This document shows, one piece after another, positions 1-9,209 of a stretch of DNA of 9,209 nucleotides. A model generated the notes under the pieces. It saw nothing but the letters and a program-made list of their open reading frames with translations. It made no database searches and had not been told where the DNA came from. The position numbers and the translations under genes are program-made. Within the stretch, counting starts at the first letter, position 1, and every line of letters starts with the position of its first letter. The stretch is from a virus (lineage: Duplodnaviria > Heunggongvirae > Uroviricota > Caudoviricetes). The DNA lies in IMG/VR virus record IMGVR_UViG_2923307698_000010; one strand, 5' to 3'.

Positions 1-327
1 ATGACTAAAAATACTCGTTTTTCCCCTGAAGTCCGTCAACGGGCAGCCCGTATGGTTCTGGAAAGTCAGGGCGAATATGACTCACAATGGGCGACAATTT
101 GTTCCATTGCTCCAAAGATTGGCTGTACGCCGGAGACTCTGCGTGTCTGGGTTCGCCAGCATGAGCGGGATACCGGGGGCGGTGATGGAGGGCTCACCAC
201 CGCTGAACGTCAGCGTCTGAAAGAGCTGGAGCGTGAAAATCGTGAACTGCGCCGCAGTAACGATATCCTTCGCCAGGCTTCCGCTTATTTTGCGAAGGCG
301 GAGTTCGACCGCCTCTGGAAAAAATAA
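1..327 (+). CDS. IS3-family transposase OrfA (HTH DNA-binding subunit), IS629-like
   Basis: 108-aa ORF with an N-terminal HTH and a C-terminal leucine-zipper-like segment ([27 protein letters not shown]); ends in the A-rich frameshift window. Confidence 0.93.
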
Positions 328-1214
328 TGCCGCTGCTGGATAAGCTGCGTGAGCAGTACGGGGTCGGACCGCTATGCAGCGAACTGCATATTGCCCCGTC
401 AACGTATTACCACTGTCAGCAACAGCGACATCATCCGGATAAACGCAGTGCCCGTGCGCAGCGCGATGACTGGCTGAAGAAAGAGATACAGCGCGTATAC
501 GATGAAAATCACAAGGTATACGGTGTGCGTAAAGTCTGGCGTCAGTTGTTACGGGAAGGTATCAGAGTGGCCAGATGCACTGTGGCACGTCTCATGGCGG
601 TTATGGGACTTGCCGGTGTTCTCCGGGGTAAAAAGGTCCGCACTACCGTCAGCCGGAAAGCCGTTGCCGCATGCGACCGCGTAAACCGTCAGTTCGTGGC
701 AGAACGTCCAGACCAGTTGTGGGTGGCTGATTTTACCTGGGTAAGCACATGGCAGGGCTTCGTTTATGTGGCGTTCATCATTGATGTGTTCGCCGGATAC
801 ATCGTGGGATGGCAGGTCTCATCATCCATGGAAACAACATTCGTGCTGGATGCACTGGAGCAGGCGTTGTGGGCCCGTCGGCCGTCCGGCACAATCCATC
901 ACAGTGATAAAGGTTCTCAGTATGTATCGCTGGCCTACACGCAGCGGCTTAAGGAAGCCGGATTACTGGCATCAACAGGGAGTACTGGCGACTCGTATGA
1001 CAACGCGATGGCGGAGAGCATCAATGGTCTTTACAAAGCGGAGGTAATACACCGTAAGAGCTGGAAAAACCGTGCAGAAGTGGAACTGGCCACACTCACG
1101 TGGGTGGACTGGTATAACAATCGACGATTGCTGGAAAGGCTGGGCCATACTCCCCCGGCAGAAGCAGAAAAAGCTTATTATGCTTCCATCGGAAACGATG
1201 ATCTGGCAGCCTGA
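327..1214 (+). CDS. IS3-family transposase OrfB (DDE catalytic domain), IS629-like
   Basis: 295-aa ORF in the -1 frame relative to orfA, starting in a TAATG overlap. Shows the DDE/rve integrase-core signature (…WVADFTW…HSDKGSQY…DNAMAES…). Confidence 0.93.
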   Translation: MPLLDKLREQYGVGPLCSELHIAPSTYYHCQQQRHHPDKRSARAQRDDWLKKEIQRVYDENHKVYGVRKVWRQLLREGIRVARCTVARLMAVMGLAGVLRGKKVRTTVSRKAVAACDRVNRQFVAERPDQLWVADFTWVSTWQGFVYVAFIIDVFAGYIVGWQVSSSMETTFVLDALEQALWARRPSGTIHHSDKGSQYVSLAYTQRLKEAGLLASTGSTGDSYDNAMAESINGLYKAEVIHRKSWKNRAEVELATLTWVDWYNNRRLLERLGHTPPAEAEKAYYASIGNDDLAA

Positions 1215-2133
1215 GTTCACAGATAAAACACTCTCCAGGAAACCCGGGGCGGTTCAGGTCTTCGCGTTTTTCGGTGTACGTGCTGACGGACGGCGATAAG
1301 CGCAGGGAAAGCTCATCCCATTTTTCCCGCAGCTTCGACGGGCTGAGCACGTTACGGCACCAGAACGGATCGCGACTGACGCGGCTGTACATCTCGCAGA
1401 TTTGTTTATGAGTACGACCATCCTGCACACACATCAGGCGAATTTCGTTTGCCCAGGCTGTCCAGTTCGGTTCTTTGGGACGAACCACCTCGCCGTCACA
1501 TTCGGCGGCATGCTCGTACAGGGCGATGATTTTTTTCCAGAGCCACTGTGCGCAGGTCAAATCATCCTGCGTCCCCCACTGGCGCTTTTTAGGGCTGAAT
1601 ACAACCGCATCAGGATGGCGAGTTAAAAAATCCTGTTCAGCCGTCTGCGTGTCCGGTTGCGAAGAGTCCGGACGAGAAGGTTTTTTATCTGACGGATCAT
1701 GTTTTGATTTTACTGACGGATCCCCGCCAGATTCTGACGGGTGAAAACCCGCTTTTTTGCCAGATTTCGACGCATCAAATTTTGACGGGTCAGATTTTGA
1801 TGCGTCAGATTTTGACGGGTCAGAATCTGACAGTTGAGAAAATGCCGCTGCCTGAAGCTTCGCAACGTTAAGCTGATAAACATTCGACGCATTGCGGTTA
1901 CCCTGGCGACGCGCCTTACGCGTTAACCAGCCTTCTGCTTCCAGCCGTGCGATAGCCGTTCTGACGGTACTCATCCCCGCGCCAATCTGGCGGGCAATGG
2001 TTTCAATCGATGGCCAGCACACACCTTCGTCATTACTGAAATCAGCCAGGCGGGCCATAATTGCCACGCTGGATAATTTCATGCCTGACGCTGCGCAACC
2101 ATCCCATACATAGCCGGTTAATTTAGTGCTCAT
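1096..2133 (-). CDS. Lambdoid replication initiation protein (O-like, N-terminal HTH); 3' end fused into IS629
   Basis: ATG at 2133-2131 with a GAGG ribosome-binding site upstream. N-terminal HTH (…SIETIARQIGAGMSTVRTAIARLEAEGWL…) and an acidic/Ser-Lys linker encoded by the iterons. The ORF crosses the IS boundary at 1257/1256, so the last ~53 codons (1256-1096) are IS-derived and not native. Confidence 0.8.
   Translation of the reverse strand: MSTKLTGYVWDGCAASGMKLSSVAIMARLADFSNDEGVCWPSIETIARQIGAGMSTVRTAIARLEAEGWLTRKARRQGNRNASNVYQLNVAKLQAAAFSQLSDSDPSKSDASKSDPSKFDASKSGKKAGFHPSESGGDPSVKSKHDPSDKKPSRPDSSQPDTQTAEQDFLTRHPDAVVFSPKKRQWGTQDDLTCAQWLWKKIIALYEHAAECDGEVVRPKEPNWTAWANEIRLMCVQDGRTHKQICEMYSRVSRDPFWCRNVLSPSKLREKWDELSLRLSPSVSTYTEKREDLNRPGFPGECFICELRLPDHRFRWKHNKLFLLLPGEYGPAFPAIVDCYTSPPT
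1217..1256. repeat. IS629-like right terminal inverted repeat
   Basis: Sequence GTTCACAGATAAAACACTCTCCAGGAAACCCGGGGCGGTTCA lies immediately after the orfB stop; its reverse complement begins TGAACCGCCCCGGG, the remembered IS629 terminus. Exact boundary may be off by 1-3 bp. Confidence 0.7.
1687..1833. repeat. Iteron array (putative prophage replication origin) inside the replication gene
   Basis: Five contiguous ~15-bp tandem units at 1761-1833 (CAGATTTCGACGCAT / CAAATTTTGACGGGT / CAGATTTTGATGCGT / CAGATTTTGACGGGT / CAGAATCTGACAG), plus three dispersed CTGACGG(A/G)T copies at 1687-1742. Mirrors lambda ori lying within gene O. Confidence 0.6.
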
Positions 2134-2142
2134 GACCGACCT

Positions 2143-2481
2143 CTATTTCCCTGAATTTACGACGAAACTGTTCGAGCGGACTGAAGCACTCATGCTCATA
2201 GCCTTCGCGGAGGTAGATAACCCGTTGTGTTTCCGGTTCCCAACGAATGACTCTGACGGGCACTCCGTAGTGATCTTTGAACCAGCGGTTAACTTGTCGC
2301 AAAGGACTGTCTCCTTCTGCCGGTTGAAATCCCCCACAGCCCACTCTGCAAAGCTGTGGGTTACAATTTCCCTGTCACCTGGTACATTCACTGCATAGCA
2401 ATATTCCACCTTCGCTTTTCCACCCGGTACAGGAAGCGCAATCAGTTGCGAGCGACGGTAGTGTGTTGTTAAACTGTTCAT
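2143..2481 (-). CDS. Hypothetical early-right protein; 3' third probably out of frame (see frameshift finding)
   Basis: ATG at 2481-2479 overlaps the stop of the upstream CII-like gene (ATGA coupling) and has a GGAGA ribosome-binding site. After ~codon 50 the amino-acid and codon usage deteriorate, while the -1 frame (ORF 2123-2344) looks coding and ends 11 nt inside the rep start. Confidence 0.4.
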
Positions 2482-3047
2482 GCGTTAGTTTCTCCACAAC
2501 CAGAAGCAATCGACGCCACGACGCCCGGAGCTGCACACTCGCGGGCGTCATTACTTTCTGAAATGCAAAAGATTTTGTAGACCAGTGCTGCATGCTCCTG
2601 CAGCTTCGAAATTGAGAGATACAGCTCGTCGTTAATTGCTGTCTTCTCATGCGGTTCCACTACACCGTCTTCGATTGCTGAACGAATCTGTTTTGAATAA
2701 CTGCCGATCTGTTCAATGACTTCCAGCAGACGCTGGTTAATATCGGCGTTGTCCACATCCTCGACGTCAGGAAGCGACACAAAGACGCCATTTGCAGACT
2801 GCGCCACAGCATCAGCAATGAAGTGAGTGCCACCAGCACGCTGTAAAACCATTGCCCATCCCAGCGGGAAAATCTGATCGCCATCTGCACGAAGGCGGTT
2901 GAATAAAGCGTTTTCTGTTACATCGAGCCAGTCAGCCGCTTCAGCGTAACCACCCGGCAACGCCGCGATAGTTTTTCTGACAGCTTTCACGTACCACTCA
3001 GGCTGTTTTTCTATTTTCCAGTGATGCTTACCCACGATTAGCCTCAT
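2478..3047 (-). CDS. CII-like lysogeny regulator (YdaT / phage CII CP76-type), HTH plus coiled-coil
   Basis: 189-aa ORF directly downstream of the cro-like gene. N-terminal HTH-like segment ([22 protein letters not shown]) and a helical C-terminal half. An alternative GTG start at 3035 has a better GAGG ribosome-binding site than the ATG at 3047. Family assignment is from memory. Confidence 0.65.
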
Positions 3048-3078
3048 CGTTCTGTGGTTAAAAATTGAAAGTGTTCTG

Positions 3079-3279
3079 CTAATCTTTCGGATAGATATCC
3101 GGTCTTAAGTCAGATTTCGTAATTGCACCTGACGTGCATTGCTCAAGTTTTTTAGCCAGCACAAAACTGGCTTTTTTATAGCCATTGAAAACCAGCCGTA
3201 AGTAGCCAGGAGTTGAGCCAACTTTTCCGGCCAACTCGCCCTGCTGTTCTTTGGTTAAAGAGTCCCAATACGCTTTCAT
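3079..3279 (-). CDS. Cro-like small HTH regulator (YdaS/Cro family)
   Basis: 66-aa ORF from ATG at 3279-3277 with a GGAGG ribosome-binding site ~8 nt upstream. Divergent from the cI-like gene with operators in between. The longer six-frame ORF to 3582 is rejected because it runs through the operator region and into cI. Confidence 0.7.
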   Translation of the reverse strand: MKAYWDSLTKEQQGELAGKVGSTPGYLRLVFNGYKKASFVLAKKLEQCTSGAITKSDLRPDIYPKD

Positions 3280-3369
3280 ACAATATGTACCTCCGGTGTA
3301 CATATTACATGATTGAAATGAACCTTCAAGATACTTGTACCTTAACGGTACAAGGGTTTTAATTTCGTT
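3280..3369. promoter_or_regulatory. Divergent operator/promoter region (oR-like) between cro-like and cI-like genes
   Basis: Two palindromes with a TGTAC core: ATATGTAC-N7-GTACATAT (3283-3305) and CTTGTACC-ttaac-GGTACAAG (3334-3354). Candidate minus-strand promoter TTGAAG(3329-3324)-16-TAATAT(3307-3302) for cro; candidate plus-strand TTGTAC(3335-3340)-17-TTTAAT(3358-3363) for cI. Confidence 0.55.
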
Positions 3370-4044
3370 ATGAAAACAATCCATGACATCCGGCGGTCTA
3401 ACGCCAGAAAACTGAGAGATGGTGTTGGAGGGAATTCTTCCTTTGCCACTATGATTGATCGCGAGCCAACCCAGACCAGCAGGTTTATGGGAGATGGTGC
3501 TACTAAAAATATCGGTGACAGCATGGCACGACACATCGAAAAATGTTTCGACCTGCCTGTCGGATGGCTCGATCAAGAACACCAGACAACGAACATCACA
3601 AAAAAACCTGATGTTTCAATCACTAATAAACAAATCACATTAGTCCCTGTCATATCATGGGTACAGGCCGGAGCATGGAAAGAAGTTGGATATTCTGAGG
3701 TTGATTTGAGCACAGCAGAAACGTATCCCTGCCCTGTACCCTGTGGGGAAATGACTTATATCTTGCGGGTGATAGGTGATTCAATGATTGATGAGTACCG
3801 CCCGGGAGACATGATTTTTGTCGATCCTGAAGTACCTGCCTGCCACGGTGACGACGTTATTGCATTGATGCACGATACAGGTGAAACCACCTTCAAAAGG
3901 TTGATAGAAGATGGGACACAGCGTTATCTCAAAGCGTTAAACCCAAACTGGCCTGAGCCTTACATTAAGATCAACGGTAATTGCTCTATAATTGGAACTG
4001 TGATTTTCTCAGGAAAACCAAGAAGATACAAAATCAAAGCCTAA
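3370..4044 (+). CDS. CI-type prophage repressor with C-terminal LexA-like S24 autopeptidase domain
   Basis: 224 aa. N-terminal HTH region, an Ala-Gly candidate cleavage site (VQAGAW), a Ser nucleophile in the GDSM motif and a downstream Lys (FKRLIEDG), as in LexA/lambda CI. Confidence 0.88.
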   Translation: MKTIHDIRRSNARKLRDGVGGNSSFATMIDREPTQTSRFMGDGATKNIGDSMARHIEKCFDLPVGWLDQEHQTTNITKKPDVSITNKQITLVPVISWVQAGAWKEVGYSEVDLSTAETYPCPVPCGEMTYILRVIGDSMIDEYRPGDMIFVDPEVPACHGDDVIALMHDTGETTFKRLIEDGTQRYLKALNPNWPEPYIKINGNCSIIGTVIFSGKPRRYKIKA

Positions 4045-4056
4045 TCAATGTTTATG

Positions 4057-4079
4057 AACCTGCTTCGGCAGGTTTTTTT
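4057..4079 (+). terminator. Rho-independent terminator after the cI-like gene
   Basis: AACCTGC-ttcg-GCAGGTT hairpin followed by T7 (4073-4079), 13 nt after the cI stop. Confidence 0.65.
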
Positions 4080-4083
4080 ATAC

Positions 4084-4117
4084 TTGACAATGTACCTATG
4101 AGATACATAATGTACCC
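4084..4117 (+). promoter_or_regulatory. pL-like sigma70 promoter with operator repeats (oL-like)
   Basis: TTGACA (4084-4089), 16-bp spacer, CATAAT (4106-4111). Overlapped by direct repeats AATGTACC (4089-4096 and 4109-4116) and the inverted repeat ATGTA-N9-TACAT (4090-4108), the same TGTAC core as the oR palindromes. Confidence 0.55.
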
Positions 4118-4196
4118 AAGAGAAACAACAAACAGGCAGGACGCCCACGAAGTAGCCGCCTGGGGCATATGAAGTCCAGGATGATTCGTTAGCAAC

Positions 4197-4218
4197 AAAA
4201 AAGCGCCCTACAGGACGC
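4197..4218 (-). terminator. Rho-independent terminator of the convergent minus-strand gene
   Basis: On the minus strand: GCGTCC-tgta-GGGCGC hairpin followed by U6 (plus-strand A-run 4197-4202), ~40 nt after the stop at 4259. Confidence 0.5.
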
Positions 4219-4221
4219 TTA

Positions 4222-4233
4222 GCTCTTTAACAA
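4222..4233 (+). promoter_or_regulatory. boxA-like element (GCTCTTTAACAA) in the pL-proximal transcript
   Basis: 12-nt identity to the remembered rrn boxA core (GCTCTTTAACAA), ~110 nt downstream of the pL-like promoter. No convincing boxB hairpin follows. Confidence 0.3.
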
Positions 4234-4250
4234 TCTGGATATCCACAACA
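4232..4250. repeat. Left copy of 19-bp inverted repeat (AATCTGGATATCCaCAACA) flanking the minus-strand gene
   Basis: Matches the reverse complement of 4793-4811 at 18 of 19 positions; contains the perfect 10-bp palindrome TGGATATCCA. Confidence 0.6.
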
Positions 4251-4258
4251 GTAGTAAT

Positions 4259-4750
4259 CTACAGATTGCCGTTAAGTTTTCTGGACAACTCCTCAATGGA
4301 TGGAGGCGATACGTAATCCGGATTTTTATTCATCAGAAACTTATTTTCACAGTGGAGGCACCTGCTTTTATGAAAAAGCTCATCTTCGCTAACCGGGAAT
4401 GGTTGAAGTATCGATACTATCTTTTGTCCAAAACATTTTGGGCAAAGATGCATGGTTATGCTGCCACCGTTCACGATTACCTCCTTCGAGTATACAAAAG
4501 TACCCGACTCAAGTTGGTTAAGGATATAGCCTTCCGTCTGAGCCTCAAAGTTTTCGAATTCTGCAATTTTAGCTTTGAGAGAAGCATTTATTTCTTGATA
4601 AGAGCCCACCAGTTCAACGAGAGACACGCATTCGCGCTGAATAGACGCAAGCTTTGAGTTCAGCTCACCAATAGCCGCATTTACTTCAGCTTGAGTTTTT
4701 GCCTCGTTCATTAGTTTTGCAATCTGGGCTGTTTCACGAATAGCCGTCAT
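4259..4750 (-). CDS. Hypothetical protein: N-terminal coiled-coil plus C-terminal CxxC…CxxC zinc ribbon; moron-like gene between cI/pL and the early-left operon
   Basis: Start taken at ATG 4750-4748 (alternative GTG at 4774 with an AAGAG ribosome-binding site). Residues upstream to 5038 are Arg-rich, low-complexity and cross the inverted repeat and GC-rich leader, so are judged non-coding. Own terminator at 4197-4218. AT-rich relative to flanks by eye. C-terminal motif CPKC…(20 aa)…CLHC. Confidence 0.6.
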   Translation of the reverse strand: MTAIRETAQIAKLMNEAKTQAEVNAAIGELNSKLASIQRECVSLVELVGSYQEINASLKAKIAEFENFEAQTEGYILNQLESGTFVYSKEVIVNGGSITMHLCPKCFGQKIVSILQPFPVSEDELFHKSRCLHCENKFLMNKNPDYVSPPSIEELSRKLNGNL

Positions 4751-4792
4751 TGCTGCCGTTAATTCAGCGATCACATTGAATACTCTTATTGT

Positions 4793-4811
4793 TGTTGGGG
4801 ATATCCAGATT
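4793..4811. repeat. Right copy of 19-bp inverted repeat (TGTTGgGGATATCCAGATT)
   Basis: Reverse complement of 4232-4250 with one mismatch. Embedded in a 13-bp direct repeat TTGTTGTTGGGGA (4789-4801 and 4822-4834). Confidence 0.6.
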
Positions 4812-5061
4812 AACCGAATCCTTGTTGTTGGGGAATAACCAGGTCCACCTCGCCTGATGTGGCTAAAAGCAGGCACATAACAGCTAAGTATTTTCAACCA
4901 GAGAGAATCCTTAGCGTTGTGGTGAATGCGGCTCAGCGCACGCGGGTTAAGGTTGAGGCTGACAGTCGACCTTCTGTGGATACCCACCCGCCTGGTGTGC
5001 AACCTTCGCCAGGCACCGGGAGGCACCCGGCACCACAAGTTTATGCTGTGTGTAGTCCTGG

Positions 5062-5107
5062 CGGTACCAGTTTGTACCCTTGCTTCCGGCTGGTACCGTC
5101 CTTTTTT
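5062..5107 (+). terminator. Intrinsic terminator in the leader upstream of yfdP
   Basis: 9-bp stem CGGTACCAG (5062-5070) / CTGGTACCG (5090-5098) with a 19-nt loop, followed by T6 (5102-5107). Confidence 0.55.
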
Positions 5108-5244
5108 GCAAAACAGAGAAGAGCATCACCGGACGACGGGCTCATAACCCAATCCATCCGGGCGGCTGCCACCGCAGGTGTTCTTCTCTGTTTTGTGGAG
5201 AAACCAACCGACCTTGCAGGGTCGATATGATGAGGAGCAGCAAA

Positions 5245-9209: not shown

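Follow-up and report, generated by a model that had tools for sequence, protein, structure and literature searches.

The 9,209-nt stretch analysed here (the window) begins inside an insertion sequence (IS) that runs into the 3' end of a λ O-like replication initiator gene, rep, and raises the question of what the insertion has done to the initiator and to the prophage that carries it. Window positions 1-1256 belong to an IS3-family element of the IS629/IS1203 group that is 1,310 bp long, and they make up its right-hand 1,256 bp, with the following features.

1..1256, plus strand: IS3-family insertion sequence, IS629/IS1203 group, assigned from its orfA/orfB domains and identical copies elsewhere; the left 54 bp, with the left inverted repeat among them, fall outside the window
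1..327, plus strand: IS orfA, 108 aa, HTH_Tnp_1 (PF01527, E 3.7e-12)
327..1214, plus strand: IS orfB, 295 aa, HTH_21 (PF13276) and rve (PF00665) DDE transposase core, from Pfam domains
1213..1256, plus strand: IS right terminal inverted repeat, ending …GGTTCA; its reverse complement, TGAACCGCCCCGGGTTTCCTGGAGA…, equals the left repeat of an identical full copy

As in the IS629/IS1203 elements of STEC lambdoid prophages, two overlapping ORFs, an orfA with a helix-turn-helix and an orfB with a DDE (rve) transposase domain, are combined with a programmed -1 frameshift and TG…CA ends. Relative to orfA, orfB is read in the -1 frame, the overlap falls at the A-rich stretch …GGAAAAAATAATG…, and in a 100%-identical copy the annotation reads 'programmed frameshift' and includes an AL1L pseudoknot. 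The final 45 nt before 1256 repeat, in inverted form, the left end of L196, a full copy with 100% identity. L196 spans 1,310 bp, has matching terminal repeats TGAACCGCCCCGGG… and is bordered by a 3-bp duplication, AAC; the right TG…CA repeat is in the window and the left one in L196. The element is 90-99% identical to thousands of E. coli IS629/IS1203 copies and 95-99% identical to the best copy in 4,122 E. coli records. Under the ISfinder rule, an isoform has at least 95% nucleotide identity to its reference, here IS629. Unlike the usual IS629/IS1203 copies this variant is rare (31 records at a match of at least 99%, mostly plasmids), and it shares 94.7% identity with the copy annotated as IS1203 in strain UTME-1. 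An exact look-up of OrfB retrieved ten other insertion sites, 6/10 of them in the early regions of lambdoid prophages, and the site studied here is likewise in a prophage early region.

Homologues of the locus that are not interrupted occur in 1,569 of 5,426 complete E. coli genomes, and their alignment starts only at window position 1257. One such empty-site genome, STEC435 (NZ_CP129348.1), agrees with window 1257-9209 at 7,952/7,953 bases. The base before 1257 is a G in this genome, and in the window it is the A that ends the IS, which places the boundary between the IS terminus (…GGTTCA) and rep precisely at 1256/1257. The IS interrupts codon 293 of 313 and runs in the opposite orientation to rep.

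1258..2133, minus strand: native portion (codons 1-292 of 313) of the O-like initiator gene; its product matches Rep of STEC435 and of PhiR29_1 exactly through residue 292
1096..1257, minus strand: hybrid codon 293 (one native base, C, plus two IS bases, TG), 52 IS-antisense codons and TGA; read-through tail LNRPGFPGECF…SPPT
1257..1259, no strand: predicted right-hand copy of a 3-bp target-site duplication, GGT, whose left-hand copy would lie beyond the window edge

The minus-strand rep ORF in the ORF listing (2133 to 1096) encodes 345 aa, made up of 292 native codons (2133..1258), the hybrid codon and the IS-antisense codons up to the TGA. The sequence-only reading of this locus, that a bounded IS629-type element sits in the 3' end of rep, that the rep frame continues 53 codons into it and that the native C-terminus is lost, is borne out by the exact terminus, the matching inverted repeats of the full copy and the comparison with STEC435. 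The intact Rep of the empty-site STEC genome is 313 aa long, and therefore only 21 residues, 293-313 (PYFKASYDNVDYSQIPAGFRG), are missing from the interrupted allele; this is the count of lost codons that was to be had from intact homologues. That reading had also allowed that Rep would be essentially intact if its native stop lay within a few bases of the junction. The stop is 63 nt beyond the junction, which is neither a few bases nor far off.

We rejected the idea that the fusion ORF is something special. The IS-antisense tail is found on more than 1,000 unrelated ORFs, and in 118 of the best 120 of >1,000 database hits it was joined to ORFs unrelated to rep. Judged from these hits, the 53-residue extension is a generic by-product of antisense read-through of the IS, and the 345-aa 'fusion protein' is better annotated as a disrupted rep gene.

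How the element came to this position bears on the fate of the genes beyond it. The empty site reads …GAAGTACG·GGT·CTTCGCG…, and the GGT duplication is predicted because this site carries GGT and because the identical IS copy duplicates 3 bp. A related IS in the same rep gene of UTME-1 is an independent simple insertion, with the target duplication CCAG and both gene halves present. From this analogue and from the exact terminus we infer a simple insertion in the window as well, which would predict the left junction …TCGTAACTGGCTTTGAAGTACGGGT joined to TGAACCGCCCCGGGAATCC… with the duplication GGT, and hence …GAAGTACGGGT, followed by the left end of the IS and then by the final 65 nt of rep and by yfdN. 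Among the collections searched, the insertion site is found only in this window: the junction query had no match in the 5,426 complete E. coli genomes, the exact junction pattern had none in species-representative genomes, viral contigs and metagenomes, an exact look-up of the fusion protein returned no match, and a protein search with its C-terminal 100 residues returned no other copy of the fusion. The predicted left junction likewise had no match in the searched collections.

The absence of both junctions from every collection searched would also fit an IS that borders a more extensive IS-mediated deletion or inversion, with Q and the lysis, head and tail genes mostly missing or displaced. 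The window ends inside the IS, so that its left side is out of view; several copies of this IS variant in lambdoid prophage regions could recombine; and the prophage already has a second lesion (intD W235*, described below). We consider such a rearrangement unlikely. The right junction falls exactly at the IS terminus beside an unaltered target, as transposition gives, the related IS in UTME-1 left a duplication and both halves of the gene, and no positive sign of a deletion was seen. The same exact break bears on a possible misassembly in which an IS copy was joined to the wrong flank. IS copies are a classic source of misassembly and the junction is unique to this window, but the break coincides with the final base of the IS inverted repeat and does not fall inside it, which fits transposition and not the collapse of a repeat; we regard this explanation as having next to no chance of being correct.

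Along its entire length Rep matches PHROG 391, 'replication initiation O-like' (E 7e-134), and its residues 70-277 align with residues 78-270 of λ O (BLASTP E 3e-26). For residues 166-277, tblastn against λ O gives 39.3% identity over 112 aa (E 9e-18), and the helical C-terminal domains are homologous (Rep 183-277, O 187-270). The overall plan is that of λ O: an N-terminal DNA-binding domain, a disordered linker, a C-terminal domain and a tail of ~30 residues. Unlike λ O, which has a Phage_rep_O domain (PF04492), Rep has an N-terminal domain that Pfam assigns to HTH_36 (PF13730) and related winged-helix families; the winged-helix fold class is the same and the sequence family different. An NCBIfam search of Rep returned no useful family.

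1828..2133, minus strand: N-terminal winged-helix DNA-binding domain, residues 1-102 (HTH_36, PF13730; AlphaFold2 pLDDT 70-90)
1300..1650, minus strand: λ O-type helical C-terminal domain, residues 162-278, intact (λ O homology; AlphaFold2 pLDDT 83-95)
1258..1299, minus strand: what remains of the unstructured C-terminal tail (residues 279-292) after the loss of residues 293-313 with the conserved …DYSQIPAGFRG peptide
1687..1835, no strand: candidate internal origin, untouched by the IS; its function is suggested by the repeats

Within the candidate origin, about five palindromic repeats (GTCAGAWTCTGAC-like) with 15-bp spacing lie at 1761-1835 and related copies at 1690-1742. The repeat families comprise a direct repeat, D1 (5 copies, 15-nt spacing), and the inverted pairs I3, I5 and I7. 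These repeats occupy the stretch of rep that codes for the linker, which is also where oriλ is found in O. Both folded domains of Rep and the candidate internal origin are untouched by the insertion. The loss of the C-terminus is real but small, covering 21/313 residues of a tail that the AlphaFold2 model predicts to be unstructured beyond the last helix and outside both folded domains.

The size and position of the loss could mean that the insertion is silent for replication, the tail being dispensable or the extension tolerated, with transcriptional polarity as its sole effect. The junction lies in a low-confidence, unstructured region, the insertion spares the folded domains and the candidate origin, and the tail's linker part varies greatly in both sequence and length. 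Furthermore, λ O tolerates a 76-aa C-terminal tag (PMC6022878). This explanation has some probability, but a low one, given what lies at the end of the tail. The final residues of the lost segment form a peptide, DY..ΦP.GFRG, that is strongly conserved. Outside the domains it is among the best-conserved parts of Rep, with P308 and G310 each conserved at 90% or more, and it is kept in homologues that are only 56-70% identical. It is also found on initiators whose central and C-terminal domains are unrelated. In λ, an O allele encoding 294/299 aa is null, so that the loss of five terminal residues abolishes function (PMC6022878). The tails end differently in the two proteins, …DYSQIPAGFRG in Rep and …TDWIYGVDL in λ O.

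A further argument against a silent insertion is the correspondence between tail type and whether λ P is present. Scoring λ P-family genes within ±3.5 kb of the initiator in species-representative genomes, we found one near 8/8 initiators with W-rich tails, 0/51 with GFR tails and 0/19 with WxxIW tails (Fisher p ~3.5e-9, from counts that include shared ancestry and are uncorrected for phylogeny). A specific tie between the GFRG tail and YfdN was considered and rejected, since GFR-tailed initiators also precede Dam, ParB-like and other genes.

The sequence-only reading had further proposed that the IS separates a downstream helicase-loader gene from its promoter. This does not hold. No helicase loader is found downstream of rep in any of the intact relatives examined, where a YfdN/PerC-like gene comes next, nor is one annotated in the complete genome of phage PhiR29_1. 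In every intact relative rep is followed by YfdN/PerC-like, Dam, LexA-like and RusA genes and eventually by Q. Unlike λ, which has the λ P-family loader gene immediately after O, these relatives have an O homologue as the sole replication gene and neither helicase nor loader. They therefore fall into the 'O-only' type of module, a recognised but unexplained class of lambdoid replication module (PMC12315714). The class comprises phage LLS and the mEp460 group, and its type of module occurs in 34 phages, none of which has been studied experimentally (PMC12315714). As in mEp460, YfdN-like, Dam, LexA-like and RusA genes lie downstream, and the mEp460 replication protein has 82% identity to Rep across the last 33 residues. 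The window differs from the other 'O-only' modules in that its initiator is interrupted; the genes downstream of rep lie beyond its left edge, and its assignment to the class follows the intact relatives.

The conservation of the GFRG-type peptide and its distribution suggest that it is most likely a docking site for the replication machinery in initiators that act without a phage-encoded λ P loader. More tentatively, DY..ΦP.GFR(G/S/T) might recruit the host helicase machinery in 'O-only' lambdoid initiators, as the counterpart of the W-rich λ O tail that is paired with P. If so, the IS allele would be a natural deletion of exactly the helicase-recruiting peptide, and the peptide would be a direct handle on a mode of replication called not yet understood in PMC12315714. 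This side result is the more useful one, for the lost piece is a short, conserved, modular C-terminal peptide whose presence tracks the absence of λ P across many enterobacterial prophages, and it therefore points to a testable element in 'O-only' replication.

For Rep itself, inactivation, and with it the disabling of autonomous replication that had been expected from the sequence, is likely, because the conserved terminal peptide is lost and because λ O lacking its last 5 residues is null. Residual activity is possible, as Rep retains all residues predicted to fold and λ O accepts C-terminal additions.

The intact relatives place the locus. Phage PhiR29_1 (PV340556.1) is complete and 99.5% identical to window 1257-9209. 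Its Rep is 100% identical to the intact native Rep, so that by sequence a working phage uses exactly this protein. PhiR29_1 and the STEC435 argU prophage share the int-to-rep gene order of the window and differ from it in having the intact Rep and no IS at the site. The window is best explained as part of a prophage that occupies the argU/DLP12 site in a STEC-type E. coli chromosome. We rejected a small DLP12-like remnant, since the closest relatives carry full sets of head and tail genes. Searches that started from the cII-like protein and from the truncated integrase retrieved only prophages with an intact rep.

8748..8750, plus strand: in-frame TAG in intD (8046-9209), W235*, from G to A at 8749

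This change in intD is the sole base difference between window 1257-9209 and STEC435, where intD is annotated as a full-length integrase, and W235* reads as a second lesion in the IS-carrying prophage. The W235* allele is widespread. The STEC435 prophage has lesions of its own, a frameshifted terminase gene and an IS3 in tail gene T.

Our preferred explanation, which we hold to be probable, is that transposition brought an IS629/IS1203-group element into the 3' end of rep in a λ-like prophage and that the initiator and the prophage are being inactivated stepwise. The 1,310-bp element has exchanged the last 21 residues of Rep for the 53-residue read-through of its own antisense strand. The truncated Rep should still bind the origin and yet fail to start replication, because the lost tail carries the conserved, probable docking peptide. 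Together with the nonsense codon in intD, the insertion would leave a prophage that is probably unable to replicate or excise alone. IS629-type hits on prophage genes are a routine route of decay in STEC, and the event here is ordinary prophage decay.

An initiator that binds the origin and recruits no helicase could also be dominant-negative, blocking related incoming phages, so that the allele would be under selection. The intact DNA-binding domain and candidate iterons fit this idea, as does the second independent IS insertion in the same gene, and plasmid-borne fragments of the λ replication region are reported to exclude rep-λ phages (PMC3349717). Such a role is nevertheless very improbable: cI would repress rep in the lysogen, the exact allele was in no other genome or metagenome searched and shows no sign of spread or selection, and frameshifted or truncated versions of rep are common in databases, as neutral decay predicts.

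Under stepwise inactivation, we would also infer polarity on the downstream genes. The IS would cut off YfdN/PerC-like, Dam, LexA-like, RusA, KilA-N, DUF968 and Q from pR, and a 1.3-kb element that is transcribed convergently should lower pR read-through into the early genes, including that for the late-gene antiterminator Q. A scan for promoters and terminators gave weak consensus matches only. One of these weak matches, a terminator-like hairpin, lies just inside the IS end (minus strand, 1247 to 1235).

The minus-strand open reading frame running from 2133 to 1096 encodes 345 aa. Uninterrupted homologues of this replication initiator gene (rep) are present in 1,569 of 5,426 complete E. coli genomes, with alignments that start only at window position 1257, and in several STEC genomes identity over window 1257-9209 is essentially 100%. 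In E. coli STEC435 (NZ_CP129348.1), which differs from the window at one base in 7,953, the empty site in the argU prophage reads ...GAAGTACG·GGT·CTTCGCG..., and this site together with the alignments from 1257 onward places the boundary exactly at 1256/1257. Of the fused frame, 292 codons and the first base of the hybrid codon 293 (C|TG) are native; the IS antisense strand supplies the rest of that codon and the 52 further codons that lead to a TGA stop. A sequence-only reading had described a Rep-IS fusion with this junction, continuing 53 codons into the IS, and the ORF and empty-site comparison bore it out in every measurable detail. Intact Rep is 313 aa with the C-terminus ...EKRED-PYFKASYDNVDYSQIPAGFRG; the codon loss that the reading left to be measured against intact homologues is therefore 21 residues (293-313).

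The IS occupies window 1-1256 and carries two genes:
1-327, plus strand, orfA (HTH_Tnp_1)
327-1214, plus strand, orfB (HTH_21 and rve DDE core), overlapping orfA

Overlapping genes arranged in this way are typical of IS3-family elements. The IS-like sequence is a bounded element, as had been supposed: it terminates ...GGTTCA at exactly 1256, and a full-length, 100%-identical copy from another E. coli locus measures 1,310 bp, has terminal inverted repeats that match (TGAACCGCCCCGGG...) and is flanked by a target duplication of 3 bp. Because the window starts at the orfA ATG, 54 bp of the left end lie outside it. The predicted target duplication is GGT. Neither the exact junction nor the predicted left junction, queried with a sequence derived from the empty site, was found in complete E. 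coli genomes, species-representative genomes, viral contigs, metagenomes, or protein and gene indexes. An IS-mediated deletion or inversion beyond the IS, on the side that falls off the window, is an alternative to simple insertion that we consider rather unlikely. The variant is rare as an exact copy (31 records at ≥99%, mostly plasmids); the majority of E. coli IS629/IS1203 copies are 90-99% identical to it, making IS629-like a fair name. Six of ten retrieved copies of the exact variant lie in lambdoid-prophage early regions (L197-L201 and L203), among them one (L199, CP169402.1) between yfdP and cI in the same prophage family as the window, with rep intact.

The fusion ORF itself is nothing special. 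We searched the protein database with its last 100 residues and found more than 1,000 proteins matching the IS-derived half, none with the Rep junction. In 118 of the 120 best matches (P0121-P0240 retrieved), a ...(L/V/M)NRPGFPGECF...SPPT tail follows wholly unrelated upstream sequence, including fimbrial usher, Dam, antirepressor and integrase fragments. At the right end of the IS (1096-1256) the antisense strand is open for 52 codons and yields such chimeric database proteins wherever the IS inserts in the right frame. They are a recurring annotation artefact, and some are misleadingly named, e.g. FimD or BfpM-like.

Over its full length, intact Rep hits PHROG 391 (replication initiation O-like) at E 7e-134. 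Its residues 70-277 align with lambda O 78-270 (BLASTP E 3e-26), the strongest stretch being 183-277. AlphaFold2 modelling, with 30 homologues as input, gave the following layout:
residues 1-102, N-terminal winged-helix domain
residues 103-160, disordered linker
residues 162-278, confident helical domain (pLDDT 83-95)
residues 279-313, unstructured tail

The N-terminal domain is HTH_36 and not Pfam's Phage_rep_O, so Rep is O-like in architecture and C-terminal domain, not throughout. Rep has an exact counterpart (100% identity) in the complete, isolated phage PhiR29_1 (PV340556.1), and identity to that phage over all of the window outside the IS is 99.5%; thus the intact gene serves a working phage. 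Where rep encodes the linker, about five palindromic repeats (GTCAGAWTCTGAC-like) recur every 15 bp (1761-1835); related copies occur at 1690-1742, and A/T-rich stretches flank the array at about 1621-1690. The repeats are placed similarly to oriλ inside gene O, and by this analogy 1687-1835 is a candidate phage origin.

The junction falls in the flexible tail beyond the last helix of the model, and folding of the truncated Rep should therefore be unaffected. In the tail, a variable linker leads to the terminal motif (V)DY·x·x·(I/L/V)P·x·GFR(G/S/T), a peptide which is kept in homologues of only 56-70% identity and also occurs on initiators that share just the N-terminal domain with Rep. The 272-aa replication protein of phage mEp460 (L025, 2278-3096) shares only its last 33 residues with Rep (82% identical), is otherwise unrelated, and has the same block of YfdN, Dam, LexA-like and RusA genes after it. 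This puts a mosaic joint, made by recombination, within the 3' end of rep, such that the tail travels with the downstream module. The IS insertion is another case of a well-known kind of event; the most notable by-product of examining it is this conserved terminal peptide of loader-less O-like initiators, which the insertion cuts off.

O-like and related initiators have at least three C-terminal tail types: ...DY..ΦP.GFRG, a lambda-like W-rich type (...TDWIYG... or ...HWNSPEGWxxxL) and ...W..IW.... Four targeted look-ups and a survey of 79 species-representative loci, scored for a lambda P-family gene within ±3.5 kb, gave:
W-rich (lambda-like) tail, 8/8
GFR tail, 0/51
WxxIW tail, 0/19

Tail type and P neighbour co-vary strictly (Fisher's p ~3.5e-9, uncorrected for phylogeny); one apparent exception was a regex misclassification. 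We found no description of these tail types or their tie to lambda P in the literature searched. The genes following GFR-tailed initiators vary (YfdN-like, Dam and other methyltransferases, ParB-like and, in one case, a protein with a Walker-A-type motif that is DnaC-like by eye), which argues against a single phage partner for the peptide and makes contact with a host factor more likely. In a Serratia MAG (L104) and Enterobacteriaceae bacterium G50 (L103), a downstream gene with a Walker-A-type motif is DnaC-like by eye. One initiator of this pair has an internal IPEGF and ends ...GGTDDDFI, which resembles the acidic tip of SSB.

P binding has been assigned, at the domain level, to the C-terminal region of lambda O (summarised in PMC6022878). 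In the same paper an allele encoding 294 of 299 residues, labelled differently in its text and table, is null, and O tolerates a 76-residue tag appended to its intact C-terminus. Taken with the tail conservation and tail/P co-variation, this precedent makes loss of function the most likely, and a fairly probable, outcome for the truncated Rep.

The same reading had proposed that the IS parts a helicase-loader gene from its promoter, a point that does not apply here, since no loader lies downstream in intact relatives. Every intact relative examined has the order cI, cro, cII-like (YmfL), YmfM/DUF4222, Rep, YfdN (PerC-like), Dam, LexA-like, RusA, KilA-N, DUF968, Q, and helicase, loader and primase are all absent from the annotation of the complete PhiR29_1 genome. 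The module is of the O-only type, found in 34 of 314 enterobacterial lambdoid phages, whose replication "is not yet understood" (PMC12315714). It is the remainder of the early-right operon, Q included, that the IS parts from pR. On the minus strand at 1235-1247, 10 nt inside the IS end and in the rep-sense direction, a short GC hairpin precedes a T-rich run, a weak match to a terminator-like consensus, which could contribute to polarity.

The prophage occupies the DLP12 site, at tRNA-Arg (argU) beside fimZ/sfm. Its DLP12-type integrase gene, intD (8046-9209), contains an in-frame TAG at 8748-8750 (W235*, G->A at 8749), the only base differing from STEC435. In the gene collection, 63 blocks index the 234-aa truncated product, indicating a widespread allele, which is found alongside intact as well as different prophage contents. 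In the STEC435 prophage, the terminase is frameshifted and tail gene T carries an IS3. In E. coli UTME-1 (NZ_CP168979.1; L002, 2846-4157), an independent second IS of the same group (94.7% identical) interrupts the same gene, rep, at a point about 100 nt deeper inside, with a CCAG duplication and both gene halves present, and frameshifted and truncated rep versions are common in databases. Together these lesions fit the IS insertion being part of ordinary, piecemeal prophage decay. Between cI and yfdP, window 4259-5230 has long overlapping ORFs on both strands; its counterpart in STEC435 is annotated as one hypothetical protein and a frameshifted hypothetical gene.

Follow-up and report, generated by a model that had tools for sequence, protein, structure and literature searches.

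A putative lambda-type replication origin within the HTH_36 initiator gene of a lambdoid prophage

Origins embedded in initiator genes

The replication origin of phage lambda lies in the middle of its initiator gene, in the linker that joins an ori-specific DNA-binding domain at the N-terminus to the C-terminal domain. After its imperfectly palindromic repeats (iterons) comes, in the direction of transcription, an AT-rich stretch, and the initiator gene belongs to the early (pR-type) operon, after cro- and cII-like genes. The origin architecture of lambda and Stx phages has been described with four and six iterons, respectively (PMC7466680). Phage L, P22 and lambda carry different iterons inside their initiator genes, and gene 18 of phage L contains six imprecise 11-bp repeats, TGTCCAACGGA (PMC8022706). 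The gene 18 initiators of P22 and phage L are lambdoid but distant from lambda O, and their own short coding-region repeats were interpreted as the origin. In iteron plasmids (RepA, pi, RepE), winged-helix initiators bind arrays of direct repeats beside an AT-rich unwinding element. The plasmid iterons are usually about 19–22 bp long and are located outside the coding sequence of rep.

We analysed a 9,209-nt stretch of phage DNA, referred to as the window, which contains a lambda O-like initiator gene (rep). With a probability of roughly 0.8, the region at about 1677–1835 is the replication origin of a lambdoid prophage, located inside its own initiator gene, in the part that encodes the interdomain linker. 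Judged from sequence comparison, it would be an origin of the lambda type, with iterons and an AT-rich stretch, but with a different (HTH_36) initiator N-domain. The arrangement is a textbook one, and it is well supported that the locus is an ordinary further example of it, sitting in a gene broken by an insertion sequence (IS). The initial annotation had already likened the repeats to the ori inside lambda gene O. This comparison is now strengthened by synonymous-site constraint, an adjoining AT-rich stretch, co-inheritance of the repeats with the N-domain, distinct repeats in subfamilies and homology of the C-domain. In the literature, we found no experiment on this initiator family, no report of Rep binding the repeats or of initiation at them, and no published description of the origin of these phages; the SfIV genome paper names just a 'replication module'.

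The window shares with lambda the position of the repeats in mid-gene, the order of imperfectly palindromic repeats and AT-rich stretch, the early operon and a homologous C-domain. The iteron number varies among the relatives of the window, as it does between lambda and Stx phages. In contrast, the N-domain of Rep had no Phage_rep_O match and no BLASTP alignment to lambda O. The repeats have a 12-nt core and a contiguous 15-bp period, whereas lambda has 18–19-bp iterons with a spacing of 20–24 bp; the lambda iteron is a 19-bp imperfect inverted repeat, and the dyad in the window is shorter. Over 40 nt, the A+T content reaches 70% in the AT-rich stretch of rep and 80% at the maximum of the lambda O gene, which coincides with the known AT-rich region. 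The P22 and phage L systems differ from the window in their protein families, their repeat sequences and the DnaB-type helicase gene (gp12) beside the initiator; like that of phage L, the origin proposed here is an inferred one. The initiator of mEp460 has the same C-domain and tail as the window Rep, with repeats and then an AT-rich run at the same linker position, but its N-domain is unrelated and its repeats (CAyTTTGACCCGATG, about six copies) have a 23-bp period. The 15-bp spacing is also shorter than that of plasmid iterons, and no homology to the Rep families of iteron plasmids was detected, apart from a weak, sub-threshold match to the RP-C N-terminal domain (E 0.0055). The oriJ/YdaU system of the Rac prophage was rejected as a counterpart, since YdaU of MG1655 is a DUF1376 protein and the window Rep combines HTH_36 with an O-like C-domain.

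The interrupted rep gene and its repeat array

The open reading frame at 1096..2133 (minus strand) is composite: bases 1096–1256 are read-through into an IS3-family element, and only 1257–2133 belong to rep, encoding residues 1–292 of 313 with the 3' end missing. From 1257 onwards, the DNA was 99–100% identical to rep of the Shigella phages SfIV and SfII and the Escherichia phages PhiR29 and PhiR49. The intact Rep of SfIV matched PHROG 391, 'replication initiation O-like' (E 1.6e-135). The IS (1..1256, plus strand), which is cut by the window edge and sits in the 3' end of rep, encodes orfA (1–327; Pfam HTH_Tnp_1) and orfB (327–1214; rve/HTH_21) and contains the Rfam ALIL frameshift pseudoknot (282–398, 119 bits). 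Position 1257 is exactly where similarity begins, both to intact rep genes and to E. coli prophages without the IS. The insertion removes the last 21 residues of Rep, including the conserved tail ...VDYSQIPAGFRG, so this copy of rep is probably non-functional; the replication module of the prophage is probably disabled, and its origin is probably a relic unable to fire from its own initiator.

The operon carrying rep has the order YdaS/cro-like gene, CP76/CII-like gene (2478–3047, minus strand), small ORF and rep, identical to that in SfIV, and is divergent from a cI-like S24 repressor gene (3370–4044, plus strand). In intact relatives, the gene after rep is PerC-like (SfIV_42; L089 2493–2960). 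No P-, DnaC- or helicase-like gene was seen directly after rep in these relatives, whereas a P-like gene in this position is a trait of the lambda family; in the window, the IS occupies this place.

Rep consists of two domains joined by a linker. The N-terminal domain (residues 1–98; 1840..2133, minus strand), the presumed reader of the iterons, matched Pfam HTH_36 (PF13730, residues 23–70, E 4.7e-11); GntR, HTH_29, PaaX and DnaD_N were also returned. Its AlphaFold model shows helices at 43–50 and 54–66 and a beta wing at 70–73/85–88. The best Foldseek matches were MarR-type and other winged-helix proteins, although weak (E about 3e-3). A search by sequence for a solved structure of a relative yielded just weak similarity to MarR-type winged-helix proteins (E about 0.008). 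The C-terminal domain (residues ~160–292, truncated; 1257..1656, minus strand) is homologous to the P-interacting C-terminal domain of lambda O: BLASTP of SfIV Rep against lambda O gave 30% identity over 216 residues (E 1e-25), and the alignment was strongest between residues 175–277 and 180–270. Sequence and fold searches returned no solved-structure counterpart for it. The AlphaFold pLDDT was 85–97 at residues 170–280, in contrast to the linker (residues 103–157), which was predicted to be disordered (pLDDT <50).

Tandem Repeats Finder identified a repeat at 1761–1824 with a period of 15 (4.3 copies, 81% match, consensus CAGATTTTGACGGGT) or, alternatively, of 30 (2.1 copies, 88% match). A separate repeat search extended the 15-bp register to 1835 and added a copy ending at 1742. 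There are hence five contiguous 15-bp units (1761–1835) and a sixth full copy (1728–1742), all within the minus-strand rep. On the plus strand, the contiguous units start at 1761 (CAGATTTCGACGCAT), 1776 (CAAATTTTGACGGGT), 1791 (CAGATTTTGATGCGT), 1806 (CAGATTTTGACGGGT) and 1821 (CAGAATCTGACAGTT), and the nearly perfect sixth unit starts at 1728 (CAGATTCTGACGGGT). The five contiguous repeats of about 15 bp in the rep ORF and the repetitive Asp/Ser/Lys linker that they encode, both described in the initial annotation, were thus recovered: the translation of ORF 1096..2133 contains ...SQLSDSDPSKSDASKSDPSKFDASKSGKK..., and the linker reads ...SDSDPSKSDASKSDPSKFDASKS.... The three partial copies noted there also exist, but the one at 1728 is the nearly perfect sixth unit, and the other two form a separate repeat pair.

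On the coding strand, repeat searches and core matches delimited the five tandem iterons at 1759..1830. Their 12-nt cores lie at 1819–1830 (TCAGATTCTGAC), 1804–1815 and 1789–1800 (both TCAAAATCTGAC), 1774–1785 (TCAAAATTTGAT) and 1759–1770 (TCGAAATCTGGC). The sixth iteron (1726..1737, minus strand; TCAGAATCTGGC) is located inside a near-invariant block. Allowing up to two mismatches, the core TCAAAATCTGAC had six matches on the coding strand within 1726–1830 and just one more elsewhere in the window on both strands. The six units correspond to codons about 102–136 of 313, between the winged-helix domain (1–98) and the C-domain (160 onward). The first unit (TCAGATTCTGA) has the full dyad symmetry TCAGA-W-TCTGA, and the inner units (TCAAAATCTGA) retain four of its five symmetric pairs. 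The sixth unit matches the dyad at 10 of 11 positions: bases 1–10 fit the 11-bp palindrome TCAGA-A-TCTGA, and base 11 is G. Rather than the 15-mer as such, two paired half-sites of 5 bp, TCTGA and TCAGA, probably make up the functional unit.

An AT-rich stretch of 36–40 bp directly adjoins the repeats on their C-terminal (downstream) side, the same side as in lambda, and is a candidate DNA-unwinding element. With an A+T content of 0.70, the segment 1677–1716 is the top 40-nt window in rep and lies at the 97th percentile of the whole stretch analysed. It overlaps two direct repeats of 15–16 nt on the minus strand (1683..1722), 24 bp apart, and a GATC (Dam) site heads each of them. One runs from 1722 to 1708 (GATCCGTCAGTAAAA), the other from 1698 to 1683 (GATCCGTCAGATAAAA). 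As the partial copies of the initial annotation, at around 1684–1699 and 1708–1723, they share CTGACGGATC, on the coding strand GATCCGTCAG(T/A)TAAAA. GATC occurs here at 1695 and 1719, and once in the rest of the rep gene. DnaA boxes were absent from 1600–1900, and their count across the window was at chance level.

Conservation and inheritance of the repeats

For comparison, 67 distinct relatives were collected by scanning genome contigs; their N-domains were 69–100% identical, and they span many genera, from Escherichia to Proteus. A search of protein sequences with the N-domain (98 residues) as query gave largely short fragments and fusions and was of little use for assessing diversity. Among relatives, the number of units varied from 2 to 8, with only about two or three in some.

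The core TCAAAATCTGAC and the ~66-nt block that follows it held their synonymous codon positions across the 67 relatives. In statistics that ignore phylogeny, for relatives connected by descent and horizontal transfer, pairs with the same amino acid used the same codon at a frequency of 0.90 in the block of 22 codons that follows the tandem units, compared with 0.43 in the N-domain; for pairs with less than 80% N-domain identity, the values were 88% and 39%. This near-invariant 66-nt block (1681..1746, minus strand; family consensus TTTGACCCGTCAGAATCTGGCGGGGATCCGTCAGTAAATTCAAAACAAGATCCATCAGATAAAAAA) encodes FHPSESGGDPSVKSKHDPSDKK in the window. Its entropy at the three codon positions was 0.33/0.43/0.52 bits, compared with 0.46/0.25/1.37 bits in the N-domain, so that third-position entropy fell from 1.37 to 0.52 bits. 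Many codons of the block were fully fixed, for example GAT (67/67), GTA (66/66) and TCA (62/62), and the columns of the sixth iteron (CAGAATCTGG) were identical or nearly so in all 26 aligned relatives. At the two Asp codons heading the GATC repeats, GAT was fixed in 67 of 67 and 58 of 58 relatives, and the GATC-headed pair, at the same 24-bp spacing, was also present in two diverged subfamilies (L090 and L091). Across the family, the A+T content was 0.70 in the 12 codons that follow the GGDPS block and 0.96 at their third positions, versus 0.42 in both domains.

A position matrix was built from 291 units of the family, picked by protein motif, and reads TCA AAA TCT GAC nnn. Third codon positions were conserved (92% A, 78% A and 86% T), whereas the fifth codon was hypervariable (CCG, GCA, GCG, ACA, ACG, GGG, GTA, CGC, CAC, GAG and others). 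Serine was encoded in the linker by TCA (51%) or TCT (34%), in contrast to both domains, in which AGC dominated; lysine was encoded by AAA in 97% of cases, versus 59–63% in the domains. Since the fifth codon is hypervariable while the other codons of the unit are kept, the DNA is conserved where the protein varies, and the predicted disorder of the linker leaves little protein-level cause for such conservation. The dual constraint postulated in the initial annotation is lopsided, with the DNA side dominant. An overlapping gene was rejected as the source of the synonymous constraint, as only the rep frame was open in every one of the 67 relatives, the next-best frame being open in 34. The repeats are thus constrained at the DNA level, synonymous sites included, with one encoded residue left free.

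The subfamilies encode different linker peptides (SKSDx, SESEx, PETEx and SNFDP), and the 15-bp period and the pattern yCA-rAn-nyT-GAn were kept throughout. Subfamilies with an altered recognition helix had altered 15-bp units: STVRTAI is paired with TCAAAATCTGAC, ESTVKSAI with TCAAATTTTGACCC, STVIGLI with CCAGAAACTGAA, STVTTAI with TCAGAATCTGAG and STVITAI with TCAGATTCCGAA. More distant homologues from Psychrobacter, Thorsellia, Phlomobacter, Thermomonas and Zooshikella, with 34–41% identical N-domains, each bear different direct repeats just past the N-domain. The C-domain is exchangeable. In phiNP, a phage of Citrobacter, an unrelated C-domain (Phg_2220_C) accompanies the same N-domain and repeats, and at least three types of C-domain were found after the same linker. 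Phage mEp460, with the same C-domain but another N-domain and its own repeats, shows that N-domain and repeats are swapped as one specificity module. In phiNP and mEp460, the module junction lies at the distal end of the origin region, near window position 1685–1691. The winged-helix N-domain and the repeats are therefore inherited together, independently of the C-domain. Evidence from plasmids for a self-sufficient replicon was also sought; the matches were either prophages residing in large replicons or e14-like circles that had been excised, and were uninformative.

Proposed function, alternatives and significance

In the proposed mechanism, the winged-helix N-domain of the initiator would bind the six 15-bp-spaced iterons at the core TCAAAATCTGAC. 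The array can be viewed as a series of 5-bp half-sites, TCAGA/TCAAA and TCTGA, in alternating orientation and 6 and 9 bp apart; a dimer would then make no contact at the centre of its site, the unconserved 3 nt of the hypervariable fifth codon. The bound array may form a nucleoprotein structure resembling the lambda O-some and destabilise the adjoining AT-rich stretch with its two GATC-headed repeats. The lambda-O-like C-domain would next recruit the helicase-loading machinery. As the gene after rep is PerC-like rather than P-, DnaC- or helicase-like, the downstream steps of lambda are not simply transferable.

The conservation of the DNA and its covariation with the N-domain show that a protein reads the repeats, but not to what effect. 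This protein, whether Rep or another one from phage or host, might bind them in a regulatory role, for example for autorepression, as a roadblock to early transcription, or to titrate and exclude related phages during superinfection. Cloned lambda ori/O fragments have been reported to interfere with related phages (PMC3349717), and many prophages retain truncated forms with the N-domain. We nevertheless consider a regulatory role without origin function improbable. The adjoining conserved AT-rich element, with its biased third positions, has no obvious function in repression, the order of N-domain, iterons, AT-rich stretch and O-like C-domain matches lambda ori point for point, and a non-exhaustive look at the replication module of the relatives revealed no alternative candidate origin. 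A speculative combination, to which we likewise give little credence, joins a lattice of alternating inverted half-sites to the retention of truncated Rep and array as a replication-interference device. Instead of a set of independent iterons, the array would be a continuous lattice of TCAGA and TCTGA, 6 and 9 bp apart, on which the winged-helix domain may polymerise head-to-head and tail-to-tail; and in prophages like this one, whose C-terminal effector tail was lost to an IS or a deletion, the N-domain and array may be kept against superinfecting phages of the same origin type.

It is very unlikely that the repeats merely encode a low-complexity, flexible Ser/Asp/Lys linker generated by replication slippage, without a role as DNA. 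A unit of exactly five codons, a variable copy number and predicted disorder are all typical of such linkers, and slippage would explain the likeness of units within a genome. The identity of codons between genera whose N-domain is synonymously saturated would be left unexplained. In addition, variation is greatest at nonsynonymous positions, namely the fifth codon and the S/K/D residues, which give way to P/E/T in subfamilies with the DNA pattern intact, and the non-repeated block downstream is conserved even more strongly.

The conserved nucleotides could also act as a structured early-transcript RNA or as hairpins in single-stranded DNA, for example as a priming signal, instead of as duplex sites. 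Compared with shuffled sequences, the window region folded with z-scores of −5.75 (sense) and −4.56 (plus strand), and 23 relatives (a third of the loci) had a median z of −4.8, versus −0.3 for N-domain controls. This self-complementarity arises because the half-sites TCAGA and TCTGA alternate in inverted orientation. In an RNAalifold analysis of 26 relatives of equal length, by contrast, the covariation term was 0, compensatory change was found in 1 of 24 pairs, and the consensus structure was unlike the single-sequence fold. A known RNA family was rejected, as the only Rfam match was the IS3 ALIL pseudoknot and none fell in the repeat region. Extruded hairpins would, moreover, be consistent with an origin, and we regard a purely structural role as highly doubtful. 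Least credible of all is conservation of the block as a recombination junction between exchangeable modules, spread recently by horizontal transfer without selection on the site: the module boundaries of mEp460 and phiNP do coincide with its distal edge and the same linker precedes several C-domain types, but variation is position-specific, with nonsynonymous positions (e.g. after GGDPSV) free and neighbouring synonymous ones fixed, a pattern not expected if a whole segment had spread recently, and the block is retained in diverged subfamilies too.

The family is an unusually clean natural case of selection at the DNA level overriding selection at the protein level within a coding sequence. 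With synonymous sites fixed and one encoded residue free, it would be a useful positive control for methods that detect embedded elements, and it cautions against recoding or 'codon-optimising' such initiator genes. Related proteins number more than 2,300 in the database. The region offers a candidate origin for a large set of temperate phages and prophages of enterobacteria, which includes the serotype-converting Shigella phages SfII and SfIV, the PhiR29 and PhiR49 phages and many E. coli prophages.

The replication gene and its repeat array

The window represents the early part of an E. coli/Shigella lambdoid prophage; positions 1257-9209 were 99.8-100% identical to prophages of many E. coli genomes, which bear intD, ymfK-type and ymfL-type genes. 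The repeats lie in a minus-strand ORF called at 1096..2133, of which 1257-2133 constitutes the replication gene (rep); IS-free prophages and the rep genes of phages SfIV, SfII, PhiR29 and PhiR49 are homologous to the window from exactly 1257 onward. The 3' end of rep is interrupted by an IS3-family insertion sequence (1-1256) with transposase domains, comprising orfA (1-327), orfB (327-1214) and an ALIL frameshift pseudoknot (282-398). Its terminal sequence presumably resembles IS629/IS1203. As called, the ORF is a chimera produced by read-through from rep into the IS. The cI-like gene is directly followed downstream by a 20-bp unit in two tandem copies (AATGTACCCAAGAGAAACAT, 84% match; 4089-4127).

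Five contiguous 15-bp units (1761-1835; plus-strand consensus CAGATTTTGACGGGT) were recovered by Tandem Repeats Finder and a separate repeat search, in agreement with the initial annotation, and the ORF translation of the array reads ...SDSDPSKSDASKSDPSKFDASKS..., as given there. Three further partial copies had been claimed: one is a sixth copy (1728-1742), a single base off the consensus, while the other two form a distinct repeat pair, 24 bp apart, with GATC at the head of each. The conserved coding-strand core, TCAAAATCTGAC, matched six times in 1726-1830 and only once elsewhere on either strand of the whole window, at up to two mismatches. On the rep antisense strand, a terminator-like hairpin (1738-1751, plus strand; CGGGTGAAAACCCG, then CTTTTTTG) lies between the tandem array and the sixth copy. 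Its stem is weaker in most relatives, whose coding strand reads GGCGGTTTTGACCCG.

Conservation of the DNA and of the encoded linker

A comparative scan with one genome per bacterial species yielded 80 loci encoding the N-terminal domain of the window Rep. Sixty-seven were distinct and usable, with N-domains 69-100% identical to that of the window, and covered Escherichia, Citrobacter, Klebsiella-group genera, Yersinia, Pantoea, Rahnella, Proteus and Providencia; a few extra loci had N-domain identities of only 34-41%. Repeat copy number, which had been suggested for comparison, ranged from 2 to 8 units, and the repeated linker was present in 67/67 relatives.

The codon listing of the relatives gave a family unit of TCA AAA TCT GAC nnn, in which the first serine is nearly always TCA, the second TCT and the lysine AAA, and the fifth codon is almost anything. 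Third positions of the unit carried 1.2-1.5 bits of information and the fifth codon 0.3-0.9 bits (n = 291 units, selected by protein motif). Serine was encoded by TCA (51%) or TCT (34%) in the linker, whereas AGC was foremost in both flanking domains; AAA made up 97% of linker lysine codons versus 59-63% elsewhere. In the 22-codon block that follows the array and can be aligned, 90% of same-amino-acid pairs of relatives used the identical codon, versus 43% in the N-domain (distant pairs: 88% versus 39%), and third-position entropy was 0.52 versus 1.37 bits; fixed codons included GAT (67/67), GTA (66/66) and TCA (62/62). These patterns point to the DNA, not the encoded peptide, as the conserved entity.

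The AlphaFold model of Rep showed a winged helix (residues 1-98), an unstructured segment (103-157; pLDDT <50) and a helical C-domain predicted with confidence. The segment without structure maps onto the candidate origin DNA, so the dual protein and DNA constraint proposed initially stands for the DNA and mostly falls for the protein, the linker being permissive.

Other causes of synonymous constraint were weighed. The single-stranded repeat region folds far better than shuffled sequences, as a structured RNA would, but this self-complementarity arises because the half-sites TCAGA and TCTGA alternate in inverted orientation; no covariation or common structure was found among 26 equal-length relatives and no Rfam family in the repeat region. 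No alternative reading frame was open throughout the family (67 relatives).

An AT-rich element beside the repeats, for which a check had been advised, was found at 1677-1716; no other 40-nt stretch of rep is as rich in A+T. The 12 codons following the GGDPS motif were 70% A+T in the family, with A or T at 96% of third positions versus 42% in both domains. The conserved GATC-headed pair lies within this stretch, 24 bp apart, and also occurs in diverged subfamilies. The GATC (Dam) sites (1695-1698 and 1719-1722) head its two repeats; here aspartate is always encoded by GAT (67/67 and 58/58 relatives), although other aspartates are split evenly between GAC and GAT. Control by SeqA or by methylation could act at this pair of sites.

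Modularity of the initiator

The N-domain of Rep is a Pfam HTH_36 domain (Foldseek gave weak, winged-helix matches only), and the C-domain is homologous to that of lambda O (BLASTP E 1e-25). Among the 67 relatives, the repeated linker leads into C-terminal domains of at least three unrelated types. Citrobacter phage phiNP fuses the window-type N-domain and repeats to a Phg_2220_C domain; phage mEp460 carries the window-type C-domain on an unrelated N-domain with its own 23-bp repeats. The latter (L004:3426-3602) number about six (CAyTTTGACCCGATG), followed by an AT-rich run. The mEp460 N-terminal domain had no Pfam match, and with its repeats represents a second origin specificity, apparently undescribed.

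Across the family, recognition-helix variants pair with unit variants: STVRTAI with TCAAAATCTGAC, ESTVKSAI with TCAAATTTTGACCC, STVIGLI with CCAGAAACTGAA, STVTTAI with TCAGAATCTGAG and STVITAI with TCAGATTCCGAA. All five share the 15-bp period and the same GATC block thereafter.

Of the 313 residues of intact Rep, the window copy has 1-292, after which the frame continues into the IS; the insertion takes away exactly the C-terminal tail ...(D/N)VDYSxxPxxGFR(G/S) (also written VDYSxxPxGFRG; SfIV, L001:3936-4000, with equivalents in L002 and L004). This tail is common to Reps with otherwise unrelated C-domains (SfIV/mEp460 type and phiNP Phg_2220_C type), suggesting that one shared partner docks on this short motif. 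Since the conserved tail is among the residues lost, the window's origin copy is most likely inactive. In other prophages (E. coli L055, L075; proteins P0045-P0055), deletions fuse the first ~79-80 residues of this Rep to a terminase large subunit (e14 YmfN-like, 455 aa) or RusA (138 aa). A circular e14-like element of 15 kb also carries a Rep relative (L088).

A candidate origin within the initiator gene

We consider the repeat region to be the phage replication origin, with a probability of roughly 0.8. Conservation, the AT-rich element, modularity and C-domain homology support the initial reading of an origin inside the initiator gene, as lambda ori lies in gene O. By analogy, the iterons would be bound by the Rep N-domain, each dimer probably occupying a pair of inverted half-sites spaced by the variable 3 nt; the bound complex would open the adjoining AT-rich stretch, and the O-like C-domain would recruit helicase loading. 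Lambda is the model for these steps (PMC7466680), and the general pattern of the P22, L and lambda origins is a second basis (PMC8022706). The lambda AT-rich region also sits just downstream of the iterons (80% A+T versus 70% here by the same 40-nt measure). Unlike in lambda, iteron spacing is tight (15 bp), and intact relatives have a PerC-like rather than a P-like gene after rep; no P-, DnaC- or helicase-like gene was found downstream of rep in them, despite the lambda-O-like C-domain. Their gene order after rep is PerC-family (L001:3445-3939, L089:2493-2960, L087:945-1439), LexA-like, methylase and RusA. The Rac oriJ system was rejected as a counterpart; YdaU is a DUF1376 protein.

No published description of the rep-embedded origin was found in the literature searched; the SfIV genome paper names a replication module and nothing beyond. 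The candidate origin inside rep is a further example of a well-known kind. In homologues whose N-domains are 34-41% identical, repeats of quite another sequence occupy the corresponding position. Distant HTH_36 initiators of Psychrobacter, Phlomobacter, Thermomonas, Thorsellia and Zooshikella (L078, L080, L081, L082, L084) carry their own 18-25-bp repeats directly after the N-domain (codons ~90-140); Thorsellia, for example, has five copies of GGGGTGTCACAGTGACAC at 22-bp spacing. An origin within the linker seems to be the general layout for the HTH_36 initiator domain family.

Follow-up and report, generated by a model that had tools for sequence, protein, structure and literature searches.

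Leaderless repressor mRNA and putative TGTACC-N5-GGTACA operators in the immunity region of an e14/SfV-type lambdoid prophage of Escherichia coli

A short gap between two divergent phage genes raises two linked questions: does it hold the operators of a lambda-type immunity switch, and is the repressor mRNA that starts there made without a leader? The gap comprises the 90 bp at 3280–3369, between the start codon of a cro-like gene (CAT at 3277–3279, minus strand) and the ATG of a cI-like gene at 3370. Positions are those of the window, the whole 9,209-nt stretch of prophage DNA that was analysed. The two genes and the regulatory gene next to them are as follows.

3079–3279, minus strand: cro-like gene ymfT/croE, 66 aa (open reading frame and translation, RefSeq name, 'cro' annotation in phage SfV)
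3370–4044, plus strand: cI-like repressor gene ymfK/cohE, 224 aa, with a putative N-terminal DNA-binding domain and an S24 self-cleaving domain
2478–3047: ymfL (CII/CP76 family), downstream of cro

The segment 3000–4250 was matched in 2170 E. coli records, corresponding to 2166 of 5426 complete genomes (~40%), with 100% identity in many of them. The RefSeq names on the matching E. coli DNA are ymfL, ymfT (YdaS family helix-turn-helix protein) and ymfK (LexA family protein). Phages PhiR29, PhiR49, SfIV and SfV are 98–99.9% identical to this segment, and the SfV and SfIV records label the two genes cro and cI. The divergent cro-like/cI-like pair proposed in an earlier note on this DNA is, by these names, the e14/SfV immunity pair. 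The cro-like gene is the first of the rightward, lytic-side operon ymfT-ymfL-ymfM..., which includes the SOS-inducible division inhibitor region ymfM/sfiC. In the SfV entry (GenBank U82619.2) a 'putative operator region', annotated in 2002, corresponds to window 3285–3353, and a 'putative rho-independent terminator' after cI is equivalent to window 4056–4081. The region 3280–3369 holds the control sequences for repressor and Cro in a common E. coli lambdoid prophage of the e14/SfV type, and the switch is an ordinary member of the lambdoid family. Divergent repressor and cro-like genes flank a short regulatory gap, the repressor has a LexA/S24-type self-cleaving C-terminal domain, and several two-fold-symmetric putative operators lie over the divergent promoters, with another set at the early-left promoter.

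The closest known system is prophage e14 of E. coli K-12 MG1655, whose ymfK-ymfT region is identical to window 3260–3390 at every base. The gene order ymfL-ymfT / ymfK is the same, and the OL/pL region differs at a single spacer base. The early-left sides differ: e14 carries ymfJ-ymfH-xisE-intE adjoining icd, whereas the window carries yfdP/Q/R/T-type genes and an intD-type integrase, which adjoins tRNA-Arg in the closest genomes. SfV and SfIV share 98.3–98.6% identity with the window over 3000–4250, and SfV has annotated cI, cro, operator region and cI terminator. The sites of SfV differ from those of the window in the right half of OR1 (GTACA to ATACA) and at two positions of the OR3 spacer; changes of both kinds recur in other relatives.

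Residues 93–212 of the repressor match Peptidase_S24 (Pfam PF00717) with an E value of 1.5e-26, and the C-terminal domain aligns with PDB chains of the lambda CI C-terminal domain at E values of about 2e-9. The translation contains the motifs QAG, GDSM and FKRL, which presumably have a catalytic role like their counterparts in lambda CI. For the first ~90 residues, a Pfam search that allowed E values up to 10 returned no family. A profile built from the N-terminal domains of 14 relatives detected 5d50_A ('Repressor', E 3.8e-5), a chain of the Rep-Ant complex of Salmonella phage SPC32H, and 7nkv_A ('Phage repressor protein CI', E 0.0045). The stretch 3370–3645 (repressor residues 1–92) encodes a Pfam-unmatched domain of a very common E. 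coli prophage repressor that is detectably related to the N-terminal domain of 5d50_A. Its proposed recognition-helix segment, REPTQ-SR, is nearly unvarying in relatives, in step with the fixed half-sites of the putative operators described below. For the cro-like protein, the Pfam hits to YdaS and HTH_3 do not reach the curated cut-offs; ymfL falls into the CII (Phage_CP76) and YmfL regulator families. In K-12, ymfK was classed as essential in three independent studies and its expression is estimated at about 0.4 messages per cell cycle. The essentiality of ymfK, the presence of ymfM/sfiC in the operon and the low message number together fit a repressor that has to remain on yet is made at a very low level.

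The question of the leader is answered by published data from K-12. In Romero et al. 2014 (Mol Microbiol 94:963, PMC4681348), differential RNA-seq served to locate primary 5' ends and revealed five leaderless E. coli mRNAs, three of which encode the prophage regulators dicA, racR and ymfK. In Table S3 of that work the ymfK transcription start site (TSS), RVS_(I)-1202156, is the first base of the start codon and the leader is 0 nt. The position in Table S2, 1202157, is 1 base off, as it is for racR and rhlB, and the ymfK leader is thus no longer than 1 nt, if there is one at all. Fig. S1D presents RLM-RT-PCR for ymfK (PMC4681348). Table S2 has no TSS other than that of ymfK from 1200691 to 1203043, and so neither a forward-strand (pR) TSS nor one at the pL equivalent is listed. 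These data describe steady-state lysogen-like cells. Because 3260–3390 is identical in the two prophages, the start, although measured in K-12 and not in this strain, can be transferred to the window.

3370, plus strand: the leaderless cI-like mRNA begins here, on the A of its ATG (K-12 TSS mapped on identical sequence)

The cI transcript that the earlier note had called possibly leaderless does begin at its start codon, by differential RNA-seq and RLM-RT-PCR on identical K-12 DNA, and the parallel that the note had drawn with lambda pRM holds in that the cI-like mRNA begins at the AUG, as lambda cI does from pRM. The absence of a clear Shine-Dalgarno sequence was also seen correctly: pairing of positions −20 to −1 with the anti-Shine-Dalgarno sequence amounts to −4.3 kcal/mol for cI, against −10.8 kcal/mol for cro. 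The racR (Rac) and dicA (Qin) transcripts are likewise leaderless prophage repressor mRNAs in K-12 (PMC4681348), with other proteins and operators.

Conservation of this arrangement was followed in a scan of one genome per species, which yielded cI homologues with 73–88% identity in Pseudocitrobacter, Klebsiella, Atlantibacter, Leclercia, Phytobacter, Enterobacter, Pantoea, Trabulsiella, Kluyvera, Limnobaculum, Rahnella, Edwardsiella, Entomohabitans and other genera. The cro–cI gap was aligned for 18 sequences, comprising the window, phage SfV and 16 loci from genera other than Escherichia. The conserved blocks of the gap are TGTACCTCC...(G/A)TACA, (A/G)TGAACC, CAAG, TTGTACC-N5-GGTACA and TAAT. 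The window's cI starts with AUG (ATG at 3370), and the lack of a Shine-Dalgarno sequence before cI contrasts with cro in all 18 sequences: anti-Shine-Dalgarno pairing ranges from +1.5 to −5.1 kcal/mol over the 20 nt upstream of cI, and from −10.6 to −11.6 kcal/mol for cro. In 17 of the 18 sequences, 6 nt separate the TAAT of the −10 element from the ATG, in the remaining one 7 nt, and the bases in between vary freely. The fixed distance combined with the missing Shine-Dalgarno sequence indicates conservation of the leaderless design. Over its first 71 nt, the cI mRNA has no unusual structure (z = −0.17). The N-terminal residues MKT..IRR.NAR are conserved from the ATG at 3370 in 14 relatives; together with ymfK being functional and essential in K-12, they lend indirect support to initiation of translation on the 5'-terminal AUG.

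More distant homologues from Comamonas, Variovorax and Giesbergeria (27–38% identity) have other upstream repeats and no obvious Shine-Dalgarno sequence; they are too few for an analysis of helix/operator co-variation. At 1350–1500 of loci L023 (Comamonas) and L024 (Variovorax), homologues of the N-terminal domain with 27–33% identity have no obvious Shine-Dalgarno sequence before their ATG, and the inverted repeats upstream differ, for example TTAGCC/GGCTAA. These two loci hint that the leaderless design may reach well beyond the Enterobacteriaceae.

The promoters, ribosome-binding site and terminator that frame the two genes are listed next.

3335–3363, plus strand: pRM-equivalent cI promoter, −35 TTGTAC at 3335–3340, 17-nt spacer, −10 TTTAAT at 3358–3363
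3302–3329, minus strand: pR, predicted cro promoter, −35 TTGAAG at 3329–3324, 16-nt spacer, −10 TAATAT at 3307–3302
3290–3294, minus strand: Shine-Dalgarno sequence GGAGG of cro, embedded in the OR1 spacer, read from the sequence
4056–4081, plus strand: intrinsic terminator ending the cI transcript, with a T run after an 8-bp stem
4084–4111, plus strand: pL-equivalent early-left promoter, TTGACA-16-CATAAT, with 11/12 consensus matches

The −10 element of the cI promoter lies 6 nt from the ATG, which places the predicted +1 at 3370, and the start mapped in K-12 fits TTGTAC-17-TTTAAT exactly. The earlier note had presented this pair of hexamers as the best plus-strand promoter match. Its arithmetic, with +1 at the ATG, stands, but 'best' was generous, as the candidate TAAAGA-17-TACAAT at 3256–3284 on the same strand scores as well on paper. 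The cI promoter is weak by consensus (8/12 overall, 3/6 at −35), and was called by neither of two scans. Its −10 element is without the A at −11, a base almost never present across the 18 sequences. The pR promoter is the best minus-strand candidate within 3250–3400, with a predicted start near 3295; in relatives its −10 element keeps the A at position 2 and the T at position 6, and the TTG of its −35 element is conserved. The pL promoter sits behind the cI terminator and is almost unvarying across the 18 sequences, as is nearly so for the block TTGACA-A-TGTACC-N5-G(G/A)TACA-TAATGTACC downstream of cI. In K-12 the 11/12-consensus pL and the pR promoter have no mapped start while the 8/12 cI promoter fires, as expected if both promoters are repressed in a repressor-maintained prophage. 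An Rfam search of the whole window found nothing in the switch region, the single match being an IS3 ALIL frameshift pseudoknot at 282–398.

About 70 nt past the pL-like promoter (4128–4195, CAGGCAGGACGCCCACGAAGTAGCCGCC...) show conservation that takes in K-12 e14, SfV and most relatives from other genera, although the next genes differ. This stretch, which includes a terminator-like hairpin on the minus strand at 4148–4132, is a candidate for a conserved leader in the early-left transcript.

The question of the operators begins with two palindromes between the cro-like and cI-like genes. Both had been described in the earlier note and both are present. The palindrome AATATGTAC-N7-GTACATATT spans 3282–3306, with the core TGTAC-N7-GTACA at 3286–3302, and CTTGTACC-N5-GGTACAAG spans 3334–3354, with the same core at 3336–3352. 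The sequence TGTACNNNNNNNGTACA has two exact matches in the whole window, both inside the cro–cI gap. The note had also named a second region, 4084–4117, for repressor binding; the best near-matches were found there, at 4091–4107 (1 mismatch) and 4111–4127 (2 mismatches). At ≤2 mismatches, the palindrome motif has 9 matches in the window against 2.3 expected. The suspected enrichment of TGTACC was confirmed by 12 occurrences against 2.3 ± 1.6 expected, a count reached in none of 200 shuffles. Chance does not explain the palindromes. A weight matrix was built from the strong sites of other genera only and then run across the window. The five putative operators are listed with their matrix scores.

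3286–3302: OR1, TGTACCTCCGGTGTACA, exact TGTAC-N7-GTACA, 22.4 bits
3319–3335: OR2, a weak third operator, TGAACCTTCAAGATACT, 9.1 bits, over the −35 element of pR, centre at −43 from the cI start
3336–3352: OR3, TGTACCTTAACGGTACA, exact match, 22.9 bits (top score), over the −35 element and spacer of the cI promoter
4091–4107: OL1, TGTACCTATGAGATACA, 1 mismatch, 22.6 bits, in the spacer and −10 element of pL
4111–4127: OL2, TGTACCCAAGAGAAACA, 2 mismatches, 14.6 bits, over the pL start

The centres of OR1 and OR3 lie at −76 and −26 relative to the cI start at 3370. OR2 abuts OR3, with centres 17 bp apart, and is 33 bp from OR1. OR1 overlaps the Shine-Dalgarno sequence of cro, the predicted pR start and the final base of the pR −10 element; its TGTACCTCC and TACA are unvarying in the 18 aligned sequences. 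OR3 has an unvarying TTGTACC and a nearly unvarying GGTACA, and the 5 nt between them change with almost every genus. OL1 is a perfect TGTACC-N5-GGTACA in most relatives. OL2 combines a strong left half-site, unvarying in 17 of the 18 sequences, with a degenerate right half, and 0.03 sites with such a score are expected per shuffled window. For OR2, 0.14 sites of its score or better are expected per shuffled window. Its TGAACC is unvarying in all 18 sequences, and most relatives read TGAACC-N5-GGTACT. OR2 is supported because this unvarying half falls in the pR spacer, and the needs of the promoter do not account for its conservation there. The predicted operator consensus is TGTACC-N5-GGTACA, with fixed half-sites and free spacers. 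Such a combination is the mark of a site that a protein touches at its half-sites and not of a hairpin, and the reading of the gap palindromes as putative operators is supported by this pattern. No footprint, EMSA or ChIP data on YmfK or CroE were found in the accessible literature, and a literature search on the operator motif and on cohE/croE returned nothing relevant.

The fifth-ranked matrix match in the window, between OL2 and OR2, is an intragenic 17-mer at 3735–3751 (9.3 bits). It was rejected as an extra operator: its TGTACC arises from Pro-Val-Pro codons, and since the synonymous positions vary freely in 16 relatives, the match is attributed to chance. Outside the operators, seven TGTACC half-sites were counted (2381, 2426, 3660, 3735, 5073, 7199 and 7393) against 2.3 expected for the whole window; the one at 3735 is not conserved, and in ymfM a distance of 45 bp separates those at 2381 and 2426.

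Taken together, the locus is very probably an e14/SfV-type immunity switch in which YmfK/CohE acts at the five putative sites, pR and pL are silent and a leaderless cI mRNA is made from a weak promoter. YmfK/CohE dimers would bind the 17-bp two-fold-symmetric TGTACC-N5-GGTACA sites. Bound at OR1, they would act over the −10 element and start of pR and the ribosome-binding site of cro, and at OR2 over the −35 element of pR; OL1 and OL2 would act in and just after the near-consensus leftward early promoter. In a lysogen the repressor would thereby hold pR and pL silent while cI is transcribed from the weak TTGTAC-17-TTTAAT promoter, with the A of the ATG as its start and with neither leader nor Shine-Dalgarno sequence. 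Cro would probably use the same sites as the repressor. Occupancy of OR2 may activate the weak cI promoter, as lambda OR2 does, and OR3 may mediate negative autoregulation of cI.

Other explanations differ from this scheme in the transcript, in the protein or in the nature of the palindromes. The repressor could also, or mainly, be made from a leadered transcript that starts upstream, with the leaderless form serving maintenance only. Lambda has an establishment promoter, pRE, and a similar source here could be a YmfL-activated promoter in cro/ymfL, in keeping with the regulator families of ymfL (CII (Phage_CP76)/YmfL). Another candidate is TAAAGA-17-TACAAT (3256–3284), which would start near 3291 and whose TACAAT at 3279–3284 is a better −10 element than TTTAAT. 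Neither is seen in the steady-state K-12 data, where the single TSS on the cI strand is at the ATG (Romero Table S2, PMC4681348), but such cells leave room for a promoter active during establishment. Moreover, no Shine-Dalgarno sequence precedes the ATG in 18 of 18 sequences, so a leader would not aid translation in the manner of lambda. A leadered source of repressor is considered unlikely. That the TGTACC-N5-GGTACA sites are bound by another protein, be it the Cro-like YmfT alone, YmfL or a host factor, is less likely still, and very much so. The perfect OR3 over the cI promoter would suit Cro, as lambda Cro binds first at OR3. However, the sites coincide with both early promoters, the very places at which a maintenance repressor has to act, and pR and pL are silent in K-12, where ymfK is a transcribed, essential gene. 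CI and Cro share operators in the known lambdoid switches, and this alternative therefore overlaps with the main model. LexA boxes were rejected as an identity of the sites: a search for CTGT-N8-ACAG at ≤1 mismatch found none in 3280–3369 or 4084–4127, and its total in the window is at chance level.

The palindromes might instead function as RNA hairpins, OR3 with GGTTTTAATTT forming an intrinsic terminator and OR1 masking the ribosome-binding site of cro. A scan does flag 3334–3354 as terminator-like, and the Shine-Dalgarno sequence of cro falls within the loop of the OR1 palindrome. Yet OR3 lies upstream of both the mapped cI start and the predicted cro start, such that neither promoter transcribes it, and the T run after its stem is missing in most relatives; the terminator was rejected on these grounds. 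The predicted pR start (about 3295) is inside OR1, which would leave only half of that palindrome in the cro mRNA. The stems never vary, so that no compensatory change backs the pairing, and the same 17-mer recurs at pL inside a promoter spacer. The hairpin explanation is so improbable that it can nearly be set aside.

The preferred reading, repression by YmfK/CohE at operator sites with a leaderless cI mRNA, assigns to this locus the parts of the lambda switch. As in lambda, cI and cro are divergent, the putative operators are 17-bp two-fold-symmetric sites, and a second cluster of operators is located at pL. One site covers the pR −10 element, one the pR −35 element (about −43 from the cI start) and one the cI promoter. 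In lambda, OR2 is centred at about −42 from the pRM start and is the activating site, and OR3 overlaps pRM. The two switches also share a weak cI promoter whose transcript starts at the AUG, and the S24 domain is homologous to the CI C-terminal domain. The operator sequence differs from that of lambda, as does the spacing, which is 33 and 17 bp here against 23–24 bp in lambda. There are two OL sites here and three in lambda, and OR3 is perfect here and not the weakest site. The Cro protein is of the YdaS helix-turn-helix type, neither N nor cIII has been reported from the SfV type, and the N-terminal domain of the repressor is not recognisably lambda-like by sequence.

The differences bear on how the sites would be filled. 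Since OR3 is perfect and by matrix score as strong a site as OR1, a lambda-like order with OR3 filled last is not evident. Filling of OR3 first would shut the cI promoter, yet the cI TSS is detected in K-12. With spacings of 17 and 33 bp, unlike those of lambda, pairwise cooperativity in the lambda style cannot simply be assumed. It is possible, if on balance doubtful, that the switch is wired unlike lambda with the same parts, combining very tight negative autoregulation (<1 mRNA per cell cycle) with selected leaderless translation of the repressor. The features behind this suggestion are a perfect OR3 over the repressor's own promoter, an abutting OR2, an OR1 three helical turns off, the missing A at −11, the ribosome-binding site of cro inside the OR1 spacer, and a leaderless start whose spacing from the −10 element is held constant across about 15 enterobacterial genera.

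The discovery value is small, because the leaderless ymfK transcript was already published in 2014 on the identical K-12 sequence, the SfV operator region was annotated in 2002 and the module occurs in ~40% of genomes. What is new is modest: a precise operator consensus, a map of five predicted sites and the conservation of the leaderless arrangement across many enterobacterial genera, all drawn from sequence comparison. The locus offers a clean, well-conserved second example of the lambda pRM design, in which a weak promoter starts at the AUG of the repressor, and the consensus and site map would make footprinting and reporter work straightforward. The module has practical relevance as well: it keeps the SOS-inducible division inhibitor ymfM/sfiC silent, and Stx2c and serotype-converting phages carry it.

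Compared with e14, the window copy of the prophage has an IS3-family insertion and a nonsense codon in its integrase gene. The IS3-family element occupies 1–1256, with orfA at 1–327, orfB at 327–1214 and the ALIL pseudoknot (RF01497) noted above. It is inserted in a prophage gene of the HTH/replication type, and a minus-strand open reading frame at 1096–2133 runs into it. The remainder, 1257–9209, is 100% identical to several E. coli chromosomes without an IS at that place. The intD-type integrase gene at 8046–9209 contains an in-frame TAG at 8748–8750 (G8749A), which changes Trp235 to a stop relative to the intact gene in NZ_CP027342. The insertion and the stop codon suggest that the prophage is defective with an intact immunity region. 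Between pL and the yfdP/Q/R/T-type early genes, the minus strand at 4259–4774 encodes a hypothetical 171-aa coiled-coil-like protein with no significant Pfam family. The gene is convergent to the pL transcript, with a terminator at 4201–4220, and looks like an inserted accessory gene ('moron'), as it is absent from e14 and SfV at that position.

Follow-up and report, generated by a model that had tools for sequence, protein, structure and literature searches.

A candidate repressor-controlled early-left promoter and operator region downstream of cI, with a conserved leader RNA, in an e14/SfV-type lambdoid prophage

What separates the transcript of the lysogenic state from the early-left operon in prophages of the e14/SfV type, and does the DNA between them hold a promoter under the control of the phage repressor? 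The question is raised by a 9,209-nt stretch of viral DNA (Caudoviricetes; IMG/VR record IMGVR_UViG_2923307698_000010), hereafter called the window, in which the space behind a cI-like gene was described in an initial annotation as a terminator next to a pL-like promoter with operators. Our analysis indicates that the segment 4056-4127 belongs to a lambdoid prophage of the e14/SfV type and very probably marks where its lysogenic transcript gives way to its early-left operon, i.e. a repressor-controlled pL/oL region. This arrangement of terminator and pL/oL is the ordinary lambda-style layout and adds no concept to the lambda paradigm. The features on which the argument rests are listed in Table 1.

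Table 1. Positions of genes, RNA elements and predicted regulatory sites in the window
Feature	Positions	Strand	Details
cro-like gene YmfT	3079-3279	-	66 aa; divergent from cI; weak HTH_3 / YdaS Pfam matches
oR region	3286-3352		three sites, positions of all three conserved across species
oR site	3286-3302		1 mismatch; over cro ribosome-binding site (Shine-Dalgarno) and pR start
oR weak site	3319-3335		TGAACC-N5-GATACT; over pR -35
oR perfect palindrome	3336-3352		0/12 mismatches; over pRM -35
cI-like repressor, YmfK/CohE type	3370-4044	+	224 aa; PF00717; PGAP name ymfK
Intrinsic terminator of cI transcript	4056-4079	+	8-bp stem, UUCG loop, 7 U
pL-like sigma-70 promoter	4084-4111	+	-35 TTGACA 4084-4089, 16-bp spacer, -10 CATAAT 4106-4111
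OL1, candidate operator	4091-4107		TGTACC-TATGA-GATACA; 1 mismatch; fills promoter spacer and first 2 bases of -10
OL2, candidate operator	4111-4127		TGTACC-CAAGA-GAAACA; 2 mismatches, poor right half, weaker
Conserved structured RNA, 5' end of predicted pL transcript	4127-4190	+	covariation
Hairpin, intrinsic terminator for minus-strand cargo gene	4201-4220		followed by plus-strand boxA-like 12-mer
Variable cargo ("moron") gene	4259-4987	-	242 aa, coiled-coil, C-terminal CxxC...CxxC; convergent with pL
STnc100-like RNA	4894-5109	+	Rfam RF02076, 39 bits, E = 8e-6, full model length
Early-left genes yfdP, yfdQ, yfdR, yfdS, yfdT, xis, int	5227-9209	+	

Immunity type and the terminator, promoter and operators behind cI

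The immunity type of the region is that of e14/SfV/SfIV, with cI corresponding to YmfK and cro to YmfT; the NCBI pipeline (PGAP) gives the two regulators the gene names ymfK and ymfT, and the records of SfV and PhiR49_1 call the cro-like gene cro. Positions 3000-5400 are 99.6% identical to Escherichia phage PhiR49_1, and the immunity region is common to the phages SfV, SfIV, Ayreon, cdtI and 2H10 and to Stx2c phages. Of 5426 complete E. coli genomes, 2161 (~40%) carry this region, K-12 among them.

The C-terminal domain of the cI-like protein is an S24 domain (PF00717, residues 93-212, Pfam E = 1.5e-26) whose profile matches the C-terminal domain of lambda cI at ~1e-15, and the cleavage site Ala100-Gly101 as well as Ser138 and Lys176 are conserved in the alignment of cI homologues, features that define a self-cleaving S24 repressor of the LexA/CI type. 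The N-terminal DNA-binding domain (approximately residues 1-75) has no match to a Pfam HTH model; it matches the N-terminal domain of the Salmonella phage repressor SPC32H Rep (PDB 5D50) as a distant relative (profile E = 4.6e-8, single sequence E = 5e-4). The repressor of HK022 was considered as a relative of this DNA-binding domain and rejected: only the S24 domains align, and the N-terminal domains show no detectable similarity. The cI gene appears to be leaderless, with a -10 element TTTAAT at 3358-3363, seven bases before the ATG, and this agrees with the ymfK mRNA having been mapped as leaderless in K-12 (PMC4681348).

Directly behind cI, the hairpin GAACCTGC-TTCG-GCAGGTTT occupies positions 4056-4075 and is followed by a T-run to 4079. 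It is a G+C-rich hairpin with an immediate U-run, its pairing is kept across relatives, and its predicted stability (dG -11.6 kcal/mol, z = -4.8) is reached by none of 200 shuffled sequences. The terminator that the initial annotation had placed at 4057-4079 is real as a sequence element, with its stem beginning one base earlier. Likewise, the near-consensus promoter said to lie within 5 bp of it is found after a gap of 4 bases (4080-4083), with 11 of 12 consensus positions matched. When both strands of the 9.2-kb window are scanned against the sigma-70 consensus, TTGACA-16-CATAAT is the sole match of at least 11/12; at least one 11/12 match occurs in ~13% of dinucleotide shuffles, so that the promoter match by itself is suggestive, not decisive. 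Transcription would be predicted to start at A4118/A4119. A minus-strand ORF at 4052-4198 (48 aa), inside which PhiR49_1 annotates a 38-aa ORF (117 bp, window positions 4052-4168), was considered as a gene and rejected, because the terminator, promoter and operators fall within it, as does a portion of the invariant leader RNA described below (up to 4168 for the annotated ORF).

The promoter is overlaid by repeats. As had been claimed, there are two copies of AATGTACC (4089-4096 and 4109-4116), and an inverted repeat ATGTA (4090-4094)-N9-TACAT (4104-4108) over the spacer and the -10 region; the two copies lie within a 19-nt direct repeat, 84% identical. The true repeat unit is better given as the 17-bp palindrome TGTACC-N5-GGTACA, of which the window contains five sites at no more than two mismatches. 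Counting both strands, this motif has 10 matches against ~0.38 expected in shuffles, i.e. a more than 10-fold excess. The centre of OL2 is 20 bp from that of OL1, and OL2 runs from the last base of the -10 hexamer across the predicted start site to about +10. The claim that pL and oR share the operator core also holds, in that OL1 and OL2 match the oR sites 3286-3302 and 3336-3352. The proposed two-operator system under an S24-type repressor was right as to the S24 domain and the two sites of oL, whereas oR has three sites. The weak oR site directly abuts the perfect palindrome (17 bp centre to centre). A further operator-like site with 2 mismatches, TGTACCCTGTGGGGAAA, lies in the coding region of cI (3735-3751) and may be due to chance or be auxiliary. 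LexA boxes were rejected as an explanation of the repeats, because there is no CTGT-N8-ACAG.

Operators are common to Cro and CI in lambdoid phages, and the sequence alone cannot tell the binder; moreover, a Cro-like gene always accompanies the TGTACC type of operator. It could thus be argued that the sites at pL are used mainly by the Cro-like YmfT, or by another regulator, to turn the promoter down in the lytic phase, and not by the S24 repressor. We consider this exceedingly unlikely: use by Cro is compatible with binding of CI, maintenance of the prophage requires repression of pL, no repressor gene other than cI is expressed in the lysogenic direction, and the sites at pL are not LexA boxes.

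Under the preferred reading, with the S24 repressor as the principal ligand, cI (of the YmfK type, leaderless in K-12) would be transcribed in the lysogen from the promoter at oR, and its transcript would stop at the terminator a few bases before pL, thus insulating the early-left genes from the sole transcription unit active in the lysogen. The promoter, which points away from cI toward the genes for recombination, excision and integration, would be covered by repressor dimers on two 17-bp operators, OL1 in the spacer between -35 and -10 and OL2 over the start site. Their 20-bp spacing corresponds to about two helical turns, would align the dimers along one side of the DNA and would allow cooperative binding, while the bound repressor would touch the -10 region and occlude RNA polymerase. 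Upon SOS induction, RecA-stimulated self-cleavage of the S24 repressor would free pL and pR together, and Cro (YmfT) probably acts on the same sites. Brody, Greener and Hill are said to have observed in 1985 that e14 is excised after SOS induction, which fits repressor control of xis and int.

Conservation of the module and comparison with lambda

The role of the segment can be judged from its conservation within the type and between species. The within-type sample comprised 78 IMG/VR contigs that encode an identical cI protein. Among them hardly any change is seen in the terminator, in the -35 and -10 hexamers (both intact in 77 of the 78) or in any of the four half-sites, and every non-singleton SNP in 4081-4150 avoids hexamers and half-sites. 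Within the operators these SNPs cluster in the N5 centres: the common SNPs of OL1 all fall in 4097-4101, those of the OL2 region at 4117 and 4120-4122, and the remaining common polymorphisms lie downstream of the operators. One common half-site polymorphism was found at oR, G3298A in 14 of the 78 relatives, and it yields an ATACA half-site as in OL1. In K-12 e14 the terminator, promoter and operators differ from those of the window only at two N5 bases of OL1, with identical hexamers and half-sites.

For the comparison across species we used one genome per species and a profile of graded cI homologues. A module of terminator, promoter and operators was found 3' of cI in every Enterobacterales relative examined (repressors 57-100% identical), including ~25 other species from Pseudocitrobacter to Proteus and Rosenbergiella with repressors 57-88% identical. 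In these ~25 species, cI is followed by a differing hairpin, a T-run and then cTTGACAATGTACC-N5-G(G/A)TACATAAT, a core that can also be read as TTGACA-ATGTACC-N5-G(G/A)TACATAAT and that continues with GTACC in most of them. The stem of the terminator differs in sequence in other species yet still pairs. The promoter hexamers are kept, with the exceptions of Symbiopectobacterium (-10 CATTAT, 17-bp spacer) and Proteus (-35 TTGACT); in hexamers and half-sites only rare single-base variants occur, whereas N5 differs almost every time. OL1 is a perfect TGTACC-N5-GGTACA, with hypervariable N5, in about half of the other species. In OL2 the left TGTACC is kept and the right half reads G-N-N-A-C-A in most other species; OL2 is deleted or unrecognisable in about one third of them. 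The more remote homologues from Halomonadaceae (40-52% identical) retain sites of the oR type, and no terminator-promoter-operator module was found after their cI genes. The arrangement of terminator, promoter and inverted repeats also recurs in the heteroimmune phages SfII, ST64B, ZF40, YeP1 and SPN3UB, whose own repeats are unrelated in sequence. Thus, the operator sequence follows the type of repressor: homologous repressors go with the same half-sites and heteroimmune phages have other repeats.

Because hexamers and half-sites are almost invariant while the terminator stem and the N5 centres are free to change, we read this pattern as the footprint of a protein-bound operator. It is the pattern expected of an immunity-specific operator and promoter, and neither chance nor shared ancestry by itself can account for it. 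One may object that the promoter and the repeats are a chance match or the decayed, functionless relic of a defective prophage, given the frequency of 11/12 promoter matches in shuffled windows and the state of this particular copy, which is defective: an IS3 element interrupts the replication gene, and int contains an in-frame TAG at 8748-8750 where PhiR49_1 has TGG (Trp), which makes it a pseudogene here. This explanation is, however, highly unlikely, since the same hexamers and half-sites occur in inducible and plaque-forming phages, with differences in the N5 centres only, the module is conserved in ~25 species with variation at the positions expected to be unconstrained, and the operator motif is strongly over-represented. 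The defects bear on another point: as this prophage copy is defective, the pL/oL module may no longer be important for this host. The IS3-family element (orfA/orfB) is inserted at the end of an O-like replication gene, in the stretches 1-1214 and 1096-2133, and carries an IS3 ALIL frameshift pseudoknot at 282-398 (119 bits); within the replication gene, iteron-like repeats of the TCAAAATCTGAC type at ~1758-1832 gave a spurious miRNA match.

The records of related phages contain parts of the same picture. The Ayreon record in GenBank annotates the terminator and places a "promoter" feature on exactly the bases of the predicted pL, while the record of SfV has features for the terminator and for a "putative operator region" at oR and for nothing else of the module. 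In the searchable literature we found no experimental work on promoters or operators of SfV, e14, ymfK, cohE or ymfJ.

The likeness to lambda is extensive. As in lambda, and also in P22 and 434, pL is found on the left side of the repressor gene, has the orientation of that gene and points toward xis/int; in the window the promoter 3' of cI shares the plus strand with cI, yfdP...xis and int. Lambda likewise has 17-bp, partly palindromic operators over the core promoter with a consensus common to oL and oR, an S24 self-cleaving repressor and a leaderless cI mRNA. The differences are in the details. Lambda has three oL operators, while here there are two, which reach downstream across spacer and start site and not upstream of -35. 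Unlike in lambda, the cI terminator abuts -35 directly, without rex genes in between, and the DNA-binding domain of the repressor, without a Pfam HTH match, resembles the N-terminal domain of SPC32H Rep. Finally, there is neither an N gene nor a nutL of the lambda type (subtypes of lambda, P22 and 21); a different conserved RNA is found instead. The phages SfV, SfIV and SfII have been reported to lack N, cII and cIII (PMC3851460).

A conserved leader RNA behind the promoter

The predicted pL transcript begins with a structured RNA that is conserved far beyond this immunity type. It starts ~9 nt past the predicted start and lies within the first ~75 nt of the transcript. A 6-bp closing helix, P1 (4127-4132 with 4185-4190), encloses J1, the invariant GGCAGGACGCCCACGAAGUAGCCGCC, and a 5-bp hairpin, P2 (4159-4163 with 4176-4180), which is followed by a conserved GGAUGA. 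In an alignment of 23 diverse sequences, 92.5% of the cells are paired, compared with 73% in shuffles and no more than 47% once partners are slid, and compensatory changes occur in 10 of 11 pairs. Among 86 distinct IMG/VR sequences, 95.5% of the cells are paired, in an alignment that favours the structure as it was fitted to the model. Over the two alignments shuffles reach 72-73% and slid partners no more than 47%, and compensatory changes affect 9-10 pairs; the covariation includes G-U pairs and fits transcription of the plus strand. The structure is seen only comparatively: folding of the single sequence is indistinguishable from that of shuffles (z = -0.9). The Rfam scan of the whole window at E <= 1 reported nothing in 4045-4260, and the core sequence (as an 18-mer) had no match in the searchable literature.

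The exact 22-mer core of the leader occurs in at least 120 viral contigs. Among the matches listed, it lies in most contigs 20-33 nt after a TTGACA-type promoter, and the repeats that flank these promoters are of ~60 different types. As the core is invariant behind ~60 types of promoter and operator among the matches listed, the comparison suggests that the RNA has a host partner, e.g. RNA polymerase, and not one specific to a phage. The covariance model finds the leader a single time in each of the window, SfV, ST64B and e14, and never after pR. One IMG/VR contig has a second, divergent copy (42 bits; the two at 972-1041 and 1640-1722) about 650 nt downstream on the same strand.

The obvious comparison is with HK022, in which pL-putL resembles the present locus: this phage is also N-less and lambdoid, with an operator in the spacer between -35 and -10, similar half-sites (TGAAC-N5-GTACA) and a structured RNA that begins a few bases from the start of pL. 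Its operators are 15 bp long, two 5-bp half-sites around an N5 centre, compared with 17 bp here. In the OL region of HK022 (~780-880, minus strand) we observed TGAAC-TTTAA-GTACA and TGTAC-TATTG-GTACT, with e14-like half-sites and a centre 2 bp shorter. The put RNA of HK022 consists of two stem-loops of ~70 nt and is present both after pL and after pR, once each (PMC9378689), whereas the leader described here has a closing helix and one hairpin and no copy after pR. Homology of the leader to put was considered and rejected: no local alignment was obtained, and the leader is not recognisable as a put RNA because its covariance model finds nothing in HK022 at E <= 10. The position next to pL is the sole feature that the two RNAs have in common.

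Behind the leader lies a slot for variable cargo (4193-4890, up to the STnc100-like element), in which relatives carry unrelated genes in either orientation. Between the leader and yfdP, e14 has ymfJ/ymfI, SfV has orf33, and the window has the convergent 242-aa gene, which has no significant Pfam match and may be a superinfection-exclusion or defence gene. On the plus strand, 3' of the hairpin at 4201-4220, there is an rrn-type boxA-like 12-mer, GCTCTTTAACAA (4222-4233); together with the preceding A (4221) it agrees at 12 of 13 positions with TGCTCTTTAACAA, which we take to be the rrn boxA consensus. The 12-mer follows a hairpin rather than preceding one, an order like that of rrn leaders and unlike that of lambda nut. 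Sampled relatives with an adjacent minus-strand cargo gene have the module of hairpin and boxA, even where these genes differ, and sampled relatives with the first cargo gene on the plus strand lack it. The STnc100-like RNA, whose 39 bits are below the gathering threshold of 47 bits for RF02076, immediately precedes yfdP in every relative inspected; STnc100 has been linked to the PasD sRNAs of Stx phages in a 2026 preprint. In the window this RNA ends in a strong plus-strand intrinsic terminator at 5060-5109 (stem 5060-5100 and U6, dG -20.5).

This part of the window complicates the direction of early-left transcription, which had been stated to run from pL toward yfdP...int. The direction itself agrees with the sense indicated by the RNA covariation and with relatives that have no convergent cargo gene, namely e14 (ymfJ, then ymfH, xisE and intE), SfV (orf33), ZF40, YeP1 and SPN3UB, where the next genes are on the same strand. 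In the window, however, a transcript from pL would first run antisense through the cargo gene and then meet the terminator at 5060-5109 before yfdP, so that expression of yfdP...int from pL needs read-through or antitermination. An alternative is that pL mainly makes a short non-coding RNA (4127-4190), acting as a small RNA or a cis element, and that the early-left genes are transcribed from elsewhere. It would account for a highly conserved structured RNA so close to the predicted start, for the hairpin and the convergent gene that follow it in the window, and for the strong terminator ahead of yfdP. We nonetheless find it improbable. On the plus strand the hairpin at 4201-4220 is followed by AGCTCTTTAAC and not by a U-run; in SfV, e14, ZF40, YeP1 and SPN3UB the leader passes straight into plus-strand genes without a terminator in between; and the consensus scan of the plus strand from 4112 to 5400 found no further promoter-like site that could serve yfdP. 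Since there is no such site before yfdP, pL is the likely source of early-left transcription, and we infer that transcripts from it would reach yfdP...int.

Meaning for e14/SfV-type and other N-less phages

The e14/SfV immunity type is also that of serotype-converting Shigella phages, Stx2c phages and cdt phages. The operator consensus TGTACC-N5-GGTACA, together with the positions of pL and the terminator, allows prophage immunity to be typed from sequence; the consensus also helps to predict cross-repression among prophages, and knowledge of the operators and pL supports the design of SOS-induction reporters for such elements.

The leader RNA is more unusual than pL/oL itself and could matter more. 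It is conceivable, though on balance doubtful, that 4127-4190 represents an undescribed class of cis-acting phage RNA in N-less lambdoid phages, which would act on the polymerase or on the transcript. By analogy, one possibility is a protein-independent antiterminator, similar in action to put of HK022 and unrelated to it. Evidence for such a role is indirect and consists of the core kept behind ~60 promoter/operator types, the strong covariation of two helices, the fixed distance from the promoter, the terminators downstream and the lack of an Rfam family. If this is true, the leader would let transcription from pL pass the cargo and the STnc100-like terminators to xis/int, and it may explain how terminators are read through in the early-left operon of phages that lack N.

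Follow-up and report, generated by a model that had tools for sequence, protein, structure and literature searches.

What do two inverted repeats that bracket a single gene, just beyond a CI-like repressor, do for the prophage that carries them? The 9,209-nucleotide stretch of phage DNA analysed here (the window) holds such a pair, and the original prediction had offered a MITE-like mobile cassette, an inversion module or paired operator sites as explanations. The repeats are real and not a chance match. They are parts of a module that is conserved but carries no annotation, located in the leader of the early-left operon of a prophage similar to SfV and e14. It begins with a minus-strand terminator, after which come BoxA with the left arm, an interior cassette that varies, the right arm, an 8-nt spacer, a hairpin with a GGGG loop and a tail that runs to about 4880. 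We infer that the arms form the closing helix of an RNA "socket" that E. coli prophages, both SfV/e14-like ones and other lambdoid types without N, carry in their early-left operon. The parts of the locus are:

4084-4111, plus strand: putative early-left (PL-like) promoter, TTGACA-16-CATAAT, with 11 of 12 matches in a promoter scan
4195-4220, minus strand: intrinsic terminator of the cassette gene from a terminator scan, its stem (4201-4220) followed by a U-run on the minus strand
4222-4233, plus strand: BoxA, GCTCTTTAACAA, matching the rrn BoxA at 12 of 12 positions and perfect against the functional consensus GYTCTTTAANA (Baniulyte et al. 2017)
4232-4257, plus strand: left (5') arm of the inverted repeat, overlapping the final two bases of BoxA
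4259-4774, minus strand: cassette gene, family A, 171 amino acids, WP_000559922 (open reading frame list and RefSeq annotation)
4786-4811, plus strand: right (3') arm, which includes copy 1 of a direct repeat (4789-4801)
4807-4835, minus strand: possible weak promoter of the cassette gene, read from the sequence, with -35 TTCCCC (4835-4830), a 17-nt spacer and -10 TAATCT (4812-4807)
4812-4819, plus strand: spacer AACCGAAT from right arm to hairpin, 8 nt here, 8-9 nt and variable in sequence in the alignment
4820-4843, plus strand: conserved hairpin CCUUGUUGUU-GGGG-AAUAACCAGG, which holds copy 2 of the direct repeat (4822-4834)
4845-4880, plus strand: conserved right end CCACC..GCCTGA.GTGG..AAAAG.CAGGCAC, kept across different phage backbones

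Anatomy of the repeats and their flanks

The 19-bp inverted repeat was described correctly: AATCTGGATATCCaCAACA at 4232-4250 matches the reverse complement of 4793-4811 at 18 of 19 positions. In a repeat search the arm pair is the longest inverted repeat of the window, with 26-nt arms that are 85% complementary and 528 nt between them, and its exact 13-nt core, AATCTGGATATCC, occurs only at 4232-4244 on the plus strand and at 4799-4811 on the minus strand. With up to two mismatches allowed, the core has three matches against 0.20 expected (three or more in none of 200 shuffles), and the best inverted-repeat score within 1 kb was equalled in two of 300 dinucleotide shuffles. The strongest evidence against a chance palindrome, which the original prediction had named as a possibility, comes from related loci: among 105 found through the right-hand hairpin alone, 93 keep the arrangement, with BoxA leading directly into an arm whose sequence complements the right arm. 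The 13-bp direct repeat TTGTTGTTGGGGA is likewise present at 4789-4801 and 4822-4834, and lengthens to about 23 nt if one indel is allowed. The palindrome reported for each arm was half right, since the left arm has TGGATATCCA and the right arm has GGGATATCCA instead; the palindromic 8-mer common to both is GGATATCC. Overlooked on first reading were the consensus BoxA, with which the left arm overlaps, and the fact that the second direct-repeat copy is one half of the conserved hairpin.

The PL-like promoter overlaps two CI-operator-like repeats (4089-4127), and the GTACC operator motif found there recurs in the palindromes between cI and cro. From its position it would drive plus-strand transcription across the module toward yfdP, xis and int; scanning from PL to yfdP revealed no further plus-strand promoter and no plus-strand intrinsic terminator. 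BoxA lies about 110 nt downstream of this promoter, in the leader of the early operon, which is where a lambda-type nut site would lie, and it is the only exact match in the window, identical to the BoxA of the rrnB leader. Because a search of the window found no other BoxA downstream of the rightward promoter of the same phage, and no counterpart of nutR, we take BoxA to be a part of the module and not of a phage-wide system. The terminator to its left is kept in most module copies and, when read on the plus strand, becomes a hairpin directly 5′ of BoxA, for which a boxB-like label is weak because the hairpin is mainly a minus-strand terminator and its plus-strand role is doubtful.

On the other side of the cassette, 89% of cells of the GGGG hairpin alignment are paired, both members have changed in five of the ten pairs, and a single G.U pair never varies. 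Its wobble pairs are specific to the plus strand (48 against 12), while those of the terminator are specific to the minus strand (24 cells against 3 on the plus strand); this opposite sign means that the wobble test does discriminate between strands. The conserved right end at 4845-4880 could form two alternative small stems, neither with covariation. An N-like protein or open reading frame, as a possible reader of the GGGG hairpin, was not found downstream in any backbone. A permissive Rfam search (E up to 1) of 4190-4880 matched no family, the nearest match being a sub-threshold STnc100 at 4894-5109.

Distribution of the module and the genes it carries

Of 5426 complete E. coli genomes, 1113, about a fifth, contain the right-hand part of the module, where nothing is annotated; a genome has one to three copies, and all copies examined share this module context. 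Carriers include O55:H7 and O157:H7 strains, with the family A copy, and the ECOR-derived phages PhiR49_1 and PhiR29, with the copy found in the window. When one genome per species was scanned for the right arm and hairpin, eight matches appeared, all in unrelated taxa (archaea, Flavobacteria, Bacillales and the like), approximately the number expected by chance, and by this strict pattern the module looks confined to phages of E. coli and Shigella and absent from species representatives. It is not essential for early-left transcription, because e14 of K-12, SfV, ST64B and sal3 have neither BoxA nor the arms at the same place; the first three of these hold other cassettes or non-module DNA there. 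Literature on boxA in prophages, RNase III, morons, lambdoid hotspots, ymfK/e14 and T7 R0.3 yielded no account of the module.

Exactly one annotated gene lies between the arms, as had been said, yet it is no orphan: its protein is a member of phrog_1244 (E = 9e-60), a PHROGs family without assigned function, and has many diverged homologues at the same position. The protein has a coiled coil at its N terminus and a CxxC...CxxC C-terminal part; neither Pfam (above threshold) nor PADLOC matched it. Below threshold, Pfam offered a coiled-coil family for this protein and LprI for that of family B, and PADLOC gave only a marginal match to a 2TM effector, for family D. The PHROGs families of all cassette proteins are listed as function not assigned; the proteins are 98-176 amino acids long, fall into five families and are not hok-like. 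Altogether at least five unrelated gene families, in about 20 distinct cassettes, occur between the common ends. The main gene is antisense to the early promoter in each family, with the same orientation in all of about 60 loci, and in every family a gap of 0-25 nt separates the right arm from the ribosome-binding site or start codon. Homology between the window and prophages that carry other cassettes at this locus breaks inside the arms (at 4238/4791 and 4240/4803), and the cassette junctions are ragged, falling on the left side after AATCTGG, after GGAT, after GATATC and so on.

How are these genes exchanged? The original prediction of a small mobile cassette survives in the sense that a replaceable cassette sits between the repeats: at the same locus elsewhere the segment is replaced by other cassettes, while no empty or inverted form was found. 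The mechanism proposed for it fares badly. A MITE or transposon-like cassette moved by a transposase in trans, or a segment inverted by a site-specific recombinase, would account for a single gene bracketed by 26-nt inverted repeats of the kind found at transposon ends, and for the recurrence of the family A gene with its repeats in a different prophage type at 93.6% identity. The interior is also somewhat different in composition, although the difference that had been stressed is modest (GC 0.37-0.48 in the cassette against 0.54-0.61 rightward). However, the block common with that other prophage type is 4222-4882, which reaches past the arms, and it occupies the same context there, within the early-left operon and following the repressor. 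Neither a variable target-site duplication nor an empty site was found, the junctions are imprecise and the interiors unrelated, which speaks against a MITE; the flanks are fixed (BoxA to the left, AACCGAAT and then the GGGG hairpin to the right), and no copy was found elsewhere. An artificial inverted query was covered to at least 80% nowhere in the 5426 complete E. coli genomes, contrary to an inversion module. Nor is a transposase or invertase associated with the cassette, which is flanked by the CI-like repressor and yfdP; apart from an unrelated IS3 transposase and a broken integrase, 3-4 kb away, the window contains no recombinase gene. The mobile-DNA reading is thus largely refuted, and we give it hardly any credence. 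An integron gene cassette was considered too and rejected on its ragged junctions, the lack of an attC-like element inside the cassette and the lack of intI.

Morons, in the concept of Hendrix and Juhala, are accessory genes with their own promoter and terminator that lie between the genes of lambdoid phages. The cassette gene resembles them: it has its own intrinsic terminator, on the minus strand, phages that are otherwise nearly identical may have it, lack it or carry another gene instead, its composition deviates somewhat, and it adjoins the immunity region, which is home to exclusion and defence genes such as rexAB. Classical morons, in contrast, have not been described with conserved inverted ends or an antitermination signal on the opposite strand, and in the module it is the flanks and not the gene that are the conserved unit, and no consensus promoter was found. 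Whatever the arms do, the module marks the exact borders of a hotspot for the exchange of small genes among lysogens, next to the immunity region, and it is plausible that these are exclusion or defence genes.

Probable pairing of the arms and the strand on which it would act

Pairing between the arms appears to be under selection. The mean duplex energy of an arm with its own partner is -25.45 kcal/mol, against -21.80 +/- 0.44 with permuted partners, and none of 2000 permutations was as good. In the arm alignment 81.7% of cells are paired, a figure that falls to 34-44% when the partner is slid by one to three columns, and 23 pairs have changed on both sides compared with 15.9 in shuffles (none of 500 reached it). 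Co-adapted variants include GGATGACT/AGTCATCC, TCTGAATACC/GGTATTCAGA and GTAACCCTC/GAGGGTTAC, as well as TCTT../..AAGA, GGATACCCC/GGGGGTATCC and an inner AATG/CATT; arms that differ from the rest and are still complementary to each other occur in four to six lineages, and among them is a fully replaced 9-bp core. The right-arm core GGATATCCAGATT is kept where the partner arm is present, and is degenerate in eight of nine distinct copies that have no BoxA and no left arm, even though the bases neighbouring the core stay conserved in those copies. On the other side, uncompensated changes occur in several lineages (L017, L093, L098 and L164), and complementarity decays past about 20 bp.

Might the arms instead be bound by a dimeric protein, whether a regulator of phage or host origin or a product of the cassette, that loops the DNA or represses the cassette? 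The palindromic 8-mer in each arm and the 13-nt core, invariant in most copies, would suit such a protein, and a promoter of the cassette would be expected in a region that the right arm overlaps. Yet the arm sequence varies by compensatory substitution, which suggests base pairing and not a sequence-specific protein site, and the variants of family B, of the L002 and L142 types and of L149 have lost the palindrome while keeping the complementarity. A cassette-specific regulator is unlikely because five unrelated cassette proteins share the same arms, and the left arm, downstream of the stop codon, would be an odd place for an operator. The paired operators envisaged at the outset are not those of CI and Cro, which are GTACC-N-GGTAC palindromes (3285-3353 and 4089-4127) and have nothing in common with the arms. 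We consider the protein-site explanation very improbable.

A second alternative grants the arms no present structural role. BoxA could once have been followed by a palindrome or hairpin, which the arrival of a gene in its loop divided into the present arms; these would persist as boundaries for cassette swapping by homologous recombination, with their complementarity owed to ancestry or occasional gene conversion. Joined without the cassette, the arms would give AATCTGGATATCCAGATT, a perfect palindrome of 18 bp, and the direct-repeat copies resemble an old 33-bp tandem duplication. Both arms lie in flanks that are conserved on many backbones, with ragged junctions as recombination anchors would have; most arm pairs are consensus, and many left-arm changes are uncompensated. 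But recombination anchors need not be inverted, and this account fits poorly with the lineages whose arms are different and complementary, with own partners that beat every permutation, and with the decay of the right-arm core in partnerless copies among conserved neighbours. Arms of 13-26 bp are also short for gene conversion. Searches for the unsplit form told against it as well: IMG/VR yielded no unsplit palindrome AACAATCTGGATATCCAGATTA and no BoxA 1-62 nt from the GGGG hairpin, and among the top 40 E. coli hits to an artificial empty-site query there were two-piece hits only, all with a cassette. A split palindrome is, in our estimation, an improbable source of the arms, if a far better one than a protein site.

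If the arms pair, on which strand do they do so? The plus-strand duplex is the more stable one in 32 of 38 distinct arm pairs, and in the 1133-nt plus-strand leader the arms pair in both the minimum-energy and the centroid fold, in a helix of 20-26 bp (22 Watson-Crick pairs, three G.U pairs and one mismatch). An outer pairing of 4189-4198 with the second repeat copy, seen in the minimum-energy fold, was rejected, as CAACAA is not conserved in other copies. Wobble pairs of the long helix number 53 on the plus strand and 23 on the minus strand, an excess that we discount because the constrained right arm is rich in G and U, so that left-arm transitions give plus-strand wobbles about 2.8 to 1 by composition.

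The opposite strand offers an explanation of its own, in which pairing acts in the cassette mRNA, joining its 5′ UTR (the right-arm complement, before the ribosome-binding site) to its 3′ UTR (the left-arm complement, before the terminator). Such a closed mRNA might resist decay that depends on the 5′ end, or have its translation restrained as in the fold-back of hok-type messengers (fbi/tac), and the arms would belong to a generic expression cassette of promoter-leader and 3′ UTR-terminator. The terminator beyond the left arm does place that arm in the mRNA, and the distance of 0-25 nt from the right arm to the start codon or ribosome-binding site holds in every family. The minus-strand RNA, whose folding beats that of shuffles (z = -2.6), also forms the helix, in its minimum-energy structure and in its centroid, the compensatory Watson-Crick changes fit either strand, and the right flank is conserved even where BoxA and the left arm are lacking, as a promoter or leader would be. 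The TTCCCC and TAATCT hexamers in particular are conserved in those left-arm-less copies, and any role of 4807-4835 as the cassette promoter is speculative. However, a consensus promoter scan called neither TTCCCC-17-TAATCT nor any other minus-strand promoter upstream of the right arm. Pairing of the hok type, 5′ to 3′ end, is possible only if cassette transcription starts to the right of 4811, while the conserved TAATCT (4812-4807) would start the mRNA inside the arm and leave a weak helix, with four mismatches in the window. In 32 of the 38 pairs the minus-strand duplex is the less stable, the perfect plus-strand BoxA that always adjoins the left arm is left unexplained, and the arms of T7-like phages are on the same strand as BoxA, the sole strand transcribed there. 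We regard pairing in the cassette mRNA as unlikely, though it is the most credible of the rivals to pairing in the early-left transcript.

A possible RNA socket and its relatives

The reading that we prefer, if tentatively and at somewhat less than even chances, is that in the early-left transcript the arms pair over a long range, making a helix immediately 3′ of BoxA that leaves the antisense cassette in its loop and is probably cleaved by RNase III. Weighing against it are the related phages that do without BoxA and arms, the lack of any Rfam match and of an N-like reader of the hairpin, and the uncompensated changes in the arms. Upon induction, the PL-like promoter would be transcribed rightward to yfdP, xis and int, and the transcript would have to cross, in antisense, an accessory gene with its own minus-strand terminator. 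The hairpin and then the consensus BoxA (4222-4233) would be made first; Nus factors might bind BoxA, shield the 1.1-kb untranslated leader from Rho and keep the 5′ arm tethered at the polymerase until the 3′ arm emerges about 550 nt later and the two anneal. The annealed helix would loop out the antisense cassette and set BoxA 8 nt from the GGGG-loop hairpin. Since a helix of this length belongs to the substrate class of RNase III, the antisense cassette RNA would probably be excised, like 16S rRNA from its precursor; and since only the ends would matter, any gene could be swapped into the loop through recombination in the conserved flanks.

Were this RNA model true, the module would add a natural BoxA/Nus target to rRNA, lambda nut sites, suhB and CRISPR arrays, would take BoxA-assisted formation of long-range helices beyond ribosome biogenesis, and would explain how the phage tolerates a convergent transcription unit within its early operon; the signature of BoxA plus AATCTGG.. 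/ ..CCAGATT plus the GGGG hairpin could then serve to find new accessory cassettes. A broader proposal, possible but doubtful to us, is that prophages have here a plug-in socket for accessory or defence genes that works on the logic of rRNA processing: a Nus complex recruited by BoxA would shield the transcript from Rho and deliver the 5′ arm to the 3′ arm, so that a backward insert is looped out, cut by RNase III and made invisible to early expression, while antisense read-through silences the accessory gene in the lytic phase. If so, BoxA and the Nus factors would have a new cellular role, and the cassette hotspot in about 20% of E. coli genomes a mechanistic basis. Even if the RNA model is wrong, the conserved ends are a useful annotation of the cassette boundaries.

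The closest parallel is the leader of the rrn operons. The two have the same BoxA (GCUCUUUAACAA), and in rrnB, where the layout was checked, it is closely preceded by a hairpin and directly followed by the 5′ strand of a long-range helix, an order that the module repeats with its hairpin at 4201-4220, BoxA at 4222-4233 and arm at 4232-4257. Such helices bracket 16S and also 23S rRNA in rrn; there, and in the module if the arms pair, the helix encloses a long untranslated RNA whose transcript requires protection from Rho, and a "delivery" model for the 16S-flanking helix has been reviewed (PMC8632103). Unlike rrn, the module has in its loop the antisense of a protein gene of 0.45-0.85 kb and not rRNA, its helix is shorter and weaker (about 20-26 bp, -31 to -36 kcal/mol, against -63 kcal/mol for rrnB), it is without a GU-rich motif like boxC, and its hairpin 5′ of BoxA is also an opposite-strand terminator; Nus binding and RNase III cleavage are for the module predictions only.

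The nutL region of lambda is similar in having BoxA in the early-left leader just after a repressor-controlled promoter, in the spacing of about 8 nt between BoxA and a conserved hairpin, equal to that of boxA and boxB in lambda if the arms pair, and in the structured, RNase III-type element that follows the nut site in the N leader. It differs in that no N-like gene was found downstream in any module backbone, the module loop is GGGG and not a GNRA-like pentaloop, the rightward operon has no matching nutR, BoxA and hairpin are never adjacent without an intervening cassette, and the module BoxA has the full rrn consensus whereas that of lambda is CGCUCUUA.

Outside rRNA, Nus factors target a BoxA upstream of suhB (Baniulyte et al. 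2017) and, as reported in eLife in 2020 (PMC7665894), one upstream of CRISPR arrays. There, too, a consensus BoxA precedes a long untranslated transcript or lies near a downstream gene start, a placement that implies Nus-dependent control of Rho termination or of translation. Those systems have experimental support, but neither a long-range helix nor a swappable cassette accompanies their BoxA.

The last parallel is with T7, in which an identical 18-nt string, CGCTCTTTAACAATCTGG, lies between promoter A3 and gene 0.3, an interval that contains the RNase III site R0.3 (PMC3276506). Folding of this T7 region reproduced no defined R0.3 helix, and our claim is therefore limited to the presence of BoxA within the A3-gene 0.3 interval. 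T7 is a lytic phage and not a prophage, and its RNase III sites, which delimit the early genes in this group, are mostly local hairpins. Three T7-like phages (L065, L107 and L047) have an additional gene between inverted arms of 17-21 nt that start inside BoxA-AATCTGG, as in the module; there the enclosed gene lies on the BoxA strand, whereas in the module it is antisense.

Gene order around the early-left promoter

The window belongs to a lambdoid E. coli prophage of the SfV/e14/KplE1-like kind. Its region of interest is 100% identical to NZ_CP027586, in which the prophage lies at tRNA-Arg beside fimZ, and the inducible phage PhiR49_1 matches the window at 99.4% identity. From 4111 to yfdP we detected neither a further promoter nor an intrinsic terminator on the plus strand, so early-left transcription must cross the region of the repeats.

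Features of the window, in gene order
First: IS3 in an O-like replication gene
Next, minus strand: ymfL and a cro-like gene
3285-3353: likely CI/Cro operators between cro and cI, two palindromes, ATATGTACC..GGTGTACATAT and CTTGTACCTTAACGGTACAAG
3370-4044, plus: CI-like LexA-family repressor
4056-4075: repressor terminator
4084-4111: near-consensus PL-like promoter, TTGACA-16-CATAAT
4089-4127: two operator-like direct copies, related to the cro-cI palindromes and overlapping the PL-like promoter
4195-4220: hairpin AAAAAAGCGCCC-nnnn-GGACGCTT, intrinsic terminator of minus-strand transcription
4222-4233, plus: BoxA GCTCTTTAACAA
4232-4257, then 4786-4811 (plus-strand order): left arm, variable DNA of 0.45-0.85 kb across copies, right arm
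After the right arm: spacer of 8-9 nt
4820-4843, plus: hairpin CCUUGUUGUU-GGGG-AAUAACCAGG
To ~4880: conserved tail CCACC..GCCTGA.GTGG..AAAAG.CAGGCAC
Between this module and yfdP: structured non-coding stretch
Last, all plus: yfdP, yfdQ, yfdR, yfdS, yfdT, xis, int

The IS3 copy lies within 1-1214 / 1096-2133, inside the replication gene, and carries an ALIL frameshift pseudoknot at 282-398 (119 bits); the otherwise identical prophage of NZ_CP027586 has no IS at this site. The integrase frame (8046-9209) is broken by an in-frame TAG at 8748-8750, its counterpart intD being intact in NZ_CP027586, and together the TAG and the insertion suggest that the window prophage is defective. Also inside the replication gene, at 1761-1835, are tandem 15-bp units (CAGATTTTGACGGGT and variants), seen as four overlapping 30-nt copies with 15-bp spacing, which resemble origin iterons like those in lambda O. 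The GC-rich, structured stretch at 4894-5109 (plus), running on to ~5230, is labelled in RefSeq as a frameshifted ymfH-like pseudogene, ends with a strong local hairpin (24-nt arms 5109-5132 / 5172-5195) and matches STnc100, a family of prophage sRNAs, below threshold (39 bits vs a gathering score of 47, E = 8e-6). STnc100 has been tied to PasD sRNAs of Stx phages (2026 preprint), and the stretch is probably a non-coding RNA of the early-left leader, not a broken gene.

A conserved module around exchangeable genes

The inverted repeats are found where the original prediction had placed them, and their arms reach 26 nt (4232-4257 / 4786-4811) with an exact 13-nt core, AATCTGGATATCC, whose observed count was reached in none of 200 shuffles; 2 of 300 shuffles attained the top score for an inverted repeat within 1 kb. 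The predicted 13-bp direct repeat at 4789-4801 and 4822-4834 is likewise present. The palindrome TGGATATCCA had been ascribed to both arms; the right arm instead reads GGGATATCCA, and the supposed orphan gene between them (4259-4774, minus, 171 aa) is a member of phrog_1244.

We scanned IMG/VR in two independent ways, by the left junction and by the hairpin right of the repeats, and both retrieved the same conserved module. Its right part occurs in 1113 of 5426 complete E. coli genomes, in 1-3 copies, with no annotated feature beneath; when each bacterial species, represented by one genome, was scanned with a strict pattern, matches came at chance level only, in unrelated taxa. Since the DNA beyond it differs from locus to locus, the module occurs in several phage backbones, among them a dicB-carrying prophage of O55:H7/O157:H7, where the block in common is window 4222-4882. 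In related phages, such as e14 of K-12, SfV, ST64B and 118970_sal3, the whole of 4191-4845 is replaced by other DNA, with no BoxA and no arms. No Rfam family matched the module and literature searches found no published description of it; it is widespread and unannotated, and its anatomy is clear.

The check originally suggested, inspection of the same locus in other genomes, revealed different genes in place of the intervening segment in other E. coli. At least five unrelated families occupy it: the window's own gene, with a coiled coil and a zinc-ribbon-like part (family A), an LprI-like secreted protein (B), an ECs1072-family protein with a small convergent gene (C), a two-transmembrane protein (D) and another small convergent pair (E). 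No known function was matched for any of these in Pfam, PADLOC or PHROGs, and every family has its main gene on the minus strand. In two such genomes homology to the window breaks inside the arms, at 4238/4791 and 4240/4803, and one foreign cassette has a perfect 13-bp inverted repeat of its own, AATCTGGATGACT...AGTCATCCAGATT. That cassettes are exchanged at conserved flanks beside the immunity region is in itself ordinary phage mosaicism.

Some cassettes of families C and E (IMG/VR loci L002, L020, L079 and L014) hold a convergent pair of toxin-antitoxin-like layout, in which a plus-strand gene of 66-75 aa begins 35-45 nt past BoxA and runs into the 3' end of the larger gene, which is on the minus strand. 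Translation of suhB is repressed by a BoxA that near to its start codon, and by analogy Nus factors may control these small genes.

A MITE-like cassette or an invertible element, both suggested at first, is the least probable explanation of the repeats: there is no target duplication, none of the copies examined lies in another context, interiors are not shared, junctions are ragged, and the inverted arrangement was found in 0 of 5426 genomes. The suggestion that the arms are a pair of protein operators is very improbable as well, since they are unlike this phage's GTACC..GGTAC operators and variants lose the palindrome yet retain pairing. The module does not qualify as a MITE, an invertible switch, an operator pair or an integron cassette.

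Pairing of the arms and the strand concerned

Most copies have an invariant arm core, which is uninformative on pairing either way. In the hairpin-anchored sample, some lineages deviate from consensus in both arms yet stay mutually complementary: GGATGACT/AGTCATCC (family B), TCTGAATACC/GGTATTCAGA (a G-C to A-U change and a paired 1-nt deletion), GTAACCCTC/GAGGGTTAC (whole core replaced, register kept), TCTT../..AAGA, GGATACCCC/GGGGGTATCC, and an inner arm segment AATG/CATT. Over 40 distinct arm pairs, the duplex energy with the partner at the same locus averages -25.45 kcal/mol, vs -21.80 +/- 0.44 kcal/mol for permuted partners, and the observed mean was reached in 0 of 2000 permutations. When 27 modules are aligned, 81.7% of the cells pair, vs 34-44% with the partner slid, and 23 pairs are changed on both sides vs 15.9 in shuffles (0/500). 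BoxA and left arm are both absent from 12 loci (9 distinct sequences), and the right-arm core is degenerate in 8 of these 9 (for example GGGG-ATTTC-AGATT and GGGG-CGTTC-AGATT), while the adjoining TGTTGGGG and AGATTAAC remain conserved. Several lineages have uncompensated arm changes, and complementarity weakens past ~20 bp. Overall, the sequences provide moderate evidence that ~13-20 bp of base pairing is under selection.

The arms might instead be a relic, a split palindrome retained as a recombination anchor, and removal of the cassette would indeed leave a perfect palindrome, AATCTGGATATCCAGATT. We consider this doubtful, and a little more so than the mRNA closure discussed below, because anchors need no inverted copies, the arms are co-adapted, and no unsplit site was found in IMG/VR or among the top E. 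coli hits.

The partial modules without BoxA and left arm (L143, L157, L159, L160, L148, L150, L163, L169, L171) keep the right flank, from TGTTGGGG .. AGATTAAC through the GGGG hairpin to the CCACC tail, and this flank precedes a minus-strand gene. Their conserved hexamers, TTCCCC as -35 and TAATCT as -10, could be a weak minus-strand promoter.

Watson-Crick covariation does not discriminate between strands; wobble-pair counts can in principle, and two controls gave the expected outcome, with 24 minus-only vs 3 plus-only cells in the terminator helix and 48 plus-only vs 12 minus-only in the GGGG hairpin, where one G.U pair is invariant and 5 of 10 pairs are changed on both sides. The module thus contains one minus-strand RNA element (the terminator) and two plus-strand elements (BoxA and the GGGG hairpin). 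The long helix has 53 plus-only vs 23 minus-only cells, and its plus-strand duplex is more stable in 32 of 38 pairs, results that we mostly discount because left-arm transitions, opposite a G/U-rich and otherwise constrained right arm, yield plus wobbles ~2.8:1 by composition alone. Minimum-energy and centroid folding both give the helix, for the 1133-nt plus-strand leader and likewise for the 655-nt minus-strand RNA, and the plus-strand assignment is therefore based chiefly on anatomy: the 5' arm begins within BoxA, and a plus-strand hairpin follows 8 nt past the 3' arm.

On the minus strand, the 5' UTR of the cassette mRNA could pair with its 3' UTR just before the terminator, serving stability or translational control. 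This closure agrees with the terminator's position and with a right arm close to the ribosome-binding site; it is nevertheless unlikely, since no upstream promoter was found, the sole conserved -10-like hexamer would put the mRNA start inside the arm, and BoxA is not accounted for.

BoxA and a proposed plus-strand mechanism

The BoxA matches that of rrn at 12 of 12 positions (checked on the rrnB leader) and fits perfectly the functional consensus GYTCTTTAANA (Baniulyte et al.). The window has one exact copy, on the plus strand ~110 nt past the PL-like promoter, sharing the left arm's first two bases. Among 105 loci gathered by the right-hand hairpin alone, 93 have BoxA and a directly adjoining arm complementary to the right arm, and the window's rightward promoter is followed by no BoxA; hence BoxA moves with the module and is not a component of an N-type system serving the whole phage. 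Downstream of the module, none of the backbones showed an N-like ORF.

At the sequence level the module has both a BoxA and the rrn-like order of elements. The rrn leader shows the same layout (checked on rrnB); its helix, the primary site for RNase III, encloses 16S rRNA. There, a Nus/SuhB complex at BoxA rides the polymerase and, in a model reviewed in PMC8632103, carries the 5' strand to the partner far downstream. In T7, CGCTCTTTAACAATCTGG lies in the interval from promoter A3 to gene 0.3, which contains the RNase III site R0.3 (PMC3276506), and three T7-like contigs (L065, L107, L047) have an extra small gene within 17-21 nt arms that start inside CGCTCTTTAACAATCTGG, after which a second BoxA follows. 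Functionally, the module would resemble an rrn-type BoxA and processing-stem leader wrapped around a moron; lambda nutL/N-leader and T7 R0.3 are looser likenesses.

From the rrn-like layout and the T7-like parallel we propose a plus-strand mechanism. In an induced prophage, the PL transcript would yield BoxA and recruit Nus factors, which would shield the 1.1-kb untranslated leader from Rho. The arms would anneal as a 20-26 bp helix, looping out the antisense cassette and leaving BoxA no more than 8 nt from the GGGG hairpin; RNase III would probably cut this helix. As only the ends would matter, the insert could be freely swapped via recombination in the conserved flanks. BoxA would offset the convergent, untranslated obstacle placed in the early operon, a compensation that would account for its accompanying the module and being missing from relatives without it. 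We infer every functional step, and hold the whole tentatively, as a possibility somewhat short of even; it is directly testable.

A comparable arrangement occurs in lytic phages (L065, L107 and L047, also L015 and L081), where a host-type promoter is followed by BoxA-AATCTGG and a small sense-strand gene lies between inverted arms of 17-33 nt that are unrelated in sequence; in L065 and L107 the second BoxA after the arms is followed by the ocr gene. These cases suggest that the nesting of genes in stem-loops close to BoxA is more widespread.

Follow-up and report, generated by a model that had tools for sequence, protein, structure and literature searches.

A minus-strand gene lies next to the repressor gene of a lambdoid prophage in the window (the whole stretch of 9,209 nt that was analysed), and the question is what it encodes and whether its product serves the lysogen. 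We report that the gene, as judged from its sequence, is no orphan but a member of the recently characterised Rip1 family. It likely encodes a Rip1-family abortive-infection defence that is borne by the prophage, consists of a single protein and acts through a ring-templated pore. The "hypothetical protein" WP_000559922.1 and its relatives thereby gain a function class, and pore-forming defence of the Rip1 type is extended to a distinct enterobacterial clade, possibly with different phage triggers.

Host prophage and position of the gene

The window matches a prophage of E. coli FORC_042, one that adjoins tRNA-Arg and fimZ, with 100% identity, and from position 1258 on it is 99.5% identical to Escherichia phage PhiR49_1. 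The features that frame the gene are as follows.

1-1257: IS3 element, interrupting an O-like replication gene (entry 1096-2133); the PhiR49_1 homology begins at 1258
Minus strand: ymfL and cro/ymfT
3370-4044, plus strand: cI/ymfK repressor gene (LexA family), convergent with the cassette (PGAP and PhiR49_1 annotation)
4056-4075, plus strand: cI terminator (terminator scan)
4084-4128, plus strand: pL-like promoter, TTGACA (4084)-16 nt-CATAAT (4111), an 11/12 consensus match; transcripts would run antisense through the cassette toward yfdP
4090-4108 and 4110-4128: OL operators of the ATGTAC-N7-GTACAT type, overlapping pL
Plus strand, after the minus-strand gene: early-left genes yfdP, yfdQ, yfdR, an excisionase remnant and the integrase gene (PGAP)
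8046-9209: integrase gene with an in-frame stop at 8748-8750 ("internal stop" according to PGAP)

The integrase of PhiR49_1 is intact (387 aa). Because of the IS3 insertion and the internal stop in the integrase gene, the copy of the prophage in the window is defective, though its rip1-like gene is intact. Two minor features concern the left part of the window: an ALIL frameshift pseudoknot is present at 282-398, inside the IS3-family element, and repeats at 1704-1892 in the O-like gene encode a PSKSDASKSD-type peptide (other frames read QNLT repeats), a stretch that looks like origin iterons.

The promoter at 4084-4111 is a predicted repressor-controlled pL, and the OR sites between cro and cI (3285-3303 and 3335-3353) are of the same ATGTAC-N7-GTACAT type as the OL operators that overlap it. 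The preliminary description had placed the gene between cI and pL, i.e. in the position of rexAB in lambda. This does not hold, since the gene is located downstream of pL and is convergent with cI, and the analogy with rexAB is therefore loose. RexAB is likewise an accessory defence in the immunity region of a prophage, with a membrane-depolarising outcome; however, rexAB lies between cI and pL and is co-transcribed with cI, it is a two-protein system, and it has no homology to the gene in the window. That the gene is transcribed against pL was correctly described: it is on the minus strand, whereas pL and the early-left genes are on the plus strand.

The segment from pL to the cassette terminator (4128-4195, plus strand) is kept in Scandinavium, Enterobacter, Kosakonia and Erwinia loci. 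In the pL transcript this segment may serve as a leader element or as an antitermination element of the nut or put type. The window has no evident N-like gene.

Gene start, composition and distribution

4259-4774, minus strand: rip1-family gene, 171 aa from GTG 4774, stop codon 4259-4261 (PGAP WP_000559922.1)

The open reading frame ending at 4259, first described as one of ~163 aa, is real. Its start is probably GTG 4774, giving a product of 171 aa, and not ATG 4750 (163 aa), since all homologues and the PGAP model begin eight codons further upstream at a conserved M/V-IAEL, and the start codon in this clade is nearly always a GTG preceded by an AAGAG ribosome-binding site. The gene had also been called AT-rich relative to its flanks. 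With a GC content of 0.428 (whole window 0.483) this is correct for the right flank (4883-5244, 0.555) but not for the left side, where cI (0.446) and the left intergenic region (0.430) have similar values. The gene forms a single-gene unit in a lambdoid prophage context, with its own terminator and no co-oriented partner gene.

A 591-bp unit (4225-4815) is found in 650 of the 5426 complete E. coli genomes (~12%), including O157:H7 prophages, while the wider 2.4-kb context is common to only 90 of them. The same unit occurs behind different repressors (ymfK-type, XRE type and racR), and in the O157:H7 Rac-like prophages the homology to the window is confined to 4222-4882.

Could the gene be a decaying or silent passenger of a defective prophage, with no current function? 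The lesions in the IS3-interrupted replication gene and in the integrase gene, together with the failure to find a clear promoter, would fit this explanation, which we nevertheless regard as highly improbable. An intact open reading frame is present in 646 complete E. coli genomes, dN/dS between the E. coli copies is 0.14-0.16 and the gene is thus under purifying selection, the protein is 100% identical in the complete phage genome records of PhiR49_1 and PhiR29 (whose stated host is E. coli ECOR13 or C), and the flanking regulatory frame is kept across genera (see below).

The promoter scan detected no consensus sigma-70 promoter for the gene, so that its expression in the lysogen is an assumption; a weak candidate, TTCCCC-17-TAATCT, was seen inside the leader by eye only. 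From the geometry of the locus it is plausible that the gene is expressed in the lysogen and silenced by pL transcription upon induction.

Family assignment and predicted fold

The Pfam, NCBIfam and PADLOC-2023 libraries contain no family for the protein, and matches were limited to coiled-coil noise. The check with PADLOC (2023) for a known defence system, proposed earlier, was accordingly negative. The protein matches PHROG 1244 (E=2e-58), to which no function has been assigned. A tblastn search against phage genomes gave three groups: the identical PhiR copies, Klebsiella phages at 48% identity, and HkaP of HK620/HK630 together with gp25 of DMS3, JBD30 and MP42 at ~29-30%. Specifically, the identity is 28% to HK620 HkaP (E=1e-21) and 29% to DMS3 gp25 (E=1e-19). 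An exhaustive profile search returned 2292 cluster representatives at E<=1e-3, all of ~145-180 aa. Searches of the literature by name for HkaP and HK446 Rip1 gave nothing useful.

The assignment to the Rip1 family is based on sequence as well as fold. A profile of 21 close relatives matched HK446 Rip1 (PDB 9oox_L) with E=2.9e-17, covering residues 6-151 of the query and 16-160 of the 164 residues of the chain, and BLASTP to the same chain gave 27% identity (E=2e-11). In a Foldseek comparison the predicted model matched 9oox_L with E=7e-7, probability 1.0 and a TM score of 0.72, the next match having E=0.05; both the long N-terminal helix and the C-terminal domain superimpose on the cryo-EM structure of Rip1. 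The claim that the product belongs to no characterised family was therefore an effect of where one looks: by full-length sequence and fold it falls in the Rip1 family, and it is merely absent from Pfam, NCBIfam and PADLOC-2023. The parts of the protein correspond to the following coordinates.

4538-4771, minus strand: N-terminal long helix, residues 2-79 (AF2 helices 2-24 and 28-79, mean pLDDT 87.8), counterpart of the amphipathic pore-forming half of Rip1
4325-4525, minus strand: C-terminal beta-rich four-cysteine (zinc-ribbon-like) domain, residues 84-150, counterpart of the ring-contacting half of Rip1
4442-4444, 4433-4435, 4358-4360 and 4349-4351, minus strand: cysteine codons, C111, C114, C139 and C142 (CPKC...CLHC)

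The N-terminal coiled coil and the CPKC...CLHC motif noticed earlier are thus recovered as a helix followed by a beta domain. In a set of 40 diverse members of the family, HK620 HkaP and DMS3 gp25 among them, only the initiator Met and the four cysteines are invariant, and the latter align with LCAQC...RCHRC of HK446 Rip1. The hydrophobic moment of residues 1-60 is 0.27-0.44, i.e. this region is only moderately amphipathic, and neither the sequence nor the AF2 model shows a transmembrane-like segment.

Regulators that bind nucleic acids often contain coiled coils and ribbons of the CxxC...CxxC type, the gene lies inside an immunity region, and the weak profile matches include RNA polymerase subunit P and a CxxC family. 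One could hence argue that the product is no defence effector but a zinc-ribbon/coiled-coil regulator, for example of immunity, of pL transcription or of some other process of host or phage. We consider this quite unlikely: the weak matches are far below the cutoffs, the protein has no HTH or other DNA-binding domain, and it is the whole protein and not the ribbon alone that aligns with Rip1. Moreover, family members are also present between the terminase genes of Mu-like Pseudomonas phages, far from an immunity region of any kind. A homologous phage protein of structural or regulatory function, which had been named as evidence against a protective role, was not found in these searches.

Proposed mode of action

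Rip1 (ring interacting pore 1) is described as a single protein that is encoded by prophages and provides abortive-infection defence (PMC13434031 on Patel et al. 2026, Nature 651:1060, doi 10.1038/s41586-025-10075-1). The mechanism as used here is that given in summary form in a review, a meeting report, a citing paper and the title of the PDB entry. According to these sources, Rip1 alone is non-toxic, escape mutations map to the portal in Pseudomonas phages and to the small terminase in coliphages, and 12 Rip1 subunits surround a ring of 11 terminase subunits in the case of HK446 Rip1 with the T6 small terminase. They also state that the C-terminal half of Rip1 touches the ring, that the N-terminal amphipathic helices form the pore, and that the outcome is premature lysis of the infected cell.

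The gene in the window resembles the characterised proteins (HK446 Rip1, PDB 9oox, and those of the Pseudomonas JBD/DMS3 type) with respect to full-length homology, size, fold and the arrangement of an N-terminal helix and a four-cysteine beta domain. It is also, like these, a single prophage gene that is antisense within a lytic operon. It differs from them in being only 27-29% identical and in belonging to a separate enterobacterial clade. At this level of identity the trigger specificity is not transferable, and what we infer for the trigger, pore and phenotype of this clade draws on the characterised relatives.

For the preferred reading, a Rip1-type defence, the course of events would be the following. 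The lysogen would make the 171-aa protein, which by itself would be harmless. Late in infection by a heterologous phage, ring-shaped oligomers of the small terminase (in coliphages) or of the portal would accumulate, and the C-terminal four-cysteine beta domain would bind around such a ring. The phage ring would then template a Rip1 ring of about 12 subunits, whose long N-terminal amphipathic helices would bundle to form a pore in the inner membrane, and the cell would be permeabilised before the progeny mature. The earlier guess of a lysogen-protective function is supported by this homology, both over the full length and in structure, since Rip1 is a characterised prophage-encoded abortive-infection protein.

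The cassette follows pL directly, in antisense orientation, and lytic transcription from pL would therefore oppose the gene. Upon induction of the host prophage this may damp the gene. For the question how an induced prophage escapes its own abortive-infection protein, the locus offers a testable case.

Alternating genes in the slot

The position of the gene varies between family members. In the window it is directly downstream of pL and cI, in HK620 and HK630 hkaP is antisense between N-hkaQ and cIII, and in DMS3 the neighbours of gp25, which is on the opposite strand, are gp24 and the large terminase gene. The last position corresponds to the one that the review gives for Pseudomonas Rip1, i.e. 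between the small and the large terminase genes (PMC13434031). A conserved non-coding frame surrounds the gene in the window; hkaP is without it.

In K-12 Rac the gene order is racR-ydaG-ydaF-sieB-kilR, with sieB on the opposite strand and in the same position and orientation as the gene in the window. The O157 and M1 Rac-like prophages have racR-DUF1391-rip1-family gene-dicB/exo, again with the rip1-family gene on the opposite strand. The true positional equivalents are hence sieB of Rac, lambda and P22, and hkaP of HK620. In 9 of 10 loci checked from other genera, the gene converges on a downstream neighbour that encodes an HTH_3 protein, with or without Peptidase_S24, the mark of a repressor. 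Together with sieB in the slot of K-12 Rac, this agrees with the view of the position as a hotspot for accessory genes. It shows that Rip1, SieB and several genes of unknown function alternate at one frame-delimited position next to the prophage repressor. In practice, the slot and its frame can guide the search for other defence genes of prophages.

SieB (PF14163) shares with our gene the slot, the orientation antisense in the early-left operon near the repressor, and the expected logic, i.e. abortive exclusion of other phages by a protein expressed in the lysogen. For P22, an Esc/sas self-immunity system was reportedly described by Ranade and Poteete in 1993. Does the gene then encode a sieB-type protein of superinfection exclusion or abortive infection, with a mechanism other than a ring-templated pore? 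HK620 hkaP is annotated as a putative superinfection exclusion protein, sieB occupies exactly the same slot and orientation in K-12 Rac, and in a Hafnia phage part of the same leader is found at a gene annotated as superinfection exclusion protein B. Yet the two proteins have no sequence similarity: the Pfam SieB profile gave no match to the product at E<=1, while K-12 SieB scored 1.5e-31 in the same library. The product also has no transmembrane-like segment in its sequence or AF2 model, and its full-length sequence and fold matches go to Rip1. A sieB-type protein with only the slot in common is thus unlikely, and membership of the Rip1 family is the reading we retain.

A side observation concerns locus L010 (Trabulsiella odontotermitis), where a truncated second Rip1-like N-terminal open reading frame (MLAEFTASLSAIKAS..., 5698-5934) lies directly upstream of the full-length gene, which suggests a tandem duplication or the stacking of cassettes in the slot.

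A conserved non-coding frame around the gene

The elements of the frame are:

4191-4220, minus strand: the cassette's intrinsic terminator, with its stem at 4220-4201 and a T-run behind it, weak on the plus strand (terminator scan)
4232-4257: 3' inverted-repeat arm, on the gene strand ...GGATATCCAGATT, starting 1-8 nt after the stop codon
4786-4811: 5' inverted-repeat arm, on the gene strand AATCTGGATATCCCCAACAACAATAA, ending 11 nt short of the start codon, immediately before the AAGAG ribosome-binding site
4775-4882, minus strand: conserved leader of ~110 nt, common to different cargo genes, with two CCCCAACAACAA motifs
4874-4870/4856-4852, 4862-4859/4848-4845 and 4844-4840/4824-4818: candidate helices of the leader

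The terminator reported earlier at 4197-4218 is present, with a stem that is better placed at 4220-4201 and followed by the T-run. The 19-bp inverted repeats said to bracket the gene were recovered as 4232-4250 and 4793-4811, which match at 18 of 19 positions, and the extended repeats (4232-4257 and 4786-4811) match at 22 of 26 (85%). An invertible DNA segment between these repeats was considered and rejected, as 646 of the 650 E. coli matches cover the full length in collinear order and inverted variants were not seen. The arms are not known to resemble Hin or Gin sites.

The proteins of other genera are only 47-62% identical, whereas hardly any variation is seen in the 3' arm, in the terminator or in the ~110 nt that precede the start codon. 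The arm core AATCTGGATATCC flanks the gene on both sides in Citrobacter, Scandinavium, Symbiopectobacterium, Edwardsiella and Kosakonia loci, and the terminator hairpin recurs after the 3' arm in other genera as well as behind other cargo genes. The leader is present in 1423 of the 5426 E. coli genomes, compared with 650 for the rip1 cassette, and in E. coli loci with other cargo (e.g. the ECs1072-family) the homology ends ~15 nt before the start codon. Among the IMG/VR matches listed for an exact 18-nt leader motif, at least 64 loci continue with a Rip1-family open reading frame and at least 55 with unrelated ones; the 55 listed other-cargo loci include at least 24 with the 3' arm, and in at least 18 of those the same terminator comes next. 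The alternative cargos in IMG/VR are PHROG 6315, PHROG 5286, a 98-aa open reading frame and small proline-rich peptides. No alternative cargo, that of E. coli included, has a match in Pfam or PADLOC. An identification of the alternative cargo with two transmembrane-like segments as SieB was rejected, since it had no support from Pfam.

In several IMG/VR loci (L122, L118, L156, L183 and others) the membrane-like PHROG 6315 cargo is flanked on both sides by very short proline-rich open reading frames (e.g. MSYDYEERHMPPFKRPEPPPKPDDSD). These recur in divergent loci and may be real micro-proteins.

Does the leader act as RNA? For a three-helix structure that was set by hand and is partly pseudoknotted, covariation among 37 distinct leaders gave 93.6% of cells paired, versus 21-47% with the partners slid. 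In seven pairs, of which helix 3 contributes four, both partners changed, and in 500 shuffles not one of the observed values was reached. RNAalifold alone predicted a weak consensus (-5.7 kcal/mol), the strand test of G.U versus A.C gave 11 versus 16, and no Rfam family matches the leader. In the fold of the whole presumed mRNA the 5' arm pairs with the 3' arm in the MFE as well as in the centroid structure (z = -3.75); the arms are invariant in sequence and therefore carry no covariation.

The predicted pairing is reminiscent of the fold-back of hok mRNA, in which a 5'-UTR segment by the ribosome-binding site pairs with a segment just before the terminator, and in both cases the mRNA is for a potentially membrane-damaging protein. 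The likeness is one of analogy only, with no sequence relation and no Sok-like antisense RNA identified. The conserved cargo-independent frame is the one element of the locus without a match to anything described. We tentatively propose, as a possibility that we would not call probable, that this frame, made up of the leader with its covarying helices, inverted-repeat arms of 13-26 nt close to the coding region and the terminator, is a cargo-independent regulatory module of a lambdoid "sieB slot" serving interchangeable lysogen-expressed cargos (Rip1, PHROG 6315, PHROG 5286, ECs1072-family and others). Post-transcriptional control, either by hok-like pairing of the mRNA ends or by RNase III-type processing of the antisense pL transcript, would then provide self-immunity on induction. 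If true, the frame would represent a cis-regulatory RNA of a kind not yet described, and its presence could serve to predict new defence genes.

Finally, directly after the end of the conserved leader, the stretch 4894-5109 (plus strand) gives a full-length match to the prophage sRNA family STnc100 (RF02076) with 39 bits and E=8e-6, i.e. below the gathering score of 47. It is overlaid by a frameshifted pseudo-CDS predicted by PGAP (4919-5230), and STnc100 has been tied to the PasD sRNAs in a 2026 preprint.

Follow-up and report, generated by a model that had tools for sequence, protein, structure and literature searches.

A plus-strand RNA leader ahead of yfdP in a lambdoid prophage joins a small-RNA gene to a likeness of the initiator-tRNA anticodon arm

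The interval upstream of yfdP in the window (the whole 9,209-nucleotide stretch of viral DNA analyzed here) is best read as a mosaic of plus-strand RNA modules in the early-left leader of an N-less lambdoid prophage. In this reading, a small-RNA gene of the sRNA-17/STnc100 kind is followed by Domain B, a three-way-junction RNA that mimics initiator tRNA. We assign the reading as a whole a probability of about 0.5. The modules themselves are recognized directly by their folds, strand, conservation, and genomic context. Domain B is a well-supported structured RNA that is new to the RNA-family catalogue and to the full-text literature searched. Three separately named small RNAs, sRNA-17, STnc100/PasD, and the DicF locus, can be viewed as shuffled modules of one leader system. 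An initiator-tRNA anticodon arm in a phage leader bears on how temperate phages handle tRNA-targeting toxins, or on how lytic expression is coupled to translation initiation.

Organization of the leader

The early-left region of the window consists of cI (3370-4044), a pL-like promoter with operators (4084-4125), the leader, and yfdP-yfdQ-yfdR...xis-int. The cI terminator (4056-4075) immediately precedes the pL-like promoter, and the order cI, leader, yfdP is common to SfV, PhiR49_1, ST64B, mEp460, and phiNP. A preliminary description, made from the sequence alone, had proposed that the leader of the early-left operon is non-coding and structured. The analysis bears this out and places the RNA on the plus strand, with cI and the pL-like promoter before it and yfdP through int after it. 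The segment 5040-5250 (211 nt) folds with -90 kcal/mol, compared with -64.8 +/- 4.8 kcal/mol for shuffled sequences (z = -5.3). The features of the region are the following.

4084-4125, plus strand: pL-like promoter, TTGACA-16-CATAAT, scoring 11/12 in a promoter scan and overlapped by ATGTACC-type operator half-sites
4916-5107, plus strand: small-RNA gene of 192 nt, made up of Domain A and terminator T (sub-threshold Rfam match to STnc100; homology to sRNA-17)
4916-5038, plus strand: Domain A, a multibranch RNA with closing helix GUUGUGGUG (4916-4924) / CACCACAA(G) (5030-5038)
5060-5107, plus strand: intrinsic terminator T, with an 11-bp stem (5060-5070/5090-5100), a 19-nt loop, and U6 (5102-5107)
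5102-5202, plus strand: Domain B, a three-way-junction RNA (covariation, covariance model R1, predicted folds)
5129-5161, plus strand: arm 1 of Domain B, with closing helix CCGGACG/CAUCCGG and core A5136-C5154, AC-GGG-CUCAUAA-CCC-AAUC
5162-5175, plus strand: arm 2 of Domain B, a short hairpin GCGG-CUGCCA-CCGC (helix 3; two of four pairs change on both sides)
5196-5204, plus strand: invariant tail UGGAGAAAC after the outer helix (alignment of relatives)
5209-5224, plus strand: Hairpin C, CGACCU-UGCA-GGGUCG, located after Domain B and before the ribosome-binding site of yfdP
5233-5247, plus strand: yfdP Shine-Dalgarno sequence GAGGAG (5233-5238) and ATG start at 5245 (sequence; K-12 yfdP start)

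The interval contains no credible open reading frame (ORF), as had been stated from the sequence. Three overlapping ORFs in the leader interval have no Pfam matches, the indels of about 2 to 25 nt that distinguish homologues in arm 2 are not multiples of three, and the changes in the stems are compensatory. A small-ORF reading of the leader was rejected on the Pfam result and the indels. The interval from pL to yfdP is also free of N-like ORFs, none having been visible to the earlier description either. In automatic annotation, Domain B is covered by a "hypothetical protein". The start of yfdP, which heads the early-left operon, is most likely the ATG at 5245, and that of the upstream minus-strand gene is most likely the ATG at 4750 rather than the TTG at 5038. 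The N-terminal extension of this minus-strand ORF (4259-5038) was rejected as coding sequence because it reads as R/W-rich junk upstream of ATG 4750. Relatives carry other stem sequences at the position of Hairpin C, often with a UGCA or GCAG loop, such as GGCGG...CCGCC in ST64B and GCGGC...GCCGC in phiNP.

The small-RNA gene and its terminator

Judged by homology, the segment 4916-5107 is the probable SfV-type counterpart of the E. coli K1 RNA sRNA-17 and is also related, below threshold, to STnc100. In E. coli K1 RS218, sRNA-17 is a Northern-verified RNA of 193 nt with ends determined by RACE (PMC7719688). The mEp460-type segment from GTTGTGG to CTCTTTTT measures 194 nt, against the 193 nt mapped by RACE. 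The segment in the window is homologous in sequence and occupies the same locus upstream of yfdP; it shares the ends and the terminator, and its interior is divergent. An Rfam search, which the preliminary description had suggested, matched this upstream half of the leader to the STnc100 covariance model (RF02076) at 4894-5109 with 39 bits (E = 5e-7 in a 551-nt search), which misses the gathering score of 47. The match is absent from the gathering-threshold Rfam results and is seen only below threshold. The alignment spans model positions 1-206 and includes the closing helix UGGUG/CACCA, the hairpin CCGGG-AGGCA-CCCGG, and the terminal intrinsic terminator that characterize STnc100. Thus, the suggestion that the leader holds a small RNA stands for the upstream half, whose body at 4916-5038 had been overlooked.

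Domain A contains a conserved 5' hairpin after GAAU and ends with the CCGGG-AGGCA-CCCGG hairpin. Its 9-bp closing helix is kept in seven sequence types and takes the compensatory form GUUGCGGUG/CACCGCAAC in P1. A copy of Domain A is found between dicF and dicB in the Qin prophage of K-12. The promoter scan detected no convincing sigma-70 promoter directly upstream of 4916. The GAGAAT at 4903-4908 was considered as a promoter element of the small RNA and rejected, as it reads GAGAAC in ST64B.

Terminator T is genuine. The nine Watson-Crick pairs that had been recognized earlier (5062-5070/5090-5098) lie inside an 11-bp stem in which G5060-G5070 pairs with C5090-C5100, including one G.U pair. 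The hairpin is GC-rich, is recovered by RNAfold, is directly followed by TTTTTT (5102-5107), and shows compensatory change in relatives. Its position coincides with the mapped 3' end of the homologous sRNA-17 (PMC7719688). The 19-nt loop is unusually long, and a simple terminator scan missed the hairpin because its loops were limited to 8 nt. The ST64B stem differs yet remains complementary (GUCGGCGUC/GACGCCGAC), and relatives carry diverse, covarying GC-rich hairpins with a U tract at this position. The 5' arm of terminator T resembles DicF (UGGCGGUAcCAGUUU). The DicF model (RF00039) gives 15.7 bits (E = 1), far from its gathering score of 48 and from the 76.7 bits of genuine K-12 DicF, and terminator T is not a member of that family. 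No strong or convincing plus-strand intrinsic terminators are found further along the operon, in 5200-9209.

Replacement of sRNA-17 raises yfdP about 95-fold and also raises yfdR (PMC7719688). The strong induction of yfdP suggests that the mutant may simply have lost a terminator; the inserted resistance cassette could be the cause instead.

The terminator also holds the TGTACC/GGTACC motifs that the preliminary description had called operator-like. Their recurrence is real, as TGTACC...GGTAC occurs both in the terminator (5073-5096) and in OR (3336-3352). Their role as cI operators was rejected. The half-sites are spaced by 13 nt in the terminator versus 5 nt in OR, and the same terminator, with 96-97% identity over 5050-5250, is present in phages of unrelated immunity, such as mEp460, whose operators are of the TTGCG...CGCAA type.

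Domain B and its anticodon-arm core

The outer helix of Domain B (5108-5127/5177-5196) comprises 20 bp and contains the perfect 14-bp inverted repeat reported from the sequence, CAAAACAGAGAAGA (5109-5122) and TCTTCTCTGTTTTG (5182-5195), separated by 59 nt. This is the longest perfect inverted repeat in the window with a loop of 150 nt or less, and 14 bp was reached in one of 200 first-order Markov randomizations of the window. The preliminary description had made the repeat's significance depend on its conservation and covariation in relatives, and the repeat is both conserved and covarying. Across 22 divergent variants, 95.1% of cells are paired, compared with 37-49% when the register is slid. 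Nine pairs are changed on both sides, and none of 500 shuffles attains the covariation score. Covariance model R1 scores 115 bits on the plus strand versus 37 bits on the minus strand, and the fold is specific to the plus strand. In addition, the U tract of terminator T (5102-5107) can pair with GGAGAA (5197-5202), which is predicted to extend the outer helix to about 26 bp; the U-tract/GGAGA pairing is part of the minimum-energy fold of nearly all variants.

The 59 nt between the repeats had been taken for a spacer. They contain two arms, one of which copies the anticodon arm of initiator tRNA, and form the likely functional core of Domain B. Arm 2 is variable in sequence among relatives and may carry up to about 25 extra nt. 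Arm 1 carries an almost invariant GACGGGCUCAUAACCCAAUCC block. Within it, the 14 nt at 5137-5150 (CGGGCUCAUAACCC) match the E. coli tRNAfMet anticodon stem-loop at every position, the tRNA sequence being a published one (PMC8887418). Positions 5138-5150 (GGG-CUCAUAA-CCC) reproduce the three G-C pairs, the 7-nt loop, U33, the anticodon CAU, and A37. Columns 36-56 of alignment A3 are invariant apart from one loop position, an invariance that is partly circular because most homologues were gathered with the core sequence as bait, the unbiased sets being small or low in diversity. The closing helix of arm 1 covaries, with A-U replaced by G-C and G-C by A-U. In the set seeded with YfdP, the exact core is found at 77 of 80 loci, and 3 of 80 have a C-to-U change that keeps G.U pairing. 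Divergent copies retain U33-C34-A35-U36-A37 and three G-C or G.U pairs, as illustrated by the P1 loops UUCAUAU and GUCAUAU, the ST64B loop CUCAUUA, and the GZ7 stem GGG...UCC.

The likeness to tRNA is confined to this arm. ARAGORN made no calls in the window or at Domain B loci, and the tRNA family RF00005 gave no match up to E = 10, so that Domain B was rejected as a tRNA gene. Arm 1 has an AC/AAUC internal loop where a genuine anticodon stem has its two upper pairs, and this might prevent its acceptance by a tRNA-specific protein. Rfam searches at gathering thresholds and at E values up to 10 gave no family for Domain B in the window, for Domain B alone, for the short-stem copy of GZ7, or for the distant loci. 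The permissive search of Domain B loci returned only chance microRNA and hairpin-ribozyme matches. Nothing relevant to the core sequence or to phage RNAs that mimic tRNA turned up in the full-text literature searched.

Domain B is present in 2489 of 5426 complete E. coli genomes (~46%), some of which have several copies, and it is also found in Shigella serotype-converting phages, Stx2c phages, and Salmonella ST64B. PhiR49_1, the one phage genome scanned whole, has a single Domain B and none in its pR operon. Every copy among the relatives compared is preceded by a terminator or by tRNA genes, and in both the P1 ban operon and Klebsiella phage GZ7, Domain B shares its location with real phage tRNA genes. 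The downstream gene is yfdP at 82 loci, rdgC-like at 17, and yfdR-like at 7. Holins follow the copies of a short-stem class, in which the outer helix has 5-6 bp and the long helix is missing; these copies are located in Q-dependent late leaders. The distance from the end of the core to the start codon ranges from 58 to about 138 nt across loci. A genome-wide scan of 596 Gb with a 17-mer gave 73 matches, about 70 being expected by chance, and only those with an abutting helix were kept. Relatives of the arm 1 hairpin occur in prophage-like loci of distant phyla. In Saccharibacteria, a core copy lies upstream of an AspRS-like ORF.

Possible roles and known relatives

We infer the read-through logic, the cleavage by RNase III, and the partner of the mimic as follows. 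In the lysogen, terminator T would end the small-RNA transcript and keep yfdP through int silent. Strong transcription from pL would read through T, and the next 100 nt would fold as Domain B. In this fold, the 3' strand together with the GGAGAA tail would base-pair with the U tract of T and the nucleotides that follow it, forming a helix of ~26 bp, a length suited to RNase III. This helix would close the three-way junction, whose first arm would display the initiator-tRNA anticodon stem-loop with its three G-C pairs and CUCAUAA. Made only in lytic transcription, Domain B could engage a factor that recognizes the tRNAfMet anticodon arm. The most plausible partner would be a tRNAfMet-specific anticodon nuclease of the VapC/MvpT type, for which Domain B may be a decoy or a sensor. 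Processing at the long helix would release the small RNA, the mimic, and the yfdP mRNA from one another, and Hairpin C would cap the new 5' end of the mRNA. The mimic arm might function as a decoy, a sensor, or a processing signal.

An RNase III site in the long helix is plausible on the modeled fold, as RNase III substrates are near-continuous double-stranded RNAs of ~20 bp or more and the helix has 20 covarying bp, or about 26 predicted bp with the U tract. In the dicBF operon, dicF-terminated and read-through transcripts both exist and are processed by RNases III and E, and RNase III generates the 5' end of a 190-nt DicF species (PMC10448788). However, short-stem copies have no long helix, so that RNase III cleavage cannot be the universal function of Domain B. 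Shigella, Salmonella, and E. coli possess nucleases that cut the anticodon arm of tRNAfMet, and it has been proposed that phages counter such nucleases (PMC10264068). A more specific anti-defense role, with Domain B as an RNase III-released tRNAfMet anticodon-arm decoy or a cleavage-sensing switch against VapC/MvpT or an undescribed effector, is a tentative and distinctly doubtful proposal.

Alternatively, Domain B may serve only to be processed by RNase III (and/or RNase P), which would part the small RNA from the early-left mRNA, and to stabilize the 5' end, with the anticodon likeness as a partnerless relic of a phage tRNA gene. This is a minority possibility that fits a helix of 20-28 bp with the U tract included, the processing of the related dicBF leader by RNases III and E, the true tRNA genes that adjoin Domain B in GZ7 and P1, and Hairpin C at the would-be new 5' end. 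However, a relic would drift, yet conservation is highest in the 19-21-nt core, and all surrounding helices change. The short-stem copies also retain the core, although an outer helix of 5-6 bp cannot be an RNase III substrate, and neither ARAGORN nor the Rfam tRNA model detects anything tRNA-like overall.

Domain B could also be a translational operator whose mimic binds the 30S P site, IF3, or MetRS, comparable to the thrS operator and ThrRS, so that the first early-left gene would be translated in step with the state of the initiation apparatus. It is part of the first gene's 5' UTR, exactly mimics a P-site ligand, and has a GGAG motif within its invariant tail; the Saccharibacteria core copy upstream of an AspRS-like ORF would agree. 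This role is nevertheless unlikely, given that the distance from the core to the start codon varies so widely, that the downstream genes vary along with their own strong Shine-Dalgarno sequences, and that the U tract is the predicted pairing partner of the GGAG tail.

The preliminary description had considered an attenuation or antitermination structure. This is unlikely because Domain B is downstream of terminator T, is single-copy in PhiR49_1, and is followed by no strong plus-strand terminators. In its processive form, Domain B would resemble HK022 put or a nut/boxA site for host Nus factors, would render RNA polymerase that gets past T resistant to terminators beyond it, and would replace the missing N, which HK022 also lacks. 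The absence of an N-like ORF, a position just after pL equal to that of putL and nutL, and a boxA-like UGCUCUU followed by a GU-rich run in the commoner variants would suit such a role, which we consider very unlikely. HK022 has both putL and putR, two stem-loops in about 70 nt that lie ahead of the terminators they suppress (PMC9378689), whereas PhiR49_1 has one copy of Domain B and none in the pR operon, and Domain B is a three-way junction that lies behind T rather than ahead of it. On these grounds, a put RNA was rejected, and R1 had no match in the 21-29 kb stretch of HK022. A lambda-type nut site was rejected for want of an N-like ORF and because the boxA-like bases are paired and covary with their partners, reading GUUCUU in the window. 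The same covariation and the deviating window copy dispose of the boxA/boxC likeness in the 3' strand (UGCUCUU...UGUGUGG). Antitermination would moreover be redundant for the short-stem copies in Q-dependent late leaders.

A DNA-level site, be it GTACC repressor operators, an att-like or recombination core from a tRNAfMet gene, or a replication signal, is highly improbable: GTACC motifs are common to the OR and OL operators and many integrases use anticodon-loop sequences, but the half-site spacing differs, the same terminator occurs in heteroimmune phages with other operators, int and attP are 4 kb away, and G.U pairs give a strand-specific fold (115 vs 37 bits) that double-stranded DNA does not require.

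The reading of the leader as a mosaic with a tRNA-mimic module can be compared with several known systems. HK022 put and the lambda nutL/N-leader RNase III hairpin are likewise structured RNAs in a lambdoid pL leader, and lambda has its RNase III hairpin ahead of the first gene. Unlike put and nut, Domain B is a three-way junction, occurs once in PhiR49_1, lies behind a terminator, and has no conserved boxA/boxB pair. The thrS operator, the T5 tRNA-Lys that acts against PARIS, and pseudo-ToxI resemble Domain B as RNAs that copy a tRNA recognition element or act as decoys. Like the phage tRNAs proposed or shown to counter tRNA-targeting defenses, Domain B is phage-encoded, adjoins phage tRNA genes in certain genomes, and belongs to early or late lytic operons. 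However, Domain B copies the anticodon stem-loop only; it has no acceptor, D, or T arm and so cannot be charged. Neither Rfam nor the full-text literature searched describes an element that mimics initiator tRNA in the manner of Domain B.

A close relative of the leader is sRNA-17 of the mEp460-type prophage in RS218 (PMC7719688). It has the same locus between the repressor and yfdP, the closing helix GUUGUGGUG/CACCACAAC, a near-identical terminator, a length of 193 nt versus 192 nt here, and a Domain B next to it, which the sRNA-17 paper does not describe. The interior of Domain A differs, being SfV-type here, and the mapped ends, the control by ArcA, and the phenotypes belong to sRNA-17 itself. 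STnc100 (RF02076)/PasD shares UGGUGAAU...CACCGGGAGGCACCCGGCACCA, the multibranch architecture, the terminal terminator, and a prophage location, but its usual place is the late region, close to Q, stx, or lysis genes, rather than a pL leader.

DicF and dicBF of Qin share the likeness of the terminator 5' arm (UGGCGGUAyCAGUUU), an equivalent position in the operon, and a Domain A copy just after dicF in K-12. The module order in Qin is DicF then A, whereas here it is A, then T, then B, and Qin is without Domain B. The P1 ban operon leader has a pair of Domain B-like units, with loops GUCAUAU and UUCAUAU, that each abut the start of a Domain A. It also contains a region annotated as dicF-like, and three tRNA genes belong to the operon. 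In contrast to the leader described here, the P1 modules run B-A-B-A with no terminator between units and are annotated under the minus-strand ORFs plp and upl.

The leader RNA and its three-way junction

Domain B, a three-way-junction RNA, has the leader's 14-bp inverted repeat as its stem. The parts of the non-coding leader ahead of yfdP (4860-5244, plus strand) are as follows.

4916-5038, plus strand: Domain A, the small-RNA body
5060-5107, plus strand: T, the intrinsic terminator
5102-5202, plus strand: Domain B
5108-5127/5177-5196: outer helix of Domain B
5129-5161: arm 1 of Domain B
5162-5175: arm 2 of Domain B
5209-5224, plus strand: hairpin between Domain B and the ribosome-binding site, kept in phages ST64B and phiNP with other stem sequences

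Both the terminator and the repeat lie where the preliminary description placed them. The 14-nt repeat arms (5109-5122 and 5182-5195) are perfect complements 59 nt apart, and of 200 Markov randomisations, one produced a perfect inverted repeat of this length with a loop of at most 150 nt anywhere in the window. The nine Watson-Crick pairs assigned to the terminator are contained in an 11-bp stem (G5060-G5070/C5090-C5100) with one G.U pair, a 19-nt loop, and T6 at 5102-5107. Segment 5040-5250 folds 5.3 sd better than shuffles.

BLAST against phages matches 5100-5210 in E. coli and Shigella phages, and in Salmonella ST64B, Citrobacter phiNP, and Klebsiella phages at 80-85% identity. In the alignment of these relatives, the long stem changes in a compensatory way, and what had been taken for a 59-nt spacer, actually the most interesting part, contains an invariant block. 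The invariant 21-mer was scanned against IMG/VR, yielding at least 120 contigs and 81 distinct variants. Covariation was assessed in 22 representatives, each differing by more than 6%, on a structure drawn by hand (20-bp outer helix, arm 1, and arm 2). Standard pairs occupy 95.1% of cells in these 22 variants, versus 37-49% after a shift of the 3' partners by 1-3 columns. Both sides change at nine pairs (e.g., columns 17/115, C-G in 11 and G-C in 11), and the covariation score was reached by 0 of 500 shuffles. Conservation and covariation of the repeat, whose absence the preliminary description had named as evidence against a structured RNA, are both clear.

R1, a covariance model of Domain B built from this alignment, scores 115 bits on the plus strand and 37 bits on the minus strand; the fold is strand-specific because of frequent G.U pairs. 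The complete PhiR49_1 genome contains exactly one R1 copy. One central stem pair is mismatched in most variants, so the perfect 14 bp is peculiar to the window's lineage. In the predicted minimum-energy folds of nearly all variants, the terminator U tract pairs with an invariant GGAGA(A) 3' of the stem, which would lengthen the helix to about 26-28 bp and start it directly at the terminator.

A Pfam search of the ORFs overlapping the leader gave no match, and relatives of the leader carry indels that are not multiples of three. The PhiR49_1 annotation has a hypothetical protein here (XSB42937.1), a 43-aa minus-strand ORF (5041-5172) that covers the terminator and Domain B; the covariation and these indels indicate that it is a spurious call. 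By tRNA detection and Rfam comparison, Domain B is not a tRNA. It is a well-supported RNA element that matches no Rfam family and appears, as sequence or as concept, nowhere in the full-text literature searched.

Arm 1 and the spread of Domain B

Arm 1 is a 7-bp covarying helix (CCGGACG/CAUCCGG) around the core AC-GGG-CUCAUAA-CCC-AAUC (5136-5154). The three consecutive G-C pairs of this core are the hallmark of initiator tRNA. Fourteen nucleotides of the core, CGGGCUCAUAACCC, are exactly those of the E. coli tRNAfMet anticodon stem-loop, ...GUCGGGCUCAUAACCCGAAG... (comparison sequence from PMC8887418), and additionally form the same hairpin in arm 1. By our estimate, the expected number of 14-mers that the 106-nt element has in common with any E. 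coli tRNA is about 1e-3. Judged from sequence, arm 1 is a copy of the initiator-tRNA anticodon arm.

The invariance of the core is partly circular, since the core served as bait for homologues. BLAST-derived relatives retain it, ST64B differing at loop position 38 only, and loci retrieved via the YfdP protein carry the exact core in 77 of 80 cases and a pairing-neutral C to U change in 3 of 80. The core of Klebsiella phage GZ7 has a C to U change that preserves pairing as G.U. Two P1 copies found with the covariance model read GGG-UUCAUAU-CCC and GGG-GUCAUAU-CCC, retaining U33, CAU, and A37. Domain B belongs to the broad known kind of tRNA-mimicking RNA; an initiator anticodon arm in a phage operon leader appears to be undescribed.

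With very few exceptions, Domain B lies 3' of an intrinsic terminator U tract. The following gene is yfdP at 82 loci, rdgC-like at 17, and yfdR-like at 7, and the distance to the start codon is variable; thus, Domain B does not go with any single gene. Late leaders contain a short-stem class, whose outer helix has 5-6 bp. The GZ7 copy comes right after tRNA-Asn and tRNA-Arg, downstream of Q and before the lysis genes, and two others (L011 and L172) lie between a terminator and a holin-like gene. The P1 ban operon has two Domain B-like units in alternation with starts of Domain A, and three tRNA genes and an annotated dicF-like region are found there too. The P1 units (L007 2143-2257 and 2429-2625) lie between trnT and tciA on the ban-operon strand, each fused to a Domain A start. 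They underlie the oppositely oriented annotated ORFs plp and upl, whose calls may be questionable. In each unit, the closing helix of Domain A shares part of its 5' strand with the 3' strand of the Domain B helix, an overlap suggesting that the two pairings exclude each other.

Among 5426 complete E. coli genomes, 2489 have the segment at 90% identity or more, and a single genome can contain as many as five copies. In the best-matching chromosomes, the sole RefSeq annotation under it is "hypothetical protein". A looser scan with a 17-mer, covering one genome for each species, gave 73 hits, about the chance expectation, roughly half of which are enterobacterial Domain B (Citrobacter, Enterobacter, Kosakonia, Mixta, Leclercia, Erwinia, Yersinia, and others). 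In a few distant hits, long helices abut the core exactly; an identical 19-nt core, ACGGGNUCAUANCCCAAUC, lies there within unrelated helices of 9-14 bp.

Gammaproteobacterial MAG (L200): abutting helix of 14 bp; phage-like gene neighbourhood
Three Saccharibacteria MAGs (L144, L167, L191): helices of 10 bp; G.U to A-U changes among them
Acidobacteriaceae (L165): helix of 9 bp; prophage-like locus

Abutting helices of at least 9 bp occur in 0.4% of a mismatched-flank null. The Saccharibacteria core is part of a promoter-to-terminator unit that lies upstream of an AspRS-like ORF, and none of these distant loci matches Rfam. These observations suggest that the core hairpin is older and wider than the enterobacterial family.

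The early-left operon and its small RNA

The window belongs to a temperate lambda-like phage or prophage from E. coli. Positions 4700-5300 are 99.8-100% identical to several E. coli chromosomes and to PhiR49_1, and the gene order is that of SfV, PhiR49_1, ST64B, mEp460, and phiNP.

Minus strand: replication genes and cro
3280-3355: OR, built of ATGTACC half-sites
3370-4044, plus strand: cI
4056-4075: cI terminator, 3' of cI
4084-4111: strong promoter-like site TTGACA-16-CATAAT, overlapped by the same ATGTACC half-sites that compose OR
4259-4750, minus strand: gene of a variable "moron" segment, after the promoter-like site and before the non-coding stretch
Downstream of the non-coding stretch, in order: yfdP, yfdQ, yfdR, yfdS, yfdT, xis, int

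Gene order and the promoter-like site identify the non-coding stretch as the leader of the early-left (pL) operon. An N-like gene is absent from the window's phage. The 0.8-1 kb between cI and the yfdP homologue is wholly unannotated in ST64B and phiNP, and the K-12 CPS-53 remnant has lost the element, retaining only the final ~40 nt ahead of yfdP.

The upstream half of the leader is a small-RNA gene. In a permissive Rfam scan, STnc100 (RF02076) aligns end to end with 4894-5109 at 39 bits (E = 5e-7), below the curated cut-off of 47 bits, and the match terminates exactly within T. STnc100 and its relative PasD are small RNAs of prophages (bioRxiv 10.64898/2026.05.13.724894). sRNA-17, a 193-nt RNA mapped by 5'/3' RACE and Northern blot, is encoded by an mEp460-like prophage of E. 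coli K1 RS218, and its replacement raises yfdP about 95-fold and yfdR as well (PMC7719688). According to the supplementary alignment, it extends from GTTGTGGTGAATGCG... to ...CTGGTACCGCTCTTTT (PMC7719688). The equivalent segment measures 194 nt in mEp460 and 192 nt (4916-5107) in the window. Domain A is a multibranch RNA with a closing helix, GUUGUGGUG/CACCACAAC, that is retained in seven sequence types and compensatory in P1 (GUUGCGGUG/CACCGCAAC). The terminator hairpin is swapped for other complementary sequences in ST64B and many further relatives, the pattern expected of a functional terminator. The small-RNA half is a new member of already known families. The GTACC motifs of T, previously read as operator-like, are unsupported as operators: the terminator within 5050-5250 is 96-97% identical in heteroimmune phages with differing operators, and the half-site spacing is incorrect.

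Other features of this phage group were also recorded. The moron gene lies between pL and the leader. Its 163-aa product combines a coiled-coil N-terminal half with a CxxC...CxxC motif in the C-terminal part. The gene is served by a terminator of its own (4220-4201) and would be traversed antisense by pL transcription; its PhiR49_1 annotation is 79 codons too long (to 4987), reaching into Domain A. Between its start (ATG 4750) and the conserved leader, a direct repeat, (A/C)TTGTTGTTGGGGA(T/A)AT, occurs twice, 35 bp apart (4787-4803 and 4822-4838), with mosaic breakpoints among phages at 4791 and 4845. The repeat might act as a regulatory site of either the moron or the small-RNA promoter. An IS3-family insertion sequence (1-1214; overlapping transposase ORFs 1-327 and 327-1214 flanking a full-score ALIL frameshifting pseudoknot, 282-398, 119 bits) adjoins, or is inside, the replication-gene region. 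Nested inverted and direct repeats at 1728-1829 (CAGATTCTGACGGGTGAAAA / TTTTGACGGGTCAGAATCTG; GACGCATCAAATTTTGAC / GTCAGATTTTGATGCGTC), within the minus-strand replication-protein O gene (1096-2133), look like origin iterons; the yfdO remnant of K-12 contains the same GATTTTGACGGGTCAGATTTTGATGCGTC repeats. The interval from yfdQ to yfdR includes a hairpin, GCAAATGCCCC...GGGGCATTTATGG (6497-6544). In some IMG/VR contigs (e.g., L010, L020, and L029), Domain B is fused straight to this hairpin and yfdR, without yfdP-yfdQ, which marks a recombination junction. C4 antisense RNA and IsrK (P1 immI-like) are located upstream of the antirepressor gene in the pR operon of SfV, ST64B, and mEp460 (L002 3226-3414, L004 1187-1375, and L005 1323-1511). 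The window's phage has no C4/IsrK matches, and ymfL and ymfM occupy that place.

Proposed role and precedents

The established module order is small RNA, terminator, Domain B, hairpin, and first gene. According to the literature, lysogens produce the homologous small RNA as a discrete transcript that stops at this terminator, and yfdP is almost silent in them. In a lysogen, transcription entering Domain A would halt at T, yielding the small RNA and insulating yfdP through int. Upon induction, strong pL transcription might partly pass T, as in dicBF, and the read-through RNA would fold as Domain B. The ~26-bp helix would probably be a good RNase III substrate, whose cleavage would split small RNA, junction piece, and mRNA. 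The conserved anticodon-arm copy might then be presented to a factor recognising initiator tRNA. In general, the preliminary description was on target in proposing a structured RNA that acts in cis, a small RNA, or an RNase III site; its attenuation or antitermination reading is unsupported.

With modest confidence, the favoured reading of these sequence comparisons is that Domain B may act as a decoy or sensor. Nucleases cutting the tRNAfMet anticodon arm exist in these very hosts (VapC of Salmonella LT2 and MvpT of Shigella), and phage countermeasures to anticodon nucleases have been proposed (PMC10264068). The real phage tRNA genes near the GZ7 and P1 copies fit a tRNA-related role. Confidence is modest in part because an internal loop takes the place of the upper anticodon stem. 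A role as an RNA anti-defence decoy or sensor is given a probability of roughly 0.15. The less favoured alternatives are a pure processing element, with which the long helix would agree; a translational operator, against which the varying downstream gene and distance speak; put/nut-like antitermination, which the missing N-like gene would suit; and a DNA site, against which the strand-specific fold speaks.

In its 5' arm, the window's terminator is similar to DicF, although the score with the DicF model is only 15.7 bits. In K-12 Qin, a Domain A copy (STnc100, 34 bits) comes immediately after the true dicF terminator and ahead of dicB; early-left leaders thus contain Domain A and the DicF-like terminator as shuffled modules. 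This K-12 RNA (L130 2433-2642, dicF-dicB intergenic) has a 21-bp closing helix and is absent from the record's annotation. Both dicF-terminated and read-through transcripts of the dicBF operon have been seen, and they undergo processing by RNase III as well as by RNase E (PMC10448788). This operon is a helpful precedent for such a terminator being partly read through when no dedicated antiterminator is present.
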